Source: Candidatus Fervidibacter sinensis
Lineage (GTDB): Bacteria; Armatimonadota; Fervidibacteria; Fervidibacterales; Fervidibacteraceae
Reading direction: 5' to 3' (one strand)
Assembly (NCBI GenBank): GCA_032161045.1
Contig: JAVHTH010000010.1
DNA: 64,000 nucleotides
Part shown: positions 1-64,000 of the stretch, one piece after another
Layout of the letters: the number at the start of each line of letters is the position of its first letter
Position numbering within the stretch: the stretch's first letter is position 1
Position numbers and translations under genes: made by a program
Notes under the pieces: generated by a model
Told to the model about the DNA's origin: nothing
The model's database searches: none
The model's input: the letters and a program-made list of their open reading frames with translations, nothing else

Positions 1-276
1 CGCACACCGCCCAAAATGCAGTTGCACCTTTTGGTGGAATGCAAGAAGTTGCCCGAAGTTGTGGACGAAATAGCAAGAGCCGTCCTGCAATCTTTAGGAA
101 TTGACCCGACCGACGAGGAGAAAATGAAGAAGGCTTCTTTGGCTGTTGAGGAAGTCATGCGACGGTATGTCATGGCTTTTGAATGGTGTGGTTTCACGGT
201 TTTTTGCCAAGAGGCAAAGGGCTACGACCCTTGGAAGTTACAGGAGGCTGAACCTGTAAGTTGGGCTGGAGATTGA
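1..276 (+). CDS. 3' end of an unidentified CDS entering from upstream of the window
   Basis: Frame 1 is open from base 1 to TGA at 274-276. No family recognised from the visible residues. Confidence 0.35.
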   Translation, partial: RTPPKMQLHLLVECKKLPEVVDEIARAVLQSLGIDPTDEEKMKKASLAVEEVMRRYVMAFEWCGFTVFCQEAKGYDPWKLQEAEPVSWAGD

Positions 277-291
277 TGAACCCAAACCGTC

Positions 292-536
292 GTAGGGGCG
301 GATGAAATCCGCCCAAAAATTTCGGGCAGGTTACACCTGCCCCTACAAATCGTTGCAGGAGCGATGAAATCCGCCCGAAAATTTCGGGCAGGCTTCGCCT
401 GCCCCTACAAACCATCGTAGGGGGCGGATGAAATCCGCCCAAAAATTTCGGGCAGGCTTTGCCTGCCCCTACAAATCGTTGTAGGGGCGGATGAAATCCG
501 CCCAAAAAAATTCGGGTAGGCTTTGCCTGTCCCTAC
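292..536 (+). repeat. Tandem array of four REPIN-like double-hairpin units (family A)
   Basis: Units start at 292, 352, 417 and 481. Each is GTAG+GGGCGGAT-GAA-ATCCGCCC, then linker GAAAATTTC, then GGGCAGGC-TTC-GCCTGCCC+CTAC, i.e. two inverted GTAG-headed palindromes. Confidence 0.85.
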
Positions 537-562
537 AAATTCGTTCAAGGCAGGTGACACAA

Positions 563-1291
563 ATGGCGGTGCAGACGGAAGTCGTCACCGAAACTGTGAC
601 CGTTTACATCATGGGCAAACGCTACGAAGTCCCTAAGGGCTTGACAATTTTGAAGGCGATGGAGTATGCGGGTTATCGGCTGGTGAGAGGTGTTGGGTGT
701 CGTGGTGGCTTTTGTGGCGCCTGCGCGACGGTTTACAGAAAAGCGGGGGATTTTAGGCTTAGGGTTGGACTTGCTTGTCAAACCGTTGTTGAGGATGGCA
801 TGTATCTGACCCAAATCCCATTCTACCCAGCCACGAAAGCCATTTACGACATTGATGCCTTACGCCCAAGCGCTGAAGCCATTTTGCGCTACTACCCTGA
901 AGTGACCAGATGCTTGCAATGTGGAACTTGTCTAAAAGTTTGCCCGCAGGAACTTGATGTGATGCGCTACATTGCTGCGGCAATGAGGGGCGACATCGCA
1001 AAAGCGGCAGACTTGTCCTTTGACTGCATCCAATGTGGTCTATGCACCAGCCGCTGCCCAGCGGAAATTTCCCACTACCATGTCGCAATGCTTGCCCGCC
1101 GACTTTACGCTAAGCACATTGCCCCACCTGCACCGCATTTGGCGCAGCGACTTGAGGAAATTCGTGCCGGCAAATTTGACGCTGAACTGGAGGCGTTAAT
1201 GAAAGCCGACAAGGAAACTTTGCGGAAACTCTACGCCGAACGGGACATTGAACCTGAGGAATTGGTCCCGACCAAAACCGACGAAGACTGA
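563..1291 (+). CDS. SdhB/FrdB-like iron-sulfur protein (2Fe-2S ferredoxin-like N-domain plus two 4Fe-4S motifs)
   Basis: CRGGFCGACA cysteine cluster, then CLQCGTCLKVCP and CIQCGLCTSRCP. ATG at 563 chosen because the ORF-track N-terminus translates the REP array. Confidence 0.75.
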   Translation: MAVQTEVVTETVTVYIMGKRYEVPKGLTILKAMEYAGYRLVRGVGCRGGFCGACATVYRKAGDFRLRVGLACQTVVEDGMYLTQIPFYPATKAIYDIDALRPSAEAILRYYPEVTRCLQCGTCLKVCPQELDVMRYIAAAMRGDIAKAADLSFDCIQCGLCTSRCPAEISHYHVAMLARRLYAKHIAPPAPHLAQRLEEIRAGKFDAELEALMKADKETLRKLYAERDIEPEELVPTKTDED

Positions 1292-1305
1292 AAGGAGGCG
1301 AGTAG

Positions 1306-1896
1306 ATGAAACAGACAGCGGAAATTGAGCAGGTCGCCCGAACGGATGAAATCCCTATTGTGCTGACGGAAGAGGCGCGAAAGTTCACTCAAGAAGTCAT
1401 AAAGCGTTCGGGCGAACGAGTTGACTGGTGCTACCAATGCGGCAAATGCACCGCCGGTTGCCCAGTTGCTTTCGCAATGGACATAGAGCCGTCAAGAGTG
1501 ATGAGGCTGGTCCAGTTGGGGCAAGGTGAACGGGTGCTGAAGAGCAGGGCAATTTGGCTTTGTGTCAGTTGCCAAACTTGCACGACAAGGTGCCCGCAAG
1601 AAATTGACCCTGCGAAAGTGATGGACACTTTGCGGGAGATGGCGATGGAAAAAGGTTACGCCGCCGACCGCGAAGTCGTCACCTTCTTCAATTCCTTCCT
1701 TGACAATATCCGCAGGTTTGGTCGCACTTTTGAGCCGATGCTCGTGTTCCAATACAACCTGAAAAGCGGTCACTTCTTCCAAGATGCTGACAAGGGTTTG
1801 CTGTTGCTCTCCAAGGGCAAACTGCCGTTGCGACCATCTGGCAACAGCGAATCTATTCGGCGAATTTTTGAGGCACTGGAGGGAAGGAAGCGATGA
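1306..1896 (+). CDS. hdrC: HdrC-like heterodisulfide reductase subunit (4Fe-4S dicluster)
   Basis: CYQCGKCTAGCP and CVSCQTCTTRCP motifs. Size and position directly upstream of an HdrB-like gene. 14-nt gap from the previous gene. Confidence 0.75.
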   Translation: MKQTAEIEQVARTDEIPIVLTEEARKFTQEVIKRSGERVDWCYQCGKCTAGCPVAFAMDIEPSRVMRLVQLGQGERVLKSRAIWLCVSCQTCTTRCPQEIDPAKVMDTLREMAMEKGYAADREVVTFFNSFLDNIRRFGRTFEPMLVFQYNLKSGHFFQDADKGLLLLSKGKLPLRPSGNSESIRRIFEALEGRKR

Positions 1897-2756
1897 CGAC
1901 TTACGCATACTTTCCGGGCTGCTCGGCTCACGGGACGGCAAAGGAGTATGACCAATCAACGCGCAGCGTTTGCTTAAGGCTTGGGATTGAGTTGAACGAA
2001 ATTCCGGAGTGGGTTTGCTGTGGCGCTTCACCCGCTCATGCTGTCAACCCGTTGCTTTCGCTCGCTTTGGTGGCGAAAAGCCTTGACTTGTCGCCATCAG
2101 ACCAAATTGTCACAGGTTGCGCTGCTTGCTTCAACCGTTTCAAAACTGCCCTTTACACTCTGCAGCACGACAAACCGCTGTGGGAACAAGTGAAACAAAT
2201 CGTTCAGCCGACGAGGTTGAACGGCAGGGAGTTTCGCGTCGCTCACTTGCTTGAAGCAATTTGCGACGATTTTGGGCTTGACAACCTGAAGGAACGGGTG
2301 ACGAAGCCGTTGAAAGGCTTGAAGGTCGCTTGTTACTATGGCTGCTTGCTTGTCCGACCGCCAAAGGTCATGGTCTTTGATGACCCGGACAACCCGATGA
2401 AGATGGACGAATTGATGAAAGCGGTTGGCGCCGAGCCCGTTGAGTGGGAGTTCAAGACCGAGTGTTGCGGTGCGTTCCATGCTATCCCGCACCCTGAAAT
2501 CGTGCTGACACTGACGAGCAAGATTTTGCAGGCAGCAAAAGATGCAGGTGCCGATGTCATCTCCGTCGCTTGCCCGATGTGCCAAATCAATCTTGACTTG
2601 CGCCAACTTGACCTGAAAAAGCAGGGCAAGTCCTTTGACATCCCCGTCCTTTACTTCACGCAAATTTTGGGGCTTGCGCTCGGTATCGCGGAGAACGAAC
2701 TTGGGCTTGACAGACTTATCGTTGACCCGAGACCGAGATTGAGAGAAATTGGATAG
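1893..2756 (+). CDS. hdrB: HdrB-like subunit with two CCG cysteine-rich domains
   Basis: YFPGCS start, WVCCGASPAH and TECCGAFH CCG motifs. ATGA start/stop overlap with hdrC. Confidence 0.8.
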   Translation: MTTYAYFPGCSAHGTAKEYDQSTRSVCLRLGIELNEIPEWVCCGASPAHAVNPLLSLALVAKSLDLSPSDQIVTGCAACFNRFKTALYTLQHDKPLWEQVKQIVQPTRLNGREFRVAHLLEAICDDFGLDNLKERVTKPLKGLKVACYYGCLLVRPPKVMVFDDPDNPMKMDELMKAVGAEPVEWEFKTECCGAFHAIPHPEIVLTLTSKILQAAKDAGADVISVACPMCQINLDLRQLDLKKQGKSFDIPVLYFTQILGLALGIAENELGLDRLIVDPRPRLREIG

Positions 2757-2869
2757 TAGGGGCGGATGAAATCCGCCCGAAAATTCGGGCAGGTTACACC
2801 TGCCCCTACAAATCGTTGCGGGGGCGGATGAAATCCGCCCGAAAATTCGGGCAGGCTTCGCCTGCCCCT
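2756..2869 (+). repeat. Two family-A REPIN units between hdrB and hdrA
   Basis: Units at 2756-2809 and 2815-2869, same architecture as 292-536. The GTAG head begins on the last base of the hdrB stop codon. The hdrA Shine-Dalgarno sequence GGAGG follows directly. Confidence 0.85.
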
Positions 2870-2885
2870 TACGGAGGTTTGGTTT

Positions 2886-4865
2886 ATGGCTCGCATCGGC
2901 GTGTTCATTTGTCACTGCGGCGAAAACATCGCTCGGACCGTTGATGTGGCGAAAGTTCGGGATGCGTTGGCAAAGCATCCCGGTGTCGTCCATTCCATTG
3001 ATTACCGCTACATGTGCTCAGCGCCGGGGCAGGAATTGATTCGTGAAGCCATCAAGGAGAAGGGCTTGACAGGTGTTGTGGTTGCTGCTTGCTCGCCGCA
3101 CATGCACGAACCGACTTTCCGCAAGGCATGCATGGCAGCAGGGTTGAACCCATACCTGTGTGAAATGGCGAACATCCGCGAACATTGCTCTTGGGTTCAC
3201 AGCGACCGGGAAAGGGCAACGGAGAAAGCAATTGAGTTGGTTCGGTTTTTGGTTGAGAAAGTGAAGCGCAATCGCCCCTTGACACCCATAAAAGTCCCTG
3301 TCACCAAGCGGGCTTTGGTCATTGGCGGTGGCATTGCCGGGATTCAGGCTGCCCTTGACATCGCTAATGGAGGCTATGAGGTCATTTTGGTTGAGCGCCA
3401 GCCCTCAATTGGCGGTCACATGGCTCAACTTTCCGAGACCTTCCCTACCCTTGACTGTTCTCAGTGCATTTTGACGCCCAAGATGGTTGAGGTCCGCCAA
3501 CACCCGAATATCCGCTTGCTCACTTACTCGGAAGTTGAAGATGTCAAGGGCTATGTCGGCAACTTTGAGGTCACGATTCGCAAAAAGGCTCGCTATGTCA
3601 ACGAAGAAGTTTGCACGGGTTGCGGTGCCTGCATCCAAAGGTGTCCGCAAAAGCGAATTCCATCGGAGTTTGACCGGGGCTTGGGACGACGGACGGCAAT
3701 TTACATCCCGTTCCCGCAGGCTGTCCCGAACATCCCAGTCATTGACCGAGAACATTGCGCCTACTTCCGTCGCGGTGGTTGTAGGTTGTGCGAAAAGGAA
3801 TGCCCGAGAGGAGCAATTGACTTCAACCAGCAAGACCAACTGATAACCGAAAAAGTCGGCGCTATCATTCTGGCGACCGGTTATGACCTAATCCCGTCCG
3901 ACCTTTACAGCGAGTATGGTGGTGGGCGATACAAGGATGTCATTGATGGTCTGCAGTTTGAGCGGTTGCTTTCCGCATCGGGACCAACCAACGGTGAGGT
4001 CCTGCGACCTTCTGACGGAAAAGAAGTCAAGTCGGTCGTTTTCATCTCTTGCGTTGGCTCTCGCGACCGTTCCAAAGGCATTCCCTATTGCTCAAAAATC
4101 TGCTGCATGTATGCCGCGAAACACGCCATCCTGTTCAAGCACAAAGTCCACGACGGTCAAGCCTTCGTGTTTTACATGGATGTTAGGGCTGCAGGGAAGG
4201 GCTACGAGGAGTTTGTTCGCCGTGCGATTGAAGAGGAGGGCGTCGTTTACCTGCGCGGACGAGTCTCAAAGATTTACCAGCAAGACGGAAAGTTGATTGT
4301 CCGAGGGGTTGACACTTTGAGCGGTATGCCTGTGGAAATTCCTGCAGACCTTGTTGTTCTGGCGACAGCGATAAAGGCATCTGACGGGGTGACCGAACTG
4401 GCGCAAAAATTGGGTGTCCCTGTTGACGAACATGGGTTCCTTTCCGAAGCCCACCCTAAACTTCGCCCGGTTGAAACCCAAGTTGCTGGAGTTTTCCTTG
4501 CGGGCGCTTGTCAGGCGCCGAAAGACATCCCTGACACGGTTGCACAAGCGAGCGGCGCCGCAAGCAAGGTCCTTGCGATGTTTTCACAGGACGCAATTGA
4601 ACGAGAGCCAACGATTGCTAAAGTCAACGAGCAAACATGTGTCGGCTGTTTTGAGTGCCAGCGTGTCTGCCCGTATCGTGCGATTGAGCGGAAAGAAATT
4701 CGCGACCGTCAGGGCAATCTCGTCAAAGTCGTCGCTTATGTCAATCCCGGAGTTTGCGCAGGTTGTGGTGCTTGCACTGTTGCTTGTCGTAACCACAGCG
4801 TTGACCTTGAAGGTTTCGCTGAAGAGCAAATGTTTGCGGAAATTTGCGCAATCACGGCGGCGTAA
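2886..4865 (+). CDS. hdrA: HdrA-like FAD- and FeS-containing subunit
   Basis: GGGIAGIQAALD dinucleotide fold. Four CxxCxxCxxxC(P) motifs (CTGCGACIQRCP, CRLCEKECP, CVGCFECQRVCP, CAGCGACTVACR). 659 aa. Confidence 0.8.
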   Translation: MARIGVFICHCGENIARTVDVAKVRDALAKHPGVVHSIDYRYMCSAPGQELIREAIKEKGLTGVVVAACSPHMHEPTFRKACMAAGLNPYLCEMANIREHCSWVHSDRERATEKAIELVRFLVEKVKRNRPLTPIKVPVTKRALVIGGGIAGIQAALDIANGGYEVILVERQPSIGGHMAQLSETFPTLDCSQCILTPKMVEVRQHPNIRLLTYSEVEDVKGYVGNFEVTIRKKARYVNEEVCTGCGACIQRCPQKRIPSEFDRGLGRRTAIYIPFPQAVPNIPVIDREHCAYFRRGGCRLCEKECPRGAIDFNQQDQLITEKVGAIILATGYDLIPSDLYSEYGGGRYKDVIDGLQFERLLSASGPTNGEVLRPSDGKEVKSVVFISCVGSRDRSKGIPYCSKICCMYAAKHAILFKHKVHDGQAFVFYMDVRAAGKGYEEFVRRAIEEEGVVYLRGRVSKIYQQDGKLIVRGVDTLSGMPVEIPADLVVLATAIKASDGVTELAQKLGVPVDEHGFLSEAHPKLRPVETQVAGVFLAGACQAPKDIPDTVAQASGAASKVLAMFSQDAIEREPTIAKVNEQTCVGCFECQRVCPYRAIERKEIRDRQGNLVKVVAYVNPGVCAGCGACTVACRNHSVDLEGFAEEQMFAEICAITAA

Positions 4866-4871
4866 AATCCT

Positions 4872-4979
4872 GTAGGGGCGGATGTAAATCCGCCCGAAAA
4901 ATTTGGGCAGGTTGCGCCAAGACTTGTAGGGGCGGATGAAATCCGCCCGAAAAATTCGGACAGGCTTTGCTTGTCCCTA
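4872..4979 (+). repeat. Family-A REPIN units (one truncated, one full) between hdrA and the flavoprotein gene
   Basis: GTAGGGGCGGATGTAAATCCGCCC... at 4872 and GTAGGGGCGGATGAAATCCGCCC...GGACAGGCTTTGCTTGTCC at 4926-4979. Confidence 0.8.
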
Positions 4980-5078
4980 AAGTTGTAAGGCAGGTGAAAT
5001 CTTTCGCCGATAAATGTCAGTGTGACGCTTAATGCAAACTGACAGTTTGCGCAGCATAATTTTTGCTGAGGGAGGCGA

Positions 5079-6722
5079 ATGGAGATGCCTTACCCTGAGA
5101 TGATGCAAGAGAGCATCGCAAAAGTGGAAGAAACCCGGAGCCGAAGGTTGCGGGAGGAATTCCCGCGACTTTCCCTTGAAGAGAGGCAGCGCTTGCTTGA
5201 AGCCTATCACCCTGACTATCGCCGCGAGACTTTCAGACCGCTCGCCGTTGGTCCAAACAAAGGCGATTTAGTTCCCAACGAACTTGCAGACTTGCTTGAA
5301 GCACGAAGTCGCATTGACCCCGACCTTTTTGACCTTTCACGGGTGGACTACGAGACCGATGTCCTCATCATCGGTGGTGGCGGTGCTGGGACGGCTGCAG
5401 CGCTTTGGGCACAAGAGCAAGGCGTTGATGTGCTGATTGCGACGAAATTGCGTTGGGGCGATGCAAACACAATGATGGCTCAGGGCGGAATTCAAGCAGC
5501 GGACAAGCCTAATGATTCCCCTGCCCGCCACTACCTTGATGTCATGGGCGGAGGTGGGTTTGTCAACATCCCAGAACTTGTCAAGGCTCTTGTCACCGAC
5601 GCTCCCTTTATAATCCGCTGGCTTGAATCGCTTGGTGTAATGTTTGACAAGGAACCAGATGGGACGATGATCACCGTTCACGGTGGTGGGACTTCCCGCA
5701 GGAGGATGCACTCATGTCGTGACTATACTGGCATGGAAATCATGCGGGTGCTTCGCGATGAAGCGCGCAACAGGGGAATTCAAGCGTGGGAGTTTAGACC
5801 AGCCGTTGAGTTGCTATTAGACGAACACCGACAATGTGTCGGAGCGATACTTTACGACTTGGAGACCGAAGAGTATTTCGTTGTGAGGGCAAAAGCGGTT
5901 GTCTTGGCGACTGGCGGGATGGGAAGGTTGCATGTTCAAGGCTTTCCCACAACGAACCACTACGGCGCAACTGCCGACGGCATCGTTATCGCTTACCGTG
6001 CCGGTGCTCGCATGATTTTCATGGACACTGTTCAGTATCACCCAACAGGCGTCGCCTACCCTGAGCAAATTTTGGGACAACTGGTGACGGAGAAAGTTCG
6101 CGGCTTGGGCGCTCACCTTGTCAATGTTGACGGCGAGCGTTTCATTTATGAACTTGAGACCCGCGATGTCGTTTCCGCTGCGATTATCCGCGAGTGCACG
6201 GATAGGGGCAAAGGTGTAGTGACGCCGACAGGCATGCTCGGAGTTTGGCTTGACACTCCCATGATTGACATCTTGAGGGGTAAAGGAACGATTCAAAGGG
6301 CGTTGCCCGCAATGGTCCGGCAATTCGCTCGGTTCGGGATTGACATAACGAAAGAGCCAATTTTAGTCTACCCAACCCAGCATTATCAGAACGGTGGAAT
6401 TCTCATTCGTGAAGATGCTTCTTGCGATATCCCGGGTTTGTTTGTTGCCGGCGAGGTCAGCGGTGGCGTTCACGGTCGCAACAGGTTGATGGGCAACTCG
6501 CTCCTTGACATTTTGGTCTTCGGGAGGCGAGCGGGTTTGAGCGCAGCACAGTGGGCGAAACAAGCGTCACCGGGAACTCCGACTCTGGACCATGTCCGTG
6601 ACTACCACAGGCAACTCCAAGAGGCTGGCATTAACACTGACCGAGTATCTCCGATGCTTTTGCCCGACTACACTTCCCCAATAGCCCGAATCCGTAGGCT
6701 TGGGGGAGTTCCAATTGGGTAA
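5079..6722 (+). CDS. FAD flavoprotein of the SdhA/FrdA/NadB family
   Basis: DVLIIGGGGAGTAAAL Rossmann motif, QGGI, HYQNGGI and RNRLMGNSLLD-type motifs typical of fumarate reductase/succinate dehydrogenase flavoproteins. GGAGG upstream. Confidence 0.75.
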   Translation: MEMPYPEMMQESIAKVEETRSRRLREEFPRLSLEERQRLLEAYHPDYRRETFRPLAVGPNKGDLVPNELADLLEARSRIDPDLFDLSRVDYETDVLIIGGGGAGTAAALWAQEQGVDVLIATKLRWGDANTMMAQGGIQAADKPNDSPARHYLDVMGGGGFVNIPELVKALVTDAPFIIRWLESLGVMFDKEPDGTMITVHGGGTSRRRMHSCRDYTGMEIMRVLRDEARNRGIQAWEFRPAVELLLDEHRQCVGAILYDLETEEYFVVRAKAVVLATGGMGRLHVQGFPTTNHYGATADGIVIAYRAGARMIFMDTVQYHPTGVAYPEQILGQLVTEKVRGLGAHLVNVDGERFIYELETRDVVSAAIIRECTDRGKGVVTPTGMLGVWLDTPMIDILRGKGTIQRALPAMVRQFARFGIDITKEPILVYPTQHYQNGGILIREDASCDIPGLFVAGEVSGGVHGRNRLMGNSLLDILVFGRRAGLSAAQWAKQASPGTPTLDHVRDYHRQLQEAGINTDRVSPMLLPDYTSPIARIRRLGGVPIG

Positions 6723-6779
6723 AGTGGCGGTGCATCGGTTGGGTAACAGAAGTTTGGTTGCGCTAAATTGAGCATAAAA

Positions 6780-6811
6780 GGGCAGGTGAAGAAGCCTGCC
6801 CGCATTTTTTC
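6780..6811 (+). terminator. Rho-independent terminator after the redox cluster
   Basis: GGGCAGG-tgaagaag-CCTGCCC stem-loop followed by a T6 run. Confidence 0.6.
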
Positions 6812-6855
6812 TAAGGTGTGTTTGAGCGTGGGGGCTCTAAATAGGGTGATAAGCG

Positions 6856-8319
6856 ATGCAAACGACGGAAGAAAAAACTTCTGCGCCTGAAGCGGAAAAG
6901 GCAAAGGTGTTGACAATAGAAAGTTTGGCGGAAAGTTTCGCCACCGCCGAGTTGAGGGGCGGGTTGTGTCGGTGGTTCGCTCAACTGAGATGGGGAGCGA
7001 TTGTTGGTGCCGCATTGACAATCATCGTGGCTGCATCTTTGGGAGTTCAGTTGCCGTTACTTTGGCTTTTCCTCACCCTCGCATTCATCGCCCTTTACAA
7101 TGTCGTTTTCCTTTACCTGACTGACCCTCGCCGACCTTCCCGTGTTGACCCGCATCGGTGTGCGTTGTTTCAGGCAACTGCGGATTTGGTTGCTTTGACC
7201 ACGCTGCTTCACTTTTCGGGGAGCATAGAGAACCCGTTTGCTTTCTTCTTCATCTTCCACATGATCATCGCCAGCGTGTTGTTGCCAATTCAATGGGCTT
7301 GGGGGTTAGCATCACTCGCTACTGTTCTGTTTGGTGGAACAGTCTTGGCGGAACATCACGGCTTGCTCACCCACTACCACTTGAACCCGTTCCCGATGAT
7401 CTGTAAATCGCCTCTTTTCGTTGTCGGGACATTGGTTGCGTTCGCTACAACGCTGCATGTCACGGTCTTTATGACTTCGGTTATCGCCACTCGGCTCAGA
7501 CGCCGGGAGCGAGAGGTCAAGGAGTTGGCTCAAACTTTGCGACAATATTCGGAGGAGTTGGAAGAAGCCAATGAACGATTGGAGCAATTGGAGCGGATGA
7601 AATCCACTCACCTGCGCAAGATGAGCCACGAACTGAGGGCGCCTTTAAATGCCGCCAAGAGCCTGATCAACATTCTGAAGGCTGGCTACAAGGGAGAACT
7701 ACCTCCGCCCGCATTGGAGACTTTGGACCGAATTTCAACTCGCTTGGACGAGATGCTCGCCATTGTCAATAGCATTTTAACGCTCTCTCGGGTGCGAGAT
7801 GCCCGTCTAACTCAGGAGCGGGAATGGGTTGATTTCGGTCGCATTGTGAGTGAAGTTGTAGAAGGTTTGCGAGCCAACGCTTTGGCGAAAAACATTGACC
7901 TTCAAGTTGATTTGCTCAGGGGCATCCCACACATTTGGGGAGTCCCTGAAGCCCTGAGGGAGATCGCCTCAAACTTGATTGACAACGCCATCCGATACAC
8001 ACCGAAAGGCGGCAGAGTTGAGGTTCTACTCTACCCGCATGAAGGCGACATCATCTTTCAAGTCAGCGATACCGGCATTGGTATCCCGCCAGAGGATTTG
8101 CCTCATATCTTTGAGGAGTTTTACCGAAGCAGGAACGCAAAAGAGTTCGTCCACGAAGGGACAGGGTTGGGATTGTCAATTGTCAAGTCCGCCGTTGAAG
8201 CCCACAACGGCGAAATTGAGGTCTTCAGCGAACTCGGCAAAGGAACGACTTTCACTGTAACGCTGCCCACCCGAACCAAAGGGAAAGAAGTAGCAAGTGA
8301 AACCAGCGATTTAGAGTGA
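6856..8319 (+). CDS. Membrane sensor histidine kinase
   Basis: Multi-helix hydrophobic N-half, HisKA H-box (MSHELRAPLN), and N, G1 (DTGIGI) and G2 (GTGLGLSI) boxes. No adjacent response regulator. Confidence 0.85.
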   Translation: MQTTEEKTSAPEAEKAKVLTIESLAESFATAELRGGLCRWFAQLRWGAIVGAALTIIVAASLGVQLPLLWLFLTLAFIALYNVVFLYLTDPRRPSRVDPHRCALFQATADLVALTTLLHFSGSIENPFAFFFIFHMIIASVLLPIQWAWGLASLATVLFGGTVLAEHHGLLTHYHLNPFPMICKSPLFVVGTLVAFATTLHVTVFMTSVIATRLRRREREVKELAQTLRQYSEELEEANERLEQLERMKSTHLRKMSHELRAPLNAAKSLINILKAGYKGELPPPALETLDRISTRLDEMLAIVNSILTLSRVRDARLTQEREWVDFGRIVSEVVEGLRANALAKNIDLQVDLLRGIPHIWGVPEALREIASNLIDNAIRYTPKGGRVEVLLYPHEGDIIFQVSDTGIGIPPEDLPHIFEEFYRSRNAKEFVHEGTGLGLSIVKSAVEAHNGEIEVFSELGKGTTFTVTLPTRTKGKEVASETSDLE

Positions 8320-8435
8320 CCTAATGCAGCGTCATCCGAAAATTGACGACTCTTTCCATTGCACTCCATCGGCGCTAAACTGACTTTGCCGAATACTCTG
8401 GCAAGTCATCAGAGTTTAAGGAGGGAAAGCATTGC

Positions 8436-10364
8436 ATGGCAAAAGTCAAGGTCACGCTGCCCGACGGGAGCGTGAGGGAATACGACTCGCAAGTAACGCC
8501 GTTGCAAGTTCTCAGAGATTGGAAACCCGAAAGCGAAGATGAATTTTTGCTCGCGGAAGTTAATGGGCAAATTTGGGACTTATTCCGCCCTTTACCCGAA
8601 GGCGAATTGAGTTTGAAGTTCTTGACCTTCAATGACCCACCCGCTCGCGACGCTTACCGCCACACTGCTTCGCACATCCTCGCCCATGCCGTTAAGGAAC
8701 TTTTCCCTGAAGCAAAACTTGCCATCGGTCCGGCAATTGAGGATGGCTACTACTACGACTTTGATGTTCCCCGTCCATTTACGCCCGAAGATTTAGAACG
8801 CATTGAGCAGAAGATGAAAGAAATCGTCGCCGCTGACTATCCGCTGGAACGATTGGAGTTGACAAAGGAAGAGGCGCGAAAGTTACTGGAGGAAATGGGC
8901 GAAACTTACAAACTGGAACTGCTTGACGAAATCCCTGACGAACGGGTCAGTTTCTACCGCCAAAACGGTTTCATTGACCTTTGTCGTGGTCCGCATGTCC
9001 CGAGCACTGGTCGCATTAAGGCTTTTAAATTGCTGAGCGCTTCCGGCGCTTATTGGCGCGGTGATGAACGCAACCCTATGCTACAGCGGATTTACGGGAC
9101 TTGCTTCCCGACAGAGGAGCAATTGCAAGAGTTCCTAACTCGCCTTGAAGAAGCACAGAAGCGAGACCACAGGAAGTTGGGGCGCGAATTGAATTTGTTC
9201 ATCATTGACGAAACTATCGGTTCAGGTTTGGTGCTTTGGTTACCGAACGGCGCTTTGGTTCGCAAGCAAATTGAGGACTTCTGGCGCGAGCAGCATCTTA
9301 AGCGAGGTTACCAAATTGTTTTCACGCCCCACATCGCACGCGATGAACTTTGGCAACGCAGCGGTCACCTTGACCTTTACAGTGAGTTCATGTTCCCGAC
9401 AATGCAAATTGAAGCGCACAAGTATCTGCTCAAGCCGATGAACTGCCCGTTCCACATCACGATTTACAAGACGCAAACACGAAGTTACCGGGATTTGCCC
9501 ATCCGCTACTGCGAACTTGGGACAGTTTATCGTTACGAACGGTCTGGAGTTTTGCACGGGCTTTTGAGGGTTCGCGGTTTCACTCAGGACGATGCCCACA
9601 TTTTTTGCACTCCCGATCAAGTGAAGGAGGAAGTGAAAAACGCAGTTCAGTTTGCTTTGTTCATACTTCGGACTTTTGGTTTCACCGAGTTTGAGGTTAA
9701 AATTGCCACTCGCCCTGAGGGCAAATTTGCGGGCACTTTAGAAGGATGGGAACGAGCCGAACGAGAATTGCAAGAGGTCGCGCAAGAGTTGGGCTTGGAC
9801 TATGAACTTGACATCGGCGGCGGTGCTTTTTACGGTCCGAAGATTGACATCTTCTTGCGCGATTGCTTGGGGCGGCGTTGGCAATGCTCCACCATCCAGT
9901 TAGACTTCAACTTGCCAGAAAGGCTTGATGTCAACTACATTGGTCCTGATAACAAGGAACACAGGGTTGTCATGGTGCACCGCGCACTGCTTGGTTCAAT
10001 GGAACGGTTCGTGGCGGTCTTGACGGAACATTATGCAGGGGCGTTCCCTGTTTGGCTCTCACCGATCCAAGTTGCGGTGCTTCCGATTTCCGAACGACAT
10101 TTGCCATACGCAATGCAAGTTGCCGAACGACTGCAAGCGGAAGGAGCGAGGGTGGAAGTTTTGGCTAAAAGCGAACCGATTTCAGGGCGAATATTTGATG
10201 CGGAAGCGAGAAAAATTCCTTACATGTTGGTCGTCGGCGACCGAGAGGCACAAGCGGGGGCAGTGGCGGTTCGCGAACGCGGGCGAAAAGATCACGGCAC
10301 AATGTCGCTTGACAAATTTGTTGAATGGCTCAAGCCGCAACTTAAACCACCAATTGTGGGGTGA
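8436..10364 (+). CDS. thrS: Threonine--tRNA ligase
   Basis: TGS N-domain, class II motifs (YRYERSGVLHGLLRVRGFTQDDAHIF), anticodon-binding C-domain, 642 aa. Confidence 0.95.
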   Translation: MAKVKVTLPDGSVREYDSQVTPLQVLRDWKPESEDEFLLAEVNGQIWDLFRPLPEGELSLKFLTFNDPPARDAYRHTASHILAHAVKELFPEAKLAIGPAIEDGYYYDFDVPRPFTPEDLERIEQKMKEIVAADYPLERLELTKEEARKLLEEMGETYKLELLDEIPDERVSFYRQNGFIDLCRGPHVPSTGRIKAFKLLSASGAYWRGDERNPMLQRIYGTCFPTEEQLQEFLTRLEEAQKRDHRKLGRELNLFIIDETIGSGLVLWLPNGALVRKQIEDFWREQHLKRGYQIVFTPHIARDELWQRSGHLDLYSEFMFPTMQIEAHKYLLKPMNCPFHITIYKTQTRSYRDLPIRYCELGTVYRYERSGVLHGLLRVRGFTQDDAHIFCTPDQVKEEVKNAVQFALFILRTFGFTEFEVKIATRPEGKFAGTLEGWERAERELQEVAQELGLDYELDIGGGAFYGPKIDIFLRDCLGRRWQCSTIQLDFNLPERLDVNYIGPDNKEHRVVMVHRALLGSMERFVAVLTEHYAGAFPVWLSPIQVAVLPISERHLPYAMQVAERLQAEGARVEVLAKSEPISGRIFDAEARKIPYMLVVGDREAQAGAVAVRERGRKDHGTMSLDKFVEWLKPQLKPPIVG

Positions 10365-10921
10365 TGGCGATGGCGGAAACCACTACTGCGAAACGGAAGA
10401 TGACCGAAGAGGAATTCATGCGCTTGCCCGATGATGGTCGCAAGTATGAGTTGGTGGATGGGGAGGCGAAAGAAGTGCCAGCAGGGTTTGAGCATGATGT
10501 CATCGTGATGCGCATAGGTTTCCTAATGTATCCCTTCGCCCAGAAGGTTGGCTACTTAGCAGCATCCAGTGCAGGATTCCGCATGGTAACAGGAAACATT
10601 CGTTCGCCTGATATCTCCTTTGTTTTGCGAGAACGCTTGCCCGAAGGTAAGCCACCAAAAGAGTTTATGGATGGAGCACCTGATTTGGCGATTGAGGTTA
10701 TTTCGCCCAACGAAGATTGGGCGGACATGGGAAGAAAGTTGGGCGAATACTTCATGAGTGGGGCAAAACAGGTTTGGCTCATTGACCCCGATGCAGTGAC
10801 AGTGACCGTTTACAAATCCCTCACAGATGTGCAAGTTTTTCATGCCGATGACGAAATCGCGGGAGGCGACCTTTTGCCAGAGTTTCGGTGCAAGGTCGCT
10901 GACCTGATTGCTGTTGAATGA
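10361..10921 (+). CDS. Uma2-family (DUF820) putative endonuclease
   Basis: N-terminal EEEFMRLPDDGRKYELVDGE motif and ...PDLAIEVISP... catalytic-core-like motif. ATGA overlap with the thrS stop. Confidence 0.7.
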   Translation: MMAMAETTTAKRKMTEEEFMRLPDDGRKYELVDGEAKEVPAGFEHDVIVMRIGFLMYPFAQKVGYLAASSAGFRMVTGNIRSPDISFVLRERLPEGKPPKEFMDGAPDLAIEVISPNEDWADMGRKLGEYFMSGAKQVWLIDPDAVTVTVYKSLTDVQVFHADDEIAGGDLLPEFRCKVADLIAVE

Positions 10922-10950
10922 GTCAAAATTTTTTGTGGAGGTGAAAAGCC

Positions 10951-11646
10951 ATCGCCGACAAAGACGAACAGCGAAAGGAATTGCGTGTAAACGAACAAAT
11001 TCGCATCCCTAAAGTCTTGGTCATTGATGAAAACGGACAAAAACTTGGTGTCATGGACACAAGGGACGCAATTCGGTTGGCTCGCTCAAAAGGTCTTGAC
11101 TTGATTGAAGTTGCCCCACATGCTCGTCCCCCAGTTTGTCGGATCATGGACTACGGCAAATTCAAGTATCAGCAGCGGAAGAAGGAAAAAGAGGCACGCA
11201 AGCACCACAAGGAGTTGAAGGAAATCAGGTTGACCCCACAAATGAGTGAACACGATTTGCTTTACCGCGTCAAAAGTGCCGAAGAGTTTTTGAGGGAGGG
11301 ACACCGCGTTCGCGTCTTCATGCAGATATGGGGGCGATGGGCTGCCCACACCGAATTGGGCGAAGCGAAATTGCAAGAGTTCGTCAATCACCTCAGCCAT
11401 GTCGCCACAGTTGAAACCCCGTTGAGTCATCAGGGTAAGTTGATCGCAATTGTTCTTGCACCCCGAAAAGACGCGAAGCAAAAGGTTACCACAAGTGTAG
11501 CCAAACCTGCTGCGCCAACCCAACCTGCTCAGCCCGCCCAAACCACTCAACAAATGCAACCTCAGCCTGAAACTCCAGAACCTGTTTCCGAACCGATACA
11601 ACCAGAACCCCCAAAAGTCATAGAAGTGTCAAGTGGTGAGGGATAG
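10951..11646 (+). CDS. infC: Translation initiation factor IF-3, with a proposed non-canonical ATC start
   Basis: IF-3 N- and C-domain sequence (VLVIDENGQKLGV, KELKEIRL), with a low-complexity PAQ-rich tail. In-frame ATC at 10951 lies 9 nt after GGAGG (10937-10941) and just after the in-frame TGA at 10942. The ORF-track TTG at 10981 is the alternative start. Confidence 0.8.
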   Translation: MADKDEQRKELRVNEQIRIPKVLVIDENGQKLGVMDTRDAIRLARSKGLDLIEVAPHARPPVCRIMDYGKFKYQQRKKEKEARKHHKELKEIRLTPQMSEHDLLYRVKSAEEFLREGHRVRVFMQIWGRWAAHTELGEAKLQEFVNHLSHVATVETPLSHQGKLIAIVLAPRKDAKQKVTTSVAKPAAPTQPAQPAQTTQQMQPQPETPEPVSEPIQPEPPKVIEVSSGEG

Positions 11647-11763
11647 CGCTGTCGCAAACATTGTGTTATCCTTTTACGCCGCTGAATGTTGAAGGGGCAA
11701 ACAGGTTCATTTTGCCTGTCCTGCAAGAAACTACCCGATAAGTATTGAACGGAGGGTTCCGAA

Positions 11764-11967
11764 ATGGCGAAAGGAGCGAAAACAAAACGAACAGCAGCAA
11801 AACGATTCAAAATCACTGGAAGCGGTAAAGTGATTCGGCAGCGTGTAGGCGGTCAGCACTATATGCTCAAGAAAAGCAAACGCCGAAAGCGGGATTTGAA
11901 ACGCACCACAGAGGTGCATCCATCCTACGAGCGAGCATTGAAAGCATTGCTGCCAGGTCAACTCTAA
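11764..11967 (+). CDS. rpmI: 50S ribosomal protein L35
   Basis: 67-aa basic protein with KTKRTAAKRFKITGSGKV, in the infC-rpmI-rplT order. Confidence 0.95.
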   Translation: MAKGAKTKRTAAKRFKITGSGKVIRQRVGGQHYMLKKSKRRKRDLKRTTEVHPSYERALKALLPGQL

Positions 11968-12000
11968 CCGCAATCTTCAACAAAGTAGAGGTGAACGAAA

Positions 12001-12375
12001 ATGCGAGTTAAAGCGGGAACAGTCACCAGAAGGCGACACAAGAAATGGCTGAAAATGGCTGAAGGTTACTGGGGTCTGAAGAGCGTCGTCTTTCGCAGGG
12101 CGAAGGAGGCTGTCATCCGCGCCCTTAACTTCGCTTATCGTGACCGAAAACAGCGGAAACGAGATTTCAGGCGTTGGTGGATTGTCAGAATCAATGCTGC
12201 CGCTCGGCTTAATGGATTACGTTACAGTGAGTTCATTCATGGCTTGAAACTCGCAGGTGTAGGACTTAACCGTAAGATGCTCGCCGAGTTAGCAGTTAAT
12301 GACCCTGATGCTTTTGCTGCCTTGGCACAAAAAGCGAAAGAGGCTCTGGCAAATAAAACCGCAGCCACGGCGTAA
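12001..12375 (+). CDS. rplT: 50S ribosomal protein L20
   Basis: [25 protein letters not shown]... is a typical L20 N-terminus. Confidence 0.95.
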
Positions 12376-12411
12376 AGCATTTTTTGCCAGTTCATTTCAC
12401 ACGCCGATCAA

Positions 12412-12442
12412 AGCGTCAGCGTTTACCTCGCTGGCGCTTTTT
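12412..12442 (+). terminator. Rho-independent terminator after rplT
   Basis: AGCGTCAGCG / CGCTGGCGCT stem (one G-T pair) followed by TTTTT. Confidence 0.6.
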
Positions 12443-12471
12443 CCTTTGTTGCTGTTGCCGAAAAGAAGGGA

Positions 12472-13569
12472 GTGACCGAAGTGACAATTGAGCACAAGTT
12501 GCGGGAGTTGGTTCGCATCTTGGTTGAAACTCCAACCCCGACAGGAAGCGAAAAGGCTTTGTTCCCATTTTTGACAGACTACCTGAAGTCGCACGGGTTT
12601 GAAGTCAATGAGCAAGAAGTCACGGAAAGACACCCATTAACCCCACCGGGCGAATACAGCAACTTGGTCGCAAAACGGGGCAAAAGCCGATTGCTGATTT
12701 CTGCCCACCTTGATACTTTTCCCGCTTACACTCATCCGCAACCTTACACTTTGCGCGAGGACGGCGATAAGTTGATAGCGAGGGGTGTGGTTGATATTAA
12801 GGGGCAAATCGCTGCATTGCTTCTCGCCATCTCTCAAACGGACGCACCGTGCCAGATTGCTTTCGTTTGTGACGAGGAAAGGGGTGGGACGGGTTCAAGA
12901 AGCCTCAAATTTGATGCCAATGCAGTTCTCGTTCTTGAACCGACCGATTTGAAACCAGTCATCGCTCACGCTGGAGCAGTTGAGGCAACAGTTGTTTTCT
13001 TCGGAAAAGCCGCTCACGGCTCAACCCCTCATTGGGGCGATAGCGCTTTGGAAAAAGCAGTCGCTTTCGCAGACGCATTGAAAACTCATCCGCTTATCTC
13101 CGAACAACGCCACCCGCTTTTTGAGCGAGCACCTCTCATCACGCTGGGAAAGTTGGAAGCGGGAAGCGAAGCGATGGTTGTGCCAAACAAAGCCTCGCTC
13201 AATTTTGATATCCGTGTGCTTCCCGGTTATTCGGCAAAGGCTGTTGCTGATTTGGTGCGAGATTTTGGAGCGAAGTTTAAAGCCGAGGTGAAAATTGATG
13301 ACATCGCTGAACCTGTCATTTTGGACGAAAACGAAGACATAGTAAAAACTGTCAAGACGGCTTGTGCCGATGTAATGGGACAAGAGCCCCCTGCAATTGG
13401 CTATTGGAGTTGGACGGACGCAGTCAATTACATTGAACGCGGCACTCCTGCAGTTGTGTTTGGTGCAGGACACCTTGGAGTGGCTCACTCGGATGAGGAA
13501 TGGGTGAAATTAAGCGACTTACTCGCACTGTCGCAAATCCTGAAGAAACTACTGGAAGTCTGGACTTGA
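12472..13569 (+). CDS. M20-family metallopeptidase / deacylase (ArgE/DapE-like)
   Basis: SAHLDT, VDIKG, CDEERGG and AHGSTPHWG motifs characteristic of M20 peptidases. Confidence 0.75.
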   Translation: MTEVTIEHKLRELVRILVETPTPTGSEKALFPFLTDYLKSHGFEVNEQEVTERHPLTPPGEYSNLVAKRGKSRLLISAHLDTFPAYTHPQPYTLREDGDKLIARGVVDIKGQIAALLLAISQTDAPCQIAFVCDEERGGTGSRSLKFDANAVLVLEPTDLKPVIAHAGAVEATVVFFGKAAHGSTPHWGDSALEKAVAFADALKTHPLISEQRHPLFERAPLITLGKLEAGSEAMVVPNKASLNFDIRVLPGYSAKAVADLVRDFGAKFKAEVKIDDIAEPVILDENEDIVKTVKTACADVMGQEPPAIGYWSWTDAVNYIERGTPAVVFGAGHLGVAHSDEEWVKLSDLLALSQILKKLLEVWT

Positions 13570-13981
13570 CAAAAATTCATTGCAAGTTCGTTTCGTGAAG
13601 GTTCGTCAGTTCTTGCGGAGTTGTCGCTCGTCTTGCCTCCAGCGGTCGTTAAACTGTCCCTCGGAAATTACCTCTCCTTGACAACCGAAAAGAAAAATTT
13701 GTCCCCGATAGTTACTGAACTTTCGTCGCAACTTTTTATTCAGAGGGTGACTCCTCTGGGCTGCTGAAAAATTCGTCGCAGTCGGTGGACTGCCCTTTCA
13801 AGCAACTGAAAAAGTTGTCCCTGAGGGTGGTTGAACTGTCGTCGCTCACAGAGGGTGAAGTTACGAAGTGGTCCCTGAAAAGTCAATTTGTCAACATAGG
13901 ACAGCCTGTGCCTTACACTATGTGGGTGGGCAGGTAAGGCAAGGAATGAGGAGCGTTTGACACAAGTGAGGTGATTCAATT

Positions 13982-15076
13982 GTGTCGGCGAATTTGAAGA
14001 GAAGGGAGGTAGTGACGATGATGGTAAGCTCATTTGTGGGAACATTAGTTGCTGAGGTTGGAACACAGCCGAAAGTAGTGAGTAAGAAAGAAGAAAGGCA
14101 AAGGGCGTTGTGGAAAGCAGTCCACATCATGGCTCCGGCCCCAGATGGCTTGTCACTGCTCATGAGGGCAATTGAAGAGCAACTTGCGCCTTTGGGCGTC
14201 AATGTGATCGTTTTTGAGGTCAATTACAAATTCGCTTTTCGTTCTGACCCTGACCTGAGGATGGAACCAGTTTTGAGTTACAAGGATGCTCGCTCGCTTG
14301 CCGAACTTTGTCGCAAACTTGGAATCCGTCTTATCCCCGAGTTCAATTGTTTGGGGCATCAATCTTGGAGCAAGACGACTTTTCCGCTGCTTGTCAAATA
14401 CCGCGAGTTTGACGAGACCCCAAACATTCCTCTTGACAATCCGGGAATTTACTGCCGAAGTTGGTGCCCGTTGCACCCGAAAGTGAACGAGGTCGTTTTC
14501 GCGTTGATGGATGAATTGCTTGAAGCATTTCAGGCTGATGCGTTCCATGTGGGCATGGATGAAGTTTTTCTGATTGCAAGTGATCAATGTCCGAGATGCA
14601 AAGGTAAGGATCCTGCGGAACTTTTCGCTAAGGCGGTCAACGATTACCACGAGCATTTGGTCAAGAAGCGAGGCGTTGAAATGTTGATGTGGGGAGACAG
14701 GTTGCTGGATGACAAAGAAATGGGATATGGCAAGTGGGAAGCGAGCCAAAATGGGACAGCACCAGCAATTGACAAAATCCCGAAGGACATCATCGTTTGC
14801 GATTGGCATTACGGGCTTCGGCAAGAATACCCGTCAATACCTTACTTTCAGCAAAAAGGCTTTCGGGTAGTTTCTGCAAGTTGGAAAGACGAGAAGGCAG
14901 CCGTTGCATTCCTCAATTACTCTCGCAAAGTCGCAACTGAGAAGTGGCTCGGTCACATGTGCACAACTTGGGTCAACGGAACAGATTTCGCTAAGGCGCT
15001 TCTTAACATGCAAGACGCTTCAGAGACAGCCAAGCAAGCAGTTAGCGCATTGCGAGCTTGTATGTCTCAATTTTGA
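13982..15076 (+). CDS. GH20-like glycoside hydrolase catalytic-domain protein
   Basis: FNCLGHQSW, FHVGMDEV (D-E catalytic pair context), MWGD and CDWHY motifs. Paralogous to the core of the 32072-34741 gene. Start uncertain. Confidence 0.6.
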   Translation: MSANLKRREVVTMMVSSFVGTLVAEVGTQPKVVSKKEERQRALWKAVHIMAPAPDGLSLLMRAIEEQLAPLGVNVIVFEVNYKFAFRSDPDLRMEPVLSYKDARSLAELCRKLGIRLIPEFNCLGHQSWSKTTFPLLVKYREFDETPNIPLDNPGIYCRSWCPLHPKVNEVVFALMDELLEAFQADAFHVGMDEVFLIASDQCPRCKGKDPAELFAKAVNDYHEHLVKKRGVEMLMWGDRLLDDKEMGYGKWEASQNGTAPAIDKIPKDIIVCDWHYGLRQEYPSIPYFQQKGFRVVSASWKDEKAAVAFLNYSRKVATEKWLGHMCTTWVNGTDFAKALLNMQDASETAKQAVSALRACMSQF

Positions 15077-15136
15077 CAGAAGTTGCACATTGTATTGGAC
15101 GGGAAGCAAGGCACAGATAGATTTAGTTCAAACTTT

Positions 15137-15160
15137 GGGAGGGTGAGGCTCCTGCCGAAC
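15137..15160 (+). repeat. Family-C element GGGAGGGTGAGGCTCCTGCCGAAC
   Basis: Near-identical to copies at 36136, 39686 and 58024/58064. Contains a GGCTC-N5-GAGCC-type mini-hairpin. Lies between convergent genes. Confidence 0.7.
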
Positions 15161-15206
15161 TCTTAATTTGGGCTAAAGGATTATACCTCTGCACGCAAAA
15201 ATTTCG

Positions 15207-15659
15207 TCAAAGGTCAGGTCTTTCAGGGGGAGGAATAGGTGCTGGAACGGTGAAAGAAATGCCCCCTGGAGGCTCACCAGGTTTTGGCGTTTCGTTCCCT
15301 TTTGCGTCCTTAGCCCTAACCCAAACTTTGTATGTCTCATCCTGCCCATCATTACGAGTATTCGCCCCTGCCTTTATCGTCCCTTGGTAAACATTGCCAG
15401 TCAAACTCATCGGCACTTTCTCCATTGCCCCATCAGGCTTTTGGACCTCTGCCCAAACTTCTGCTACCCCAGATGGGTCACTAACTTGAGCGGAAATTGT
15501 CACTTCTCCACCTGTAAAGCGAGTCAGTTTCGTAGGCTCAACTTGAACATTGACAATTGTTGGCGGATTAGTGTCTGGAGCACCTCCTCCGCCTCCACAA
15601 CCCCAAAGCCCCATAGTGAAACCAACGCTTAAAATTGCCAATATTCGCTTCATCCTCAA
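15207..15659 (-). CDS. Small secreted lipoprotein with an Ig-like domain
   Basis: Signal peptide ending LWGCGGGGG (lipobox-like Cys). 55 nt downstream of the giant protease gene on the same strand. Confidence 0.6.
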   Translation of the reverse strand: MRMKRILAILSVGFTMGLWGCGGGGGAPDTNPPTIVNVQVEPTKLTRFTGGEVTISAQVSDPSGVAEVWAEVQKPDGAMEKVPMSLTGNVYQGTIKAGANTRNDGQDETYKVWVRAKDAKGNETPKPGEPPGGISFTVPAPIPPPERPDL

Positions 15660-15714
15660 TGCCTCCTTTCACATTTTGCTTTCTTTAGCCTTGCAGGAAC
15701 ACGATCCTAAGTTC

Positions 15715-17784
15715 CTACCTCAGCCTTGCAATCGTCGTTCCTTGAATTTTCCTTCCTTCATCATCTTGTGCAATTACTCGGACTAAGTATGCACTCGTTG
15801 GCAACACCTCTCCATTGTTCCCCAGACCTTGCCACACAATTTGTTGTTGACCTGCCAAGCGATTCCTACCGCTCTCTAACACCGCTACCTTCCTTCCAGT
15901 CAAGGTCAAAACCTCAACTTGAGTTTGTGCTGGTTTAGTCAATGCAAACTGGATTGATATGCCCCTTCCCCGCATCGGTATCGCCTTCAATCCAACAATG
16001 CGCAAAGGTCGCTCATTGCCCAACTCAGCGATAACCTTGAACCGCCTCTCCGTCTCACCTTCATTCGGCACAAACCGATATTCTGTCTGAGTCCTCATGT
16101 ATCGCCTCGTCCCTGTCGCAAGGTCAACCAAAATCAAACTCACATCCTTTGGAACATGTCCAACTCCATTCCATATCATCGTAACTTCTTTTTGCCTCGT
16201 CCCTCGTCCCCCCTCCCTCGTCCCGAACTTCACAACCACATCCCAAACATGCTGCCTTGCTGCGTTGTTCCTAACATCAACTGCCAAAGGTGCACCATTG
16301 TTGAGCACCAAAACTTGCACATTGCTGCTTCCTTCAGGCGGTTCAGGTGGCAAACCGATTGTAAGTCCTCTTGAACCTTGTGAAACTCCCCAAATTGCCT
16401 CTCCACTCTCGTCACCAACTTTCGCCACCAACTTCACTGTCCATCCATTGCCTTTCACTACTCGTCCCGCGTCCCTCGTCCCCCGTCCCTTGCTTTGGCT
16501 TGGTGGTGGCAGTATAAGTTCGCAGTCGGTATGAGCATAGACCCAATAGCCCTTCCAAGGTTCAAGTTGCCCTTTAACTCCAGGAATGACGCTTGTATCG
16601 TAGACCAGAACATACTTTCCCTTAAACGGGTCATTTTCATCCTGCTCCCATCCCCAAGCGTAATCTTCAATCCAGCCTGCCTGCTGGGCTTGTGCCACAC
16701 TTAACGACTGTTCGCCCTTCCTCACACGAATTCCTTGGCTAATGTCCCAATTAATTGGTTGGGTGAAGGGATTGCTAATAAAATTCCATCCCTTTTGCAA
16801 GGGGATAATGACTTCTTCAGCAAGAGGTTCGCCTACAAGGCTGAAAGGAATCTCTTTGTCCGCCTTAAACCAGTAGCCCTTTCCTGGCTCAATAGCAGCT
16901 CCAACATCTCGGTAACCTTGAATTGAGGGATCCCAAACTTTCATTAGTAGACCATCTAAACCGAGTTCTTGTCGCGTTAAGGATTCCGTTCTTAGGCTTA
17001 AGCCAAATGTTCCGATGCCTTGAGCAAGGCAAGGGACAAACGGTGAGACAGTGAAACTACGCTCTTCACTGCCTTCACTCCATTGTTTCCCATCGTGGGC
17101 ATAAACTTGCCACTTATACTCACCAGCAGATAAGGCGTAGTTCCCTGAAATCCTGAAGTTCGCTATTTCTCCGCTACTGTAACTGAGTTTACTCCAACCA
17201 CTAGTGTCCTTAGTTTGATCAAATTCGTGTATGATTTGTCCATTTCGCTTGATGACTAATTTGTATTTAATAGGATCGCCATCATTGTCAGTTGCTACCA
17301 TTCGGAAAGTTGGAGTGCCGGAGGTCATTGAATCAGGGGCAGGGGAAACTAGTTGTGGAAGCAACGGCGCTTGGTTAACGGTTATCATTCTTGCATTACT
17401 TGCTTCGCTCCATTCTTTCCCGTCAAAGGCGTAAGCAAGCCACAAGTAAGTCCCCGCTGTTAACCTCTGATTTGATGGAACAACAAATGTCGCTTCTTCT
17501 CCACTTGCATACTCACTCTTATCCCAACCTGTCCCCTCTTGTGTTTGGTCAAATACAGCAACAATTTGGTCGCCTTGCTTGACCACTATCTTGAACTTCA
17601 AGTTGTCACTATCAGGATCTGTTGACTTGATTTTGAATGAAAGGGTAGGAGTGACAAAGGAATTGTTTTCTGGAGCAACAAGTTCAGGGGCATTTGGAAC
17701 TTGGTTGACAACGAAACTCCTTTCACTACTGAATTCACTCTCTTGCCCCCTTTCATCTACCGCCTTCGCTCGCCATGTGTCCAT
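15715..17784 (-). CDS. C-terminal portion of the giant S8 protease (separated by a frameshift)
   Basis: Continues the NQxPNxPEL...GxYxWxxxAxD repeat domain that begins in the upstream ORF. C-terminal FlgD-Ig/T9SS-sorting-like beta domain. Carries two GGGACGN modules. Confidence 0.7.
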   Translation of the reverse strand: MDTWRAKAVDERGQESEFSSERSFVVNQVPNAPELVAPENNSFVTPTLSFKIKSTDPDSDNLKFKIVVKQGDQIVAVFDQTQEGTGWDKSEYASGEEATFVVPSNQRLTAGTYLWLAYAFDGKEWSEASNARMITVNQAPLLPQLVSPAPDSMTSGTPTFRMVATDNDGDPIKYKLVIKRNGQIIHEFDQTKDTSGWSKLSYSSGEIANFRISGNYALSAGEYKWQVYAHDGKQWSEGSEERSFTVSPFVPCLAQGIGTFGLSLRTESLTRQELGLDGLLMKVWDPSIQGYRDVGAAIEPGKGYWFKADKEIPFSLVGEPLAEEVIIPLQKGWNFISNPFTQPINWDISQGIRVRKGEQSLSVAQAQQAGWIEDYAWGWEQDENDPFKGKYVLVYDTSVIPGVKGQLEPWKGYWVYAHTDCELILPPPSQSKGRGTRDAGRVVKGNGWTVKLVAKVGDESGEAIWGVSQGSRGLTIGLPPEPPEGSSNVQVLVLNNGAPLAVDVRNNAARQHVWDVVVKFGTREGGRGTRQKEVTMIWNGVGHVPKDVSLILVDLATGTRRYMRTQTEYRFVPNEGETERRFKVIAELGNERPLRIVGLKAIPMRGRGISIQFALTKPAQTQVEVLTLTGRKVAVLESGRNRLAGQQQIVWQGLGNNGEVLPTSAYLVRVIAQDDEGRKIQGTTIARLR
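16197..16225 (-). repeat. (GGGACGN)4 module in frame in the protease gene (sense strand)
   Basis: Reverse complement reads GGGACGA GGGAGGG GGGACGA GGGACGA. Translated GTREGGRGTR. Confidence 0.85.
16461..16489 (-). repeat. (GGGACGN)4 module in frame in the protease gene (sense strand)
   Basis: Reverse complement reads GGGACGG GGGACGA GGGACGC GGGACGA. Translated GRGTRDAGR. Confidence 0.9.
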
Positions 17785-20700
17785 TGCCCGCTTTCAAGAG
17801 GTTTATCAACTGTTACTGAAACATCCGTCCCACTATCAACAAAATCGGTTTCATAGGTCGCAGTCATATTCCCTTTCTTGACTTCAATTACCGCCTTTAC
17901 CTTATCGCCATCTGGATCACTTACTTTCACTGTAAAAGTAACTTGTGGTCTCACTATTGCTTCATCCGCAGGGGTCAAAAGTTCAGGGACATTTGGAACT
18001 TGCGTTACGGTTAAAGTGATAGGGGTAACTACCTGTGGCTTTTCTACATCATTGGAGTTGAACACGAGATTTGCTTTGTGGTTTCCAAGTCCGAGAGAAG
18101 TGGCATCTAAAGTTAATGCCAGATCCACTCCTTCGCCACCCAAAAGACTCCCTGCCAAAGGTGAGTGATCCAGCCAAGGAACACCCCTGATCACAGGAGC
18201 ATACCAGATGTCAGGGACTGCATCAAATGCACCAGCGGAAGAGTCCCAAAATTCACATGCGACATGAAAGTCAACCGGGTTACCGATATCAGAAAGTTTC
18301 ACTCCAACTTCAACGGCACCATTAACTGATTTGAACCAAACAAAGTCAGCCGCATAATCAAAGTTTCCTGTTGACGGATTATAACGATAAACTCCTATCG
18401 TTCCCATACCTCCAAAGAGAATATAGTCCACTCCCATACCGCTTCTCCATCCTACGCCTGTGGCAGCGTTGCGGTCAGTGTCAAGGAAGATGTCTAAGTA
18501 GGTATCATCTGGGTTGAATTCTCCTCCCTCTAATTCAGCACGGAAATAAAGGTAAGTTCCGTCGGATTGGAAGAAAACTTTGCGGATATTGCGGGCATTT
18601 CCATTGAATTCATCTGGGTCAACCATAATCCATCTCCAAGTTCCTGTTGGAGGTTGTCCGTTTTGTAGGGTAGTGATAGGTTTGCCATTTTTGAGCGGAA
18701 TAAGTTCAATGGATTGGTCGGTTTCGGAATTAGGAACAAATTGGAATGGTGCAATTTTTGTTTGTTTTATGGGACGGCTAACTGGTTGGGATGGTGGAGG
18801 AGTCTTAACAGCATTTTGGAAGAGTTGTGCAAGGCGCTTGCTATGAGGTGTGGGCTTGGACATCAACCTTTGGATAACCTGCTGCCATTCCTGCTGCTTT
18901 TTTGAGTCTGTAATTCCTTGTGATGGTCTGAGTGTCATGTTTTGGAAGGACAATGCTTTTTGCTCTCTTTTTTGTTTTGCACGCAAATACTCCTGATACA
19001 ATTTGGAGTTTTCAGGAACAACCATAACACGCCGATTTACAGGTTGGTGGCGAAGCGTTGATAGAGCCGATGTCGCCCCACGAGCGATGAATGTGAGAGA
19101 CCTACCACCAACATTGGAGACATTCATCGCAGTTGTTACCTTAGTGCCTTGGAGTAAAGTTTGCTCCACAAAAATGGGTGTTACAGAGATTTGAGGTCCA
19201 GGCTGTAAGGTCAAAACAATTTTGTAAGTGCAATCAGGACCACCTAAACTTCCCCAATCGCTTGGCATCACACGCAGGTAATATCTTCCAGTTCTTGGCA
19301 ATTGAATGTCAATGTAAGGATCCCATCCCCACCAACCTTGCGACCAAGCAAGTTGTTGTCCCTGCTCGTCATAGAGTGCCAATATAGCAATCAGAGGCGA
19401 ACCCTGTCTTTGAGCAATAACTTCCGCTGTTGCGAAATAACCAGCAGGACTGTCAAAAACAAAGTAATCCGAATCAAATTGAGGGTCAATAACTCCGTCA
19501 ACAGTTTGTCCACTGGCGATAGTTGTTGCGTTTTGAGGCCAATCGCTGTGATCATCCGGTGCATCCTTGACTATCGTTAGCATGTAATTCCCAGTAACAC
19601 CCCAAACATCTTCCACTTTCACATAGAAATCCCCGTCGTGAGGCAAGGGAAAGCGAACGATGCGAGGGTTGTTGCTCCACCATAGCCAATCTGGGAAGTT
19701 ATCATTGTATGCGAGCACTATCTGTCCATCACTGTCGTAGAGGGTCAAAGCAGGATTCTGCCACCATGGATCAAAGGCTTCTACCGAAATTGCCACATAA
19801 TCGCCCAATTGCCCACTGAACTTATAAAAGTCCAAATCATCTGGCGGATTGATCTCACCTAAAATGGTGTCACCATAAGCAATTTGAGTGGCTTGAGCGG
19901 GAGTGTCATTAGGTTCTTGTTCAGCAAGAGTTTTACGGAGGGAAAGGGTGTAAGTAAAATCTGGTCCGCCCACATTAGAACCACCATACGGTATTACCCG
20001 CAGGAAATAACGACCCGACTGGGTAATCTGGTAACTAATGTAGGAATCAAGCCCATAATAGTCATCGTTGAACGCAATGATATTGCCCTGCTCATCGTAA
20101 AGTGCAAGCATAGAGTCTAAAGGCGAGCCTTGCCTTTGGGCGAATACTTCAGCAATTATGAAATCGCCTTGTTCGGCGTAAAACGCAAAGTAATCTGTAT
20201 CGGGTGGTGGATTTATCGTGCCAGAAATGTTTTGTCCGTATGCAATGGGTGTGGCGGTTTGTGTCCAATCCCCATGGTCATCAGGGGAATCCTTGACGAG
20301 GGTGATTGTGTAAAAATGATTTTCGCTTCCACTACCTAAGTAATCTTCCACTTTAATGTAAAACGTCCCATCATGGGGAAGAGGAAAGCGAAGAACAGGA
20401 GACTCCCACCACTCATACCACCAGTAGTCCCAATCCGCATACCAGTCTACCACCAGCCTTGTTTGTCCATCGCTGTTATATAAAGTAACCACCGGATCCA
20501 TTGGGTAACCCAGTGACAAAGCACGAACCCTTATGGTCACTAAATCATCTTTTTGTCCATCAAACTTATAAAAGTCCACATCGCCTGGAACGAGTATCGT
20601 TCCCTGTTTTGATTCTCCATAAGTGATAGGTGTTGCTGTTGAAGGGTCATCATTAGGTTCTGTCGGATCTGCAAGAACTCGCACAGTTGCTGGGTCGCTT

Positions 20701-22718
20701 TCGCCTTCATCGTAAACAACCGTTACTCGGTAAAAGAGAACTAACTGGTTTGGAGGTAAATTGGAGTCAACATAAGATGTTTGATCGGAAGGAAGGCTTG
20801 CAATTAAGTCGTAAGGACCTTGGATTTGTGTTGCCCTGTAAACTCTGTAACCTTGCAAATCTAAAGGTCTAATAAGGGGCTGTCTGGAAGCAAGTCTTCG
20901 GAATCGGTTGTTGTTAAAAACGCTTCCCCACTGAAGCGTCACAGTGTTGTCATCAGAGTTATAAGTTGCAATTAGGTTGGGAACTGAGCGCAACTTTAAG
21001 GTGATGGTGTAATGTCTCATCTTGTTGTCAAATGCTTTGCTGGTCACTTTCAAGTAAAAATCACCCGAATTAGGCAGGACGAATTTAGGAATGAATGGGT
21101 CTTTGCTCCCGTTGTAATCGTCACTTTCTGCTAACACTGTTGAACCGTCGCTATCTAAAATCTGCAAAACAGCATCAATTCCGGAGCCCAATGCTTCGGC
21201 TTGAATTTTTACAGTGATGACCGTATTCTGAGTTGCGCTGAACTTGAATAAGTCTATATCCTCGTCAGGTTCAATCTTACCGAACAAAGTTTCTCCAAAA
21301 GCAATAAAAGTCGCCTGAACAGGAGTATCGTTGGGTTCGTTTTGGTCAGGAGCAAGAGGCAAAATGGATAGAAAAGCATCAATTCGCCCCCAGCCGTAGT
21401 CGTTATCAGGTCCTGGAGCACCCAAATCCACAGCAGAGTTTTTCAAAAGGTTCTTGATATTTTCCACAGTAAGTTCGGTGCCTTGTGCCCTTGCGAAAGA
21501 TTGAATAAGCGCTACTGTCCCCACAACATGTGGACACGCCATTGAAGTGCCACTCCAGTACTCGTAACCTCCCCCAGGCACAGATGAAAGCACAAAATCT
21601 CCTGGGGCTGAAACATCTGGCTTTATGATTTCACCAATGCCAGTCCAGAAGACGGGACCGCGGCTTGAAAAGTCTGCAATATTGTCATTGATATCTGTTG
21701 CCCCCACGCCAAACGCCATTGGGTAGTCGCCAGGGGAGTTCGTTGTTTGAGGAGCGGGGCCGTCATTTCCTATGGAAAAGGCAGGGAAAATGTTAGCAGC
21801 GATCCACGCATTGAGAGCATCTCGGAGGGAAGGATCCATGTCTGGAGAGTGGGAGCCAATATATCCCCATGAGTTGTTGACTACATCGGCGCCATCATCG
21901 GTAGAAGGATCACCATCAGGGTCAAGCATCCATTGCATACAAGCAAACATCCCTTCCTCCGTTGCCCCCTCATCTTCGTCAAACAATCGAGCAACAATTA
22001 AAGTTACCCCAGGAGCAACCCCTATATGTATTCCACTTGCGTTTCCACCAGCGATAGTTCCTGAAACATGTGTTCCATGTCCATGCCAATCAGAAGGTAA
22101 TGAACCTGGGTCGTAAGGGTCAAACCATCCATTTACAGGACGGAGTTTACCTGCTAAGTCAGGATGTGTGGGATCAATTCCTGTATCAATGACACCGACA
22201 GTCACATTGGCGCCTCTAACACCAAAAGTATTCCAAACCTCTGGGACGCGAATTTTTTCCAAACCCCATGTAAAAGCCTGTTGAGGTCTTATCCCTCTTT
22301 GACGGCGGATAGGCTGGATAAGTCTGACTGGTCGTACTTTCTCCACCCTTAATACGGACGGATCTCGTTTTAATGCTTCAATAACTTCTGAATCTGCCTT
22401 GACGGAGATGGCATTGACAATCCACAAAGACCTATATTGGTGGACTTTCCCTTCTTGCTGCCATTGCTGCAAGCGAGCAAGTATGGGGCGTTGGGTTCTC
22501 TGCGCTGTTTGCATTAACAACCTTTTGACTTCGGTTCGGTTACCTTTTACAGATAGGAGATTCGCTTTTTCCCGAAGGAACACAAGGTAAACAGTTTCTT
22601 GGGTCTGCGCCACCAACCCTGCCCATACGGCAATCACAGCTAGCAATAACCCAAGCGACAATACAACCACTGACCGCTTCTCTATTTTTCGTTCCCTCCT
22701 TATAAAGAAGCCGTTCAC
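17757..22718 (-). CDS. N-terminal portion of the giant secreted subtilisin-like (S8) protease with multiple PPC-type domains
   Basis: Catalytic D (VGVIDTGID), H (HGHGTHVSG) and S (SGTSMACPHV). I9-like propeptide. At least five EPND/DDH-type pre-peptidase C-terminal repeats. Start uncertain: GTG at 22718 gives a signal-anchor, while the ORF-track start is 22895. Confidence 0.8.
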   Translation of the reverse strand: MNGFFIRRERKIEKRSVVVLSLGLLLAVIAVWAGLVAQTQETVYLVFLREKANLLSVKGNRTEVKRLLMQTAQRTQRPILARLQQWQQEGKVHQYRSLWIVNAISVKADSEVIEALKRDPSVLRVEKVRPVRLIQPIRRQRGIRPQQAFTWGLEKIRVPEVWNTFGVRGANVTVGVIDTGIDPTHPDLAGKLRPVNGWFDPYDPGSLPSDWHGHGTHVSGTIAGGNASGIHIGVAPGVTLIVARLFDEDEGATEEGMFACMQWMLDPDGDPSTDDGADVVNNSWGYIGSHSPDMDPSLRDALNAWIAANIFPAFSIGNDGPAPQTTNSPGDYPMAFGVGATDINDNIADFSSRGPVFWTGIGEIIKPDVSAPGDFVLSSVPGGGYEYWSGTSMACPHVVGTVALIQSFARAQGTELTVENIKNLLKNSAVDLGAPGPDNDYGWGRIDAFLSILPLAPDQNEPNDTPVQATFIAFGETLFGKIEPDEDIDLFKFSATQNTVITVKIQAEALGSGIDAVLQILDSDGSTVLAESDDYNGSKDPFIPKFVLPNSGDFYLKVTSKAFDNKMRHYTITLKLRSVPNLIATYNSDDNTVTLQWGSVFNNNRFRRLASRQPLIRPLDLQGYRVYRATQIQGPYDLIASLPSDQTSYVDSNLPPNQLVLFYRVTVVYDEGESDPATVRVLADPTEPNDDPSTATPITYGESKQGTILVPGDVDFYKFDGQKDDLVTIRVRALSLGYPMDPVVTLYNSDGQTRLVVDWYADWDYWWYEWWESPVLRFPLPHDGTFYIKVEDYLGSGSENHFYTITLVKDSPDDHGDWTQTATPIAYGQNISGTINPPPDTDYFAFYAEQGDFIIAEVFAQRQGSPLDSMLALYDEQGNIIAFNDDYYGLDSYISYQITQSGRYFLRVIPYGGSNVGGPDFTYTLSLRKTLAEQEPNDTPAQATQIAYGDTILGEINPPDDLDFYKFSGQLGDYVAISVEAFDPWWQNPALTLYDSDGQIVLAYNDNFPDWLWWSNNPRIVRFPLPHDGDFYVKVEDVWGVTGNYMLTIVKDAPDDHSDWPQNATTIASGQTVDGVIDPQFDSDYFVFDSPAGYFATAEVIAQRQGSPLIAILALYDEQGQQLAWSQGWWGWDPYIDIQLPRTGRYYLRVMPSDWGSLGGPDCTYKIVLTLQPGPQISVTPIFVEQTLLQGTKVTTAMNVSNVGGRSLTFIARGATSALSTLRHQPVNRRVMVVPENSKLYQEYLRAKQKREQKALSFQNMTLRPSQGITDSKKQQEWQQVIQRLMSKPTPHSKRLAQLFQNAVKTPPPSQPVSRPIKQTKIAPFQFVPNSETDQSIELIPLKNGKPITTLQNGQPPTGTWRWIMVDPDEFNGNARNIRKVFFQSDGTYLYFRAELEGGEFNPDDTYLDIFLDTDRNAATGVGWRSGMGVDYILFGGMGTIGVYRYNPSTGNFDYAADFVWFKSVNGAVEVGVKLSDIGNPVDFHVACEFWDSSAGAFDAVPDIWYAPVIRGVPWLDHSPLAGSLLGGEGVDLALTLDATSLGLGNHKANLVFNSNDVEKPQVVTPITLTVTQVPNVPELLTPADEAIVRPQVTFTVKVSDPDGDKVKAVIEVKKGNMTATYETDFVDSGTDVSVTVDKPLESGQWTHGERRR

Positions 22719-22746
22719 ACGCTCCCATATACATAGCGTCCGAAAT

Positions 22747-22840
22747 GGTGAAAAGTTAAGGTGAAAAGTTAAGAGGTGGGGTGATTGATGTTCTAAACAT
22801 TGCAGAGTGGTCGTGACATAATAAGGGCAAAAAGTTAAGG
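22747..22840. promoter_or_regulatory. Triple direct repeat GGTGAAAAGTTAA in the divergent protease/sigma intergenic region
   Basis: Exact tandem 13-mers at 22747-22759 and 22760-22772, plus GGCAAAAAGTTAAGG at 22826-22840. Confidence 0.35.
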
Positions 22841-22920
22841 CGTATTTTGACCGCGAAGGGGAGATTTGAATATTGCGGTCACAAGCAAAGAGCACTTAAA
22901 AATACGGGTAATGACAAAGT

Positions 22921-23589
22921 TTGCTGAAATTTTTAGAGGCGGTGAGGAGAGTGCAAAAGAGTAACAGGAAAAAGCCTGCTTTTGGGTTGTGCGGGGGTAT
23001 CACTTTGGGTGAATTGAGGGACGAGAGAAAGTTTGACGATTTCGTTCGTCAATCATATGAGCGCTTGCTCGGCTTTGCTTATCAACTACTCGGAAATTGG
23101 GACGATGCTGAAGATGTTGTTCAAACCGTTTTTATGGAATTGTGGGAGTTAGTCACGAAGCGATTGAAAGAGCCAAACGCTAATGCCATCGCCGTCACAT
23201 ACCAATTAGTTAAGCGACGAACTTCTGATTTCCGAATCAAACAACCAAATTCCTTCAACCCAGAATGGTTAGAAGAGCCATTTTCCGAAGAGGCTTTTAG
23301 TGATGGGTTAAGTTGGGAGGAAGAAATGAAGGATGTGGAAGGCATAGTCATAGCCATTGAGAAAAGGAGAGCCATTCGCGAGTGTGGAAATCAACTGCAA
23401 GGAAGGGCACGAGATGTCTTCTCTTTATTTTTGAAGGGTGTTCCCCAAGTGGAAATTGCAAAGAATTTGGGCATCAGCGCAGCGAGGGTGTCGCAGTTGA
23501 TGAAAATTGTCTTCATTCAGTTGAAGCAGAAACTCCAAGAGATGGGCTACGATTGCAACGAAACCGTTAATGTGCCCTTAAAATTTTGA
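22921..23589 (+). CDS. ECF-type RNA polymerase sigma-70 family factor
   Basis: Region 2 (DAEDVVQTVFMELWE) and region 4 HTH (VPQVEIAKNLGISAARVSQL). Start uncertain. Confidence 0.8.
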   Translation: MLKFLEAVRRVQKSNRKKPAFGLCGGITLGELRDERKFDDFVRQSYERLLGFAYQLLGNWDDAEDVVQTVFMELWELVTKRLKEPNANAIAVTYQLVKRRTSDFRIKQPNSFNPEWLEEPFSEEAFSDGLSWEEEMKDVEGIVIAIEKRRAIRECGNQLQGRARDVFSLFLKGVPQVEIAKNLGISAARVSQLMKIVFIQLKQKLQEMGYDCNETVNVPLKF

Positions 23590-23664
23590 CTTTTCTGACG
23601 CTTAATTATTGGAGGTTGGAACGAAAGGTGGGAAATTCACTGCAAAGTTTGAAAGGTGAAAGCC

Positions 23665-24990
23665 ATGCGATGTGAAGATGTCCGTAAACGGATGTTGGAT
23701 TATGTGATGGGCAAACTAACAGAGGCGGAAGTGACGGCGATAGATAAGCATCTTGACCGATGCGAAGATTGCACGAAAGTAGTTGACAATTACCTTAACG
23801 AACTTGGGCTTTTCAACCTTGAACCAGAGAAAAACGAACTGTTTCGTTTGATGCGTATACCTATGCCGTCACAGGAGCGAGTGAAAGCAGGTATAGAAGC
23901 AGTCCTTCAGGCTATTCATGGACCGAAGGCAATCGCTGAACACGAAGTTGCTCCAACTGTCAAGGAACAAAAGTCCAAGACTGCATCATGGGCAGAACAA
24001 TTTGGGGCTTTGGTCAGGCAATTTGCAACTTATTGGGTTTACGGCTTAGCAACTGTTGCAGTTGCAGGTTTGATCATCTTCGCGTGGAACGAACATGCTC
24101 AGCGGAAAGCATTTGAGCATCAAATTGCTTCCCTTCAAATGCAAGTGAATTTGTTGAGGCGACAAAATGAAGCCGTGAAACGAGAGAACGAAACATTGCA
24201 ACGCAAATTGGAACAAGCATTGTTAGAGCGTCAGCGAACTCAAAGGGTGTTTGAGGAAAGGCAAAAGCAATTGGAAAAGAGGTTAGCCCAGCAAGTTTTT
24301 GTTTTGGTGCGGGATAGAGCGGGAGCGGTTACAATCAACGCTGATGGCACAGTGCGATTGGAAGGGAGACAAATTTTGCCTTTGCCTTTCGCCCAACAAG
24401 TGAAAGAGTTAATCACCACAGGTGCAGTGAAGCCGTCAAAACCGGCACTTCTTGCAATGGCGACTTTGAACAGCGGTTTGATGCTAAATACGCTGCGAAG
24501 CGCAAAGGTTGAAACATCTCAAAAGCCCATCCCCATTAGCCCTGTCCTTACCGCTGTTCGTTCTGTCTGTCCAAAACTGCAATGGAAACCCGTTGAGGGG
24601 GCAAAGGGATACAAGGTGATGATTGTTGACAAGAATGACAAACTCCTTTGGCAAACAAAAGTTGAGGCAGAAACGAAGGTGATTGTGCCTTCAGGTGTCT
24701 TACGCAGGGGGCAAGTTTACTTCTGGCAAGTAGAAGCCTTTTTAAATGAGCAATCCAACTTGTCGCCTGTTGTCGGTTTTTGGGTGCTCAGTGAGGAAGA
24801 GTTGAAGGAAGTGACAAAAGCAGAACGAAAATTTCAAGGTTCGGCATTGGTTCTCGCCAGCCTTTACGCTCATCATGGGCTCTACGAAGAGGCGCTCGCT
24901 CAAATTGAACGACTTTCGGAAATGAACCCTACAAGTCCCTTCGTGCAAGGGATTTTGAATAACTTGGAGCGACAATTGGGCAGGGAGTGA
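23665..24990 (+). CDS. Anti-sigma factor (zf-HC2) with one TM helix, a coiled coil and an extracytoplasmic domain
   Basis: N-terminal MRCEDV...HLDRCEDC zinc-finger motif, hydrophobic segment YWVYGLATVAVAGLIIFAW, heptad-rich region, C-terminal Ig-like and TPR-like parts. Confidence 0.75.
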   Translation: MRCEDVRKRMLDYVMGKLTEAEVTAIDKHLDRCEDCTKVVDNYLNELGLFNLEPEKNELFRLMRIPMPSQERVKAGIEAVLQAIHGPKAIAEHEVAPTVKEQKSKTASWAEQFGALVRQFATYWVYGLATVAVAGLIIFAWNEHAQRKAFEHQIASLQMQVNLLRRQNEAVKRENETLQRKLEQALLERQRTQRVFEERQKQLEKRLAQQVFVLVRDRAGAVTINADGTVRLEGRQILPLPFAQQVKELITTGAVKPSKPALLAMATLNSGLMLNTLRSAKVETSQKPIPISPVLTAVRSVCPKLQWKPVEGAKGYKVMIVDKNDKLLWQTKVEAETKVIVPSGVLRRGQVYFWQVEAFLNEQSNLSPVVGFWVLSEEELKEVTKAERKFQGSALVLASLYAHHGLYEEALAQIERLSEMNPTSPFVQGILNNLERQLGRE

Positions 24991-25103
24991 CGAAAGCGCC
25001 TTTTATTGCAAATAGTTTTGCCTTACCAATTTCCGTCGTAACGAAAATTTTTCTTTAGGTACAAATTTTGCCAGTTTACGCTGTGAAATGGGAGGGTGAG
25101 AAC

Positions 25104-26909
25104 ATGAAAGGTCGCAGCCAATGCAAAGCGGTTTGGGTCTTTGTTTTATGCTGCTTTGCCTTCTGTCTCGCTTCGCCCTCAACCCCTGAAAGCCCCCGAA
25201 CTGGCGAAGAAGAAGTGTTGAAGTCGCTTGTTGAACGCTTTTTCACTGCTTACGAAAAAGAAGACTTAGAGGGCTTAATGAGCCTTTGGAGCGAAAAATC
25301 CCCAGATTACGCCGAGCGCAAAAAGGTTATGAAGGAACTTTTTGACTTGCGTGACTATACTTTCGCTAACTTGATCATCAAGCAAATTCAGTTTGAAGGT
25401 GATAAAGCCAGGTTGAGAGTTTGTATCGCTTTGACCGAGATTGAGCCAAAAACGAGGATGCAAAGCACGCGCAATTTAGACCGAATTTTCGTTTGCGTTA
25501 AGGAAGAAGGTATCTGGAAAATTTGGCGCTATTACCCAACTTCCGAAGAACTTGTCCATGCTTTGTTGCGAGTAGAGACTGATGAAGAGCGGGAAAAGTT
25601 GCTGGCAAAAGAAAGCGAGTTAGTGAATTTTGAGTTGGTTCGCGTCCTTTTGATTTGGGGTGACAAAGAACTGGAACAAGAAAACTTTCAACACGCCCTT
25701 GCAATTTATCAGTTGGCGAACAAGATTGCACAGCGTATTGGCGATGAGGAAGGTCTCATCCTTTCTCTCAACAGGGAGGGCGATACTTTGGCTTTGATGG
25801 GACAGATTAAGGAAGCGGCAGAGAAATACGAGGCTAACATCGTCACGCTTAAGGGGTTTATAAAAAGTCATCAGGAAGGAGGTTCAAACCAGCAGGTACA
25901 TGATTTGTCTGTGCTTTTGGCAAATCTGCTTCACAGACTTGGAATTTTCTATAAAACACGCTATGGCGATCCTGAAAGGACATTAGCCAAGTTTCAGGAA
26001 ATGTTAGCCATTGGGAAGCAGATAGGCGATCGTTGGATAGAGGCTGAAGGGCACAATTGTGTTGGTGGGGAGTTGATTGGTTTCGGCAGGATTGCTCAAG
26101 GTATACAGGAGATGGAAGAAGCCATTAGAATTTACGAGGATTTGCTCCGACAGAACCCTAACCCCAGAATTCGCGAATGCTACCTTGTTGCCTTAAATCA
26201 TCTCGCTTCCACTTACAGTTCCATTCACCTTTTCCCACAAGCGATAGAGCGCTATGAAAAGAGCCTTAAGATTTCCCGAGAAGTTAGTTACAAAGTTGGT
26301 GAAATGGGCGCTTTGTGGGGCATTGGGATGGTTTACGCTGGTCAGGGGGACTTTAAAAAGGCAATTGAACATTTTGAGCAAAGCCTGAAAATGGCACGAG
26401 AAGAAAAGCACTTTGCTTGGATAGTGACCAATCTGGGTTCTCTCGCTGATACTTATCGGGAACTTAGAGACTACGATAAGGCACTTGCATATGCACAAGA
26501 GCAGTTGGAATTTGCACGGGAAGTCCGTTCACCGCTGTGGGAAATTGGTTCGTTGTCGTTAATCATTTCCATCCTTGTCCGTAAGGGCGATACTGCTAAA
26601 GCGAGAATTTACGCTGAAGAGGCTCGGAAAAAGTTGGAGTATTTGGGATTGTCGGAGGAAATGCTCGGTGCTGCAATTGGGGACATATACCGAGCGGAGG
26701 GGAAATGGGAACAAGCCATTGACGCTTACCTCAGATACCTTACTCATCTTGAGCAGCGTTTCCCATTTGAAACCGACCCGCAAACCAAATTGTTACACCT
26801 TGAGAGAGCGTGGTCGGAAGTTTACGGCAACCTTATATCCTGCTTTTTGCGCTTCGTCGTTACGAGGAGGCATTGCAATTTTTGGAGAGAGCGAAAGCAA
26901 GGATTTTGA
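25104..26909 (+). CDS. TPR-repeat N-terminal portion of a TPR-CHAT protein (frameshifted)
   Basis: Signal peptide, NTF2/SnoaL-like segment, then many TPR-like helices. The reading frame breaks at a T5 run at 26844-26848. Confidence 0.7.
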   Translation: MKGRSQCKAVWVFVLCCFAFCLASPSTPESPRTGEEEVLKSLVERFFTAYEKEDLEGLMSLWSEKSPDYAERKKVMKELFDLRDYTFANLIIKQIQFEGDKARLRVCIALTEIEPKTRMQSTRNLDRIFVCVKEEGIWKIWRYYPTSEELVHALLRVETDEEREKLLAKESELVNFELVRVLLIWGDKELEQENFQHALAIYQLANKIAQRIGDEEGLILSLNREGDTLALMGQIKEAAEKYEANIVTLKGFIKSHQEGGSNQQVHDLSVLLANLLHRLGIFYKTRYGDPERTLAKFQEMLAIGKQIGDRWIEAEGHNCVGGELIGFGRIAQGIQEMEEAIRIYEDLLRQNPNPRIRECYLVALNHLASTYSSIHLFPQAIERYEKSLKISREVSYKVGEMGALWGIGMVYAGQGDFKKAIEHFEQSLKMAREEKHFAWIVTNLGSLADTYRELRDYDKALAYAQEQLEFAREVRSPLWEIGSLSLIISILVRKGDTAKARIYAEEARKKLEYLGLSEEMLGAAIGDIYRAEGKWEQAIDAYLRYLTHLEQRFPFETDPQTKLLHLERAWSEVYGNLISCFLRFVVTRRHCNFWRERKQGF

Positions 26910-28267
26910 CGGAAATTTTGCGAAAGGGAAAGGTGGACATCAGTAAAAACATGACTGAGGGGGAAAGGCAAAGAGAGCGAGAACTAAACGCTCGCATCGT
27001 CCAAGCCAATGCTGAGTTGAGGTCACTTCTTTCCCAAAGACAAACCGACCAAGCAAAATTGGATGAAGTTTGTAAGCGATTAAATTCAGCCCGTCAAGAG
27101 TATGACGCTTTTCGGCGCAGCCTTTACTTGAAGTATCCTCAATTGGCTTTTCAGCGTGGTGAAGTTCAACCTTTGACTTTACAGCAAATTTTTCACTGGC
27201 TTCAAAGTGTGAAGGCAAAAGATGTGCTTGTGTTGGAATATCTCGTGTTGGATGAGCGGACATGGCTGTTCGTGCTACACGGGTCGGGAAATTTTCAGGT
27301 TTACCCAATTGACATCTCCCGCGAAGAGTTAGAGCGGAGAATTGAGGCTTTGAAATCAGCCATTCACCAAAAGGAGGAGGGAAAGGTCGGTGCACTTACC
27401 GCTTTTGAAAGGGCAATAAGGCAATTGGACATCCTAATTAAGCCCGTAATGCAACAAATTAATAGGGCAAAACAAGTTTGCATCGTCCCTGATGACATTT
27501 TGTGGGAAGTTCCTTTTGCTGCTCTCAAGACGCCTAAAGGTCGCTATCTTGTTGAGGTTTGTTCTGTCTTTTACGCCCCATCCATCACTTCCCTGAAAGC
27601 GATGCAAGAGATGAAGGAAATGAAGAAGCCATCAAAAACCCTGTTGGCGATGGCGCCTTTCGCCTATCCTGAGGGGAGCAAGCAAGCCATCCGAACCATC
27701 CCGCTGGTAGGCACTTTTGGTCCTTTGCCGGCCAGTCTTAAGGAAGTTTCAACTTTGGCAAAACTTTACAGTGTAAAACCTTACTTGCGTGAAGAAGCGA
27801 GGGAAAGTCAAGTGAAAACGAAAGGGCATCAAGTTGGCATCCTTCACTTTGCAACCCATGCGTTCTTTGAACCGTCGCAAGGTCTGTATTCGGGCATAGT
27901 TTTGGCAGAGGAGAAAGGTGAAGACGGTTTTTTGGAAGCAAGGGAAATTGTTGATTTGAACTTGCATGCGGATTTGGTTGTCCTATCTGCTTGCGAGACA
28001 GCAAAAGGTAAAATCCATCGCGGTGAAGGACTGATTGGTTTGACTTGGGCTTTCTTTGTTGCTGGATGCGCTTCAACAATCGTGAGCCAATGGAAAGTTA
28101 TGGATGAAAGCACAGCAGAACTGATGACGACTTTTTATAGTCACTTGAAGGCTGGAGCGAGTAAGGCAGAAGCCCTGCGTCAAGCACAATTGCATCTACT
28201 GCGCAATCGCAAATTTGCTCATCCCTTCTTCTGGTCCCCTTTCATCCTCATCGGCAATTGGCATTAA
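26810..28267 (+). CDS. CHAT (caspase-like) protease-domain portion of the TPR-CHAT protein
   Basis: ILHFATHA (His) and LVVLSACETAKG (Cys) dyad motifs, and a C-terminal HPFFWSPFILIG motif typical of CHAT domains. Confidence 0.8.
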   Translation: MVGSLRQPYILLFALRRYEEALQFLERAKARILTEILRKGKVDISKNMTEGERQRERELNARIVQANAELRSLLSQRQTDQAKLDEVCKRLNSARQEYDAFRRSLYLKYPQLAFQRGEVQPLTLQQIFHWLQSVKAKDVLVLEYLVLDERTWLFVLHGSGNFQVYPIDISREELERRIEALKSAIHQKEEGKVGALTAFERAIRQLDILIKPVMQQINRAKQVCIVPDDILWEVPFAALKTPKGRYLVEVCSVFYAPSITSLKAMQEMKEMKKPSKTLLAMAPFAYPEGSKQAIRTIPLVGTFGPLPASLKEVSTLAKLYSVKPYLREEARESQVKTKGHQVGILHFATHAFFEPSQGLYSGIVLAEEKGEDGFLEAREIVDLNLHADLVVLSACETAKGKIHRGEGLIGLTWAFFVAGCASTIVSQWKVMDESTAELMTTFYSHLKAGASKAEALRQAQLHLLRNRKFAHPFFWSPFILIGNWH

Positions 28268-28337
28268 ATGGAAGAAGGAAAGCGTGGTGCAAAATTGTAA
28301 GAAAGAAGACACGAGTGGGGATGAGGTGTAAAAACTA

Positions 28338-29003
28338 ATGGGCGAGGAGCAAAGTTCAAATCCAGTATTACCAATTACCGCCATTATTCTTGCCGCTGGG
28401 CAGGGCAGTAGGATGGGGGGCGGAAAACTTCTGCTTCCATTGGGCGATGCTACAGTGATTGAGCGAACGGTGCAAAGTTTGCTTTCTGCCCATGTCAGCG
28501 ATTTAGTCGTTGTCATAGGAGTTTACGGCTTAGCCATTGAGTATCATTTGCGAAAACTTCCCGTCCGGTTCGTAATCAATCCCGACCCTTCATCGGATAT
28601 GGCTGAAAGCATTAGGTGTGGGCTGAGAGTTGTCAACCCAACCCAAATTGAGGCGTTTCTTATCTTGCCAGCCGATATGCCCCTTGTCATGCCTGAGACC
28701 GTTCGCATTCTCGTTACTTCACTCCTTGACAGCAACAAATCTATCGCTGTGCCCGTTTTCCATAACCGTCGTGGTCACCCTGTGGTCTTCCGCTCAAACC
28801 TTTACGAACTCACTCTCAACTTCCGTAGCCCTCAAGGAATTCGTCCATTGGTTCACGGTGACCCATCGCAAGTTTTGCTGGTTGAAGTCAGTGACGAAGG
28901 TGTCATTGCAGACCTTGACAATTGGGATGATTACCGTCGGCTATTGAAATTGTGGGCACAAAGAAGAAGCCCCGCCCAATTGGGCGGGGATGAAGCAAGA
29001 TAA
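28338..29003 (+). CDS. MobA/MocA-like nucleotidyltransferase (NTP_transf_3)
   Basis: AIILAAGQGSRMGGGKLLLPL N-terminal signature. Confidence 0.65.
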   Translation: MGEEQSSNPVLPITAIILAAGQGSRMGGGKLLLPLGDATVIERTVQSLLSAHVSDLVVVIGVYGLAIEYHLRKLPVRFVINPDPSSDMAESIRCGLRVVNPTQIEAFLILPADMPLVMPETVRILVTSLLDSNKSIAVPVFHNRRGHPVVFRSNLYELTLNFRSPQGIRPLVHGDPSQVLLVEVSDEGVIADLDNWDDYRRLLKLWAQRRSPAQLGGDEAR

Positions 29004-29194
29004 GTGCGCTGGGCTGAGCGTTCCCCACTCGGCGATGCAAGCGCCATTTATATATGATGCTGCAAATCAAACGAAAGTTCCAAAACCGCGAGATCAGCAA
29101 GCGCTGGGTATAGCATTGTCAACCCTGCGATGCTAAAATGTTATCGCCTTCCGTTCGGAGGGTGGATGTGAATTTCTTGCGGAGGTGAGGAAGT

Positions 29195-29611
29195 ATGGCA
29201 TCGGAGCGGTTGAAGGAGTTGCTGAATCAGGCGATTGCGAGGGAGTTGCAGGTGTCAATCCAGTATATGTGGCAGCATGTGCTGGGGAAGGGACTTTGTA
29301 GCCCCGCTGTCCGCGATATCTTCAAGAAAATCGCCATCACCGAAATGAAGCACGCAGAAGCAATTGCAGAAAGGCTTGACTACCTCGGAGGTAAACCCAC
29401 AACACAGCCTGCCCCAATTACCGTCGGCGAGAGCCTTGAGGAAATGATCCGAGTTGACATCAAAGCAGAGGAAGAAGCCATTGCCCTCTACAAGCAAATC
29501 ATTGAGCAAGCAGTATCTGAGGGCGATTATGTGACTGAGGATTTGTTCCGCTCAATTCTCGCTGATGAGGAAGAGCACCACAACGAATTCCAGTCACTGT
29601 TAGGACAGTGA
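29195..29611 (+). CDS. Ferritin-like / bacterioferritin-family protein
   Basis: Four-helix di-iron ligand pattern (ELQVSIQY, EMKHAE, EEEAI, EEEHHNEF). Confidence 0.65.
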   Translation: MASERLKELLNQAIARELQVSIQYMWQHVLGKGLCSPAVRDIFKKIAITEMKHAEAIAERLDYLGGKPTTQPAPITVGESLEEMIRVDIKAEEEAIALYKQIIEQAVSEGDYVTEDLFRSILADEEEHHNEFQSLLGQ

Positions 29612-29646
29612 ACCTCGCCTTCGTTTCTACTCTGTTAATAGCTTAG

Positions 29647-29690
29647 CCTCAGGTAATTCTCCCTGTGTTACCTGAGGCGCTGTTAGTTTT
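29647..29690 (+). terminator. Rho-independent terminator
   Basis: CCTCAGGTAA-11 nt-TTACCTGAGG perfect 10-bp stem, followed by a T-rich tract. Confidence 0.7.
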
Positions 29691-29731
29691 ATGCGTCACC
29701 GAATTTTCAAGCGACTAAATTTAGTCAAGGG

Positions 29732-31987
29732 GTGATGGGAATGTCGGCTCGGGTGAAGGAACTTTTGGCGAAGATGACCCTTGAGGAAAAAGTTGCTCAA
29801 CTTGGCTCAATTTCGGCGCACAGGCTCATGACCGACGGTAAGTTTGATATTGCCAAGGCGCGGGAACTGCTCAAGCATGGTATTGGTCAAATCACTCGCG
29901 TTGCTGGTGGGAGTAATTTACCTCCTAAGGAAGCAGCCCAACTCGCCAATGAAATCCAACGCTTCCTCATTGAGGAGACCCGGTTAGGCATTCCTGCAAT
30001 TGTGCACGAAGAGTGCCTTAGCGGATTGATGGCAAGGGGAACGACGACTTTCCCTCAAGCCATAAATCTGGCAAGCACTTTTGACCCCGATTTAGTTCGC
30101 GAGATGACAACTGCTATTCGGAAGGAAATGAGGGCGGTCGGTGCACATCAAGGTTTGTCACCCGTTTTGGATGTCCTTCGCGACCCCCGTTGGGGGCGAA
30201 CGGAAGAAACTTTTGGCGAGGACCCATACTTGATTGCTTGCATGGCAGTTGCCTACATCACAGGTTTGCAAGGCGATGATCTGAGGCAAGGCATTGTGGC
30301 AACAGCAAAACACTTCTCAGGTCACGGCTGGCCCGAAGGTGGTCGCAACTGTGCTCCCGTCCATGTCGGTCCAAGGGAATTTCGTGAAGTCCTTTCTTTC
30401 CCCTTTGAAGCGGCGGTTCGTGTGGCAAAAGTGCAATCAATTATGAACGCTTACCACGACATTGACGGCATCCCCTGCGCCGCCTCCCGCGAACTCTTGA
30501 CAGATTTGTTGCGAGGCGAATGGGGATTTGACGGCATCGTTGTCTCAGACTACGGAGCAGTCCACATGCTGTTTAATGTCCACAGGGTGGCAGTTGACGA
30601 GAAAGACGCCGCCTGCCAAGCGCTTTACGCCGGCATTGACATTGAATTGCCCGATATTCACTGCTACGCAAAGTTGGTTGACGCTGTGCGGGAAGGGCTG
30701 ATTTCTGAGGCGATCATTGATGAAGCCGTTAAACGAGTGCTGACCGTTAAGGAGAGACTTGGATTGTTTGACAACCCACTGTTCGTTGACCCAGATGCTG
30801 CAGCGGCTATCTGTGACGCTCCCGAACATCGTCAACTTGCCCGTTTGATTGCCCAGAAATCAATTGTGTTGCTCAAAAACGACGGCAATTTGCTGCCACT
30901 GCGGAAAGATTTGTCAAGCATCGCTGTCATAGGACCAAATGCCCATGATCCGCGCAACATGCTTGGCGATTACGCATATGTGGCTCACTTGGACTTGAAA
31001 GAACCACCAGTGCCAATTGTGACTGTCCTTGAAGGCATTAAGGCAAAGGTTTCGACCGGCACGAAAGTTCTCCACGCTAAGGGCTGTGAGGTCTTTGGTG
31101 GGACAACCGAAGGAATTACGGAAGCAGTTGAAGTTGCAAAACAGGCGGAGGTCGTTGTTCTGGTAGTTGGTGACCGCTCAGGTTTATTCGGCAGAGGGAC
31201 AGTTGGCGAAGGCTGTGACCGAGTTGATTTGCGGTTGCCGGGTCACCAAGAGGAACTCGTTAGGGCTGTAGTTGAAACAGGCAAGCCCGTTGTGTTGGTG
31301 CTCATTAACGGTCGTCCAGTGACGCTTGGAGACCTTATTGACAAAATCCCAGCGATTGTTGAGGCTTGGTTCCCCGGTGAAGAAGGTGGTAACGCTGTCG
31401 CCGATGTCCTGTTTGGCGATGTTAACCCCGGTGGCAAACTTCCCATCACTTTCCCCAAAGTCGTTGGGCAAGTTCCATTGCACTACAGCCGTGCTCCACT
31501 TTCACACCGTGATTATGTGGAAATGCGCAATCTTCCGCAATTCCCGTTCGGGCACGGTCTCAGTTACACGAAGTTTGAATACAGTGACTTGACAATTGCA
31601 CCAGAAAAGGTTTCACCCGCAGGCACTGTCTCAATCTCCGTGACTGTCAAAAATGTCGGTGACCGAGAAGGCGACGAGGTCGTGCAGTTGTATGTTCGGG
31701 ATGTGGTCGCGAGCCGAGTTCGCCCCGTCAAGGAACTTAAGGGCTTCAAGCGTGTGACTTTGAAGCCGGGCGAGGCGAAGCGAGTGACATTCCACCTCTC
31801 CGCTGATCAACTGGCATTTTACGACCGAACGATGAGGTTCGTGGTTGAACCCGGCACCATTGAGGTCATGGTCGGAAGTTCGTCTGAGGATATAAGGCTC
31901 ACCGGCAAGTTTGAAATTGTGGGTGAAATCAGGGAAGTTCCCGGCGAAAGGGTCATGTTCACGCAGGTTGAAGTTGAGCCTGCTTGA
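29732..31987 (+). CDS. GH3 beta-glucosidase / beta-xylosidase-like
   Basis: LDVLRDPRWGRTEETFGEDP, KHFSGHG, VVSDYGA and GEGCDRVDLRLPG motifs. C-terminal Fn3-like domain. Confidence 0.9.
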   Translation: MMGMSARVKELLAKMTLEEKVAQLGSISAHRLMTDGKFDIAKARELLKHGIGQITRVAGGSNLPPKEAAQLANEIQRFLIEETRLGIPAIVHEECLSGLMARGTTTFPQAINLASTFDPDLVREMTTAIRKEMRAVGAHQGLSPVLDVLRDPRWGRTEETFGEDPYLIACMAVAYITGLQGDDLRQGIVATAKHFSGHGWPEGGRNCAPVHVGPREFREVLSFPFEAAVRVAKVQSIMNAYHDIDGIPCAASRELLTDLLRGEWGFDGIVVSDYGAVHMLFNVHRVAVDEKDAACQALYAGIDIELPDIHCYAKLVDAVREGLISEAIIDEAVKRVLTVKERLGLFDNPLFVDPDAAAAICDAPEHRQLARLIAQKSIVLLKNDGNLLPLRKDLSSIAVIGPNAHDPRNMLGDYAYVAHLDLKEPPVPIVTVLEGIKAKVSTGTKVLHAKGCEVFGGTTEGITEAVEVAKQAEVVVLVVGDRSGLFGRGTVGEGCDRVDLRLPGHQEELVRAVVETGKPVVLVLINGRPVTLGDLIDKIPAIVEAWFPGEEGGNAVADVLFGDVNPGGKLPITFPKVVGQVPLHYSRAPLSHRDYVEMRNLPQFPFGHGLSYTKFEYSDLTIAPEKVSPAGTVSISVTVKNVGDREGDEVVQLYVRDVVASRVRPVKELKGFKRVTLKPGEAKRVTFHLSADQLAFYDRTMRFVVEPGTIEVMVGSSSEDIRLTGKFEIVGEIREVPGERVMFTQVEVEPA

Positions 31988-32029
31988 CAAGCGAGTTTGA
32001 ACTAACTGCTTTAGCACCACACAGGTATA

Positions 32030-32056
32030 GCGTCGGGGCTCCCCCCGATGCTTTTT
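32030..32056 (+). terminator. Terminator hairpin between convergent genes
   Basis: GCGTCGGGG-ctcc-CCCCGATGC followed by TTTTT. Confidence 0.6.
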
Positions 32057-32071
32057 GTTGCCGAGAGAGAC

Positions 32072-34741
32072 TTAGGGCAATCCCTCTGTAATCGGCACTG
32101 AAGAAACACCAGTGATTGCAACGAGCAGTGGTGCTGCTTCTTCGTGGGAAGAATAAAAGCGGATTTTGTGGACGACGGTTTCGTTCTCAAGGGAAACTGT
32201 CAAGGCGTTGAGGGAGAGAGTTCCTTTGCTCGTTCTCCACCTCCAAGCAAATGAAGCCCTCGCATCGCGCAAAGGTTGGTTGTCTGTCAACGCCCGTATT
32301 TGCTGACCATATTGAAGAGTCACGGTAATTTTTCTGTCACCGTCAAGGGAAATTTCGTAGCCACCGACAAAAGCGTTTTCTGGCACAGGTATGTCAGTCG
32401 CGTGGATGAAAGTGAGTTCAACTGCCGGTTCGTTCACTTCCAACACAACTTCGTCAGGAGCGCCTGTTAACCAAGCCCCTTTGAGCGCGACCGCCTTCAA
32501 ACTCCCGCTTTCATCTGATGCCAACCAAAAGAGCCTACGGTTGAGCCAGCGTCTACCTCCCAGAAGTTGCGAAGATGGGACGCCAATAATTTTGGCAATT
32601 GTTAAGTTCGCTGCAGGTGACAAGTCAACCACGAATCCGCCCATTGGCTGAATTGTTGGTCCACGCCACAAGGTTTCAAAAACATTCCATGCTGAATAAC
32701 CGCGCGAAAGCGCGGACCCTGATGCATTCCAGAATTGCTCTGCAGCAATGATGTAAGCGGCAAATTGGTCGGGGAAATCGCGCAATGAGTTTCGGTTGTT
32801 CCCAAATCCAGTCCAAGTCGTCTGAAGCATCCCTATCGCTCCTGCCTCTTTCGCAACCTTACTGAACTCAACGATGGTCCGGGAATTCCGCCATGTTGCG
32901 CCTATAACTTCAAACCCTTCTCGCTTAAACACCTCAACACTTGGATACCTTGGAGCAGGCTGGTAGTGCCAATCAACGATTACAATATCGCGCGGGATCA
33001 ACTTGCGAGCCAGCCAGAAGTTATGGGGTTCGCCACCATGAGCGGCATCAAAGGCTTCGTCGGGTCGCAACAGCATATCGCCCCACATCATCACACCGAC
33101 GCCCCGCGATTTGAGGAACTCATAAAGCCTCTTGACATCTTCAGCAAAAAGCATGTGGGGTTGCATTCCTTGGCAACGGATACAAGAAACAAATCGTCCG
33201 CGACTTAAAACTTCGTCGTGCCCGATGTGAACCCATTTGGGGTTAAAAAGTGTCAACACCTCCTCAAGCAGGTCAAAAACGATGCGGTAAGTTTGCTCCA
33301 AGTTAGGACAGTAAAGGTAAGCAGTGGTTGGGTCTTCTGCGATCTCCGCGTTCACTTTAGGCGGTCCTCCCGCCAAACTACCGAACAAGTATTCGCAATG
33401 GCTTAAAGTCGGAAGCAGCGGGATAACTTCCATATTGTTGGCTTCCGCTCTCTTCAGCAACTCCCTAACGCCTTCCTTGGGCAGCGACCAAGGTTGCCAA
33501 ATTTCGGGATGGCGTTCCCATTTGATATGGTCTACCTGCATCACGATTTTGTTGAACTTCAACGGCGCAAAAACTTGCTCAATCAACTTACCGTGAAGTT
33601 CGGGCGAATAGTCGTCAAGGACGACATGAACGCCGCGAAAAGCGAAATCGGGAAAGTCGCGGATGAAAACCCCCGGCACTATGACTGCTCCATCATCGGT
33701 CAAGCGCATAAGTTGCTTGAGCGTTTGAACAGCCCAGAAAGCGCCGTTAGGGTCGGATGCGAAAATCCAAACACCTTGAGCGGATGCAACCAACGCATAG
33801 CCTTCCATCGGCAAGTCCTGACCAAGAGTTGGTTCTTCCTTTGCCGCTTTTTCCCTCAGCGGGCTGTTGTAAGGTGCAAAAACGATACCCCGCTCTAGTG
33901 GCAATTCATTAGACCATTTACGGACAATCACTTGTCTGAGCCAACGAGATTGCAAGTAAGTTCGCAGGTTCTCTGCCGCTTTGAGGAAGGAGTCGTCGGT
34001 GACAAAGACAAAAACTTGTCGCCCAAACCTGAAAGATTCATCCTTCCACTGGAGCAATTTGGGTTTCGGGATGAGCGGCAATTCCCAAAACTCACCTTGA
34101 ATCAGGTCAATTGGGTGAACGACAGCATTTCCTTTTGGTTGTTCAGTCAATAGCCAATGGGGAGGTAAGCGCAACTCTAATTGGGCGTTGAAAACCTTTA
34201 CGCCGGCAGGATAGACCAGTTCAGCGACTAAACCCACAGAAGTTTGTCGCCACCGAGTTTGTGCATTGACGCCACCAATGTTGATGGTGACTGCGCCGAA
34301 AACCGTCATCCCGGACCATTCATCCGATGTAGGCAAGTTTGTAACACCACGGAACAAATTAGGGTTGACAATTGCCACACGCCAAACATTTGAGGTCGGA
34401 GACTTAAGCGAATTCTGCGCAACCAAGTTTAACCCGTTGATCGTCAGTCCAACGAACCAAGTCCCTTCCCCGCTACTCCCTTGAAACCTGAGGGTTGCCA
34501 TTTGACCCCGCCAATGACCTTTCAAAAACTCCAAACCCACAGGTGGGATTAAAGTCAAAACCTTCGCTTGGTGTCGGTGAACCACGATTTGGTTGTTTGC
34601 GACCGTGATTCGCCAACTTCCCCAATGCCAATCAAAATCTGATGGCGATTGGGCACCGGCTTTCGCGTCCCAAATAGCGAGCAAAATCATCGCAACCGAT
34701 GCTAATTTCACCGTCGCAAAAGTTCTAAAAACCTGCCTCAA
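32072..34741 (-). CDS. Large secreted GH20-like glycosidase with extra N- and C-terminal domains
   Basis: Signal peptide. WVHIGHDEV, MMWGDML and VDWHYQP motifs shared with the 13982-15076 product. Confidence 0.6.
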   Translation of the reverse strand: MRQVFRTFATVKLASVAMILLAIWDAKAGAQSPSDFDWHWGSWRITVANNQIVVHRHQAKVLTLIPPVGLEFLKGHWRGQMATLRFQGSSGEGTWFVGLTINGLNLVAQNSLKSPTSNVWRVAIVNPNLFRGVTNLPTSDEWSGMTVFGAVTINIGGVNAQTRWRQTSVGLVAELVYPAGVKVFNAQLELRLPPHWLLTEQPKGNAVVHPIDLIQGEFWELPLIPKPKLLQWKDESFRFGRQVFVFVTDDSFLKAAENLRTYLQSRWLRQVIVRKWSNELPLERGIVFAPYNSPLREKAAKEEPTLGQDLPMEGYALVASAQGVWIFASDPNGAFWAVQTLKQLMRLTDDGAVIVPGVFIRDFPDFAFRGVHVVLDDYSPELHGKLIEQVFAPLKFNKIVMQVDHIKWERHPEIWQPWSLPKEGVRELLKRAEANNMEVIPLLPTLSHCEYLFGSLAGGPPKVNAEIAEDPTTAYLYCPNLEQTYRIVFDLLEEVLTLFNPKWVHIGHDEVLSRGRFVSCIRCQGMQPHMLFAEDVKRLYEFLKSRGVGVMMWGDMLLRPDEAFDAAHGGEPHNFWLARKLIPRDIVIVDWHYQPAPRYPSVEVFKREGFEVIGATWRNSRTIVEFSKVAKEAGAIGMLQTTWTGFGNNRNSLRDFPDQFAAYIIAAEQFWNASGSALSRGYSAWNVFETLWRGPTIQPMGGFVVDLSPAANLTIAKIIGVPSSQLLGGRRWLNRRLFWLASDESGSLKAVALKGAWLTGAPDEVVLEVNEPAVELTFIHATDIPVPENAFVGGYEISLDGDRKITVTLQYGQQIRALTDNQPLRDARASFAWRWRTSKGTLSLNALTVSLENETVVHKIRFYSSHEEAAPLLVAITGVSSVPITEGLP

Positions 34742-34919
34742 ATCACCGACCTCCTTTCGTTAGCCAATCGGCCAAATTGTCCCACCGAAAACTTGTGTCA
34801 GCAAATCGCCTTTTGGCTTCATAATAGTTTACGGCAAACCGCTGTCAAAGAAAGCGGCTCAAGTTCACTTTCGGCAGTTTGCTGTTAACAACGCTACAGC
34901 GACAGGGAGGGAACGAAAA

Positions 34920-36131
34920 ATGCGTTGGAGGGGTTTTCCAGCAATCGCTACCTTTGTCGTCGTTGCTAACTTGACAATCTTGTGTGCGGCTCAAAAGAAA
35001 GTGTCCGAAGTTTCACCGAAGACGAGACAAGTCGTCAGCGCTTACAACGAATTTGGCTTTCGGGTTTTCAAGCGACTGGCGGCACCTGCTGCCCAGAACA
35101 ATGTCTTCATCGCTCCTTCCAGCATCGCAATTGCCCTGACGATCGCTTACAATGGTGCTGTGGGCGAAACCAAAAAAGCGATGGCGAAAGCGATGGGGCT
35201 TGAGGACATCTCTGACGAAGTTGTCAACAACGCGAACCTTGAACTTCGGCAACTTTTCGGGAAAATTGACCCCAAGACCGAACTCCTTGTAGCAAATGCC
35301 CTTTGGTTGCGAAAGGGTGTAAAGTTCCGCGAAGAATTCCTGACGCTGAGCCGCAAGTTCTTTGACGCTGAAATTAACCCGCTGACAACTGCAAAAGCCA
35401 TCAACGACTGGGTTGCCCAAAAGACGAAGGGGAAAATCAACCGCATTGTTGACAGAGTTGAGCCTTTTTGGGTTTGGGTCATCGCGAACGCCGTTTACTT
35501 CAAAGGTTTGTGGCAAAAGAAATTTGACAAACGACTGACCAAACCCGAGGATTTCCACCTGCCGACGGGCGAAAAAATCAAAGTGCCGATGATGAGCCAA
35601 TCTGGCAAGTTCCCTTATCTGCGAGGCGAAGGCTTTCAGGCTGTTTGTTTGCCTTACGGAGAAACAGGTCGGCTTAAGTTTTACCTTTTCGTGACCGACA
35701 AAGGCAAATCGCTGGCAGGTTTCTTGCAAATGTTGAACCAACAAAATTGGGAGCGATGGATTGCGAGTTTCCGAATGATGGACGGAGATGTCAAGATGCC
35801 GAGGTTCAAGATAGAGTATGGAGCAGTGAGCCTAAAGAGACCACTTACTGCTTTGGGGATGGGAATTGCGTTTGACCTGCGTCGTGCTGACTTCTCTAAA
35901 GCAAGCCCGATTGAGCCTAACCTCTACATTGAGGATGTCCTACACAAGGCTGTCGTTGAAGTCAACGAAGAGGGAACAGAAGCAGCGGGCGTCACCGCTA
36001 TATTTGGCGTTCCAGCAATTGGAGGTCCAATAGGGCGATTTACACTCGTTGCCGACCGCCCATTTTTCTTCGCCATTTGCGATTCTTTGACTGGGTTTGT
36101 GTTGTTTACGGGCATCGTGAATAAGCCATAA
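34920..36131 (+). CDS. Secreted serpin (serine protease inhibitor)
   Basis: SP(S)SIAIAL...NGA motif, FKGLWQKKF, inhibitory-type hinge EEGTEAAGVTA, C-terminal DRPFFF. N-terminal signal peptide. Confidence 0.85.
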   Translation: MRWRGFPAIATFVVVANLTILCAAQKKVSEVSPKTRQVVSAYNEFGFRVFKRLAAPAAQNNVFIAPSSIAIALTIAYNGAVGETKKAMAKAMGLEDISDEVVNNANLELRQLFGKIDPKTELLVANALWLRKGVKFREEFLTLSRKFFDAEINPLTTAKAINDWVAQKTKGKINRIVDRVEPFWVWVIANAVYFKGLWQKKFDKRLTKPEDFHLPTGEKIKVPMMSQSGKFPYLRGEGFQAVCLPYGETGRLKFYLFVTDKGKSLAGFLQMLNQQNWERWIASFRMMDGDVKMPRFKIEYGAVSLKRPLTALGMGIAFDLRRADFSKASPIEPNLYIEDVLHKAVVEVNEEGTEAAGVTAIFGVPAIGGPIGRFTLVADRPFFFAICDSLTGFVLFTGIVNKP

Positions 36132-36135
36132 AGAT

Positions 36136-36160
36136 GGGAGGGCGAGGCTCCCGCCGAGCC
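36136..36160 (+). repeat. Family-C element GGGAGGGCGAGGCTCCCGCCGAGCC
   Basis: Starts 5 nt after the serpin stop codon. Same sequence family as 15137, 39686 and 58024. Confidence 0.7.
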
Positions 36161-36404
36161 AAAATAGGTGCGGAGTGCGGTGTGCGGAGTGCTGGGTTCT
36201 TCAGCAATTCGGCAAATGGGCAGGTCGGGTTAAAATGCACGCTTGCACTCCTGCAAGATTGCACGAAAAACGCGCAATGAATTTTTTCGGCTCACCAGAG
36301 GTTCGCCCTCCATGTGACTTCTACAAAGCCCAAATTTTCAATCTCGCACTTGAACATCCCCAAAAAATCTCCCGAAGCGCCAAACTTATTTGCGGTGTAA
36401 CGGG

Positions 36405-39400
36405 ATGAGGGAAACAATTCACGCTGTGGTAACTTTGGCTTTGACAGTTGCTGTTTTGATTTTCGCCAACTTCTGTGCGCGAGGTGAGGAAGAAATGGCT
36501 GCGTGGACGGCAAAGTGGATTTGGATTGGCGGAACACGGGATAAGGGACACGGGACGAGTGAGGATGGGTTGCCGAGAAATTTCTACCTTTGTGCCCGCA
36601 AGGTTTTTGATGTGCCAAAGGATTTGCAAGAGGCAATTTTGCGGATAACTGCCGATGCCCGTTATGTGCTTTTCGTCAATGGACAGCGCATTGGCAACGG
36701 TCCAATTCGTGGTTGGCAACATTCGTGGTTTTATGACACCTACGACTTGAAACCCCACTTGCGCCCCGGTGAGCGAAACGCTATCGGCGTTTTGGTTATC
36801 CAACCCGGCGAAACCAACTTCCAATACCCACTCGGTCGTGGTGGGTTGCTGGCGCAGTTGGATATGACCACGAAGCGAGGTCGCAAAATCACCGTCGCCA
36901 CCGACCGAACTTGGAAAGTCACTCCCCATCCCGCTTACGACCGACGGACACCACGAATTTCGTGTCAACAAGGGTTTGTGGAGCATTATGACGGGACGCG
37001 GGACGAGGGACGCGGGACGGAGGATTGGACAATGGCTGAGTTTGACGATAGCAAGTGGCAGAGGGCAGTTGAATTAGGTAAAGTCGGCATCGCACCTTGG
37101 AAAAAGTTAGTGCCACGCAACATACCGTTCTTGACAATGGAGCCAGTTTACCCTGTGCGAATTGTGCGAGTGCGAACGGTTGAGCCCCCAACCATCGTTC
37201 ACAGCATTGACCTTCGTCCCAACCTAAGCCCCGGTGACCGATTGTCCAACCCGCACGGCTTGACAGGCTTGGTGTTGACAGTTGTCCGTGCACCGAAACC
37301 GATGGAGGTTCGCGTGCGCGCTATAGGAGGCATCGGATTTGGTGCCCGCAGGGCAAAGGTCAACGGCGAAGACGCAACTTTTGATGAGCACGGCGCAATT
37401 CTGAAGTTGCGCAAGGGTGACAACTTGGTCGTCTTTGATGTGACGCGGGATTGGTATCACGATTGGTGGTTCACGACGGTTTGGGACGCGGGACGGGGGA
37501 CGAGGGACGGGTTAAAATTTGTCAATCCACTGGGGGAAGGTGAAACGGCGTGGGTGACGGCTGGTCCGTTTACTTCGCGCGATGACGAACTCTTCCAAGC
37601 AGTCTGGAACGCAAAATCTGTCACCGAAATTCGTGCCTTGCAGGCTAAATTCCGCACTCCGCACCCCATACTTCGCACAATCGCACTTGAGCATACTGCT
37701 TCCGACCATGTTTTTGCGAAAGTCGTGCTGGCGAAAGGGACGAAGGACGCGGGACGAGGGACGCGAGTTGAGAACTTGGAAGCGATTTGTCAGCCCAACG
37801 ATGAAGTTGCGGTCATTTATCCGCCACGAAAAGGCGATGTTGAGTTGCTTATTGACTTTGGGCGAGAACTCGTTGGATTTTGGGAATTTGAGGTTGATGC
37901 GCCTGCGGGGACAGTGCTTGATTTTTACGGCTTTGAAGCCATCCATCCAACCGATGACGGCGGTTTTGAAATCCAGCACACTTGGGGCTTGAACAATGTG
38001 ATGCGATACATCGCAAAGGAAGGTTGGCAGCGATACACAAGCATCGTTAGGCGTGGCTTCCGATACCTTGTGCTCACAATTCGGTTTGTAGGGGCGGGTG
38101 ATAACCCACCCGAAACTTACGGGCGGACTTCGTCCGCCCCTACAGGGCTATTTCAAAGGACAGGTGATGACCCGCCCGCAAAAACGGGCGAATTGGCATT
38201 CGCCCCTACGAAGTTGCGTCCCGTCCGCATCAAAACTTTGCGTTGCCTGTTGAACACTTACCCTTACACTGAGCGGGGCGAATTCATGTGCGACGATTGG
38301 AAACTCAACGAGATTTGGCGAATGTGCCGATACACGCTTCGGCTTTGCAGCGAGGACACTTTCGTTGACTGCCCAGCATACGAGCAAACTTTTTGGGTCG
38401 GCGATGCGCGAAACGAGGCACTCATCGCTTACGCGACTTATGGCGGTTACGAACTTGCAAGAAGGTGCTGGCTTTTGGCTGGTCAGTCTCTTTGGCGCTC
38501 GCCGCTTGTTGAAAGTCAAGTCCCAAGCGGTTGGCAAGACATCTTGACTGCATGGGCTTTGCTTTGGGTTTGGGCATGCGAGGAGTATTACCGCTATACA
38601 GGTGACGAGGGATTTTTGCGTGAGGTTTACCCGTTTGTTGCTCAGCAAATGCGCAACATCGCAGAAAAATTCATCCGACCCGACGGCTTATTTGAGATTG
38701 AAGCGTGGAATATGCTGGACTGGGCGCCAATGGACACGCCGCGAAAAGGCGTCGTCACACACCAAAATGCGATTCTCGTTGAAGCCTACAGGCGTGCTGC
38801 GACGATGGCACTTTGGTTGGGCAAGGGTGATGACGCAAAAGAGTTTGAGGCGTTGGCGCAAAAGGTTGAAGATGCAATCAATGAACACCTGTGGGATGAA
38901 CAACGGCAGGCTTTTATTGACGCCATCCACGCTGACGGTCGCCGAAGCCAAGTTTTCAGCGTCCAGACACAAACGATGGTTTACCTTTGCGATGCGGTGA
39001 CTGACGAACGCCGACCAATCATTCGCCAATACCTTTACGACAAGCCAGAAGGGTTCGTTTGGTTTGGAAGTCCGTTTGCGCTTTTCTTCCTGCTTGAAGC
39101 CTACGCAAAAGACGGCGAGTTTCAGCGCATCTTGGACATCATTCGGCGCGAGTGGGGTGCAATGATTGACTACGGCGCGACGACAGCGTGGGAAACTTTG
39201 ACGCCACGAACGAGAAGCCACTGCCACGCGTGGAGCGCAGCACCTGCTTACTTCTTGAGCACTTATGTGCTTGGCGTGAGACCAAAGGGCGTAACACGGG
39301 ACAAGGTGCAAGGGACACGGGTGATGGAATACTTCATTGCGCCAAAGCCTTGCGATTTGAAGTGGGCAAAAGGAAGATTCCCAACACCAAGCGGGACGCG

Positions 39401-39674
39401 GGACGAGGGGCATGGGACGAGAAGAGAAAAAGATTTTGCCGAGCCAAGAGAAATTGAGGTTCGTTGGGAGCGAGATGAGCGAAGGTTTACCCTTTGGTTT
39501 GCGTTGCCTAACGCTGTCAAGGCGGAAATTGTCTTACCACCTATCGTGCCTGAGGGCGCAATCGTTGATGTCAAACTTATCAAGGGCGAAGCGACTAAGC
39601 CGAAGTTTGAAGTTAACCATTGGCGCATCAGTGTGAGTGAAGGAACTCAGGGGAAAGTTGAGGCAAGTTGGTGA
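36405..39674 (+). CDS. GH78-like alpha-L-rhamnosidase family six-hairpin glycosidase carrying multiple in-frame repeat insertions
   Basis: AKWIWIGG N-terminal motif, FVDCPAYEQTFWVGDA and TTAWETL...HCHAWSAAP motifs. ATG at 36405 gives a signal peptide. Confidence 0.7.
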   Translation: MRETIHAVVTLALTVAVLIFANFCARGEEEMAAWTAKWIWIGGTRDKGHGTSEDGLPRNFYLCARKVFDVPKDLQEAILRITADARYVLFVNGQRIGNGPIRGWQHSWFYDTYDLKPHLRPGERNAIGVLVIQPGETNFQYPLGRGGLLAQLDMTTKRGRKITVATDRTWKVTPHPAYDRRTPRISCQQGFVEHYDGTRDEGRGTEDWTMAEFDDSKWQRAVELGKVGIAPWKKLVPRNIPFLTMEPVYPVRIVRVRTVEPPTIVHSIDLRPNLSPGDRLSNPHGLTGLVLTVVRAPKPMEVRVRAIGGIGFGARRAKVNGEDATFDEHGAILKLRKGDNLVVFDVTRDWYHDWWFTTVWDAGRGTRDGLKFVNPLGEGETAWVTAGPFTSRDDELFQAVWNAKSVTEIRALQAKFRTPHPILRTIALEHTASDHVFAKVVLAKGTKDAGRGTRVENLEAICQPNDEVAVIYPPRKGDVELLIDFGRELVGFWEFEVDAPAGTVLDFYGFEAIHPTDDGGFEIQHTWGLNNVMRYIAKEGWQRYTSIVRRGFRYLVLTIRFVGAGDNPPETYGRTSSAPTGLFQRTGDDPPAKTGELAFAPTKLRPVRIKTLRCLLNTYPYTERGEFMCDDWKLNEIWRMCRYTLRLCSEDTFVDCPAYEQTFWVGDARNEALIAYATYGGYELARRCWLLAGQSLWRSPLVESQVPSGWQDILTAWALLWVWACEEYYRYTGDEGFLREVYPFVAQQMRNIAEKFIRPDGLFEIEAWNMLDWAPMDTPRKGVVTHQNAILVEAYRRAATMALWLGKGDDAKEFEALAQKVEDAINEHLWDEQRQAFIDAIHADGRRSQVFSVQTQTMVYLCDAVTDERRPIIRQYLYDKPEGFVWFGSPFALFFLLEAYAKDGEFQRILDIIRREWGAMIDYGATTAWETLTPRTRSHCHAWSAAPAYFLSTYVLGVRPKGVTRDKVQGTRVMEYFIAPKPCDLKWAKGRFPTPSGTRDEGHGTRREKDFAEPREIEVRWERDERRFTLWFALPNAVKAEIVLPPIVPEGAIVDVKLIKGEATKPKFEVNHWRISVSEGTQGKVEASW
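36534..36558 (+). repeat. Decayed GGGACGN-heptad module (in register)
   Basis: GGAACAC GGGATAA GGGACAC GGGACGA. Translated GTRDKGHGTS. Confidence 0.6.
36993..37020 (+). repeat. Perfect (GGGACGN)4 module
   Basis: GGGACGC GGGACGA GGGACGC GGGACGG. Translated GTRDEGRGT. Confidence 0.9.
37483..37511 (+). repeat. Perfect (GGGACGN)4 module
   Basis: GGGACGC GGGACGG GGGACGA GGGACGG. Translated DAGRGTRDG. Confidence 0.9.
37737..37765 (+). repeat. (GGGACGN)4 module with one G-to-A change
   Basis: GGGACGA AGGACGC GGGACGA GGGACGC. Translated GTKDAGRGTR. Confidence 0.85.
38088..38209 (+). repeat. GTAG-headed REPIN-like element(s) lying in frame inside the GH78-like CDS
   Basis: GTAGGGGCGGGTG...GGGCGGAC-TTC-GTCCGCCCCTAC (38088-38143), then ...CGCCCG-caaaaa-CGGGCG and GGGCGAAT-TGGC-ATTCGCCCCTAC (to 38209). 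Translated FVGAGDNPPETYGRTSSAPTGLFQRTGDDPPAKTGELAFAPT. Confidence 0.8.
39298..39325 (+). repeat. Decayed GGGACGN-heptad module (in register)
   Basis: GGGACAA GGTGCAA GGGACAC GGGTGAT. Translated TRDKVQGTRV. Confidence 0.55.
39393..39419 (+). repeat. (GGGACGN)4 module with one altered unit
   Basis: GGGACGC GGGACGA GGGGCAT GGGACGA. Translated GTRDEGHGTR. Confidence 0.85.
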
Positions 39675-39685
39675 TGCAAGTATTC

Positions 39686-39709
39686 GGAGGGCTCGGCTCC
39701 TGCCGAGCC
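39686..39709 (+). repeat. Family-C element GGAGGGCTCGGCTCCTGCCGAGCC
   Basis: Starts 12 nt after the GH78-like stop codon. Confidence 0.7.
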
Positions 39710-39724
39710 GAAAATTGTTGTTTC

Positions 39725-39910
39725 GTAGGGTCGGGCTGCTGTCTGACCGAAAAAATTGGCTGAATGTAGGGCGCGGTTTTACACCGCGCCGAAAAATTTG
39801 TCGGCAGGGTATAAAACCCTGCCCTACAAGGGAAATTTGGCTCAATGTAGGGCGCGGTTTCACACCGCGCCGAAAAAATTTTGTCGGCAGGGTATAAAAT
39901 CCTGCCCTAC
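39725..39910 (+). repeat. Array of variant REPIN units (family A2), 81-nt period
   Basis: Full units at 39766-39827 and 39847-39910: GTAG+GGCGCGGT-loop-ACCGCGCC, linker GAAAAATTTGTC, GGCAGGGT-ATAAA-ACCCTGCC+CTAC. Partial unit at 39725-39765. Confidence 0.8.
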
Positions 39911-39967
39911 AGGTGACGGTTAAGGCGGAGGTTCCTGCAAGCGATTTTGACCCTACTGCGCTAACCT

Positions 39968-42900
39968 TTGAGATGTATGAAGGCAGGCGAAACCCCTATG
40001 GTGCGAACGGGCGCTGTTTCCATAGGCGAAAAGTTTGAACCTGCAATAGCGTTGAAACGGGCAATTCACTTGGTTGCGTGGCAGCGAAGAATTTGGACTG
40101 CAATCGCTGTTTTGTCCTTGCTTGTGGCGTCGGTCACAATAACCGTGCTCGCGTTTATCGCATTATCCGCTATCGCTGACCGCATCGCACCTGCAGTGCT
40201 AATTTGGCTCTTCTGGCTCATTCTAAGTCTTGGCGCGACAGCAGTGATTGCTGTTGGGGTCATGGGAGTCCGTTGGCTTGCTCAGGATAGGTTCTCAAAA
40301 GTCGTGATTTGTGTTGACCAAAAGTTGGGCGGTGATGCAATCCGAAACGCTTTGGATTTGGCGAAGTTGAGAGAGGACGAAAAGTTCGTTTCAACGCAAT
40401 TTGCTCGCGTTGCTATCTACCGAGCATGGAAACTTTGGCAAGATGCGAGCCAAAACGGCTTGGCGAATGAACTCATCGCGCACCACAAGCAAAGGGCACA
40501 AGCAACTTTGGCGATCGCATTGCCAATTTTGCTCTTGACACTTCTAATCGCTCACGCTATCGGTTTCTCGTTCACATCCTTGACAGAAATTTACCGAAAC
40601 GCCAAAGCGGTTTTGGCTTTTGAACGAGACGGTCAATTGCGGTTGGTTGTGGAAGACGAAGACAAAGTCGTGCTGAAGGGCACTGTTGTCCCTGTTCGCG
40701 TTCGTGCGTCTTGTCGCGGCTTGCGATTGCCCGAGAACTTAACGGTTTGGCTTTTGTGGAAAACGGGCGACCGAAGTGAGCAGGTTCAGATGCAAAGGCT
40801 TGACAATGATGAATTCTCAGCGGAGTTGACTGTCACAGAAAGCGGAACGCTTCAAGCCTTCAGCGGGAAAGTGAAAAGCAACTTAGTCCATTTGCAAGCG
40901 GTCAATCCACCGCAAGTTGCCGAATGGCTCATCACCGTTGAACCGCCAACATACACAAACTTGCCACCAGAAACTTTCGTGACATCTCAGTGGCAGCATT
41001 TGACCGTTTTAAAGGGCAGCAAAGTCACGATTTCGGCAACAGTGACCGAAAACCTTCGCGACGCCAAATGCGAATTTTCCAATGCCAAGTCGCAAACTCC
41101 AAACGCTCTTTCCCTTTCCGACGAACGCACTGTTCAGTGGTCGGCGACTGTCTTGACACCTGTTCGCATGAAATGGCGCTTTGTTGACAGGTTTGGGTTT
41201 GTGGGTGAAACGAGTTGGTTGAGCATCAATGTTCAAACTGACAAACCGCCGAAAGTTTCAGTGATTGCGGGCTTGAACCCAGCAATGGCGGGCGGGTTCG
41301 TCCCATTGACGATTCGTGCAGAAGATGATTTCGGAATCAGCGAGTTGACAATGCAGTTCGGCTTGGGCGATGAGAAAAAGCAGCCTTCCGAAATTCGCTC
41401 TGTTCCGCTGAGTTTTGCTCCATCGCTGCAAGTTGAGCAAACATTGGCTTTGCCAATTCCCGTTGACGCTGCTGGCAAGGTTTTGTGGGTGCGGGCAATT
41501 GCGAAAGACAACGATGCTGTCTCTGGTGCAAAAGTTTCAAGTTCGCAATGGTTGCTCGTTCGCATTCGCGAGCCAGAAGAGTTGGTCGGGACTTTACAAG
41601 ATTGGTTGGGACGGTTGAAGGCGTGGGAAAGTTGGCTGCAAAAGGGCGAATGGACAAAGACTCAACAGGAACTTGCAAAGTGGTTGCAGCGATGGCAGGA
41701 AATTCTTCAACAAGCCCAATGGTCGGAAACCCCAATCACTCACCAATGGCTTGCCGAATGGTTGTCGCATTGGCAAGAGCATTTGCAGCGAAAAGATTTG
41801 GAGGGTGCATTGCAAGAACTTTGGCAGATGCAAAGGGCAATAGAACGAGCGTTGGCTGAGCAGAAATTGGCTGAGTTGGCGCAGGAAATTTCCGCATTGC
41901 GTGCGCAACAGGAAGCCATTTACGATGCCTTGCGTCGTCACGCCCGTCCATCTTCATTGGCATCTGCCCAGAAACAACTCACTGAGCGGACGAAAGAGTT
42001 TATCAGCGAGTTGAACAAGGAAGCGGAGCGATGGGAAAGTTTGGACGAACCGACAGTCGCTTTTGCGCTTCAGGATGCGGCAAGGATTTTGGAACGGCGA
42101 CCGACAGAGCGGGCGATGCTGCAAGCAAGAGACGCGATGGAACAAGACTTGCGCGAAATGGCGTTGCTGCGAACCCACGAAGCCTTGACAGATTTGCGAG
42201 AGGCAGAAGAGACGCTCAGTTCACCAACTCAGAACCCACTTGCTCAACTTTACCGACGGGAACGAAATTTGCTTGCTCAATTGCTTGAGCAAACTGAACG
42301 ACTTCGCCGCGACCAATCTTCCTTGCGACAAGAAACTGAAAAGTCATTGCCCACTTTTCGCTCAGATACTGCTCAATCCACTTTACCGAGTTTTCAACTT
42401 CCCAACATCATCGCTCCGCCGCCACCGCCTTCATGGAGCGAAGTTGAGAAATTGTCAACGGGGCAGAATCTAACTCAACAACCTGTTCGGCAGCAAAGTT
42501 TGGTTGAGAGGCAAAGTCAGTTGAAGCAGCGAGCCGAACAAATGCAGCGACCTTTGCGGGAGGCGATGAAAGCCGTTCCGCAACTTTCACCTGAGGCTCT
42601 TCATAGCCTTCAGGATGCCGTTAATCAGATGTCCGAAGCAGCAAAATTGCTTCAACAACTGTCAAGTTACCCAAACGCCGCTCGCCACCAGCGCCACGCT
42701 GAAACCGCTCTGCAGCGCTTGGCTGAAATTTTGCGGGAAGCGTTAATGGTGGAACATGGAACTGCAACGCAAAGGGTGGGCGCTGGCGAAAATGAAGCAA
42801 TGGCGTTAGCACAACGGCAGGCTCAGTTACTTCAAGAAACTCAAAGGCTGCACCAACAACAGCGACAAGGGAGAACCCCATCGCCGATGCGTTTGAGGCA

Positions 42901-43393
42901 GTTAGGTGCGGAGGAAGGCTCAATCCGTGACGCCTTGAGCCGTATTGAAGGCTTCTTCGGGGATGCTTTGATGCCCGAGTTACGACAAAGGGTGCAGCAA
43001 TCGTCGCAGCATTTGCGTTGGCTTGAACGGAATTTGCCCGAAGGGAAATTGGGCAACGATGCGCAGCAACGCCAGCGTGAGGTTTTGGAGACGCTTCTTG
43101 AACTTGCTCGGATTTTGAGCGGTCAACAGGGCAGTCAAAAAGGTCAGCAACAAGTTCGTCAAGGTCAAACCCCGTCACAGCCTGACATCAATTGGGGAAG
43201 GTTCGTTGAGCATGGACCGCCGATGCGTCAAGTTCCCGAAGCGCTGCAAGGTGCAAAAGGAGGCGCTTCTTTTGTTGAACCTTCTTCCAAAAGCACCAAT
43301 GCCCCCATGCCCCTTCAAATGACTGTCCCCCGCACCCCAATCCTTCCCGCCTACCGAGAGGCGATTCAAAATTATCATCGCCAAATCCGTTGA
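39968..43393 (+). CDS. Large membrane-anchored, Q/L/E-rich coiled-coil protein of unknown function
   Basis: N-terminal paired hydrophobic helices, central Ig-like segments, long heptad-rich Q/E/R region. Family not confidently recognised. Start uncertain. Confidence 0.5.
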   Translation: MRCMKAGETPMVRTGAVSIGEKFEPAIALKRAIHLVAWQRRIWTAIAVLSLLVASVTITVLAFIALSAIADRIAPAVLIWLFWLILSLGATAVIAVGVMGVRWLAQDRFSKVVICVDQKLGGDAIRNALDLAKLREDEKFVSTQFARVAIYRAWKLWQDASQNGLANELIAHHKQRAQATLAIALPILLLTLLIAHAIGFSFTSLTEIYRNAKAVLAFERDGQLRLVVEDEDKVVLKGTVVPVRVRASCRGLRLPENLTVWLLWKTGDRSEQVQMQRLDNDEFSAELTVTESGTLQAFSGKVKSNLVHLQAVNPPQVAEWLITVEPPTYTNLPPETFVTSQWQHLTVLKGSKVTISATVTENLRDAKCEFSNAKSQTPNALSLSDERTVQWSATVLTPVRMKWRFVDRFGFVGETSWLSINVQTDKPPKVSVIAGLNPAMAGGFVPLTIRAEDDFGISELTMQFGLGDEKKQPSEIRSVPLSFAPSLQVEQTLALPIPVDAAGKVLWVRAIAKDNDAVSGAKVSSSQWLLVRIREPEELVGTLQDWLGRLKAWESWLQKGEWTKTQQELAKWLQRWQEILQQAQWSETPITHQWLAEWLSHWQEHLQRKDLEGALQELWQMQRAIERALAEQKLAELAQEISALRAQQEAIYDALRRHARPSSLASAQKQLTERTKEFISELNKEAERWESLDEPTVAFALQDAARILERRPTERAMLQARDAMEQDLREMALLRTHEALTDLREAEETLSSPTQNPLAQLYRRERNLLAQLLEQTERLRRDQSSLRQETEKSLPTFRSDTAQSTLPSFQLPNIIAPPPPPSWSEVEKLSTGQNLTQQPVRQQSLVERQSQLKQRAEQMQRPLREAMKAVPQLSPEALHSLQDAVNQMSEAAKLLQQLSSYPNAARHQRHAETALQRLAEILREALMVEHGTATQRVGAGENEAMALAQRQAQLLQETQRLHQQQRQGRTPSPMRLRQLGAEEGSIRDALSRIEGFFGDALMPELRQRVQQSSQHLRWLERNLPEGKLGNDAQQRQREVLETLLELARILSGQQGSQKGQQQVRQGQTPSQPDINWGRFVEHGPPMRQVPEALQGAKGGASFVEPSSKSTNAPMPLQMTVPRTPILPAYREAIQNYHRQIR

Positions 43394-43487
43394 CGAAGTT
43401 GAGTTGGGGACATAAAGAAGCCGACATCTGCATGGCTATTTTGTCGCAAAATTTTTGATTGATACCCGACTACGGAGGATGTCACTG

Positions 43488-44651
43488 ATGCTGGAAGTCA
43501 GAAACCTGAGCATTAGGTTGGGCGAATTTGATTTGCGTGACATCTCGTTTGAGGTGCAAGATGGCGAATATTTCGTTTTGCTCGGACCGACAGGCACGGG
43601 CAAAACGGTTTTGATTGAGTGCATCGCTGGTTTACATCGCCCACGCACGGGGCGAATTATCCTTAATGGGCGCGATGTAACCAACTTACCACCAGAAGGG
43701 CGGGGCATCGCTTATGTGCCGCAAGATTATGCCCTTTTCCCGAACTTGACAGCCTTTGAGAACATCGCTTTCGGCTTGCGAGTTCGTAAATTGCCCAATG
43801 AGAAAGTTCGGGCAAAAGTTTTAGAACTTGCCGAATGGCTCGGCATCACTTACTTGCTTGACAGGTTACCTTTGACGCTCAGCGGTGGAGAGAAGCAGCG
43901 AGTTGCACTGGCACGAGCGCTGGCTGTTGAGCCGCAAATTTTGCTCCTTGATGAACCCCTTGCAGCCGTTGACGAGCAAACTCGTGATCGGCTTTGCCGA
44001 GAACTCAAAACCATTCAGCGACAAACTGGCGCAACTTTCTTGCATGTCTCCCACAACTTTGAAGAAACGCTGGCGGTCGCCGACCGAATAGGTGTGATGA
44101 ATTTCACGGAAGAGACGGAAAACAAGGGAAGCGGGTCAAAGTTGAGGGTTGGAAGGATGTTGCAGGTTGGAACGCCTGAAGAAATTTTCTACCGACCCGC
44201 AAACGAGTTTGTGGCTCGCTTTACGCGAGCGGAGAACATTTGGCGAGGCGAAGTGAAAGGACAAACTTCCGAATGGGTTCAAGTTTGGCTTAACGGTGCT
44301 GTGCTTTGGGTTCAAGTGCCAGAGGGACAACAAGTGCTCAAAAGCGAAGTGACCATCGTCGTGAGACCTGAACGAGTGCGCTTGTTGCCGACAAAGACGC
44401 ATCCGAGTGAGCAAATGAACTTGCTACACGGTGAAGTCATTGCAATGACGGACAAGGGAGCGATGTGGCGAGTTGAAGTTGCAACGGAAATCGGTGTCAA
44501 TGTGGTTGCTTTGCTTTCAAAGCGAGAAGCCGAACAAATTGGCTTGGTGCTGGGGCAATCTGTCGCCGTCGTTTTAGAACCATCCTTCATTCACCTTTGC
44601 CCGACAACTGAGGGAACTTTTGCTCAAACTGTGGGCGTTGCAAGCGAGTAG
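43488..44651 (+). CDS. ABC transporter ATP-binding protein with a TOBE-like C-terminal domain (CysA/ModC/PotA type)
   Basis: Walker A GPTGTGKT, signature LSGGEKQRV, Walker B LLLDEP, H-loop VSHN. No permease gene adjacent. Confidence 0.85.
   Translation: MLEVRNLSIRLGEFDLRDISFEVQDGEYFVLLGPTGTGKTVLIECIAGLHRPRTGRIILNGRDVTNLPPEGRGIAYVPQDYALFPNLTAFENIAFGLRVRKLPNEKVRAKVLELAEWLGITYLLDRLPLTLSGGEKQRVALARALAVEPQILLLDEPLAAVDEQTRDRLCRELKTIQRQTGATFLHVSHNFEETLAVADRIGVMNFTEETENKGSGSKLRVGRMLQVGTPEEIFYRPANEFVARFTRAENIWRGEVKGQTSEWVQVWLNGAVLWVQVPEGQQVLKSEVTIVVRPERVRLLPTKTHPSEQMNLLHGEVIAMTDKGAMWRVEVATEIGVNVVALLSKREAEQIGLVLGQSVAVVLEPSFIHLCPTTEGTFAQTVGVASE
44103..44150 (+). repeat. 48-nt insertion in the ABC ATPase containing a decayed GGGACGN module
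   Basis: GAGACGG AAAACAA GGGAAGC GGGTCAA matches a perfect module at 20/29 positions, and seven of the nine mismatches are G-to-A. It encodes FTEETENKGSGSKLRV between ...DRIGVMN and GRMLQVGTPEEI. Confidence 0.5.
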
Positions 44652-44736
44652 GGACGCATAATGCGCCCATAGTGAAATGAGCCGTGAGAAAATGCGTTTT
44701 GAAAAATTCGCGGGCAGGTTAATGCCTGCCCCCTAC
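44648..44736 (+). repeat. REPIN-like unit with a long spacer; its GTAG overlaps the ABC gene stop codon
   Basis: GTAG+GGACGCA-TAA-TGCGCCC at 44648 and GGGCAGG-TTAATG-CCTGCCC+CCTAC ending at 44736. Confidence 0.7.
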
Positions 44737-44756
44737 AGTTTGAAGGTGTATTGGTC

Positions 44757-45533
44757 ATGTCAAGGGCAATCACACTTGAAGTTGAAATCAAGGACGCCGA
44801 ACTTAGTCGCTACATAGAGGCGAATTTGGAACGGATTTTGCAATTGTTTTCGCCGAGACACATCATCGCTTTCGGTTCAAGGGTAAATGGGACGGCGAAG
44901 GAAGACAGCGATATTGACTTGATTGTCGTTTCCGATGTTTTTGAGGGTATGCCGTTTTTGGAGCGTGCGCGAAGGTTCAACGAGGCAATTTCATGGCATT
45001 TGAGGGTGGATGTTTGGTGTTTGACGGTGAAGGAGTTTGAGCGTTTGAGGAGGCAAATTGGAGTTGTTGCTGATGCTTGTCGGGAGGGAATTTGGATCTT
45101 GAAAGGGGAGTTGTTGCCTGACGAAGAGGTGAGTGGAGTTATGACGATTGAAGAGCAAGTGCAAGTATGGCTCAGGCAAGGCGAAAGGGAATTGGACAGG
45201 GCGAAGAGACTTTTCGCTCAAGATGACTTTGATGGTGCAGCCGTTTTTGCACAGCAGGCAGCGGAGAAGTTTTTGAAAGCCCTTTACATCGCTCGTTTCC
45301 AAGCAATGCCACCGCGAACCCACGACATTCAATTTCTGGCAATTGCTTTAGGTGCTCCCAGTGATTTGGCAGCGATTGGGAGACCGTTGACTGAAGACTA
45401 TTTTCGTGCTCGCTATCCCGATTTAGCAGGTGCTGCACCTTACGAGGTTTTTGATGCTGACATTGCGCAGGAGCGTATAAATCAAGCTGAACAAATTCGC
45501 AATTGGGTAAGGCAACAGTTAGAGCAACCGTAG
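44757..45533 (+). CDS. Fused nucleotidyltransferase (MNT)-HEPN domain protein
   Basis: N-half GSRVNGTAKEDSDIDLIVV (GS...DxD NTase motif). C-half HEPN with AAEKFLKALY...PRTHDIQFL. Confidence 0.75.
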   Translation: MSRAITLEVEIKDAELSRYIEANLERILQLFSPRHIIAFGSRVNGTAKEDSDIDLIVVSDVFEGMPFLERARRFNEAISWHLRVDVWCLTVKEFERLRRQIGVVADACREGIWILKGELLPDEEVSGVMTIEEQVQVWLRQGERELDRAKRLFAQDDFDGAAVFAQQAAEKFLKALYIARFQAMPPRTHDIQFLAIALGAPSDLAAIGRPLTEDYFRARYPDLAGAAPYEVFDADIAQERINQAEQIRNWVRQQLEQP

Positions 45534-45552
45534 GGGCACATGAAATGCGCCC
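45530..45552 (+). repeat. Single GTAG-headed REP; its TAG is the MNT-HEPN stop codon
   Basis: GTAG+GGGCACAT-GAA-ATGCGCCC. Confidence 0.65.
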
Positions 45553-45593
45553 GACTTTGAAGTTCAACACTAATTGGAAGGAAGGTGCAAGAG

Positions 45594-46847
45594 ATGGCAG
45601 CGGAAGTGACGACGGCAACGAAAGTGGCGGTTCGGGAAGTTTACCTTGACTACAACGCCACAACGCCCGTTGACCCTGAAGTTCGCGATGCCGTGCTGCC
45701 ATTTTTGAGCGATGAATTTGGCAATCCTTCAAGTGTCCATCCGCTGGGACGGCGGGCACGGAAGGCAGTTGAATACGCTCGGGAGCAAGTTGCTCGGTTG
45801 TTGAACGCTTCTGACCCATCCGAAATCGTTTTCACCAGTGGGGCAACTGAAGCCAACAACATGGCAATTTTGGGAGCAACGCTACTTGCAGGTCACAAAA
45901 GCGGACACATCATAACGACCCAAATTGAACACCCATGCGTTTTAGGCGTTTGCAAATTTTTGGAACAACAAGGCTTCCGAGTGACCTACTTGCCCGTTGA
46001 CCGTCAATGTCGCGTTGACCCAGAGAGCGTTTTGGATGCCTTGACAGATGACACGCTCATTGTCTCCATCATGTTAGCGAATAACGAGACGGGGACAATT
46101 CAACCCGTCGCTGAAATAGCGAAGTTGGTCAAATCAAAGCGACCTAATGTTTTGGTCCACACTGACGCAGTGCAAGCCATAGCAAAAGTTCCCGTTGATG
46201 TTCAATCATTGGGGGTTGATTTGCTCGCTTTATCTGCTCACAAATTTTACGGACCGAAGGGCATAGGTGCACTTTACATTCGTAAAGGCGTTGAAATTGC
46301 ACCATTGCTGAGAGGTGGTCATCAAGAGCATGGGCTAAGGGCTGGGACGGAAAATGTGGCGGGCATCGTTGGACTTGGTAAAGCCGCCGAAATTGCAATG
46401 AGGGACTTTGAGGTTGTGACAAATCACCTTTGGAACTTGCGCAAGCGGTTTTTGCGACTGCTTGACGAGTTGCCCATGACAAGGCTTAACGGTCACCGCG
46501 AACACACTTTGCCTTCAACGGCAAATGTTTGCCTACTCGGTGCAGACGCTTTGGCTGTTCAAGCGAACTTAGGGCAACGAGGAGTTTGCGTTTCCGTCGG
46601 GTCGGCATGCTCTTCGGGTTCATTGAAACCTTCCCATGTTTTGCGGGCGATGGGGCTGAGCGAAATGGCTGCGTTTTGCTCCGTTCGTTTTTCGTGGGGC
46701 AAGTTCACGACAGAGGAAGAAATTGACTTTGCGGTTGAGCAAACGAAAGAAGTCGTTACGATTCTTCGCGAAATCACGCTGCCAGAAGAAATCGGCATCT
46801 GCGACGAGAATTGCCCTTGCTTCTTTGAGGGGGCAGGGATTGCGTGA
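45594..46847 (+). CDS. Cysteine desulfurase (NifS/IscS family)
   Basis: LDYNATTP, SAHKFYGPKGIGALY (PLP lysine), SVGSACSSG (active Cys). Confidence 0.9.
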   Translation: MAAEVTTATKVAVREVYLDYNATTPVDPEVRDAVLPFLSDEFGNPSSVHPLGRRARKAVEYAREQVARLLNASDPSEIVFTSGATEANNMAILGATLLAGHKSGHIITTQIEHPCVLGVCKFLEQQGFRVTYLPVDRQCRVDPESVLDALTDDTLIVSIMLANNETGTIQPVAEIAKLVKSKRPNVLVHTDAVQAIAKVPVDVQSLGVDLLALSAHKFYGPKGIGALYIRKGVEIAPLLRGGHQEHGLRAGTENVAGIVGLGKAAEIAMRDFEVVTNHLWNLRKRFLRLLDELPMTRLNGHREHTLPSTANVCLLGADALAVQANLGQRGVCVSVGSACSSGSLKPSHVLRAMGLSEMAAFCSVRFSWGKFTTEEEIDFAVEQTKEVVTILREITLPEEIGICDENCPCFFEGAGIA

Positions 46848-46861
46848 AGGGGTGATAATTC

Positions 46862-47080
46862 ATGAGCACCACATTGGAGGAATTGGTTAAACGGCTTGAG
46901 AAACTGGAATCAGAAATTGCGTCATTGAAGGGAATGCGCGGGATTCAAACGGTTGACGAGAAGCAACGCAGAGAGGTGGGAGAAGCAATCTTGAAGTTAG
47001 GCGAGCAAATAGGAATGAAATTGCGGGGGAGTAATGTCTCACTAAGTGACATCGTTCTGCAAAACCGTGCTGAGTGGTGA
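46862..47080 (+). CDS. Putative antitoxin partner of the downstream PIN toxin
   Basis: 72-aa ORF ending 6 nt before the PIN gene. Assigned by position only. Confidence 0.45.
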   Translation: MSTTLEELVKRLEKLESEIASLKGMRGIQTVDEKQRREVGEAILKLGEQIGMKLRGSNVSLSDIVLQNRAEW

Positions 47081-47086
47081 GTTTAA

Positions 47087-47524
47087 ATGGCAAAAGTGGT
47101 GGTCAATGCCAGCGTTTCTGTCAAGTGGTTTAACACAAGTGAGCCATACTCGCAGCAAGCAAGTGCTATGTTACGCGACTTCCTTGACGGTCATATTGAA
47201 ATGCATGTCCCCGAACTTTGGTTTTACGAGATGGCACAAGCCATCAGTAAAGCCATTAACAGGGGGCTCTTGACTGAGTCCGAAGGCGCATCGGCTGTAA
47301 CGCTTATTAGTCGTTTGGGGCTGATAGTTCATCTCAACCCTTCTTGGCAACTTGCCTTTGCTTTCGCCAGGCAAAATCGCATTCAGGTTTACGATGCGGT
47401 TTATGTTTTGCTTGCTGGGGAACTTGGCTGCGATTTGTGGACAGCGGATGAACGGCTTGTGCGAAGCATAGGAGGCGCTTATCCCTTCGTTCGGTTCATT
47501 GCTGATTATGGCTTGAGGAGTTGA
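47087..47524 (+). CDS. vapC: PIN-domain toxin (VapC family)
   Basis: N-terminal VVNASV, central E, VYDAVYVLLA and TADERL acidic-residue pattern of PIN domains. Confidence 0.75.
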   Translation: MAKVVVNASVSVKWFNTSEPYSQQASAMLRDFLDGHIEMHVPELWFYEMAQAISKAINRGLLTESEGASAVTLISRLGLIVHLNPSWQLAFAFARQNRIQVYDAVYVLLAGELGCDLWTADERLVRSIGGAYPFVRFIADYGLRS

Positions 47525-47531
47525 ATGTGAG

Positions 47532-47801
47532 ATGAACAAAGTTGAGATCTTGATCATTGAAGCGCTTGAACCTTGCGAACAATGTCGGCGCGCAAAGGAA
47601 ATCGCCAACGATTTGGCTCAGAAGTATGAAGGCGTGAGTGTTCGGGTCATAAAAGTGCTTGACCCTGAAGCGGACAAGTATGGTGTCGTGATGACGCCGA
47701 CGGTCGTGGTCAATGGCGTCATAATTTCGGTTCGGAGAGCGCCCGACCCCGAAAGGTTGGAGCGCTTCATCAAAAACCAGTTGGGAGGTGTCGCGCAATG
47801 A
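47532..47801 (+). CDS. Small thioredoxin-fold protein (CxxC)
   Basis: CEQC motif early, TPTVVVNG cis-Pro region, 89 aa. Confidence 0.6.
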   Translation: MNKVEILIIEALEPCEQCRRAKEIANDLAQKYEGVSVRVIKVLDPEADKYGVVMTPTVVVNGVIISVRRAPDPERLERFIKNQLGGVAQ

Positions 47802-48760
47802 AGCGCTCGTCAATAGGATTCATCGTCTTTCTGGTCGTTGCGATTGGTATCATTTACGGCTTGTCCAAATTAACTTCCCGCAAGGAAGGGACGGAAACAA
47901 GTTCAACAATACCTTCGCAGTTAGCAGAAGCAACGGAAACCGAACAAAGTGGGGATGTTCCCGTTCCGTCAGCGAAGGGAACGATTTACGGACCTCAAGA
48001 TGCAAAGGTGAAAGTTGTGGCTATACTCCCACCTTCAGGTTGTCAGATGCCCAACCTGAGGATCCTTAGGGAAATTGCGAGGGCGGAGCCGAAACGAGTT
48101 CGTGTTGAAATCTATGGCATGGGGTCGGAGAAAGCACAAGAAGTTGCAAGGCAATATGGCGCTTCCTGCGCATCAATTTTCATCAACGGCAAAAACGCGT
48201 TCACTGTCAAAACTGGCGGCAAGGTGAGGAATGTCGTTTTCAAGCAATCGCCGGGTGGATATTACCAATCCACAGACTTGATTGAAGTCATTCACGAGGA
48301 GTTACAGAAAGCCTATGGCGAAGGCTTCAGTGAAAAGACCCTGAACGAATTAAGGGACAAAGGGAGAAAATTTGGTGGACATGGCGGCGAAGAGGTCGTG
48401 GAAAGCCAGAAGCAGGCTAAAGTGGTCGTTGAAGTTTTGACGCCGTCACAAAAAGCGCCCATTTACCCCCTTTTCTCAAACGCGGTTAAAAAGTTGGAGC
48501 AGTTGAAGGAAAAATATGGGAACGACTTGGCTGTCACTGTCTACTCCCTGATGACGGAAGAGGGACAGCAAAGAATGCGAGAGTTGAAACTCAACGGTCC
48601 AGCAATTGTCATCAATGGAAAGACTGCTCACGAGATACAGGGACAAGGAGGCAAGAGAAGGACAATTATCACGGGATACAGTGGCGGCACTCCGCTTTTC
48701 TCAATAAGCGACATAGAAGAAATTGTCAAGGCTTACATGCAACAGGCAAAGAAAAAGTAA
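47798..48760 (+). CDS. Membrane-anchored protein with two thioredoxin-like repeats, unknown function
   Basis: N-terminal TM helix. Two internally similar segments ending ...IFINGKNAF and ...IVINGKTAH. ATGA overlap with the previous gene. Confidence 0.45.
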   Translation: MKRSSIGFIVFLVVAIGIIYGLSKLTSRKEGTETSSTIPSQLAEATETEQSGDVPVPSAKGTIYGPQDAKVKVVAILPPSGCQMPNLRILREIARAEPKRVRVEIYGMGSEKAQEVARQYGASCASIFINGKNAFTVKTGGKVRNVVFKQSPGGYYQSTDLIEVIHEELQKAYGEGFSEKTLNELRDKGRKFGGHGGEEVVESQKQAKVVVEVLTPSQKAPIYPLFSNAVKKLEQLKEKYGNDLAVTVYSLMTEEGQQRMRELKLNGPAIVINGKTAHEIQGQGGKRRTIITGYSGGTPLFSISDIEEIVKAYMQQAKKK

Positions 48761-48802
48761 CGCAAGACTCACTTGCTCATCGGATGAGTTGGCGGTGGGA
48801 AG

Positions 48803-51277
48803 ATGGGTTCCTTAAGCCTTCAAAGCATCAGTAAAAGTTTCGGCGGGATTCAAGCGCTCAAGGGCGTTGATTTGGAACTGAGAAGCGGAGAAATCCATGC
48901 TTTGGTTGGAGAGAATGGGGCGGGCAAGTCCACGCTGATTAAAATTGCAGGTGGTGTATTCCCGCCTGATGAAGGCTCTATCCTAATTGACGGCAAGCAA
49001 GTCCGCTTCTCCGACCCAAGAGATGCTCAACTTCACGGCATTGTCGTCATACACCAAACCCCAAACCTTTGTCAACACCTTTCCGTCGCCGAAAACATTT
49101 TGCTCGGGCACTTGCCAACTCAATGCGGCATCGTTCAATGGAAGAAAGCGTTTCAAATGGCTTCCGAGTTAGTGGCGCAGTTAGGTGTTTCATTGCCGCT
49201 AAACGAACCTGTCAGAAATTTGTCCGCATCGCAGCAACAACTTGTCGCACTCGCTCGTGCCCTGTCCCTTCAAGCGAAATGGCTCATTTTGGATGAGCCT
49301 ACCGCTTCTTTATCTCACTCCGAGGTTGAGAGGCTCTTCTCACTCCTTCGCCAACTTAAGGTTCAAGGTGTTGGGATTCTTTTCGTCAGCCACCGCTTGG
49401 AAGAGGTTTTGGAAATTAGTGACCGCATCACGGTTTTGAGAGATGGCGAGAAAGTTGCAACAATTCCAACTGACAATGCGACCCGTGAGAGGCTCATTGA
49501 GTTGATGGTCGGAAAAACACCTGCGCCAGTCGCACAAGAGAAGGGCTCTTTGGAAAGAATCGGGTTGGGAGAGGTCGTCCCGCTCCTTCAACTGCAAAAT
49601 GTGTCTGTTGACGGTTTCGTAAAAGGAGTGAACTTGACAATTCACAAGGGCGAGGTTGTCGGTTTGTTTGGCTTGGTCGGTGCAGGCAGGAGTGAATTGG
49701 CACAAGCGATCGTCGGGTTAAGGAGAATTGATGGCGGGCGAGTGTTTTGGAAGGGAAAGCAAGTTCGTTTTCGCACGCTGAAAGAAGCGTTGCGTGCAGG
49801 CATCGCTTACTTGCCCGAAGACCGACTACAGCAAAGTTTGCTCCAATCAAGAAGCATACGCGAAAACATTGGGTTGCCGAATCTGGCTCAATTCAGTCGT
49901 TGCGGTGTCATTGACGAACAGGTTGAAAGGGAAGCGGCGCAAAAGCAAGCAGAAAACTTGAGGGTCAAAATGGCGACTGTGGAGCAACCGGCGCGCGAAC
50001 TTTCTGGCGGCAACCAACAGAAAGTGGCGCTGGCAAAGTGGCTATTGACAAATCCTGAGTTGTTGATTTTGGATGAACCAACTCACGGGATTGATGTCGC
50101 GACGAAAGCCGAAATTCACAGGCTAATCCTTGAGTGGAAACAAAGGGGCAAAACCATTTTGCTCATTTCAAGCGAACTTGAAGAGTTGCAGCGACTTTGT
50201 GACCGAATTGTCGTGATGAGGCAGGGCGAAATTGTCGGTGAGTTTAAACCCAGTGCACCACAGGCTCAAATCTTGGAAGCAGCGTTCAAGCAATTTGACC
50301 GAAGGACCGGAAGGTTAACTGAGAGACAGCCAAAACGGTGGGCAAGTTTAGGGCGAATTTTTTCGCGCGAATTCAGTTTGCTTTTGTTCATTGGGTTGGT
50401 CGCAATTTCGGTCGGTTTGAAGAACCCTGCTTTCATCACCGCCGAACACTGGCTCACTCTCGTTCAAGAAAGCGCTCCGATGCTTATCGGGGCAGTCGCA
50501 ATTGCTATGGTCATTCTGTCCGGAAACTTGGATTTGTCCGTCGGCTCGGTTCTCGGCGCGTGCGCTATGGCTGCAGGTCACGCTGCAAAGGCGGAAGTTC
50601 CCTTGCCATTCGTTGTTTTGATCGCTTTGGGCTTGGGCGCAGCAATAGGAATTGTCAATGGTTCGCTCGTCACGAAACTTTCAATTCCGTCCATCATTGT
50701 CACTTTGGGGATGATGGGCATAGTTCGTGGGACGATGATTGTTTTGACGAAAGGTTACTGGGTCATCGGATTGCCCGAAAGTTTCCGCTGGATTGGGACG
50801 GGCAAAATTCTTGGTGTCCCGGTCCCAATTTGGATTGCGATGGTAACTTTGATGCTGGGTTGGTTCCTGCTTAGTCGGACGAGATGGGGGCGAGACCTTT
50901 ACGCAATAGGGAACAATCCAGAAGCAGCAAGGCTCGCCGGCATCCCTGTGAGGAGGCGAATTTTCAGCGTCTTCTTAGTTTGCGGGACACTTATCGGTTT
51001 GGCGTCGCTTGTCTACGCAGCCCGCTTCCCAGTAGTTCAATCCGAAACGGGTAAAGGCTTTGAATTGGATGTCATCACCGCAGCGGTTTTCGGGGGCGTG
51101 AACATTTTCGGCGGCTCAGGTTCAGTCATCGGCGCTGCTCTGGGAGCATTTGCAGTCACAGTTCTCCACTCAGCGCTAACATTCATGCAACTGGCGGGAG
51201 AATGGGACAAGTTTGCACTTGGCGGATTAATCTTGCTGAGCATCGTCATAGATTCAATCCGGCAGAGGCGACAGTAG
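48803..51277 (+). CDS. Fused sugar-type (CUT2-like) ABC transporter: tandem ATPase domains plus a permease domain
   Basis: Two Walker A / signature / Walker B sets (GENGAGKST...LILDEP; GLVGAGRSE...LSGGNQQK...LILDEP), followed without a stop by about 320 aa of multi-helix permease sequence. Confidence 0.8.
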   Translation: MGSLSLQSISKSFGGIQALKGVDLELRSGEIHALVGENGAGKSTLIKIAGGVFPPDEGSILIDGKQVRFSDPRDAQLHGIVVIHQTPNLCQHLSVAENILLGHLPTQCGIVQWKKAFQMASELVAQLGVSLPLNEPVRNLSASQQQLVALARALSLQAKWLILDEPTASLSHSEVERLFSLLRQLKVQGVGILFVSHRLEEVLEISDRITVLRDGEKVATIPTDNATRERLIELMVGKTPAPVAQEKGSLERIGLGEVVPLLQLQNVSVDGFVKGVNLTIHKGEVVGLFGLVGAGRSELAQAIVGLRRIDGGRVFWKGKQVRFRTLKEALRAGIAYLPEDRLQQSLLQSRSIRENIGLPNLAQFSRCGVIDEQVEREAAQKQAENLRVKMATVEQPARELSGGNQQKVALAKWLLTNPELLILDEPTHGIDVATKAEIHRLILEWKQRGKTILLISSELEELQRLCDRIVVMRQGEIVGEFKPSAPQAQILEAAFKQFDRRTGRLTERQPKRWASLGRIFSREFSLLLFIGLVAISVGLKNPAFITAEHWLTLVQESAPMLIGAVAIAMVILSGNLDLSVGSVLGACAMAAGHAAKAEVPLPFVVLIALGLGAAIGIVNGSLVTKLSIPSIIVTLGMMGIVRGTMIVLTKGYWVIGLPESFRWIGTGKILGVPVPIWIAMVTLMLGWFLLSRTRWGRDLYAIGNNPEAARLAGIPVRRRIFSVFLVCGTLIGLASLVYAARFPVVQSETGKGFELDVITAAVFGGVNIFGGSGSVIGAALGAFAVTVLHSALTFMQLAGEWDKFALGGLILLSIVIDSIRQRRQ

Positions 51278-51287
51278 GTGAGAGACT

Positions 51288-51806
51288 ATGCCTGAGAAAC
51301 TGACACCGGAACAATGCAAGCGTGAGGTTTTGAGATACTTGCCGCAACGGTTTGGAATTCCCGTTGAAGTCCTTGACAGATACAACTACATTTGGAGCGG
51401 CGGGGCAATTTGGATGACAAGTGTGCCCTTAGAACTTTTGCCAACTCACAGGGCTGTTCAGCGTGTCGGGTTGCGAGCGCTCAGAAAAGTCCCGCAAGGT
51501 TGGAAACCGACAACACCGCTCTTGCAATTCTTTGACCGCTACATTACTCGGAACAGGGTTTCTTTGACGCAAGAGCAATGGAAGCAACTTTTGAGCGGAC
51601 AGGCGATTGACTGTTTGAAGGAAGGAATCTTGACCGACCAACTTTCACCGGGCTACATTGCCCTTGAACTTGACGGAGTTATAGTCGGCTGTGGGTTCTT
51701 TAACGGTCGCTTTCTCAACCACCAATTGTCAAAAGTAAGGGCTGCGGAACTTGCGGAAATTTTTGGCTTGACAGTTTCCGTTACTGAAGGCAGCGACGAG
51801 GATTGA
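51288..51806 (+). CDS. Hypothetical protein
   Basis: ORF with a good RBS context 10 nt after the ABC gene. No family recognised with confidence. Confidence 0.4.
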   Translation: MPEKLTPEQCKREVLRYLPQRFGIPVEVLDRYNYIWSGGAIWMTSVPLELLPTHRAVQRVGLRALRKVPQGWKPTTPLLQFFDRYITRNRVSLTQEQWKQLLSGQAIDCLKEGILTDQLSPGYIALELDGVIVGCGFFNGRFLNHQLSKVRAAELAEIFGLTVSVTEGSDED

Positions 51807-51809
51807 TAG

Positions 51810-53273
51810 TTGGCAAACGCTGGGGTGAAAATTGCTGTGCTTCGCTTCGTAGAACTTCCGTTCATCAACCCGCTTGAAGCCTACAAGCGACTGCCGCTTG
51901 AAAGTTTCGGGGCAATCGTTTTGCACAGCGGTCATGATCCTTTGCCAGACCATCAATATCCCTTGGCGCGATATTGCTTCTTTGTCGCTAAACCCTTCGC
52001 CCAAATCAAATTCACCATCGGCGACCAATTCGTTCTCGTGTTGTGTAATGGTGAGCGGAAGGTTTGCACTCATCCGTTTTCGGTGATTCGTGAGTTTTGG
52101 ATGGCTATGAGGGAGAAATTGGGATATCTGCCGGATTTGCCCACGCCGTTCCCTTGCGGACTCGTCGGCTATTTGAGTTACGACTTGCGGGTCACTTTGG
52201 AAAAACTCCCGTTTAAGGCAAAGAGGGACTTAAAGATGCCAGACCTTTGGATGGGCGCTTACGGTTTTGCTCTGACATGGGATTTGCGGGAACGAAAACT
52301 TTACGCGACGGCGACGGGTTTACCAGAAGTTGGCAAAGATGCAGACAGACTTGCGTCTCAAAGGTTGGAGCGAGTTATCGCTTGGCTGGAAAGTGAGCCA
52401 AGACATGAGCCACTTCAGAACTTGGTCGCTCAGACGCCATTGTTAACCGACATGACGAAAGACGAGTATTTTGCCGCAGTTGAACGCATCAAAGCCTACA
52501 TTGCTGCGGGTGACATTTACCAAGTCAACTTTGCCCACAGGTTCAGAGCCCCAATTCATGCCGATGCACCTTCACTTTTCTTAAGGCTCTGTCAAGTTAA
52601 CCCTGCTCCTTTCGCTGCCTTTTTGAACTTGGGCAGCGTTTTCGTTCTCTGCAGTTCGCCGGAGAGGTTTTTGCACTTTGACCCAATAACCCGAATTGCC
52701 CACACCAGACCCATCAAGGGGACAAGACCGCGCGGAGGAACCGAAAGCGAGGACGAAAATTTAGCGAAGGATTTGCTTGAAAGTGAAAAGGACAAAGCCG
52801 AGCACATCATGATTGTTGACTTAGAACGAAACGACTTGGGGAAAGTTGCTGAAACTGGCAGCGTTAGAGTCAGCAGACTTTACGCTCTTGAACCCCACCC
52901 GACAGTTTGGCATTTGGTTTCAACGGTTGAGGCGAGAATACCACCGCAAAAAGATGTTGCCGATTTGCTATTTGCTATGTTCCCCGGCGGCTCAATAACG
53001 GGAGCGCCGAAAATTCGCGCGATGGAGATCATTGACGAAGTTGAGCCTGTGGCTCGTGGGATTTACACGGGCAGCATTGGCTATTGGAGTTTTTCGGGGC
53101 ACTGCGATTTCAACATCGTCATCAGGACCGCTGTCTTGACAAATGGGATGGCTTACTTCCACGCAGGCGGTGGCATTGTCGCTGACTCCGACCCTGAGGC
53201 TGAATATGAGGAGACGCTCGCAAAAGCAAAAGGTTTGCTAAAGATGTTGGGATGCGTCACCCACGACTATTGA
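51810..53273 (+). CDS. pabB: Aminodeoxychorismate/anthranilate synthase component I family
   Basis: Chorismate-binding motifs SPERF, RPRG, DLERND, FPGGSITGAPK, RGIYTGSIGY. Confidence 0.8.
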   Translation: MANAGVKIAVLRFVELPFINPLEAYKRLPLESFGAIVLHSGHDPLPDHQYPLARYCFFVAKPFAQIKFTIGDQFVLVLCNGERKVCTHPFSVIREFWMAMREKLGYLPDLPTPFPCGLVGYLSYDLRVTLEKLPFKAKRDLKMPDLWMGAYGFALTWDLRERKLYATATGLPEVGKDADRLASQRLERVIAWLESEPRHEPLQNLVAQTPLLTDMTKDEYFAAVERIKAYIAAGDIYQVNFAHRFRAPIHADAPSLFLRLCQVNPAPFAAFLNLGSVFVLCSSPERFLHFDPITRIAHTRPIKGTRPRGGTESEDENLAKDLLESEKDKAEHIMIVDLERNDLGKVAETGSVRVSRLYALEPHPTVWHLVSTVEARIPPQKDVADLLFAMFPGGSITGAPKIRAMEIIDEVEPVARGIYTGSIGYWSFSGHCDFNIVIRTAVLTNGMAYFHAGGGIVADSDPEAEYEETLAKAKGLLKMLGCVTHDY

Positions 53274-53409
53274 CAAAGATGCAAAGTTGGCTTTTGCCCA
53301 GCACACGAAAAAGTGGACCATATGCCGTTTTTTAGGGTCGGTGTGTTAGCATAAAGTTGGGCGAGTTGGAATTCTCGCCCCAATTCGGGTTTTGAGAGGT
53401 GCTCTGAAC

Positions 53410-54321
53410 ATGAGGAACTTATGGTTCGTTGCGTTGCTTTGTGTTGGGCTCATTTTGGCGGCATTCGCGCAGACCCAGCAAAGTTCGCCCCCGCAGCAGA
53501 CTTTCATTTTGCGTTACAAAGGCAAGCCGGGAGATGTCAACCGATACAAGTCATGGTTTGTCATGAGGATGGTCGGCACCCTTGTCACCCCCGCAGGTCC
53601 ACGAGAGAGGAGAATGGAGTATCAGTCGGAAGCAACTTACCTGCATAAGATTGTGAGCGTCTCTGAAGACGGCACGCTTGAAATTGAGACTACGAAGGAG
53701 AGCGGGAAAGCCAAAATCGGCGATGGCGAGCAAATGGAAGATTTGCCCGATAGACCTTACAGGCGTGTCGTCAAGATGACCAATCGGGGCAAAGTGCTTG
53801 AGTCAAAGGAGTACGAGAACGGTGAGGTGAAAGAGGAAGAAGACGAGGGGACAGAAGAGTCACCAATGGCAAGCCGTCGTTACGACCCAACTCGCTGGCT
53901 TGACAAAATTTACGAAACTGCCGTCCACAACATCGCCTTCCCAGAGCAAGCCGTTAAAGTCGGCGATGTCTGGCAAGAAAAAGTGAGCGAACAGATGACC
54001 CCAAATTGCAAAGTCCCAATCGCTATCACTTCCCGATTCAAAGAGTTGGTCAAACTGAACGGAAGGCTTTGCGCGGTGATCCAGAGCGATGTGGACGCAC
54101 CCTTTGAGGGACAGGACAACATCGGCGAAGTGACGGTAGGTGTGAAAGGACGATTTACAGCAACTATGACGATTTACTTTGACCCTGAACTTGGGGACGA
54201 AGTTCAAGCAATGGACGAAGCAAGGCTCGTTCTTGAAATGACTTTGAGCGCGCCGGGTCGCCCTACCTTGACAATCACCAACAAGATTATCAGCAGGGGC
54301 AAAACTGTCAGGTTGGACTGA
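53410..54321 (+). CDS. Secreted hypothetical protein
   Basis: ATG at 53410 gives the signal peptide MRNLWFVALLCVGLILAAFA. No family recognised. Confidence 0.5.
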   Translation: MRNLWFVALLCVGLILAAFAQTQQSSPPQQTFILRYKGKPGDVNRYKSWFVMRMVGTLVTPAGPRERRMEYQSEATYLHKIVSVSEDGTLEIETTKESGKAKIGDGEQMEDLPDRPYRRVVKMTNRGKVLESKEYENGEVKEEEDEGTEESPMASRRYDPTRWLDKIYETAVHNIAFPEQAVKVGDVWQEKVSEQMTPNCKVPIAITSRFKELVKLNGRLCAVIQSDVDAPFEGQDNIGEVTVGVKGRFTATMTIYFDPELGDEVQAMDEARLVLEMTLSAPGRPTLTITNKIISRGKTVRLD

Positions 54322-54368
54322 GCAACTCACATTTGGATTCATGCACCATAGAAAGGAGCGGAGGCGCT

Positions 54369-55538
54369 GTGTGGTTTATAGCGACACCTGAAGACCTAAA
54401 GTCTGGTCGTCTGACCGATGTCTACTTTGAGCGGACAGTTCAAGTTTTAAAAGCGGCAGGCATAAGCAAGCGCGTGGTTATGGAGGTTAGGGCGACACAT
54501 TTACCCCGCAATTACGAGTGGGGGATTTTCGTCGGCGTTGAAGAAGCACTCCACTTACTTGAGGGTTTGCCCGTTGATGTTGATGGGCTTGAGGAAGGAA
54601 GTGTTTTTAGAGCGGGTGAGCCTGTTCTAAGGGTGAGCGGCGAATATACTCAGTTCGGAATTTACGAAACACCCTTGCTCGGCATTTTGTGTCAAGCATC
54701 GGGAGTGGCAACTAAGGCTGCAAGGTGCAAAAAGGCTGCAGGGCATCGTCTCGTGCTGAGTTTCGGTGCGAGGAGAATGCACCCAGCAATTGCACCGATG
54801 ATTGACCGAGCCGCTTACATCGGTGGCTGCGATGGTGTTGCGGTGACGATGAGCGCTGAACTTTTGGGCATAAAACCTTCGGGCACAATGCCCCATGCCC
54901 TCATCATTCTGGTCGGAGACACCGTTGAGGCGTTGAAGTGGTTTGACAAAGTTATTGACCCATCAGTGCCGAGGGTCGCTTTGATTGACACTTTCAACGA
55001 CGAAAAGTTTGAAGCCATCCGCTGCGCTGAAGCGCTGGGTGAGAAACTCGCCGCAGTCAGGTTTGATACACCCGGCTCGCGGAGAGGCGACATGTTGGAG
55101 TTGCTCCGAGAAGTTCGCTGGGAGTTGGACATTCGGGGTTTCAAACATGTCAAGTTGTTCGTCAGCGGAGGACTTGACGAATATGAGATTTTGCAACTGA
55201 ACGAAGTCGCTGACGCATACGGGGTCGGAACAGCAATCAGCAACGCACCGACGATAAACTTCGCCATGGACATTGTTGAGGTTGAGGGCAAACCGATTGC
55301 CAAACGAGGTAAAATGGCTGGAGCAAAAGACATTTGGCGTTGTGAGAGTTGCTTGCATGGGGTTGTGACTTTGGCTGACCGTGAGCCAGAAGGTCCTTGC
55401 CCCAAATGCGGTGGCAATTTGGTCAAAGCAACGAGACCGCTTATGCGAAACGGGAAAGTCGTCGCACCGTTCCCATCGCCGCAGGAACTCCGCGAACGAG
55501 TCTTAAGCGTGTTACCGAAACTTGAACCAATTCGTTGA
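54369..55538 (+). CDS. Nicotinate phosphoribosyltransferase (short type) with a C-terminal zinc ribbon
   Basis: TDVYFERT N-motif, GTMPHA, DTFNDE. CxxC...CPKC at the C-terminus. GTG at 54369 follows AGGAGCGGAGG. Confidence 0.7.
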   Translation: MWFIATPEDLKSGRLTDVYFERTVQVLKAAGISKRVVMEVRATHLPRNYEWGIFVGVEEALHLLEGLPVDVDGLEEGSVFRAGEPVLRVSGEYTQFGIYETPLLGILCQASGVATKAARCKKAAGHRLVLSFGARRMHPAIAPMIDRAAYIGGCDGVAVTMSAELLGIKPSGTMPHALIILVGDTVEALKWFDKVIDPSVPRVALIDTFNDEKFEAIRCAEALGEKLAAVRFDTPGSRRGDMLELLREVRWELDIRGFKHVKLFVSGGLDEYEILQLNEVADAYGVGTAISNAPTINFAMDIVEVEGKPIAKRGKMAGAKDIWRCESCLHGVVTLADREPEGPCPKCGGNLVKATRPLMRNGKVVAPFPSPQELRERVLSVLPKLEPIR

Positions 55539-55572
55539 CAGGTTGACAATTTTGTCTTCGGCGGTGACCTTC

Positions 55573-55797
55573 ATGAAGAAGGAAGACAAAAGCCCAATGC
55601 GCCGCCTTGATTGGGCTGTTGCTGCCACTTCAGGAACCTTTATGGTCGGTTCGGTTCTCGCTGGTCTCATCATCGGTTGGTGGCTTGACAAAAAGTTTGG
55701 CATTGACCCAATCGGCAAAGCCATCGGTGTGATTTTGGGCGGGACAGCGGGCACAATTGAGTTGGTGCGGATGCTTTTAAAAGTTTCGCGCAGGTGA
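55573..55797 (+). CDS. atpZ: AtpZ/AtpI-family small membrane protein
   Basis: Two hydrophobic helices. First gene of the atp operon. Confidence 0.6.
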   Translation: MKKEDKSPMRRLDWAVAATSGTFMVGSVLAGLIIGWWLDKKFGIDPIGKAIGVILGGTAGTIELVRMLLKVSRR

Positions 55798-55824
55798 CGA
55801 TATTTAAGTTGAGGTGCGGGCTTG

Positions 55825-56265
55825 ATGGCTAAGCACCCGAGCGTTGATTTGGGTTTCTTGCAGCGCACCTACCGAACGACTTTGCTCGTCGGTGGATTGA
55901 TCACTTTGCTTTTGTGCGCGACGGCGAACGCGAAGTGGGTTCTCAACTACGCTTTCGGTGTGCTAACGATGTTGGCTTTTGTGAAAACAACTGAGGTTTT
56001 CGTCACACAAACTTACCGAGCACCGAACGAGCCGAAGCCTAAACGCCGTTGGATTAGTGCCCTGATGCTTGGTAAGTGGGTAATCCTGACAGCCTGTCTT
56101 TACTTTCTGAACAGGCTGCGTTATTTTGATGGCGTGCTTCTGCTGGCAGGTCTCGCAACTATGCACGCTGTCATGGTCTTCAAAATCTTCGGTTTAGCAT
56201 TGCAAAGCATAATCCAAGAACGCTCAGAACGAATTGTGAAATCGCAACACAAGGAAAGCGACTGA
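55825..56265 (+). CDS. atpI: ATP synthase protein I-like membrane protein
   Basis: Four hydrophobic helices, located immediately upstream of atpB. Confidence 0.55.
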   Translation: MAKHPSVDLGFLQRTYRTTLLVGGLITLLLCATANAKWVLNYAFGVLTMLAFVKTTEVFVTQTYRAPNEPKPKRRWISALMLGKWVILTACLYFLNRLRYFDGVLLLAGLATMHAVMVFKIFGLALQSIIQERSERIVKSQHKESD

Positions 56266-56294
56266 GACCGAAAGTTTGAAGGAGGGCTTAACGA

Positions 56295-57158
56295 ATGACG
56301 GGCAGCGAGTTAGCGGCTGCTGTTCACAGCGCCGCTCATACCGCTGGACATGGAGCAGGTGCTCATGTCTCGGCGCCAGAAGAAACATGGCTGCACTTCC
56401 TTTACATTTGGTTTGGCATCCCTGATTGGTTGGCAATTTCGCTGCTTATCGGGTTGCTTTTGGTCATCCTGTTTTGGCGGATGTCAAAGCGGCTCAGTTT
56501 ATACCCGAGAGGTTTTCAAACCCTTTGGGAGATGGCTGTTGAGTTTTTTGAAAGCCTTTGCAAAAGCGCTATCGGTCCCGGCGGCGAAAAGTATGCACCG
56601 CTCATCGGCAGTTTCTTCACCTACATCTTGCTGCTGAACTTAGTGGGGCTCATTCCCGGTTTCATGTCACCAACCGCTCATCCCTACATCACCATCGGCT
56701 TGGCAATTGCGTCCTTGACAATCGTTCACGCAATCGCCATCAAGGAACTTGGGTTGAAAAACTACCTGCTGCACTATGTTGACCGTCCATTCCCGAACCC
56801 GATTGTGAACGCAGCCTTCAACATTGTCACTCTGGCGCCGATCGTTCACTTGGTTGGCGAATTTTCAAAACTCATCTCCCTGTCCATCCGTTTGTTCGGC
56901 AACATTTTTGGCGAGGACACGGTGATTTTTCAGTTCGCTTCGCTCGGCATGATAACACTCCACGCTTTCGGTTTATTGCCAAAGCCCATCACTGTGCCTT
57001 TGCCCTTCCAACTGCCTGTCGTGCTTTTGCATGTTTTGGTGGCTTTCATCCAAGCCTTTGTCTTCAGTTCGCTGACAGCGGTTTACATCGCTTTGTTCGT
57101 GTCAGGTCACGAAGAGGCACATGGAAGAGAACATGCTGCTCATGAGGCAGCGCATTGA
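56295..57158 (+). CDS. atpB: F0 ATP synthase subunit a
   Basis: Conserved LSIRLFGNIFGE arginine motif, multi-TM protein. Confidence 0.9.
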   Translation: MTGSELAAAVHSAAHTAGHGAGAHVSAPEETWLHFLYIWFGIPDWLAISLLIGLLLVILFWRMSKRLSLYPRGFQTLWEMAVEFFESLCKSAIGPGGEKYAPLIGSFFTYILLLNLVGLIPGFMSPTAHPYITIGLAIASLTIVHAIAIKELGLKNYLLHYVDRPFPNPIVNAAFNIVTLAPIVHLVGEFSKLISLSIRLFGNIFGEDTVIFQFASLGMITLHAFGLLPKPITVPLPFQLPVVLLHVLVAFIQAFVFSSLTAVYIALFVSGHEEAHGREHAAHEAAH

Positions 57159-57189
57159 TGCATAAAACTTGCAAGGAGGGATGTCCAAG

Positions 57190-57477
57190 ATGGGTGCCAT
57201 TGGTGCTTACCTTGCAGCGCTGGCGATTGCTGTTGGGTTAGGTTTGCCACTTGCGGTTATGCTTGCATCACAGGCTCAAGCAAGAGCAGCAGCAGCGGCA
57301 GTTGAAAGCATTGCTCGCCAACCTGAGGCTGCCGGTGACATCCGCTTCTCGCTCATTCTTGGTTTGGCGTTGATTGAATCTCTGGTCATTTATGTGCTGG
57401 TTGCTTTCTTTGTCCTTCAGAGCAGACTTCCAGGCGTTGAGCAAGTTCTTGAACTTGCCAAAGCCGCCATCAAATAA
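57190..57477 (+). CDS. atpE: F0 ATP synthase subunit c
   Basis: ARQPE loop and LIESLVIY carboxylate helix. ATG at 57190 is about 10 nt after AGGAGGG. Confidence 0.9.
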   Translation: MGAIGAYLAALAIAVGLGLPLAVMLASQAQARAAAAAVESIARQPEAAGDIRFSLILGLALIESLVIYVLVAFFVLQSRLPGVEQVLELAKAAIK

Positions 57478-57491
57478 GGCGGTGATGAAGA

Positions 57492-58016
57492 ATGATTAGT
57501 CCACTTGAAGTCTTGTCGCAAATGAAGTTTCAATGGCAATGGATACTGTCGCAGACTGTTGCCTTTCTCATCCTTTACTGGCTTTTGCGCAAATTCGCTT
57601 TCGCTCCCATCCAGCAAATTCTAAGGGAGCGGGAGGAACGAGTGCGCAAAGCCATTGAGGATGCAGAACAGCAAAGGGTTGAGATGGAAAAGTTGCGGGC
57701 AGAATACGAGCAGCGACTTGCTCACATTGAAGAAGAAGCCCGTGCCCGCTTGCAAGAAGCGATGCAACAAGCATATCAAGCAAGAGACGCTTTGCTCGCG
57801 GATGCTCGTGAGCAAGCGGAGCGAATTTTACAGCGGGCACAAGAACAAATTGCATTGGAGCGGGAAAAACTCATGGTTGAATTGCGCGATTATGTGGTGG
57901 AGATGGCGGTGCTAATTGCGGAGAAACTGATTGAGCGCAGTCTTGACCGCACCGCTCACCACGAACTCATCAACAGCATTTTGGAGAAAGAACTGAACAA
58001 GCGAACTGCCCACTGA
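57492..58016 (+). CDS. atpF: F0 ATP synthase subunit b
   Basis: Single N-terminal TM helix followed by a long charged helix. Confidence 0.85.
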   Translation: MISPLEVLSQMKFQWQWILSQTVAFLILYWLLRKFAFAPIQQILREREERVRKAIEDAEQQRVEMEKLRAEYEQRLAHIEEEARARLQEAMQQAYQARDALLADAREQAERILQRAQEQIALEREKLMVELRDYVVEMAVLIAEKLIERSLDRTAHHELINSILEKELNKRTAH

Positions 58017-58023
58017 ACAAATA

Positions 58024-58079
58024 GGGAGGGCGAGTCTCCTGACGAACCCAAGAGGGTTTGGCGGGAGCCTCACCCTCCC
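58024..58079 (+). repeat. Inverted doublet of family-C heads between atpF and atpH
   Basis: GGGAGGGCGAGTCTCC (58024-58039) and GGAGCCTCACCCTCCC (58064-58079) pair at 14 of 16 positions. The right arm is the exact reverse complement of the head at 15137. Confidence 0.75.
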
Positions 58080-58101
58080 ACCTTTCAAGGAGGGTGACAA
58101 C

Positions 58102-58731
58102 TTGCCGAAAGCCCTTAGTGGTTGGAAAGCGCGGCGTTACGCTGTAGCCCTTTTAAATGCTGCTGTCAAAGTGAACGAGTTGGAACGGGTTGAAGCAGAA
58201 GTCAGTGCTTTGGCGGAAATGCTTAACCGTTCGCCACAACTGGTCAAGTTTCTCGCGCAACCGTTGGTTCCTTTTAGCGAAAAGGCTCAAAGGTTAAAGC
58301 AGCGTTTGGAAGGGCAACTCTCTCCTGTCACGCTCAACTTTTTGCTCACCGTCGTCAAACACAAACGCATTGAAGCATTTGAACATATAGCCCGAGTTTT
58401 CACTGAGTTGGTGCGAGAGTATCGCGGCGAGGTGGTTGCCGAAGTCGTAAGCGCTGTCCCGCTGACCGATGAGGAGCGGGAAATGACCGTTCAACGCTTG
58501 CAAGAGATAACGGGCAAAAAAGTTTTGCTCAGCGAAAAAGTTGACCCGTCCATCATTGGTGGGATGCGCATCGTTGTCGGCGACAAACTTTTGGATTTGA
58601 GTTTGAAGGGATATTTGGAACGAATTCGCGAGAGGCTGCGACAAGTTTTCATTGCCACTGAAGTTTCCTTACCGGAAAATGATGAAGGAACTGGACAAAC
58701 TCTGGAGGTGACTGAAAGTGATTCGCGCTGA
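58102..58731 (+). CDS. atpH: F1 ATP synthase subunit delta (OSCP)
   Basis: Position and size, [18 protein letters not shown]-terminal motif. TTG start after AGGAGGG. Confidence 0.85.
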
Positions 58732-60310
58732 GGAAATCACCAGCGTGCTGATGCAGGAACTTGAGGGGATTGAAAAAGTCGTTGAGATGACCGACATAGG
58801 CTATGTCATTGAGGTCGGGGACGGCGTAGCGCGCGCTTACGGCTTACAAGGTGCGATGGCGAGCGAATTGCTCTACTTCCCGCAAGCAAGCGAAAGGTTG
58901 GGGCGTGAATTTTACGGCATCGCCTTCAACTTGGAGATGGACAGTGTTGGAATTATTTTGCTCGGTCCAGATCAATTTGTTCGCGAAGGTGATGAAGTCC
59001 GATGCACAGGGCGAGTCGTGGAAGTTCCCGTCGGCAAGGAATTGCTTGGTCGCGTCGTTAACCCTGTTGGTCAACCTTTGGATGGGAAAGGTCCTATCAC
59101 GGCAAAGGAATTTCGCCGCATTGAAGTCAAAGCGCCCGGCGTCGTTAAGAGACGCCCTGTCAACCAGCCCGTCATGACCGGTCTAAAAGCGATTGATTCC
59201 ATGATCCCAATCGGCAGAGGACAGCGCGAGTTAATCTTGGGCGACCGGCAAACGGGCAAAACAGCCATAATCGTTGACACCATCATCAACCAGAAGCGAT
59301 TCCATGAAGCGGGCGACCCAGTTTACTGCATCTATGTAGCCATCGGGCAAAAGCAAAGCACTGTCAAGAGCGTTGTGGAAACTTTAGAGCGCTACGGAGC
59401 AATGGAATACACAATCGTCGTTTCCGCACCAGCAAGCGAACCCGCATCACTGCAATACATTGCCCCTTACGCCGGTTGCGCGATGGGTGAGTGGTTCCGC
59501 GATAACGGGATGCACGCTGTCATCTTCTACGATGACTTGAGCAAGCACGCACAGGCGTATCGTCAAGTTTCGCTCCTTCTGCGCCGACCGCCGGGGCGAG
59601 AGGCGTATCCCGGTGATGTTTTCAACTTGCACTCACGACTTTTAGAGCGTGCTGCAAAGTTGAGTGACGAATTGGGAGGCGGTTCGCTCACAGCAATTCC
59701 CGTCATTGAAACCCAACTTGGCGACTACAGCGCTTATATCCCGACCAATGTCATCAGCATCACCGACGGACAGATTTACCTTGAGCCCGATTTGTTCTAC
59801 GCAGGAATTCGCCCAGCCATCAATGTCGGTATTAGTGTCTCGCGCGTTGGCAGCGCCGCTCAATACCCTGCGATGAAAAAAGTCGCACGAAGGCTCAAGT
59901 TGGATATGGCGCGATACTTTGAGTTAGCGGCGTTCGCACAATTTGCTGCCGAGTTAGATGAAGTGACGAGGCGCGAATTGATCCGAGGCGAACGGCTCGT
60001 TGAAGTGCTCAAGCAGGACCAGTATCAGCCAATGGCACTTTGGGAGCAAGTTCTCATCATCTTCGCGGGCATCAACGGCTACTTGGACGACATGCCTGCT
60101 GAATGGGTGCGACCATTTGAGAAAGAGTTCTTGCCTTGGGTTAAAGAGCGCTACCCAGAAATTGTCCACGAGATTGAAACGACCAAAGACTTCTCCGCCG
60201 AAACTGAGCAAAAGATGCACAAGGCTGTTCAGGAGTTCAAAGAGCGCTTCATCGCCGCCCGCAGGGAAGTAGAAGCACAGCAGCCTGCCGAACTCGCAGT
60301 CGCATCGTAA
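58718..60310 (+). CDS. atpA: F1 ATP synthase subunit alpha
   Basis: GDRQTGKT Walker A, and [11 protein letters not shown] and ITDGQI motifs. Confidence 0.95.
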
Positions 60311-60349
60311 AGAGTAGAGCGATTGTCAATTTGCTCGGCGGTGAAGCGA

Positions 60350-60733
60350 ATGGATAGTGAAATCCAGCAAGCGTTAGCGAAGTCGGAAAAACTTTTGCGA
60401 GTGGCTGAGTGGGCGGTTGAGCAAGAACTTTACGATGGCGCTGCCTTATGCTGCTATGCAGCGCTCTTTTGGGCAACCATAGCCGCATTGGCACATCAAG
60501 GGTTTAAGCAAGAGGAATGGGCACATGGCGGTTTAAGAAAAGTCTTCAGGGACGAACTTGTCCGTAAGCGAAGACTATATCCGCCAATTTTCGTTGAGTG
60601 GTTGGAAAGAGCATATGCTCTGAGGGACAAGGCTCACTACGAGTTAGAGCCACCGGGCGCAAAAGAAACACGCCGCATAATTTACCATGCCCGTGAGTTC
60701 GTCGCAAAGGTCCAAGAGGTGACAAAGCAATGA
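60350..60733 (+). CDS. HEPN-domain protein
   Basis: Helical protein with YDGAALCCYAALFWA and LRDKAHYE motifs resembling HEPN. Inserted between atpA and atpG. Confidence 0.6.
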   Translation: MDSEIQQALAKSEKLLRVAEWAVEQELYDGAALCCYAALFWATIAALAHQGFKQEEWAHGGLRKVFRDELVRKRRLYPPIFVEWLERAYALRDKAHYELEPPGAKETRRIIYHAREFVAKVQEVTKQ

Positions 60734-61029
60734 GGAAACCTATGTCGCCTGCTAAGCGCTACTCAAAACGGCGTTTGGAACGGTTCGTGTGGGAACTGGC
60801 ATCGTTAGCAAAAGACCTTTGCCCCGAGGCAGAGATAAAGGTCAGAATTCCCGGCTACGAGGAATTAGACGCTTGGATTGAAGTCATTGTCCCTGACGAA
60901 ATGGTTGAAGAGGTCAGTGACCGCTTGTATGCGCGGGCATCGCAAATTTTTGACGAGGAAAACTACTGGATTGGCATCCATGTCGTTGAACGCTCTTTGA
61001 GGCAGAAGGAGAAGCAGCAAGCGGAGTGA
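60730..61029 (+). CDS. Small protein translationally coupled to the HEPN gene (possible cognate partner)
   Basis: ATGA overlap with the HEPN gene. No canonical GSx10DxD NTase motif seen. Confidence 0.45.
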   Translation: MRKPMSPAKRYSKRRLERFVWELASLAKDLCPEAEIKVRIPGYEELDAWIEVIVPDEMVEEVSDRLYARASQIFDEENYWIGIHVVERSLRQKEKQQAE

Positions 61030-61035
61030 TTGAAG

Positions 61036-61926
61036 ATGGCGGTACAAAGTTTGAGGGCAATTAGGCGCAAAATTCGGGCTGTGCGAAACTTGCAAAAAAT
61101 CATGACGGCGATGAAGATGGTGGCGGCGGCAAGATTGCGCCGCGTTCAAGACAGAGTGGTCGCCGGCAAACCTTATACCGAAAAGATGCGCTGGCTCGTT
61201 GAAACCCTTGCACCACATTTGCCCGCTATTGAACACCCGCTTTTGCAAGTTCGTCCCGTCCAAAAGCGAGGTTTGGTCGTAATCACAGGGGACAAAGGTT
61301 TGTGTGGGGCTTACAACAACAACATCATTCGCGCCGCTCAAAATTTCATGAGCCAAGATAGTGCGGCACCGTTTTTGCTTTACTGCATTGGACGAAAAGG
61401 TTACGACTTCTTCTCCCGTCGCGGCTATCAAGTCGCTCGCCATCGCCCTCAATTACCGGTCACCGCTTCCTTTGCACAGTTTAAAGCCGTCGCTGAAGAT
61501 ATTGTTCAATGGTTCACGAGCGGCGAGGTTGACGAAATTTTTGTCGCTTACGGAGAATTTGTGAACGCTTTAGTGCAGCGTCCCAAGATTATCCCGCTTC
61601 TGCCAATCAAAACGGACGGGACAGGGCATGAAGGACGGGGGACGAGAGAGACAGAGAGGGAATACATCTTTGAGCCGAAAGCGCCTGAACTGTTGGCGTT
61701 GTTGCTGCCGCGATATGTTGAGCATCTGGTTTACCACATTTTGCTTGAAAGCCTTGCCAGTGAGAACGCCGCCCGGATGAACGCGATGAGTCAAGCAGCC
61801 GATAACGCCGAGGAACTAATCAAGCAACTAACTTTGCAAGCCAACAAAATCCGTCAGTGGAACATCACGAAAGAGTTGCTTGAAATCACGACGGCTGTGG
61901 AAGCGATGAGACGGGCAAGAGATTGA
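61036..61926 (+). CDS. atpG: F1 ATP synthase subunit gamma
   Basis: MAVQSLRAIRRKIRAVRNLQKIMTAMKMVAAA N-terminus and NITKELLEI C-terminus. Confidence 0.95.
   Translation: MAVQSLRAIRRKIRAVRNLQKIMTAMKMVAAARLRRVQDRVVAGKPYTEKMRWLVETLAPHLPAIEHPLLQVRPVQKRGLVVITGDKGLCGAYNNNIIRAAQNFMSQDSAAPFLLYCIGRKGYDFFSRRGYQVARHRPQLPVTASFAQFKAVAEDIVQWFTSGEVDEIFVAYGEFVNALVQRPKIIPLLPIKTDGTGHEGRGTRETEREYIFEPKAPELLALLLPRYVEHLVYHILLESLASENAARMNAMSQAADNAEELIKQLTLQANKIRQWNITKELLEITTAVEAMRRARD
61618..61646 (+). repeat. Partly decayed GGGACGN-heptad module in frame in atpG
   Basis: GGGACAG GGCATGA AGGACGG GGGACGA. Translated GTGHEGRGTR, in the loop between LLPI and YIFEP. Confidence 0.65.
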
Positions 61927-62005
61927 GGTCTTCTCCCTTGACAAAATGTAGCGTTGACTAAAAGCCGGACCTAAAGGATTTGTCTTCGTGGCGAGGTGGT
62001 TTGGG

Positions 62006-63448
62006 ATGAAGCGAAGGGAATTCGTGCAGCAGGTTGTTGTGGGAGGCGTTTGCGTAGTCGGCTTGGCAAGCGGAAACTCGGATGCATCACAAAGGAGGTT
62101 GAGGAGGGTGGGCAGCAAACTACCTCGCTTGAAAGTTTTTGACGACCCTAAACATCCAAACAACCGCCGCTTCCTCGTCACAGAAGAAGGTCAACCCTTC
62201 TTCTACCTCGGCGACACCGCTTGGGAACTATTTCACAGGCTAACTCGCGAAGAAGCGGAAACTTACCTTCGCGACCGCGCTCAAAAAGGCTTCACTGTCA
62301 TTCAAGCAGTAGTTCTTGCTGAGTTTGACGGTCTTAACACCCCGAACGCCTATGGTCACAGACCTTTGCACAACAACGACCCAACTCAGCCAAACGAGGC
62401 TTATTTTGAGTTTGTTGACTGGGTGGTAGAGAAAGCGAACGAGATGGGGCTTTATGTTGGGATGCTTCCGACATGGGGTGACAAAGTGAACAAGAAGTGG
62501 GGGGTAGGACCTGAGGTTTTCACGCCTGAAAACGCGAAAGTTTACGGTGAGTTTTTGGGGCGAAGGTATCGTGGAAGGGGCATCATTTGGATTTTGGGAG
62601 GGGACAGACCGATTGAGAGTGAAGTTCACCTAAAGATTTGGCGTGCTATGGCGGAGGGTTTGAGGAGGGAGGATGAGGGAGAGCATCTAATCACCTACCA
62701 TCCGATGGGAGGTCAATCGTCATCGCAGTGGCTTCACAATGAGCCTTGGTTGGACTTCAACATGTTGCAGTCGGGACATCATGCAAGGCACATCGCAAAC
62801 TATGCGATGATTGAGCGAGACTACAACCTAAAGCCTGTCAAACCATGCATGGACGGGGAGGCACGCTATGAGGACCATCCGATCAATTGGGATCCGAGGA
62901 ACGGATGGTTTAACGATTACGATGTTCGTCAAGCGGCGTATTGGGCGTTACTTGCGGGTGCTCACGGACACACTTACGGTTGCCACGACATATGGCAGTT
63001 TTACGACCCAGAGAAGCGACAACCGATTTCTCATGCGAGGACTCCTTGGCAAAAGGCGTTGCATTTGCCCGGTGCATCTCAGGTCAGGCACGCAAAGGCT
63101 TTGATGCTTTCACGACCGATGTTGCTTCGGATTCCAGACCAAACTTTGCTTGCATCAGATCCCGGAACAGGTGCAGAACATGTTCGCGCAGCAAGGGCAA
63201 TTGACGGAAGTTACGCCTTCGTTTACATCCCGGTCCCAAAGCCGGTTAAAGTTCGGCTTGACAAGTTGTCAGGGAGGGAGGTTCGTGCATGGTGGTATGA
63301 CCCGAGGTTGGGAGGGGCTAAGTTGATTGGGGAGTTTAGGCGAGAGGGGGAGCGAGAGTTTAAGCCTGAAGGTTCTGGGGAAGTTGACTGGGTTTTGGTC
63401 CTTGACGATGCAAGCAAGGATTTTCCGCCGCCGGGAAAAGTCAGTTAG
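62006..63448 (+). CDS. GH140/DUF4038-like glycoside hydrolase
   Basis: [16 protein letters not shown] and GFTVIQ motifs. KRREFV twin-arginine-like N-terminus if ATG at 62006 is used. Confidence 0.7.
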
Positions 63449-63451
63449 ATA

Positions 63452-63720
63452 GTTCGTAGTGAGGCACGGAACGAAGTGGAGTGCCGTTATACAGTTTAGA
63501 AGTTACGCAGTTGGATGTAGGGGCGGCTGCTAAGCCGCCCGTAGGGACGGTTTTAAAACCTTACAAAGGATGTTTTCGGGCAGACTATCGTCTGCCCCTA
63601 CAAAAATGACACCAACTGCGTAAGTCCTAACAGTTGATACGCCACTTCGCTAACGCTTCGTGGCTTACTACGAACAAAAGGAAGTTTGTAGTAAGGCACG
63701 AAACGAAGTGAAGTGCCGTT
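63452..63720 (+). repeat. Composite nested REP structure
   Basis: Outer imperfect inverted repeat 63452-63675 (GTTCGTAGT...ACTACGAAC, TTACGCAGTTGG/CCAACTGCGTAA). It encloses a family-A REPIN (63517-63601) that itself contains GTAGGGACGGTTTTAAAACCTTAC. The 33-nt GTAG-headed left arm (63456-63488) is repeated directly at 63688-63720 with 3 transitions. Confidence 0.75.
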
Positions 63721-63747
63721 GTCACTCTTTCGCAGGGAGTGGTTGCG

Positions 63748-64000
63748 ATGCGGTTGGCTTGGTTTGCAATTCTGTTTGTGCTCGGAACAGCCTTTGCTGA
63801 GCCGCCACAAATTTGCCGCGTTCAAGGCGGAAATACTAAGACGATTTGGGGTGTCGGGTTTATTGAGGGTCAAACCGAAGTTTACGCTTGGGATGCACCT
63901 TTTGATGAAAAATCCGTCGTTGCTGCACTTCAGAGAACTCCATATCGCCCATCCGAGTTTCTTCCTAAAACCCCACCGCCGAATGCCCGAAAAGTCCCAA
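63748..64000 (+). CDS. 5' end of a secreted protein gene running out of the window
   Basis: ATG at 63748 after GGAG. MRLAWFAILFVLGTAFA signal peptide. Open to the window end. Confidence 0.5.
   Translation, partial: MRLAWFAILFVLGTAFAEPPQICRVQGGNTKTIWGVGFIEGQTEVYAWDAPFDEKSVVAALQRTPYRPSEFLPKTPPPNARKVP

What the first reader, a model, noticed from the sequence alone, without database searches (positions are those of the whole stretch)
16197..16489. Two near-perfect (GGGACGN)4 modules in the minus-strand protease gene, again G-rich on the sense strand
- The + strand is C-rich at 16197-16225 and 16461-16489.
- On the coding (minus) strand these read GGGACGA GGGAGGG GGGACGA GGGACGA and GGGACGG GGGACGA GGGACGC GGGACGA.
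- They are translated as GTREGGRGTR and GRGTRDAGR.
- The orientation follows the direction of transcription rather than the chromosome strand. This points to a transcript-level or non-template-strand role, or to orientation-selective insertion or retention.
Basis: seen in the sequence. Interest (0 to 1): 0.7.

Follow-up and report, generated by a model that had tools for sequence, protein, structure and literature searches.

The report
In-frame G-rich heptad repeats inside genes
The two G-rich stretches are real copies of a short four-unit repeat (GGG-AC-R-N) that sits in frame inside genes of hot-spring Fervidibacter bacteria and is conserved as DNA rather than as protein; it is a textbook G-quadruplex motif, but its direction does not follow transcription once related genomes are examined.

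Summary
On the minus (sense) strand, 16224-16197 and 16489-16462 each read four GGGACGN heptads, in frame, in the C-terminal part of a frameshifted S8 protease gene. The window holds about seven more copies, and its five canonical G-quadruplex motifs are all these modules.

- **Age and setting:** both sites belong to a roughly 330-residue C-terminal cassette shared by many secreted Fervidibacter (Armatimonadota) proteins, and both lie in predicted loops.
- **Constraint on nucleotides, not peptide:** across 62 cassette copies the G-tracts are 97-99% conserved. Synonymous sites inside the modules are nearly frozen (diversity 0.14 against 0.44 elsewhere). Site A exists in two registers that encode different peptides.
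- **GH78 gene:** its modules are lineage-specific insertions that change equally fast at all three codon positions.
- **Orientation:** all nine window copies are sense. In related contigs, antisense copies (read as PVPRPSSPVP) are about as common by gene, roughly 12 sense against 11 antisense.

My best reading is a dispersed repeat, open in all six frames, tolerated in loops and kept at the nucleic-acid level, most plausibly as a G-quadruplex or protein-binding G-tract array. Folding at 65-87 °C is doubtful. The closest known relatives are the four-unit G4 heptamer repeats of Xanthomonas and Nostoc, so I class this as a new variant of a known kind.

The parts
16197..16224 (-). Module A: GGGACGA GGGAGGG GGGACGA GGGACGA, translated GTREGGRGTR. 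It is a canonical G4 motif.
   Evidence: The site is a gap of about 7-10 codons in distant homologues. It falls in a loop between two predicted beta strands, model residues 232-241.
16462..16489 (-). Module B: GGGACGG GGGACGA GGGACGC GGGACGA, translated (K)GRGTRDAGR. It is a canonical G4 motif.
   Evidence: It is conserved at the same site in 39 of 62 cassette copies. It falls in a linker with pLDDT below 50, model residues 143-152.
15715..17784 (-). Host ORF of 689 aa with a C-terminal FlgD-Ig-like end. Its last ~980 nt (15714-16692) form a cassette shared with other genes.
   Evidence: The cassette is 88-92% identical at nucleotide level to L120, L121 and L146, while the upstream sequence gave no blastn match to them at E<=1e-20.
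17757..22895 (-). Upstream ORF with subtilase S8, PPC and I9 domains. It is the N-terminal part of the same gene, cut off by a frameshift at about 17775.
36531..36564 (+). GH78 module site 1, decayed: GGAACAC GGGATAA GGGACAC GGGACGA. It is a 9-codon insertion relative to outgroups.
36993..37019 (+). GH78 module site 2, perfect, translated GTRDEGRGT.
37483..37509 (+). GH78 module site 3, perfect, translated DAGRGTRDG.
37737..37763 (+). GH78 module site 4, one mismatch, translated GTKDAGRGTR.
39288..39323 (+). GH78 module site 5, decayed in the window (GVTRDKVQGTRV) but a perfect four-heptad module in orthologue L200. It is a 12-codon insertion relative to outgroups.
39393..39419 (+). GH78 module site 6: GGGACGC GGGACGA GGGGCAT GGGACG, translated GTRDEGHGT.
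61618..61644 (+). Decayed module (20/24): GGGACAG GGCATGA AGGACGG GGGACG, translated GTGHEGRGTR, in the plus-strand stop-to-stop ORF 61030-61923.

Best explanation
**What it is.** The two sites are copies of a short dispersed DNA repeat of Fervidibacter genomes. It consists of four heptads, GGG-A-C-(G/A)-N, 27-30 bp in all.

**Why it survives inside genes.**
- The repeat has no stop codon in any of the six frames.
- Every sense frame gives the same hydrophilic peptide cycle, G-T-R-D-x-G-R.
- Every antisense frame gives P-V-P-R-P-S-S.
- It can therefore sit in loop-coding parts of genes in either direction.

**History (shown).** The two copies in this gene were already present in the ancestor of a C-terminal cassette shared by many secreted proteins.

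**Constraint (shown).** They are kept at the nucleotide level, not the peptide level. The G-tracts are nearly invariant, synonymous positions are frozen, positions 6 and 7 of the heptad drift, and the same array occurs in two registers relative to the reading frame.

**Function (inferred).**
- What selection or maintenance most consistently preserves is four G3 tracts spaced by 4 nt, the minimal intramolecular G-quadruplex.
- The most likely role is therefore a G4-type structure or a G-tract array read by a protein.
- In sense copies it would lie on the non-template DNA strand or in the mRNA. In antisense copies it would lie on the template strand.

**Origin (partly shown).** New copies arise as lineage-specific in-frame insertions at sites that already resemble a heptad, for example GAC GGN|CGC. 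They often cluster within one gene in one orientation.

**How the confidence splits.** About 0.85 that this is a dispersed in-frame heptad repeat conserved at the nucleotide level. About 0.3-0.35 that a folded G-quadruplex is the reason. The figure given is for the whole statement.
For: **Real and non-random**
-.

**Constraint on DNA in the cassette family (62 unique copies from hot-spring metagenomes)**
- Per-position conservation of the heptad is G 0.99, G 0.97, G 0.99, A 0.86 (otherwise G), C 0.95, G 0.76 (otherwise A), N free.
- Third-position diversity at conserved 4-fold sites is 0.138 in the modules (7 sites) against 0.443 elsewhere (93 sites).
- Gly codons in the modules are fixed: GGG 37/37 and GGA 37/37. 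Gly columns outside use 3-4 codons. A Fisher test on low-diversity Gly columns gives p = 0.0014.
- Asp is GAC:GAT 59:4 in the modules against 360:635 outside.
- Site A occurs as TTC GGG ACG AGG GAC GGG GGA CGA GGG ACG (FGTRDGGRGT) or as TGG GAC AAG GGA CAC GGG ACA AGG GGC ACG GGA (WDKGHGTRGTG). These are the same heptads shifted by 2 nt.
- A canonical G4 motif is retained in 35/39 copies at site B and 38/44 at site A. At most one of the 74 sense-strand G4 motifs in all cassette DNA lies outside these two sites, and there are none on the antisense strand.

**GH78 gene**
- The six module sites are insertions absent from outgroup orthologues.
- Within window, L200 and L204, substitution rates at codon positions 1/2/3 are 0.17/0.19/0.26 in the modules and 0.10/0.05/0.39 in the rest of the gene.
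- Module third positions change at 0.26, well below the 4-fold-site rate of 0.48 (Fisher p = 1e-7).

**Other points**
- Recent gains: a clean 33-nt insertion occurs only in L200, and another only in L203.
- Loop location. An Armatimonadota isoleucyl-tRNA synthetase carries the module as a 7-residue insertion in a hairpin turn relative to solved structures.
- Module codons are not rare, so a rare-codon pause is not the explanation.
Against: **Against a G-quadruplex role**
- ViennaRNA's G4 model gives -8.4 kcal/mol at 37 °C but no G4 at 60 °C or above. Fervidibacter sacchari grows at 65-87.5 °C (PMC11535203). Thermophile G4 motifs have failed to fold in vitro before (PMC6200779).
- The loop bases A and C are also conserved at synonymous sites (GGA 37/37, GAC 59:4). 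A pure G4 does not require this. It points to sequence-specific recognition or to a copying mechanism.
- Antisense copies put the C-rich strand in the mRNA, so no single RNA-level role fits all copies.

**Against general selection**
- In two GH78 lineages (L201, L205) the modules decay at close to the neutral rate, so any selection is lineage-specific.
- Short-tract gene conversion among many dispersed copies could mimic selection by preserving the consensus while shuffling N.

**Statistical caveat**
- The cassette copies are paralogues and are not independent. Flanking codons of the same sequences serve as the control, but the p-values are approximate.
Confidence: 0.45

Rival explanations
1. 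The repeat is selfish or purely mutational and has no function. Heptad arrays arise by slippage or microhomology-templated repair at GGGAC-like seeds. They survive only where they are in frame and land in loops. They look conserved because short gene-conversion tracts among about 27-bp copies keep restoring the consensus.
For: - In other phyla the same heptad forms ordinary homogeneous microsatellites of 4-28 units.
- There are lineage-specific gains at seed-like sites.
- The modules decay in L201 and L205.
- The same GH78 gene also carries an in-frame REP-like GTAGGGG...CCCCTAC element that all orthologues lack. Coding sequence in this genome is evidently permissive to short repeat invasion.
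- N positions differ freely between orthologous copies: a hand count from the sequences gives about 16 of 24 between window and L200.
Against: - The unit number is four at nearly every module site in the 62 cassette copies (one or two copies carry an extra or decayed unit), and neighbouring N positions are heterogeneous. Slippage does not produce this.
- Synonymous diversity jumps from about 0.1 inside the module to 0.5-0.7 in the codons immediately flanking it. Conversion tracts would have to stop exactly at the module edges.
- G-tracts are better kept than positions 6 and 7.
Confidence: 0.3
2. The module is a binding-site array for a protein or RNA that recognises GGGAC at 7-nt spacing, for example a multimeric nucleic-acid-binding protein. 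It is not a folded G-quadruplex.
For: - GGGAC, not only GGG, is conserved at synonymous sites.
- The copy number is fixed at four.
- Both orientations occur, which double-stranded DNA recognition would tolerate.
- The G4 is predicted to be unstable at growth temperature.
Against: - No candidate binding protein was identified.
- A->G at position 4, which lengthens the G-tract, is the main tolerated change there (13%), and position 6 drifts. This fits tract preservation better than base-specific reading.
- There is no match to any Rfam family.
Confidence: 0.12
3. The peptide is what matters. GTRDxGRGT would be a selected flexible Arg/Gly-rich surface loop, linker or processing site of secreted proteins, and the DNA periodicity would be a by-product.
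For: - The modules lie in predicted loops or linkers.
- Several hosts are secreted enzymes.
- The peptide is well conserved in the cassette family.
Against: - Synonymous sites are frozen and codon choice is fixed against the local usage.
- In GH78 all three codon positions evolve alike, and amino-acid identity in the modules (0.72) is lower than in the rest of the protein (0.90).
- Two registers give different peptides at the same site.
- Antisense copies encode a quite different Pro-rich peptide.
- Cytoplasmic housekeeping genes also host it, for example IleRS and an ABC ATPase.
Confidence: 0.05
4. One reading: orientation is set by transcription, with the G-rich strand always the sense or non-template strand. 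This would imply an mRNA or R-loop role, or transcription-coupled insertion.
For: - Nine of nine window copies are sense, including those in the minus-strand gene.
- All cassette-family copies are sense.
- Copies within one gene usually share orientation.
Against: - By gene the split is about 12 sense to 11 antisense in Fervidibacter and other Armatimonadota DNA.
- Two of the antisense hosts tested have clear Pfam domains, DUF255/thioredoxin and TPR.
- Inverted pairs occur inside single ORFs, in L087 and in the L200 GH20 gene.
Confidence: 0.05

Closest known systems
G-quadruplex-forming heptameric simple sequence repeats of Xanthomonas (GGGAATC) and Nostoc (GGGGA(C/T)T), Rehm et al. 2015, PMC4692102
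   Same: - The unit is seven bases long and begins with a G3+ tract.
- Copies are dispersed through the genome.
- There is a marked preference for exactly four units, the minimum for an intramolecular G4.
- Copies occur on both strands.
   Different: - The unit sequence differs (GGGAC[G/A]N).
[quoted passage not shown] Here every Fervidibacter copy seen lies in frame inside an ORF.
- The seventh base differs between neighbouring units.
- The host is a hyperthermophile.
- Nucleotide-level conservation across paralogues is shown here.
- G4 folding was shown in vitro for those repeats. It is untested here.
Rickettsia palindromic elements and other short repeats that insert in frame into protein-coding genes
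   Same: A short dispersed repeat is tolerated inside ORFs because it keeps the frame and encodes surface-loop peptides. It occurs in housekeeping and non-housekeeping genes alike.
   Different: - Those elements are about 100-150 bp palindromes.
- This module is a 27-30 bp direct heptad array with no self-complementarity.
- Only occasional inverted pairs of modules (L087, L200) resemble a palindrome.
REP/BIME elements with a GTAG head, linked to RAYT transposases (the RAYT link is from my own knowledge)
   Same: Both are short GC-rich dispersed repeats. Elements with the GTAG head and GC-rich hairpin of REPs are present in the same window (283-545, 39752-39911), and one sits in frame in the same GH78 gene.
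   Different: The heptad module has no GTAG head and no hairpin. No transposase association was seen or tested.
Contingency-locus microsatellites (phase variation by slippage of repeat units whose length is not a multiple of three)
   Same: It is a tandem repeat inside an ORF with a unit length (7) that is not divisible by 3.
   Different: All 62 cassette copies analysed keep the frame and nearly all have four units, though copies with an internal stop had been excluded when the set was built. Neighbouring units differ at N, which suppresses slippage.

Membership tests
Canonical putative quadruplex sequence (G3+N1-7)x3G3+ | Four runs of at least 3 G separated by loops of 1-7 nt | tested here: met
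   Both sites match. All five matches in the window are heptad modules.
Canonical putative quadruplex sequence (G3+N1-7)x3G3+ | Folds into a G-quadruplex under physiological conditions | tested here: inconclusive
   ViennaRNA predicts a G4 in the minimum-energy structure at 37 °C (-8.36 kcal/mol) but none at 60-80 °C.
G4-forming heptameric SSRs (Rehm et al. 2015) | Heptanucleotide unit with a G3-4 tract, dispersed in many copies | tested here: met
G4-forming heptameric SSRs (Rehm et al. 2015) | Preference for four units | tested here: met
   All perfect Fervidibacter and other Armatimonadota hits, and all window copies, have four units.
G4-forming heptameric SSRs (Rehm et al. 2015) | [quoted passage not shown] | tested here: not met
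   The perfect copies in ~50% GC Fervidibacter-type DNA, where the context could be called, lie within long stop-free reading frames, about half of them on the coding strand.
G4-forming heptameric SSRs (Rehm et al. 2015) | Unit sequence GGGAATC or GGGGA(C/T)T | tested here: not met
   The unit here is GGGAC(G/A)N.
REP / RAYT-type palindromic repeat | GTAG head followed by a GC-rich hairpin | tested here: not met
   The module is a direct heptad array. The window copies have no inverted partner: they are direct repeats 265 nt apart. Elements with a GTAG head and GC-rich hairpin are a separate repeat family in the window.
Phase-variable contingency SSR | Unit-number polymorphism that shifts the reading frame | tested here: not met
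   All 62 unique cassette copies analysed are in frame and nearly all have four units; the indels seen are multiples of 3 nt. Frame-disrupted copies were filtered out of that set, so the test is partial.
Known structured RNA family (Rfam 15) | Match to a curated covariance model | tested here: not met
   There are no hits at gathering score in the whole window and none at E<=1 in 16000-16700.

The most novel reading that the evidence does not exclude
(GGGACRN)4 may be a functional cassette that is installed and maintained inside protein-coding genes by a dedicated mechanism shared across distant phyla (Armatimonadota, Gemmatimonadota, Acidobacteriota).
- Possible mechanisms are G4-dependent recombination or gene conversion that homogenises the shared C-terminal cassette, or an enzyme that writes or reads the heptads.
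- A built-in polarity is visible in inverted pairs: the G-arm lies 5' of the C-arm in 22 cases and 3' of it in 4.
- If so, this would be a class of coding-sequence-resident nucleic-acid element that has not been described.
Probability: 0.2. Interest if true: 0.8.

Novelty: new variant of a known kind. Interest (0 to 1): 0.6.

Why it matters
- **An unusual place for a G4 motif.** Bacterial G4 motifs and heptamer repeats have been described mainly between genes. Here a minimal G4 motif lives in frame inside genes, essential ones included. It is conserved at synonymous sites while the peptide it encodes drifts or even changes register.
- **A clean test system.** If the constraint is real selection, this is a natural case of overlapping protein and nucleic-acid codes in a cultivated hyperthermophile. 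It gives a direct way to ask whether G-quadruplexes can matter at 80 °C.
- **Still useful if there is no function.** It would then be a clear example of a repeat whose design, with no stop in any of six frames and loop-friendly peptides in both orientations, lets it colonise coding sequence.
- **Practical value.** Genome annotators and enzyme engineers working on Fervidibacter glycoside hydrolases could probably trim these loop insertions.

Tried and rejected
- **Chance or composition.** Rejected by shuffles.
- **Rare-codon pause.** The module codons each make up 19-25% of their family, or 55% for GAC, so this is rejected.
- **Known RNA family.** None found.
- **Phase-variable microsatellite.** No frame-shifting unit-number variation was seen in 62 copies.
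- **Hairpin or REP arm in this gene.** The two copies are direct repeats and no C-rich partner lies nearby.
- **Replication-strand rule.**
  - The window copies lie on both DNA strands within a stretch of monotonic GC skew.
  - PD1 locus L087 has both orientations within about 100 nt.
- **Conditional synonymous test in GH78.** I judged it biased, because conditioning on an unchanged amino acid in a fast-evolving loop enriches for unmutated codons. I replaced it with the unconditioned codon-position test.
- **Source record.** The exact 689-aa product is not in the contig index. The organism is therefore inferred only from homologues: Fervidibacter, Armatimonadota.
- **Literature.** The heptad strings appear in no paper of the held library.
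Full report
**1. The observation**

- Read on the minus strand, 16224->16197 is GGGACGA GGGAGGG GGGACGA GGGACGA and 16489->16462 is GGGACGG GGGACGA GGGACGC GGGACGA.
- Both lie in frame in ORF 15715..17784(-) and are translated GTREGGRGTR and (K)GRGTRDAGR.
- That ORF ends in a FlgD-Ig-like domain. It overlaps by 28 nt the end of a 1712-aa ORF carrying subtilase S8, PPC and I9 domains.
- At the junction the sequence CAATGGACACATGGCGAGCG reads ...SGQWTHGERRR* in one frame and MDTWRAKAVDERGQ in the other. This suggests one gene split by a 2-nt indel, so 'protease gene' is a fair description.
- The pattern is far beyond chance.
  - GGGACGNGGGACG with at most 1 mismatch gives 19 hits against 0.24 expected.
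  - A phased four-heptad score of at least 19/24 gives 8 hits against 0 in shuffles.
  - All five canonical G-quadruplex motifs in the 64 kb are these modules.

**2. Other copies in the window**

- The GH78 alpha-L-rhamnosidase gene (36390..39674, +) has six module sites.
  - Near-perfect: 36993, 37483, 37737 and 39393.
  - Decayed: 36531 and 39288.
- A further decayed copy lies at 61618 in a plus-strand ORF.
- All nine copies are G-rich on the sense strand.
- Twenty-five of 27 large ORFs are on the plus strand and GC skew is positive throughout. The protease gene is the one informative case where gene and chromosome orientation disagree, and there the modules follow the gene.

**3. A property of the sequence itself**

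- Seven and three are coprime, so all three sense frames of (GGGACGN)n give the same cyclic peptide G-T-R-D-x-G-R.
- All three antisense frames give P-V-P-R-P-S-S.
- No frame on either strand can contain a stop codon. This follows directly from the sequence.
- Peptide and DNA periodicity are therefore confounded, and only codon-level tests can separate them.

**4. Organism and gene family**

- Homologues of the 689-aa ORF and of the GH78 gene come from hot-spring metagenomes and from genome bins named Candidatus Fervidibacter or Armatimonadota.
- The last ~330 residues of the host protein are a cassette. It is found at the C-terminus of proteins with many different N-terminal parts: carboxylesterase, WD40, VWA, PPC and CARDB.
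- At nucleotide level the window's cassette (15714-16692) is 88-92% identical to that of other contigs, while the upstream sequence gave no blastn match to them at E<=1e-20.
- Most cassette homologues carry KGRGTRGEGR and GTRDGGRGTSERKE at the same two sites.
- In distant homologues, site A is a gap of 7-10 codons and site B holds unrelated sequence of similar length.
- In an AlphaFold model (mean pLDDT 66):
  - site B falls in a low-confidence linker, residues 141-157;
  - site A falls in the loop between strands 222-231 and 245-250.

**5. Is the DNA or the peptide conserved?**

A metagenome scan with the cassette alignment gave 80 loci (about 730 kb) and 62 unique cassette sequences.

- In the 37 copies with clear modules, third-position diversity at conserved 4-fold sites is 0.138 inside the modules against 0.443 outside.
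- Gly codons inside the modules are fixed: GGG 37/37, GGA 37/37, and GGA 35 with GGG 2. Gly columns elsewhere spread over three or four codons. The Fisher test gives p = 0.0014.
- Asp is GAC:GAT 59:4 in the modules against 360:635 outside.
- Codons touching the module edges are already highly variable.
- Heptad positions are conserved at 0.99, 0.97, 0.99, 0.86, 0.95 and 0.76, with N free. The main changes are A->G at position 4 and G->A at position 6.
- Site A occurs in two registers that differ by 2 nt and encode FGTRDGGRGT or WDKGHGTRGTG. The G3N4 periodicity is kept in both.
- A canonical G4 motif survives in 35/39 copies at site B and 38/44 at site A. At most one of the 74 sense-strand G4 motifs in all cassette DNA lies outside these two sites, and there are none on the antisense strand.

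**6. The GH78 series**

- Orthologues of 98-72% identity keep the module sites. Orthologues of 62% identity or less, and more distant outgroups, have gaps there.
- I aligned the DNA of eight orthologues. Within window, L200 and L204 the results are as follows.
  - Module codons change at 0.17/0.19/0.26 for codon positions 1/2/3.
  - The rest of the gene changes at 0.10/0.05/0.39.
  - 4-fold sites change at 0.48.
- So the peptide is less constrained than the rest of the protein. Module third positions, which are almost all synonymous, change at 0.26 against 0.48 at 4-fold sites (p about 1e-7).
- In L201 and L205 the modules have decayed at close to the neutral rate.
- New copies still arise. 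L200 has a clean 33-nt insertion (GTRDMGHGTRIE) at GAC GGN|CGC that all others lack, and L203 has one at another site.

**7. Orientation beyond the window**

- In the Fervidibacter and other Armatimonadota hits the context is as follows.
  - Sense: L003, L047, L075 (isoleucyl-tRNA synthetase), L079 (ABC ATPase), L086, L110.
  - Antisense: L011, L087, L111, L112.
- The antisense copies are translated PVPRPSSPVP, LVPRPSSPVP and RVPRPPSRVP.
- The antisense hosts L011 (DUF255/thioredoxin protein) and L111 (TPR protein) have clear Pfam domains; L112 gave only a sub-threshold match and L154 none.
- In about 940 kb of Fervidibacter-like contigs, copies outside the cassette and GH78 families add about 5 sense and 7 antisense genes.
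- By gene the total is about 12 to 11. Copies within one gene usually agree in orientation.
- PD1 locus L087 encodes a distant cassette homologue. It carries a sense module, an antisense module 69 nt downstream and a third sense copy.
- Neither transcription nor the replication strand therefore fixes the orientation.

**8. Can it fold?**

- ViennaRNA with G4 energies places a three-tetrad quadruplex (-8.36 kcal/mol) in the minimum-energy structure at 37 °C for five of six modules taken alone, and for four of six when 40-nt flanks are included. It places none at 60-80 °C.
- F. sacchari grows at 65-87.5 °C (PMC11535203).
- G4 motifs from Thermales did not fold in vitro (PMC6200779).
- The structural reading therefore rests on the conservation pattern, not on thermodynamics.
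- The conservation of the loop bases A and C fits sequence-specific reading or a copying process at least as well.

**9. Comparison with what is known**

- The closest described system is the set of G4-forming heptamer repeats of Xanthomonas and Nostoc.
  - Shared features: a seven-base unit, a G-tract, dispersal, and a preference for four units.
  - Difference: those repeats are mostly intergenic and under-represented on the coding strand in ORFs (PMC4692102).
- Here the copies are in frame inside ORFs, heterogeneous at N, and conserved at synonymous sites in a hyperthermophile.
- In-frame colonisation of genes recalls Rickettsia palindromic elements (my own knowledge), but the module is not a palindrome.
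- No paper in the held library contains the heptad strings, and no Rfam family matches.

**10. Verdict**

- The finding is real and is more than a curiosity of one gene.
- Its proposed rule, that the G-rich strand is the sense strand, holds in this window only.
- **Shown:**
  - a dispersed in-frame heptad repeat;
  - nucleotide-level rather than peptide-level conservation in two gene families;
  - location in loops;
  - both orientations;
  - recent gains and lineage-specific decay.
- **Inferred:** it acts as, or is maintained because of, a G4-type G-tract array.
- A neutral origin with concerted evolution remains a serious rival.

Noticed in passing
window 17757-17790 (minus strand): The S8 protease ORF and the 689-aa ORF overlap by 28 nt in different frames. 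The sequence CAATGGACACATGGCG looks like ...SGQW-T-WRAKAVDE... with two extra bases (CA). This points to a frameshifted gene or a sequencing error.
   Followed up: partly
window 38087-38210 (+), inside the GH78 ORF: A ~120-nt element, GTAGGGGCGGGTGATAACCCACCC...GGGCGGACTTCGTCCGCCCCTAC..., of the same REP-like GTAG...CTAC hairpin family as the intergenic arrays, is inserted in frame (about 30-40 residues, ...GRTSSAPTGLFQRTGDDPPAKTGELAFAPTKL). It is absent from all eight orthologues aligned.
   Followed up: partly
window 283-545 and 39752-39911: Tandem arrays with periods of 64 and 81 nt are built from paired GC-rich hairpins with a GTAGGG head and a CCCTAC tail. They look like REP/BIME-type elements.
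   Followed up: no
window 36140-36160, 39686-39710 and 39440-39460: A third short motif, GGCTC(G/C)GC...GCCGAGCC, flanks the GH78 gene on both sides. It also seems to be embedded in frame next to module site 6 (KDFAEPRE; EGEASAEPRE in L200).
   Followed up: no
window 15714-16692 compared with L120, L121 and L146: The last ~980 nt of the protease gene are 88-92% identical in DNA to the 3' ends of genes on other contigs, and blastn found no match upstream of that point. This suggests a C-terminal cassette homogenised among paralogues or moved between genes.
   Followed up: partly
L004, L019, L034, L039, L053, L074, L087, L090, L100, L103, L106, L109, L116, L200 and others: Modules often occur as inverted pairs 11-215 nt apart. 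The G-rich arm lies 5' of the C-rich arm in 22 cases and 3' of it in 4. This polarity is the same on both strands. Some pairs flank native gene segments in Gemmatimonadales that look like rarA and rsmB, identified by eye and not confirmed by Pfam.
   Followed up: partly
L033, L085, L010, L048, L066, L097 and others (non-Armatimonadota): In other phyla the same heptad forms homogeneous microsatellites, (GGGACGT)n, (GGGACGG)n or (GGGACGA)n, of up to 28 units. This is unlike the fixed four heterogeneous units seen in Fervidibacter and in many Gemmatimonadales hits.
   Followed up: no
L075 5898-5924 (Armatimonadota genome bin): An isoleucyl-tRNA synthetase carries the module (MGRGTRDEGR) as a 7-residue insertion in a hairpin of the editing-domain region, relative to S. 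aureus IleRS structure 1ffy.
   Followed up: yes
L204 (GH78 orthologue) and cassette copies L129, L141, L144, L147: Some lineages carry the variant GGGACAN in all units of a module. Examples are GGGACAG GGGACAC GGGACAA GGGACAC in the L204 GH78 gene and GGGACGA GGGACAA GGGACAG GGGACAG at site B of the cassette copies. These are parallel G->A changes at heptad position 6 with intact G-tracts.
   Followed up: partly
window 16405-16434: A 13-nt tandem repeat (ACTTTCGCCACCA, 2.3 copies on the plus strand) lies between the two modules inside the same ORF.
   Followed up: no

Follow-up and report, generated by a model that had tools for sequence, protein, structure and literature searches.

Three co-directional genes in a 64-kb stretch of DNA from Candidatus Fervidibacter sinensis (hereafter the window) encode an ECF sigma factor, a zf-HC2 single-pass anti-sigma factor and a secreted TPR-CHAT protein. 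We propose that they form an envelope-to-cytoplasm signalling module, a trans-acting, split counterpart of the DdvA-DdvS system, in which the CHAT protein would act as sensor and site-1 protease; with its predicted interaction and cleavage and its putative cue and regulon, we give this reading a probability of about 0.45. What the analysis shows is the gene content of the trio, its domain folds, topology signals and synteny, the conservation of a catalytic dyad and a frameshift in the third gene. All three genes are present where the preliminary description of this DNA had placed them. The sigma factor gene and its upstream DNA contain the following features:

22715 to 22776, plus strand: candidate operator/promoter element, non-coding, upstream of the sigma factor gene (conservation among relatives)
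22794 to 22822, plus strand: candidate sigma-70-type promoter with extended -10, TAAACA-17 nt-tgaCATAAT (promoter scan, consensus match only)
22951 to 23589, plus strand: ECF (group IV) sigma factor, 212 aa (Pfam, TIGR02937, start-codon context)

The first gene is indeed that of an ECF sigma factor: the protein matches Sigma70_r2 (33.9 bits) and Sigma70_r4 (26.5 bits) in Pfam, and its score of 64.6 bits against TIGR02937 (sigma70-ECF; cut-off 42.9) places it in the ECF (group IV) sigma-70 family. The longest open reading frame opens at TTG 22921 (222 aa), which had been taken as the gene start; GTG 22951 is likelier, as it is preceded by the Shine-Dalgarno sequence GGTGAGGAGA, and the homologues in L006 and L007 have 212 aa in public gene calls. 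The upstream block reads GCTCCCATATACATAGCGTCCGAAATGGTGAAAAGTTAAG and includes a tandem duplication of its final 13 nt; AAAGTTAAG has a third copy at 22831. This block aligns with the sigma-upstream regions of L009, L019 and L001, and is partly present in L021 and L022. The pattern AAA[AG]TTA[AG]G has three matches in the 64-kb window (about two expected by chance on both strands), all of them at 22752-22840. L009 and L019 keep the candidate promoter element GTGACATAAT, and L021 has the related GTGATACAAT. No second occurrence of the conserved block was found within the 64-kb window. The giant S8 protease gene, suggested earlier as a member of the regulon, is not a conserved neighbour: upstream of the trio it is missing both from L009 and L022, which are 96-98% identical, and from every distant locus.

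The gene directly 3' of the sigma factor gene encodes the anti-sigma factor:

23665 to 24990, plus strand: single-pass anti-sigma factor, 441 aa (zf-HC2 match, AlphaFold2 model)
Cys codon at 23671 and HxxxCxxC codons at 23749 to 23772, plus strand: zinc ligands of the cytoplasmic zinc-binding domain
24031 to 24087, plus strand: transmembrane helix, the single hydrophobic segment
to about 24288, plus strand: periplasmic coiled coil; a small alpha/beta domain comes next (AlphaFold2 model)
about 24493 to 24543, plus strand: conserved flexible linker (AlphaFold2 model)
24550 to 24786, plus strand: FN3-like sandwich (AlphaFold2 model)
24793 to 24975, plus strand: TPR-like helices (AlphaFold2 model)

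ATG 23665 is its likely start, not 23656, where the 444-aa version opens. Judged from its sequence, the protein is an anti-sigma factor of the class I zinc-binding (zf-HC2) transmembrane type, with predicted sigma binding. It matches zf-HC2 (PF13490) at 36.3 bits (cut-off 22.2) through the motif C-x25-H-x3-C-x2-C (C6...H32-x3-C36-x2-C39), and a single hydrophobic helix, at residues 126-144 in the 444-aa open reading frame, is followed by about 300 residues, consistent with the large outer domain reported before. In the AlphaFold2 model (mean pLDDT 74) residues 6-49 form a three-helix bundle, and the FN3-like sandwich together with the TPR-like helices constitutes a DUF928-like ectodomain, for which Foldseek retrieved the C-terminal domain of MtxA (4z29, E = 7e-5) and FN3 domains. 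Against DUF928 (PF06051; cut-off 26) the window protein scores 20.7 bits; its close family members P0098 and L023 reach 28.0, and others 21-24. The ectodomain is the best-conserved part of the anti-sigma factor, with a mean column identity of 66% versus 30% for the whole protein. Conservation above that of the sigma-binding domain is the pattern expected of a protein-protein interface.

The third gene is interrupted in the window:

25104 to 26909, plus strand: TPR-CHAT gene, 5' part, with signal peptide, NTF2/SnoaL-like domain and TPR solenoid (Pfam TPR families, conservation, model)
25104 to 25175, plus strand: Sec-type signal peptide of TPR-CHAT, MKGRSQCKAVWVFVLCCFAFCLA/SP
about 25200 to 25538, plus strand: NTF2/SnoaL-like domain of TPR-CHAT (model, conservation)
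26849 to 26850, plus strand: private 1-nt deletion (GG to G), -1 frame shift (comparison with L006, L009 and L022)
26850 to 28267, plus strand: TPR-CHAT gene, 3' part, with helical linker and CHAT caspase-like domain (PF12770)
His codon 27857 to 27859 and Cys codon 27992 to 27994, plus strand: catalytic codons of CHAT (codons checked directly)

A TPR-CHAT protein of about 1,050 aa with a signal peptide had been described here, and signal peptide, TPR and CHAT were all recovered; the single open reading frame was not, because the 1-nt deletion after 26849 splits the gene into two, 25068/25104-26909 (frame 0) and 26810-28267 (frame 2), the 5' part ending at a premature stop at 26907-26909. At the deletion site the window reads TTTTTG-CG, versus TTTTTGGCG in the close relatives L006, L009 and L022, and putting the G back yields a protein of 1054 aa; intact 1054-aa proteins are encoded by L009, L022 and P0015. 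No good slippery heptamer was seen when the sequence at the frameshift site was read directly. The module as assembled lacks a secreted CHAT domain, the cause being either a recent pseudogene or an assembly error. L006, a 99.4% identical strain, has the G but carries a different, 7-bp frameshift in the same gene; either some strains, at the least, can do without the protease or the assemblies are faulty. The CHAT domain itself clearly belongs to its family (PF12770, 251.5 bits, cut-off 24), even though the frameshift separates it from the signal peptide and the TPR. The dN/dS of the CHAT gene (0.17-0.20) indicates purifying selection until recently.

A signal peptide is found on the CHAT protein in every ortholog examined, in addition to that of the window, which supports a periplasmic location and agrees with the earlier prediction of a protease outside the cytoplasm. 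The N-terminal region contains a domain, LVERFF..Y..KDLDGLMSLWSEKSPDYA, that is conserved in all orthologs and modelled as a curved sheet with three helices at residues 33-145; the L021 ortholog gives a faint SnoaL_3 match, and a sister clade has a PDZ domain in its place. When the AlphaFold2 model of TPR-CHAT (mean pLDDT 83) was compared with the PDB by Foldseek, DdvA ranked first (8rw5, E = 1.4e-16; 8rot, 7.9e-16), just ahead of separase and Csx29.

The gene order of the trio, singled out for comparison in the preliminary description, recurs in several phyla: about 25 independent loci have the trio or, failing that, its anti-sigma/CHAT pair, with one clear exception. Sigma, DUF928-type anti-sigma and TPR-CHAT stand in this order in MAGs labelled as Armatimonadota or Poribacteria, in Acidobacteriota, Rhodothermia and Gemmatimonadales, and on many contigs from soil metagenomes. 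TPR-CHAT follows the anti-sigma gene in L001, L003, L008, L009, L010, L012, L013, L019, L021 and a JGI contig. The metagenome scan found it next to all strong matches with at least 2 kb downstream (L022, L023, L025, L027, L029, L036, L038, L039, L041 and L044-L046), and it also adjoins the partial matches L034, L047 and L048. The two genes stand on opposite strands, convergent or divergent, in L011, L016 and L018, and DUF928-CHAT pairs occur with no detectable sigma gene in L027 and L029. The sole exception is L005 (the same contig as L024), where sigma and anti-sigma genes have no adjacent CHAT gene. L017 encodes a CHAT protein with neither sigma nor anti-sigma factor; in this distant homolog locus a Peptidase_M50-TPR gene lies immediately upstream of the CHAT gene, the one hint of a site-1/site-2 pathway with an S2P (M50) protease.

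These arrangements bear on the possibility that TPR-CHAT is an output of the system, a co-transcribed periplasmic effector protease acting on other substrates (envelope remodelling, processing of secreted proteins, cell death), with an anti-sigma factor that senses an unrelated signal of its own. Autoregulation of their own operon is common among ECF sigma factors, the orthologous loci have short or overlapping gene junctions in an operon-like arrangement, and a few loci have genes for large secreted proteins beside the trio (the S8 protease in the window, a FlgD_ig protein in L008, a beta-helix/Por_Secre_tail protein in L012). However, the CHAT gene follows the DUF928-type ectodomain specifically, even in the sigma-less pairs, and the association extends to the three loci where co-transcription is impossible because the genes are convergent or divergent. 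Moreover, no other neighbour of the trio is conserved in the loci compared, the flanks being housekeeping genes or glycosidases that differ in every locus. That CHAT tracks the ectodomain in both situations points to a protein-level partnership, and we consider a pure output role unlikely.

The catalytic residues bear on whether such a partnership would involve cutting. The motifs HFATHA and LSACET, which carry the His/Cys dyad, are invariant over 31 homologs, and of the complete orthologs L045 and L046 alone depart from them; lack of conservation of the dyad had been named earlier as refuting the protease idea. In L045 and L046 Tyr replaces the catalytic His and the trio is retained in the same order, as would suit binding better than cutting. 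TPR-CHAT could then be a non-catalytic co-receptor or modulator whose TPR solenoid binds the DUF928-like ectodomain and either protects it against a different site-1 protease or relays a conformational signal, so that the sigma factor would be controlled by binding and release, in the manner of RseB with RseA or of securin with separase. High conservation over the entire anti-sigma ectodomain and not at one site agrees with this proposal, as does DdvA, whose CHAT was found in an inactive state, with an incomplete active site, and sterically blocks RseP (PMC11506125). On the other hand, invariance of the dyad and its surrounding motifs in all other orthologs, across large distances, argues for retained catalysis, and the low dN/dS across the CHAT gene also speaks against a non-catalytic function, which we regard as improbable.

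The closest known counterpart of the trio is DdvA-DdvS of Myxococcus xanthus, where an ECF sigma factor is paired with a transmembrane anti-sigma factor that has a periplasmic TPR-CHAT in the same polypeptide (PMC11506125; PDB 8ROT, 8RW5). The DdvA CHAT has been proposed, not proven, to be its own site-1 protease, and DdvA without the TPR-CHAT domain permits cleavage by RseP (PMC11506125). Common to the two systems are the ECF sigma factor and an anti-sigma factor with one transmembrane helix and a zinc-binding CHCC/HxxxCxxC domain at its N-terminus, and for both the proposed logic is CHAT site-1 followed by intramembrane proteolysis; the top Foldseek rank of DdvA and the signal peptide, which supports the same periplasmic location, add to the likeness. 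A DdvA-type single polypeptide was rejected for the window anti-sigma factor, since TPR-CHAT has its own gene. Both in the window and at every orthologous locus, unlike in DdvA, TPR-CHAT is a separate protein that brings its own signal peptide and has an NTF2-like or PDZ N-terminus, and the anti-sigma ectodomain consists of a coiled coil and a DUF928-like FN3/helical domain. Structural alignment puts the sequence identity with DdvA at only some 14-15%, and phmmer found no DdvA match for the window TPR-CHAT. The trio, moreover, occurs in Acidobacteriota, Armatimonadota/Poribacteria-labelled MAGs, Gemmatimonadales and Rhodothermia, not in Myxococcota, and no defence island adjoins the window module.

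The type III-E Craspase arm combines Cas7-11, Csx29 (TPR-CHAT), Csx30 and CASP-sigma (PMC10028731), and the preliminary description had likened the window genes to it. Both link a TPR-CHAT protease genetically to an ECF-type sigma factor and an inhibitor, sigma release by proteolysis of the inhibitor is proposed for both, and the Csx29 structures 7y84_C and 8eey_B are among the top fold matches. The likeness proved to be one of analogy: membership of Csx29 was rejected for the window TPR-CHAT (NF041237, 14.9 bits, cut-off 300), the fold alone being similar; phmmer against the PDB found no Csx29, PADLOC matched nothing in the module or in neighbouring genes, and a Csx30-like partner is absent. 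We confirmed that the 64-kb window has neither a CRISPR-like array nor Cas7-11, and Csx30 and Csx31 are also absent; no cas genes were seen in the related loci examined, and the large open reading frames of the window are housekeeping or glycosidase genes. Here a membrane anti-sigma factor of the classical zf-HC2 type takes the place of the inhibitor, and the protease is secreted, not cytoplasmic, with RNA guidance impossible. The trio would thus be only a functional analogue of Craspase-Csx30-sigma.

A further possibility is an anti-phage sensor module like either of these systems, in which TPR-CHAT would detect a periplasmic phage protein and turn on defence genes. DdvA, the best structural match, controls a CBASS/CRISPR island (PMC11506125), and two features are reminiscent of fast-evolving defence genes: a synonymous divergence of the CHAT gene between close strains 3-10 times that of the sigma and anti-sigma genes, and the different frameshifts in two such strains. 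Nevertheless, the dN/dS values hold no signal of diversifying selection, and the PADLOC result, the lack of CRISPR array and cas genes, and the changing housekeeping/glycosidase flanks all point away from defence. We judge this explanation very unlikely.

The DegS/RseA/RseP/sigma-E pathway of E. coli is the textbook model of site-1 cleavage. The trio resembles it in having a periplasmic sensor protease (with PDZ in the sister clade), a single-pass anti-sigma factor and an ECF sigma factor, PDZ being the sensor domain of DegS, the classical site-1 protease (PMC10028731). Here, however, the protease is a caspase-like Cys protease instead of an HtrA Ser protease, and it is soluble, TPR-scaffolded and encoded in the sigma operon; the anti-sigma ectodomain also has another fold than that of RseA. 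For ECF54 of Actinobacteria, PMC8999054 (citing Huang et al. 2015) gives carboxypeptidase, subtilase and CHAT genes in the genomic context and describes the group as devoid of an anti-sigma factor. Both cases link an ECF sigma factor to CHAT, and a subtilase also stands beside the window trio. By that published description, the conserved zf-HC2 anti-sigma factor sets the window apart; furthermore, the subtilase neighbour of the trio is not conserved and the phyla differ.

In the mechanism that we favour, cleavage by CHAT in trans, the zinc-binding single-pass anti-sigma factor would hold the ECF sigma factor at the membrane. The third protein, secreted to the periplasm and made up of an N-terminal sensor domain (NTF2-like, or PDZ in the sister clade), the TPR solenoid and the CHAT protease, would dock onto the conserved ectodomain. 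A periplasmic cue sensed by the N-terminal domain may then cause CHAT to cut the anti-sigma factor outside the membrane, and intramembrane followed by cytoplasmic proteolysis would free the sigma factor. Cleavage within the conserved flexible linker (residues 283-296), as predicted, counts against the scheme: it would leave about 150 periplasmic residues (the coiled coil and the small domain), which is long for direct entry into an RseP-type site-2 protease. Also counted against cleavage are the dyad loss in L045/L046, the loci L005 and L017, the sigma-less L027 and L029, and the frameshifts in the window and L006.

All together, we tentatively suggest that DUF928-type anti-sigma factors and their cognate secreted sensor-TPR-CHAT proteins may constitute a widespread, undescribed pathway in which ECF sigma factors would be activated in trans by periplasmic site-1 cleavage through a caspase-like protease. 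Such a pathway could be a split system ancestral to DdvA or derived from it, and would stand beside Craspase-Csx30 as its extracytoplasmic counterpart, and DUF928 may generally be a docking or substrate domain for CHAT.

Three consecutive plus-strand genes lie between 22.9 and 28.3 kb of the window; their products are a genuine ECF sigma factor, a zinc anti-sigma factor of class I and a protease of the CHAT type. The preliminary description had recognized these three genes, but it is only partly confirmed, because a frameshift in its single TPR-CHAT protein of about 1,050 aa had been missed: the gene is present as two overlapping ORFs.

Features of the locus (window coordinates)
15715-22895, minus strand: giant secreted S8 protease (I9 propeptide, S8 domain, three PPC domains, FlgD_ig tail)
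22715-22776, upstream of the sigma gene: conserved block of ~45 nt
22794-22822, between copies of AAAGTTAAG: candidate sigma-70-type extended -10 promoter, also conserved
22921-23589, plus strand: sigma factor, longest ORF (likely start GTG 22951, preceded by GGTGAGGAGA)
23656-24990, plus strand: anti-sigma factor, longest ORF (ATG 23665 is the start in all homologs)
25068-26909 (start ATG 25104) and 26810-28267, plus strand: TPR-CHAT gene as two overlapping ORFs

The sigma factor contains Sigma70_r2 and r4 and matches TIGR02937 (sigma70-ECF) with 64.6 bits against a cut-off of 42.9. The N-terminus of the anti-sigma factor is a zf-HC2 anti-sigma domain (36.3 bits; C6, H32-x3-C36-x2-C39), and an AlphaFold2 model with 14 homologs as input (mean pLDDT 74) divides the protein as follows.

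Predicted architecture of the anti-sigma factor
Residues 6-49: three-helix bundle
Residues 126-211: long single helix, whose first 19 residues are the sole hydrophobic segment
Residues 214-278: small alpha/beta domain
Residues 283-296: low-confidence linker
Residues 299-377: beta-sandwich
Residues 380-440: four C-terminal helices

The anti-sigma factor comprises a cytoplasmic zinc domain, a single membrane helix and, in the periplasm, a coiled coil together with the conserved FN3/helical ectodomain. In Foldseek searches the sandwich and the helices resembled the MtxA C-terminal domain (4z29, E = 7e-5) and many FN3 domains; Pfam DUF928 scored 20.7 bits in the window protein (cut-off 26) and up to 28 bits in close relatives. 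Conservation is highest in the ectodomain (66% mean column identity vs 30% for the whole protein), which suggests that this domain binds a protein partner rather than acting as a passive plug.

Homologs of this anti-sigma factor are rare (14 clusters among 5.8 billion proteins) and adjoin a TPR-CHAT gene wherever the flanking DNA suffices, with one clear exception. The synteny of the trio, which the preliminary description had set out as a check, was borne out in relatives.

Arrangement of the genes in related loci
Same order and strand: L001 (forest-soil contig); L003 and L008 (paralogous loci of one Poribacteria-labelled MAG); a JGI contig; L009; L019; L020; L010 (acidobacterial MAG); L021; L012 (Rhodothermia); L013 (Gemmatimonadales, truncated)
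Anti-sigma and TPR-CHAT genes on opposite strands: L011, L016, L018 (L016 and L018 reached from TPR-CHAT homologs only 30% identical)

A scan of JGI metagenomes with an ectodomain profile added ~12 further loci, and every strong match with at least 2 kb of downstream sequence had TPR-CHAT immediately downstream. The ectodomain and the secreted TPR-CHAT protein co-occur strictly, the single clear exception being L005, which is the same contig as L024. FN3-only matches (L014, L015, L050-L056) were excluded from the family. Most loci have a recognizable ECF sigma gene ahead of the pair, the acidobacterial-type sigma factor carrying an insertion of ~150 aa. In L023 (P0098; L023:5051-12338), the sigma factor is fused to the anti-sigma factor: a single ~800-aa ORF holds sigma, a TPR region and DUF928, and it adjoins a 1610-aa CHAT protein; beside the CHAT genes of L027 and L029 lie ~748-aa ORFs, and a search for a sigma gene detected none. 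Four database proteins of 740-950 aa (P0013, P0122, P0156, P0204) have a C-terminal DUF928 and several hundred unannotated N-terminal residues. In L017 (4340-9258), the gene immediately upstream of an NTF2-TPR-CHAT homolog (30% identical) encodes a site-2-protease-like Peptidase_M50 protein that ends in a TPR tail, and no sigma or anti-sigma gene is near the CHAT homolog. No further conserved neighbour that might be a regulon gene was found across the examined trio loci. That TPR-CHAT is simply an effector co-transcribed with its regulators appears improbable when set beside its strict pairing with the ectodomain.

In the window, one G is missing after 26849 (TTTTTGCG, vs TTTTTGGCG in the aligned L006, a public contig of GCA_032161665.1 that is 99.4% identical to the window). 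The G is present in three relatives: L006, L009 (from a MAG labelled Armatimonadota; TPR-CHAT at L009:5845-9009) and L022 (a contig from a JGI metagenome), the last two being 94.5-98% identical to the window, with an uninterrupted TPR-CHAT of 1054 aa. Restoring the G in the window sequence yields a clean 1054-aa protein, and an intact TPR-CHAT protein, 93% identical, is present in the protein database (P0015). The L006 gene has a frameshift of its own, a 7-bp insertion (TTCGCGT, L006:10193-10199) at window position 26617. All coding indels between the window and L006 assemblies (3/3) break the reading frame.

Programmed -1 frameshifting at 26849 is unlikely, since no slippery heptamer is present there; moreover, the three relatives have one more G. 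Long-term pseudogene decay is likewise unsupported: at 0.17-0.20, dN/dS of the restored gene does not exceed that of sigma (0.40) or anti-sigma (0.23), so that any inactivation would be recent, or else an assembly artefact. No independent reads or contigs spanning the deletion were found (Logan contig L007 ends at 25156), nor any database record of the truncated 601-aa product. Among close strains, synonymous divergence in TPR-CHAT (25104-28267) is 3-10 times higher than in sigma/anti-sigma (22951-24990), with dS of 0.036 vs 0-0.003 against L006 and 0.158 vs 0.05-0.07 against L009; this pattern in the sequences points to recombination or allele exchange within the TPR-CHAT gene alone. The Logan contig also breaks just within this gene. 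Together, the divergence and the break make it plausible that strain heterogeneity in the sample led to a consensus error at the deletion. Because the gene is interrupted in the window, experiments will need an intact allele from L009, L022 or P0015.

The restored protein, like every ortholog examined, has a Sec-type signal peptide, in agreement with the predicted location of the protease outside the cytoplasm. In a structure model (mean pLDDT 83), residues 33-145 form a conserved domain of three helices and a curved four-stranded sheet with NTF2/SnoaL-like topology, SnoaL_3 giving a faint match on one ortholog; behind it come about 20 TPR-like helical hairpins and, last, the CHAT domain (PF12770, 251.5 bits). 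In one clade the NTF2-like domain is swapped for a PDZ domain. When 31 full-length homologs are aligned, ILHFATH(A/G) and LSAC(E/D/Q)T do not vary; the Cys/His dyad (His919/Cys964), whose conservation the preliminary description had made a condition, thus holds up, and both motifs are intact in all complete orthologs of the related loci except one clade. The secreted TPR-CHAT protein thus combines an intact dyad with a variable N-terminal domain of sensor type. In the exceptional clade (L045:3406-6675 and L046:1937-5206), Tyr replaces the catalytic (second) His (HLATYGI), the Cys is kept, and the order sigma/anti-sigma/TPR-CHAT is retained; judging from these residues, the protein may be a pseudo-protease. 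A general role for TPR-CHAT as a non-catalytic co-receptor, which this clade would suit, seems unlikely beside the invariant dyad of the 31 homologs.

The best solved-structure match of the model is DdvA (8rw5, E = 1.4e-16; 8rot, E = 7.9e-16), the Myxococcus xanthus anti-sigma factor of the ECF sigma factor DdvS, followed by human separase and the Craspase TPR-CHAT protein Csx29 (~1e-14 to 1e-13). At the sequence level no link to Csx29, DdvA or separase was found, phmmer against the PDB returning TPR proteins only. The kinship with type III-E CRISPR loci suggested in the preliminary description did not survive: the module is not a member of the Craspase system, from which it differs in Csx29 membership (14.9 bits with the NCBIfam model, cut-off 300), in having neither Cas7-11 and an array, whose absence had been noted correctly, nor Csx30, and in lacking a cytoplasmic location. 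PADLOC likewise gave no match on TPR-CHAT, and a function of the module as an anti-phage sensor is very unlikely.

Nor is the anti-sigma factor of the DdvA type, because the defining fusion to a periplasmic TPR-CHAT domain is absent. In its inferred working, DdvA-DdvS is nonetheless the nearest system, here divided between two polypeptides and equipped with another ectodomain. RseP is blocked in DdvA by the TPR-CHAT domain, whose active site is turned towards the partner protomer's juxtamembrane linker; CHAT has been proposed, not proven, as the site-1 protease (PMC11506125). Outside Myxococcota, the authors of the DdvA work found fused proteins of this kind in just one Comamonas species. Apart from DdvA, the literature that could be searched links ECF sigma factors to CHAT only in the neighbourhood of ECF54 (Actinobacteria), a group described as having no anti-sigma factor (PMC8999054); the main text of Casas-Pastor et al. 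makes no mention of CHAT. No description of a split DUF928-type module was found in this literature, the ECF Hub group tables lying outside the search.

We tentatively propose, with a probability of about 0.45, that TPR-CHAT is the trans site-1 protease of the anti-sigma factor, as the preliminary description had also put forward. TPR-CHAT would dock on the FN3/helical ectodomain and be activated through its NTF2-like or PDZ domain, so that the anti-sigma factor would be cut outside the membrane, possibly in the conserved disordered segment LRSA(R/K)...KPxPxSPVLTAxRS (residues 280-303); intramembrane and cytoplasmic proteases would then complete release of the sigma factor. The mechanism put forward for DdvA is the same one, and it would also parallel DegS-RseA and, by analogy only, Csx29-Csx30-CASP-sigma (PMC10028731). 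Several observations speak against it: a cut at the proposed linker leaves ~150 periplasmic residues, the His-to-Tyr clade retains the gene order, some loci lack sigma and some lack CHAT, and two close strains (the window and L006) carry a disrupted protease gene.

The upstream block is conserved 5' of the sigma genes in L009, L019 and L001, and its 3' part also in L021 and L022. Its core, AAAGTTAAG, occurs in three copies within 90 bp. A classical ECF promoter (GGAAC-N16/17-CGT) was rejected, since the spacing GTTCC-N12-GCGT does not fit and -35 and -10 elements are unassignable; the block may act as operator, promoter or both, and an Rfam search of the leader gave no match. In L001, two direct-orientation copies 1.2 kb apart (L001:7965-8010 and L001:9195-9240) lie on either side of a minus-strand gene whose secreted 364-aa product has GPDGNLYV-type repeats, read as NHL-like; the regulator that recognizes the block could have its second target here.

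The divergent S8 protease gene had been named a candidate regulon member, with a search for a shared promoter motif as a check. As a regulon member, and as a conserved partner, it is rejected on synteny and on the motif search: the gene is missing at the corresponding site of both L009 and L022, whose homology to the window begins at 22760, and from every distant trio locus, and AAAGTTAAG lies only near sigma and nowhere else in the 64-kb window. The block thus lends no support to co-regulation of the S8 gene. This gene is itself split into ORFs of 1712 and 689 aa (junction 17757-17784) by a TG insertion at 17776-17777, with TGTG in the window vs TG in L006, where it is continuous; the insertion is reproduced by the independent Logan contig L007.

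Repeats were also found in the window. A MITE-like element of 134 nt, with terminal inverted repeats (GGACTTACGCAGTTG...) and an internal GTAGGGGCGG...CCGCCCCTAC palindrome, lies at 63497-63629 and in L009 at 5655-5788 and 52-188, one L009 copy being inserted after the anti-sigma gene and ahead of TPR-CHAT. GC-rich palindromic units are repeated in tandem at 283-545 and 39752-39911 (64 nt x 4.1 and 81 nt x 2 copies); these two arrays look REP-like and are not CRISPR, as they have no unique spacers.

Testing the proposed role of CHAT as site-1 protease is difficult with DdvA, where a single polypeptide is both protease and substrate and the trigger is unknown. The natural split, found in several phyla, makes protease and ectodomain separable, so that they can be expressed apart, mixed and mutated and the cleavage site mapped, and it offers interchangeable sensor domains, NTF2-like or PDZ. 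If the proposal is true, it would provide a first function for the DUF928 fold and extend caspase-like signalling to the bacterial periplasm.

Follow-up and report, generated by a model that had tools for sequence, protein, structure and literature searches.

The 64,000-nucleotide stretch of Fervidibacter DNA analysed here (the window) contains nine to ten copies of a 27-nt module of four G-tract heptads, (GGGACGN)3GGGACG, against zero expected, and six of these copies lie in one gene, which encodes a GH78-like alpha-L-rhamnosidase. The modules form a lineage-specific, dispersed family of G-tract heptad arrays that arises at the DNA level inside genes and survives where the encoded Gly/Thr/Arg/Asp/Glu peptide falls in a surface loop. 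The best overall explanation, which we hold with moderate confidence, is a gene-colonising array family whose G tracts are held at the nucleotide level and serve as a putative G-tract signal in cis.

Module copies, anatomy and orientation

With up to three mismatches allowed, (GGGACGN)3GGGACG has seven matches in the window and none in 100 dinucleotide shuffles. A scoring scan tolerant of CpG decay, which also returned nothing from shuffles, adds copies 1 and 5 of the GH78-like gene, one copy in an ATP synthase gamma gene and a weak candidate in an 824-aa ORF. The family is therefore real in the window and well above chance.

The GH78-like gene (36405..39674, plus strand; Pfam Bac_rhamnosid6H, 2.4e-53, also the _N and _C families) has six of the ten copies, as originally predicted, and makes up 5% of the window; only the two decayed copies had been misplaced, copy 1 by 3 nt (36534 for 36531) and copy 5 by 7 nt (39298 for 39291). 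Its reading frame is open from a TTG at 36390, and the orthologue P0001 (98% identical) is annotated from 36495; the likely start, the ATG at 36405, yields a protein with a signal peptide. Also present in the gene, in frame, is a REP-like hairpin element (38086-38225). All six modules are on the plus strand. Copy 1 (36531..36557) is decayed, reading GGAACAC GGGATAA GGGACAC GGGACG, and is translated in phase 0 as GTRDKGHGT. Copies 2 (36993..37019; phase 0, GTRDEGRGT) and 3 (37483..37509; phase 1, DAGRGTRDG) are perfect. Copy 4 (37737..37763; phase 0, GTKDAGRGT) has one mismatch, its second unit being AGGACG, which leaves three intact G3 tracts. Copy 5 (39291..39317) is decayed to GTAACAC GGGACAA GGTGCAA GGGACA, while copy 6 (39393..39419; phase 0, GTRDEGHGT) has a single altered unit, GGGGCAT, with two mismatches.

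The other hosts are dissimilar. A gene for a 689-aa protein (15715..17784, minus strand) bears two modules on its sense strand, one perfect (16463..16489, minus; phase 2, GRGTRDAGR) and one with a single mismatch (16198..16224, minus; phase 0, GTREGGRGT); the perfect one falls in a C-terminal domain common to many Fervidibacter paralogues, which have a module at the same place. The ATP synthase gamma gene (61030..61926, plus) has one decayed module with four mismatches (61618..61644, plus; GTGHEGRGT) in a variable loop that differs in length and sequence among orthologues. The weak candidate (50708..50734, plus; score 18/24, a value not reached in shuffles) lies on the sense strand of the 824-aa ORF (48803..51277, plus).

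The consensus for the modules reads (GGG-R-C-R-N)x4, flanked 5' by a partial GRAC unit and 3' by a purine-rich, C-poor tail, and none of the six frames contains a stop codon. As for known structured RNA families, Rfam covariance models gave no match at the gathering threshold anywhere in the window. Because three heptads make 21 nt, the three sense phases are windows on one cyclic heptapeptide, and the translations in phases 0, 1 and 2 agree with the prediction that every copy encodes a permutation of one repeat. Differences in codon phase consequently lose their force as an argument against selection on the peptide, as all three sense frames yield the same sequence.

Copy number is sharply fixed near four heptads, as had been proposed: in 194 kb of Fervidibacter DNA, arrays of one, two, three, four and five units number 577, 22, 2, 34 and 1, respectively, and no array of four or more units occurs in any shuffle. 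Unit number is constant across seven orthologues and in a pair of strains with 98.6% identity. No orthologue has a disrupted reading frame, and CDS length is equal in the two closest strains, contrary to what a phase-variable contingency locus would show.

These data bear directly on the idea of an ordinary heptanucleotide microsatellite, in which slippage builds (GGGACGN)n, the coding frame freezes it at four units and conservation reflects youth. Gain or loss of one or two units in a CDS shifts the frame, so only three-unit steps survive; fixed length alone, which the original prediction had set against slippage, thus fails as an argument, since frame constraint gives the same outcome. Heptamer simple repeats are over-represented in prokaryotes (PMC4692102), and, among the matches listed from a scan of 185,579 GTDB species, many unrelated phyla have homogeneous (GGGACGA)n and (GGGACGG)n arrays with 4-28 units. 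The copies, however, are old, orthologous ones being common to lineages about 52% diverged at 4-fold sites, and their linkers are heterogeneous within arrays, where slippage would homogenise them. The near absence of three-, five- and seven-unit arrays, the four units of an intergenic copy and the 33-nt length of the two cleanest insertions, no multiple of 7 or 21, also argue against a microsatellite, which we regard as unlikely.

Each of the ten copies in the window occupies a long ORF in sense orientation, as had been noted, but this rule does not extend beyond it. Related genomes show a sense bias of about 4:1; antisense copies make up about 20% and encode an unrelated peptide, VPRPSSPVP, and a single intergenic copy was found in about 190 kb of Fervidibacter DNA. 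On contig L120, adjacent convergent genes each bear modules in their own sense orientation, and orientation therefore tracks the gene rather than replication.

Origin and spread of the modules

How the copies arrived is indicated by alignments of 9-31 orthologues at the protein and codon levels. At the position of every copy in the GH78-like gene, the loop of outgroup orthologues is shorter or different, and the copies are either lineage-specific in-frame insertions of 24-33 nt or length-neutral overwrites of a surface loop. The expectation that each segment would be an insertion thus holds against outgroups at some sites, while several others are replacements without change of length. Copy 1 is a nine-codon insertion relative to outgroup P0018. 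Copy 5, which is perfect in the P0003 orthologue, is an eight-codon insertion relative to P0013, P0016 and P0018, and copy 6 is an insertion missing from P0016, P0018 and all distant GH78 proteins. Copy 2 overwrites an ancestral loop with no change of length, and P0013 appears intermediate.

In an AlphaFold model, all six modules of the GH78-like protein lie in coil or low-pLDDT loops. Copies 1 (residues 14-25, coil) and 6 (residues 968-984) have pLDDT below 50; copy 2 forms coil with a short turn (residues 167-176), copy 3 a loop joining two strands (residues 332-340, pLDDT about 68), copy 4 coil (residues 416-424) and copy 5 a beta-hairpin loop (residues 936-941).

Sister lineages have new copies at other sites (L120:4915 and L122:11334, 33 nt each). 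Private 33-nt insertions are seen in P0003 and P0016. A whole-array variant with GGGACA in all four units occurs at L120:4915 and L087:1294. Modules are present in all crown-clade Fervidibacter contigs and in four GTDB Fervidibacter genomes, which contribute eight of the matches listed (at least 119) from the GTDB scan; linkers are mixed in these Fervidibacter matches, and every copy has four units apart from a single one with five. In the P0018 genome the family is missing from 23 kb, and in the low-GC P0008 genome (P0008 / L121 lineage) it is decayed. The outgroup gaps, together with the new copies in sister lineages, bear out the view of a dispersed element family that colonises coding sequence.

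Modules are also found in a Mu-like phage contig, L133, in sense orientation within genes for the portal, the terminase, an HTH protein and a 217-aa protein; the phage presumably infects Fervidibacter.

A discrete mobile or enzyme-written element, in which a dedicated activity inserts a pre-made piece of about 27-33 nt, would account for the fixed size, the occurrence in phage and the pattern of six fixed bases with a free linker. Such an activity could be a reverse transcriptase or polymerase recopying a 6-nt template with one untemplated base per round, or an integrase. The common partial 5' unit and purine-rich 3' tail are compatible with it, as are the two 33-nt insertions that arose independently, each with GAAAGG after it, and the whole-array GGGACA variants, although lineage-wide CpG decay explains the latter equally well. 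Flanks otherwise show only the partial unit and the tail, with GAAAGG after the two fresh insertions as a possible further feature. Against an enzyme-written element, several sites are replacements without change of length and no associated gene was identified. By eye, the sequences are direct heptads with no reverse-complement arm or inverted repeat and no clear target-site duplication, the marks of a MITE-type element. We consider this origin improbable, a little more so than a microsatellite. The making of new copies by repeat-templated repair or slippage is favoured over a dedicated mobile-element enzyme; once made in this way, arrays would be frozen at four units by frame constraint.

Nucleotide-level conservation and possible role

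Divergence at 4-fold sites between the window and the P0003, P0004, P0007 and P0010 lineages is 0.51-0.55. Between lineages, synonymous sites are about 52% diverged. In the modules the figure is about 67% for linker N positions and 15% for core positions, and the GGG tracts are 90-95% intact. Glycine codons in the tracts are GGG in 44 of 46 cases (13-29% usage elsewhere), and tract bases at 4-fold sites are G at 55 of 61 (27% background). With modules called from a single lineage, G remains at 11 of 13 sites versus 37% (Fisher p = 0.0017) and other pairs are similar; these counts are small, at 6-13 sites per pair, and come from one gene family in lineages that are not independent. Conservation of the loop base C5 equals that of the G tracts (96%; GAC in 30 of 33 versus a background of about 55%). 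CpG decays to CpA, with 47 G-to-A changes against 3 C-to-T, and residues drift (R to H/Q; E to K/M/T/A/G; T to A). Orthologues were searched for the same peptide in non-G-rich synonymous codons; instead GGG and related codons are kept while amino acids change, in line with the proposal that the nucleotide motif and not the peptide is conserved. Comparison of these sequences indicates that, after arrival, peptide and linker drift and that the three Gs and the C of each unit are held at the nucleotide level, synonymous sites included.

Selection for a hydrophilic (GTRDxGR)n loop (for solubility, thermostability or recognition), with the DNA repeat as a by-product, is largely refuted by this pattern, the opposite of its expectation, and we regard it as very improbable. 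It would suit the shared cyclic heptapeptide, the preference for phase 0 and sense orientation, and the excess of G-to-A changes, which would be expected if Met, Cys, Trp or stop codons are avoided. The synonymous positions of the G tracts are, however, conserved far beyond the expectation from codon usage, residues change freely, antisense copies encode another peptide, an intergenic copy exists and the modules occupy low-confidence loops without fixed structure.

Conservation is not strict. Between two close strains the modules change at four times the rate of the remaining gene sequence, and copy 4 differs from strain P0001 at five positions within 6 nt (37743-37748). Half of the GH78 copies have lost a G tract and strains change fast; maintenance is therefore leaky, or recurrent conversion rather than function is at work. 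The latter corresponds to selfish or neutral molecular drive, whereby a biased DNA process makes and homogenises arrays with no benefit to the cell and coding loops merely tolerate them; candidate processes are short-patch ectopic gene conversion, repeat-templated break repair and an uptake or repair bias like that of DNA uptake sequences. The clustered changes in near-identical strains point in this direction, as do the length-neutral overwrites at sites 2-4 with an intermediate state in P0013, conservation of the whole GGGRC core and not of the Gs alone, the lineage-wide switch of P0010 to GGGRCA units, the presence of both orientations, the modules in phage genes and the heavy decay of one lineage (P0008 / L121). 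Tracts of 27 nt are nevertheless very short substrates for homologous conversion, and linkers vary both inside a copy and from copy to copy, with no sign of a shared haplotype. The length and the position of arrays are also stable over saturated synonymous divergence, and the sense bias and clustering in few genes require an extra filter. Molecular drive is thus a possible but not a probable explanation.

Under the preferred reading of a gene-colonising family with nucleotide-held G tracts, the kept feature would be an evenly spaced set of four G3 tracts, carried by the mRNA and the non-template strand. All five canonical quadruplex motifs of the window are modules: the G3+N1-7 rule is obeyed at 36993, 37483, 39393, 16201 and 16466 and broken at 36531, 37737, 39291 and 61618. 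The original assignment of the modules to this class therefore suits three of the six GH78 copies, the other three having a broken tract. Fervidibacter is a genus of hot-spring, hyperthermophilic Armatimonadota. In the ViennaRNA G4 model, intact copies are folded at 37 C and unfolded at 65 and 80 C. The analogous DNA (GGGAATC)3GGG has a melting temperature of 50.4 C in 100 mM KCl (PMC4692102), and the growth range of the organism is 65-87.5 C (PMC11535203). Folding into a G-quadruplex is plausible from the sequence, with predicted melting below growth temperature, and stability at 65-87.5 C appears doubtful from the model and the analogue. A pure G-quadruplex model is also questioned by the conservation of C5, which such a structure does not require. 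A G-tract signal, whether a quadruplex or a protein-bound G-tract array, that acts in cis on the host transcript or DNA is the likeliest role; it could, for example, slow or gate expression below the optimum temperature.

A bolder version, which we put forward only tentatively, is that a host-specific system writes or maintains four-tract G arrays in the coding sequences of Fervidibacter and its phage, as a new class of cis element with synonymous Gs under purifying selection. If so, the arrays would overlap the protein code and be read as RNA or non-template DNA through a temperature-gated quadruplex or an oligomeric-protein binding array, and gene-specific dosage, with six or seven modules per GH78 gene, would tune expression.

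Comparison with known repeat systems

Rickettsia palindromic elements (RPEs), reportedly described by Ogata et al. in 2000, are said to be in-frame repeats of unrelated protein genes, tolerated in surface-exposed segments. RPEs are palindromic elements of 100-150 bp with hairpin potential. The Fervidibacter modules resemble them in being in frame, surface-tolerated and present or absent by lineage among orthologues, but are 27-nt direct heptads without an inverted repeat and with conserved synonymous sites. Uptake sequences (USS/DUS) are reportedly, after Findlay and Redfield in 2009, genomic words maintained by molecular drive. They are single 9-12-bp words tied to competence. They share with the modules many coding copies, a location in poorly conserved protein segments, tolerable frames and upkeep at the nucleotide level, and the modules can likewise arise in place through point changes; the Fervidibacter unit, however, is a four-fold tandem array. 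The TAACTGA direct repeats of Beggiatoaceae and cyanobacteria (PMC4679880) are similar in heptamer direct repetition but are reported to be intergenic, with many sets per genome, a unit that is not G-rich and a proposed action at the RNA level.

Among known systems, the nearest are dispersed G4-forming heptamers, GGGAATC in Xanthomonas and GGGGA(C/T)T, the classical STRR1 unit, in Nostoc (Rehm et al. 2015, PMC4692102). These form G-quadruplexes in vitro, prefer four units, range from 2 to 26 units with differences between close relatives, occur at about 180 sites per genome in Xanthomonas, and lie between genes in 89-93% of cases, with a deficit on the coding strand of ORFs (PMC4692102). The Fervidibacter modules share with them a 7-nt tandem unit with a G3+ tract, heterogeneous units, dispersal through the genome, restriction to a lineage and a preference for four units. 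Unlike the Xanthomonas and Nostoc heptamers, the Fervidibacter arrays are nearly all intragenic, in frame, about 80% sense and fixed at four units, keep their length over saturated synonymous divergence and are shared with a phage.

Module copies and their host genes

The 27-nt module (GGGACGN)3GGGACG is matched seven times in the window with three or fewer mismatches and never in 100 dinucleotide-preserving shuffles, and a scoring scan that gives CpG-decay products half credit recovers ten sites, with none in shuffles. Six sites lie on the plus strand in the ORF 36390..39674 (36531, 36993, 37483, 37737, 39291 and 39393), two on the minus strand in the ORF 15715..17784 (16198 and 16463) and one on the plus strand in the ORF 61030..61926 (61618); a weak site at 50708 comes from the scoring scan. 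TRF reports period-7 arrays of about four copies at the same places as the pattern matches. By Pfam, the three main host genes encode a GH78 alpha-L-rhamnosidase, a protein with a FlgD_ig-like C-terminus and ATP synthase gamma. The original prediction of six copies in one glycosidase gene, with recurrence in three unrelated genes of the window, is thus borne out. Copies are clustered, six of the ten falling within 5% of the window, and the GH78 gene has been hit anew in other lineages. The codon phase is 0 in most copies, 1 at 37483 and 2 at 16463; because three heptamers span 21 nt, the cyclic heptapeptide GTRDxGR is encoded in all three phases.

Arrays of one, two, three, four and five units number 577, 22, 2, 34 and 1 in 194 kb, a count that includes orthologous sites repeatedly, and shuffles contain none with four or more units. 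The copy number of about four heptads, claimed from the window, is confirmed by this sharp peak at four units. The arrays are flanked upstream by a partial GRAC unit and downstream by about 12 nt that are rich in purines and poor in C, often reading GGTGA or AGTGA.

In ATP synthase gamma, the module loop is variable across all lineages, and insertion and drift look alike there. The best homologues of the 689-aa protein encoded at 15715..17784 are modular paralogues that are just 53-58% identical. Its C-terminal 260 residues form a conserved domain (...ELILPPPSQSKGRGTRGEGRVAKGNGW...VRFGTRDGGRGT...) joined to many Fervidibacter proteins of WD40, esterase, CARDB and other architectures. Since this domain carries both modules, in the same places, in many proteins, some copies have spread by domain shuffling.

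Insertion, retention and decay in GH78 genes

The GH78 protein was aligned with 31 homologues, and the DNA of nine orthologues from independent assemblies was threaded onto the alignment. The expectation that each copy is a lineage-specific loop insertion holds for the sites at 36531, 39291 and 39393, where 8-9 or more codons have been inserted that the orthologue P0016, the outgroup P0018 and all distant GH78s lack, but not for those at 36993, 37483 and 37737, where an older loop was replaced with little or no change in length. Another orthologue, P0013, has an intermediate-looking state at the 36993 site. In an AlphaFold model built for the 98%-identical P0001 protein (pTM 0.83), all six modules lie in coil between secondary-structure elements, with lowered confidence and with two in segments of pLDDT <50.

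Orthologue P0003 has a private 33-nt insertion (L120:4915) in which all four units are GGGACA, and P0016 carries another of this length elsewhere (L122:11334). GAAAGG comes after copy 16463 and after each of these two insertions; it is not general among the copies and makes no clear target-site duplication. The GH20 gene beside GH78 in L120 is a divergent paralogue of the window GH20 and was discarded as a source of clean insertions. The lower-GC genome of orthologue P0008 has modules in decayed form only, and no module was found in 23 kb of the P0018 genome.

The same CDS also bears, at 38086-38225 (plus strand), some 120-140 nt inserted in frame that only the window strain and P0001 have. 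This insertion encodes ...ETYGRTSSAPTGLFQRTGDDPPAKTGELAFAPT... and has a pLDDT of 25-32 in the P0001 model. Two perfect hairpins, GGGCGGA-CTTCG-TCCGCCC and GGGCGAAT-TGGC-ATTCGCCC, lie within it, and over 58 nt it is 84% identical to the intergenic REP-like repeat at 292-348, in opposite orientation. This REP-like family, found between genes at 283-545, 2756-2870, 4869-4950, 6780, 39752-39911, 44712 and 63521-63600, consists of paired hairpins (GTAGGGGCGGATGAAATCCGCCC + GGGCAGGCTTCGCCTGCCCCTAC) in tandem units of 64-81 nt; no Rfam family matched anywhere in the window. The 38086-38225 segment is an RPE-like palindromic element inserted in frame.

Fourfold degenerate sites are close to saturation: 51-55% of them differ when the window is compared with the lineages of P0003, P0004, P0007 and P0010. 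Between the window and P0003, 12 of 18 linker positions differ, against 22 of 144 core positions. When P0003 alone sets the module columns and four other orthologues are read against them, the match at each position of the unit G1-G2-G3-A4-C5-G6-N is 0.95, 0.90 and 0.94 for the three tract guanines, 0.96 for C5, 0.78 for A4 (changes to G) and 0.51 for G6 (changes to A). Tract bases at the third position of fourfold codons are G in 55 of 61 cases, compared with 27% G at background fourfold sites. Under one-lineage ascertainment, 11/13, 10/11 and 6/6 synonymous G remain, versus a background of 37-39% (Fisher p = 0.001-0.004). Meanwhile, module residues drift (R to H or Q; E to K, M, T, A or G; T to A). 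A peptide kept in non-G-rich synonymous codons, named beforehand as the pattern that would speak against the prediction, is not what the orthologues have: glycine codons at tract positions are GGG in 44 of 46 cases, against 13-29% of other glycine codons in the same genes. Because synonymous tract bases stay while residues change, in counts that are small and drawn from one gene family and related lineages, the object that is kept lies at the nucleotide level, and the reading as a peptide repeat is rejected.

Decay of CpG at the ACG step is asymmetric, with 47 G-to-A and 3 C-to-T changes in the GH78 modules of the window, L120, L124, L125 and L127; this asymmetry can be explained if Met, Cys, Trp and stop codons are avoided. 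The P0010 lineage has GGGRCA in nearly all units. The window and P0001 differ at 44 positions in 3180 nt, 11 of them in or beside modules, a four-fold excess consisting mostly of A/G differences, and the 37737 site has five changes inside 6 nt. Modules are thus quick to change in the short term, yet last in the long term. The arrays may serve as a signal, read as G-tracts or as a quadruplex; the chief alternative is that a biased DNA process homogenises them and that they have no function. If selection maintains them, they would be a clear natural bacterial case of a nucleic-acid signal laid over the protein code; if molecular drive does so, they would indicate a sequence-specific mutational process, so far unknown, by which protein loops are reshaped.

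Orientation and distribution

The G-rich strand is the sense strand at all ten window sites, but the sense-only orientation claimed from them does not extend further: independent sites number roughly 29 sense, 7-9 antisense and one intergenic (L122:5712). In L120, the modules of the convergent neighbours GH78 (plus) and GH20-like (minus) are, one antisense exception aside, sense with respect to the gene that holds them, so orientation tracks the gene. A replication-strand explanation is excluded, since orientation flips with the gene within 3 kb. In loci L011, L087, L111 and L112, long ORFs are open on the C-rich strand only and encode the peptide VPRPSSPVP, which marks antisense copies; the genes L122:13784-16312 and L124:407-2254 contain more. 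The former gene also holds, at 14907-14933 and 15329-15355 (minus strand), antisense GGGGACT-like heptamer arrays that adjoin an antisense GGGACG module and whose unit is as in the Nostoc repeat GGGGA(C/T)T (STRR1).

The window ATP synthase gamma is 100% identical to a 'Candidatus Fervidibacteria bacterium JGI MDM2 JNZ-1-D12' protein. A search for the exact pattern in one genome of each GTDB species gave at least 119 loci. Among the matches listed, eight loci in four genomes are from Fervidibacter and four from other Armatimonadota, all with mixed linkers (A, C or G) and exactly four units, save the L087 copy with five; those from other phyla are mostly homogeneous microsatellites of 4-28 units. 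Mixed-linker (GGGACGN)4 also occurs in a number of soil lineages of high GC: above all Gemmatimonadales (L019, L029, L030, L037, L045, L050, L053, L090, L107, L119), which account for roughly one in four of the matches listed, as well as Acidobacteriota (L018, L070) and the loci L025, L069 and L073. Two-unit strings of the motif occur in none of the papers searched, and repeats go unmentioned in the genome paper of F. sacchari. Identical sites in independent NCBI, JGI, ENA and Logan assemblies rule out an assembly artefact.

A scan of IMG/VR found the module in 31 contigs, with about a dozen related Mu-like phage contigs (GC ~0.54) carrying 2-5 modules each: L133 (IMGVR_UViG_3300040931_000034), L128, L132, L135, L144, L146-L149, L153, L155 and L156. 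The L133 modules, all sense, lie in genes for a Mu-like portal (two copies), a large terminase, an HTH protein and a 217-aa protein, with major head protein, prohead protease, endolysin and DNA methyltransferase genes as neighbours. The common module and GC content suggest that Fervidibacter is the host of L133-type phage. As phage genes also carry modules, whatever makes or keeps the module would act on DNA replicating in this presumed shared host.

The modules are a genuine finding; ordinary microsatellite noise, a peptide repeat and an artefact are all rejected as explanations. The copies are lineage-specific, fixed-length, in-frame, mostly sense G-tract arrays in loop-coding DNA, with tracts retained at the nucleotide level and shared with phage; the proposed dispersed family that colonises coding sequence is thereby supported. 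A hyperthermophile keeps such arrays in frame across many genes and phage, with conserved synonymous sites. The modules can serve as markers for contigs and phages of the Fervidibacter lineage in metagenomes, and the 9-11-residue loops, being lineage-specific add-ons, can probably be trimmed in engineered Fervidibacter glycoside hydrolases.

Possible quadruplex folding and comparable repeat families

Both strands of the 64-kb window contain five canonical G3+N1-7 motifs, all of them intact modules, and composition-matched shuffles average 1.9. The quadruplex sequence rule attributed to the module is thus obeyed by intact copies but not by three of the six GH78 copies, which have lost a tract. 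In the ViennaRNA G4 model, intact copies are folded at 37 C (-9 to -12 kcal/mol) and unfolded at 65 and 80 C. Fervidibacter sacchari belongs to the Armatimonadota, is aerobic, degrades polysaccharides and has a growth range of 65-87.5 C (PMC11535203); the arrays occur in this species, which is now available in culture for testing. The comparable DNA (GGGAATC)3GGG has a T1/2 of 50.4 C, Nostoc sequences exceed 74 C, and those from Nostoc species with tracts of four guanines exceed 95 C, all in 100 mM KCl (PMC4692102). Given the modelled unfolding and the T1/2 of the 50.4 C analogue, quadruplex folding at growth temperature is doubtful unless aided by RNA, high K+, proteins or G4-tract variants (a G linker, or G in place of A4); it becomes more plausible at temperatures below the optimum. 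A pure quadruplex model gives no account of the strong conservation of C5.

Among known repeats, the nearest kind is found in Xanthomonas and Nostoc: dispersed G-rich heptamers that resemble the Fervidibacter modules in their 7-nt unit, tracts of three or four guanines and four-unit preference. These repeats occupy about 180 sites per Xanthomonas genome and form quadruplexes in vitro, with no function known for them; 89-93% are intergenic, the coding strand of ORFs is depleted of them, and they run from 2 to 26 units (PMC4692102). Unlike them, the Fervidibacter family has neither an intergenic preference nor a spread of unit number. In colonising genes in frame, the modules are like Rickettsia palindromic elements, and as a word maintained inside tolerant coding segments they are like DNA uptake sequences.
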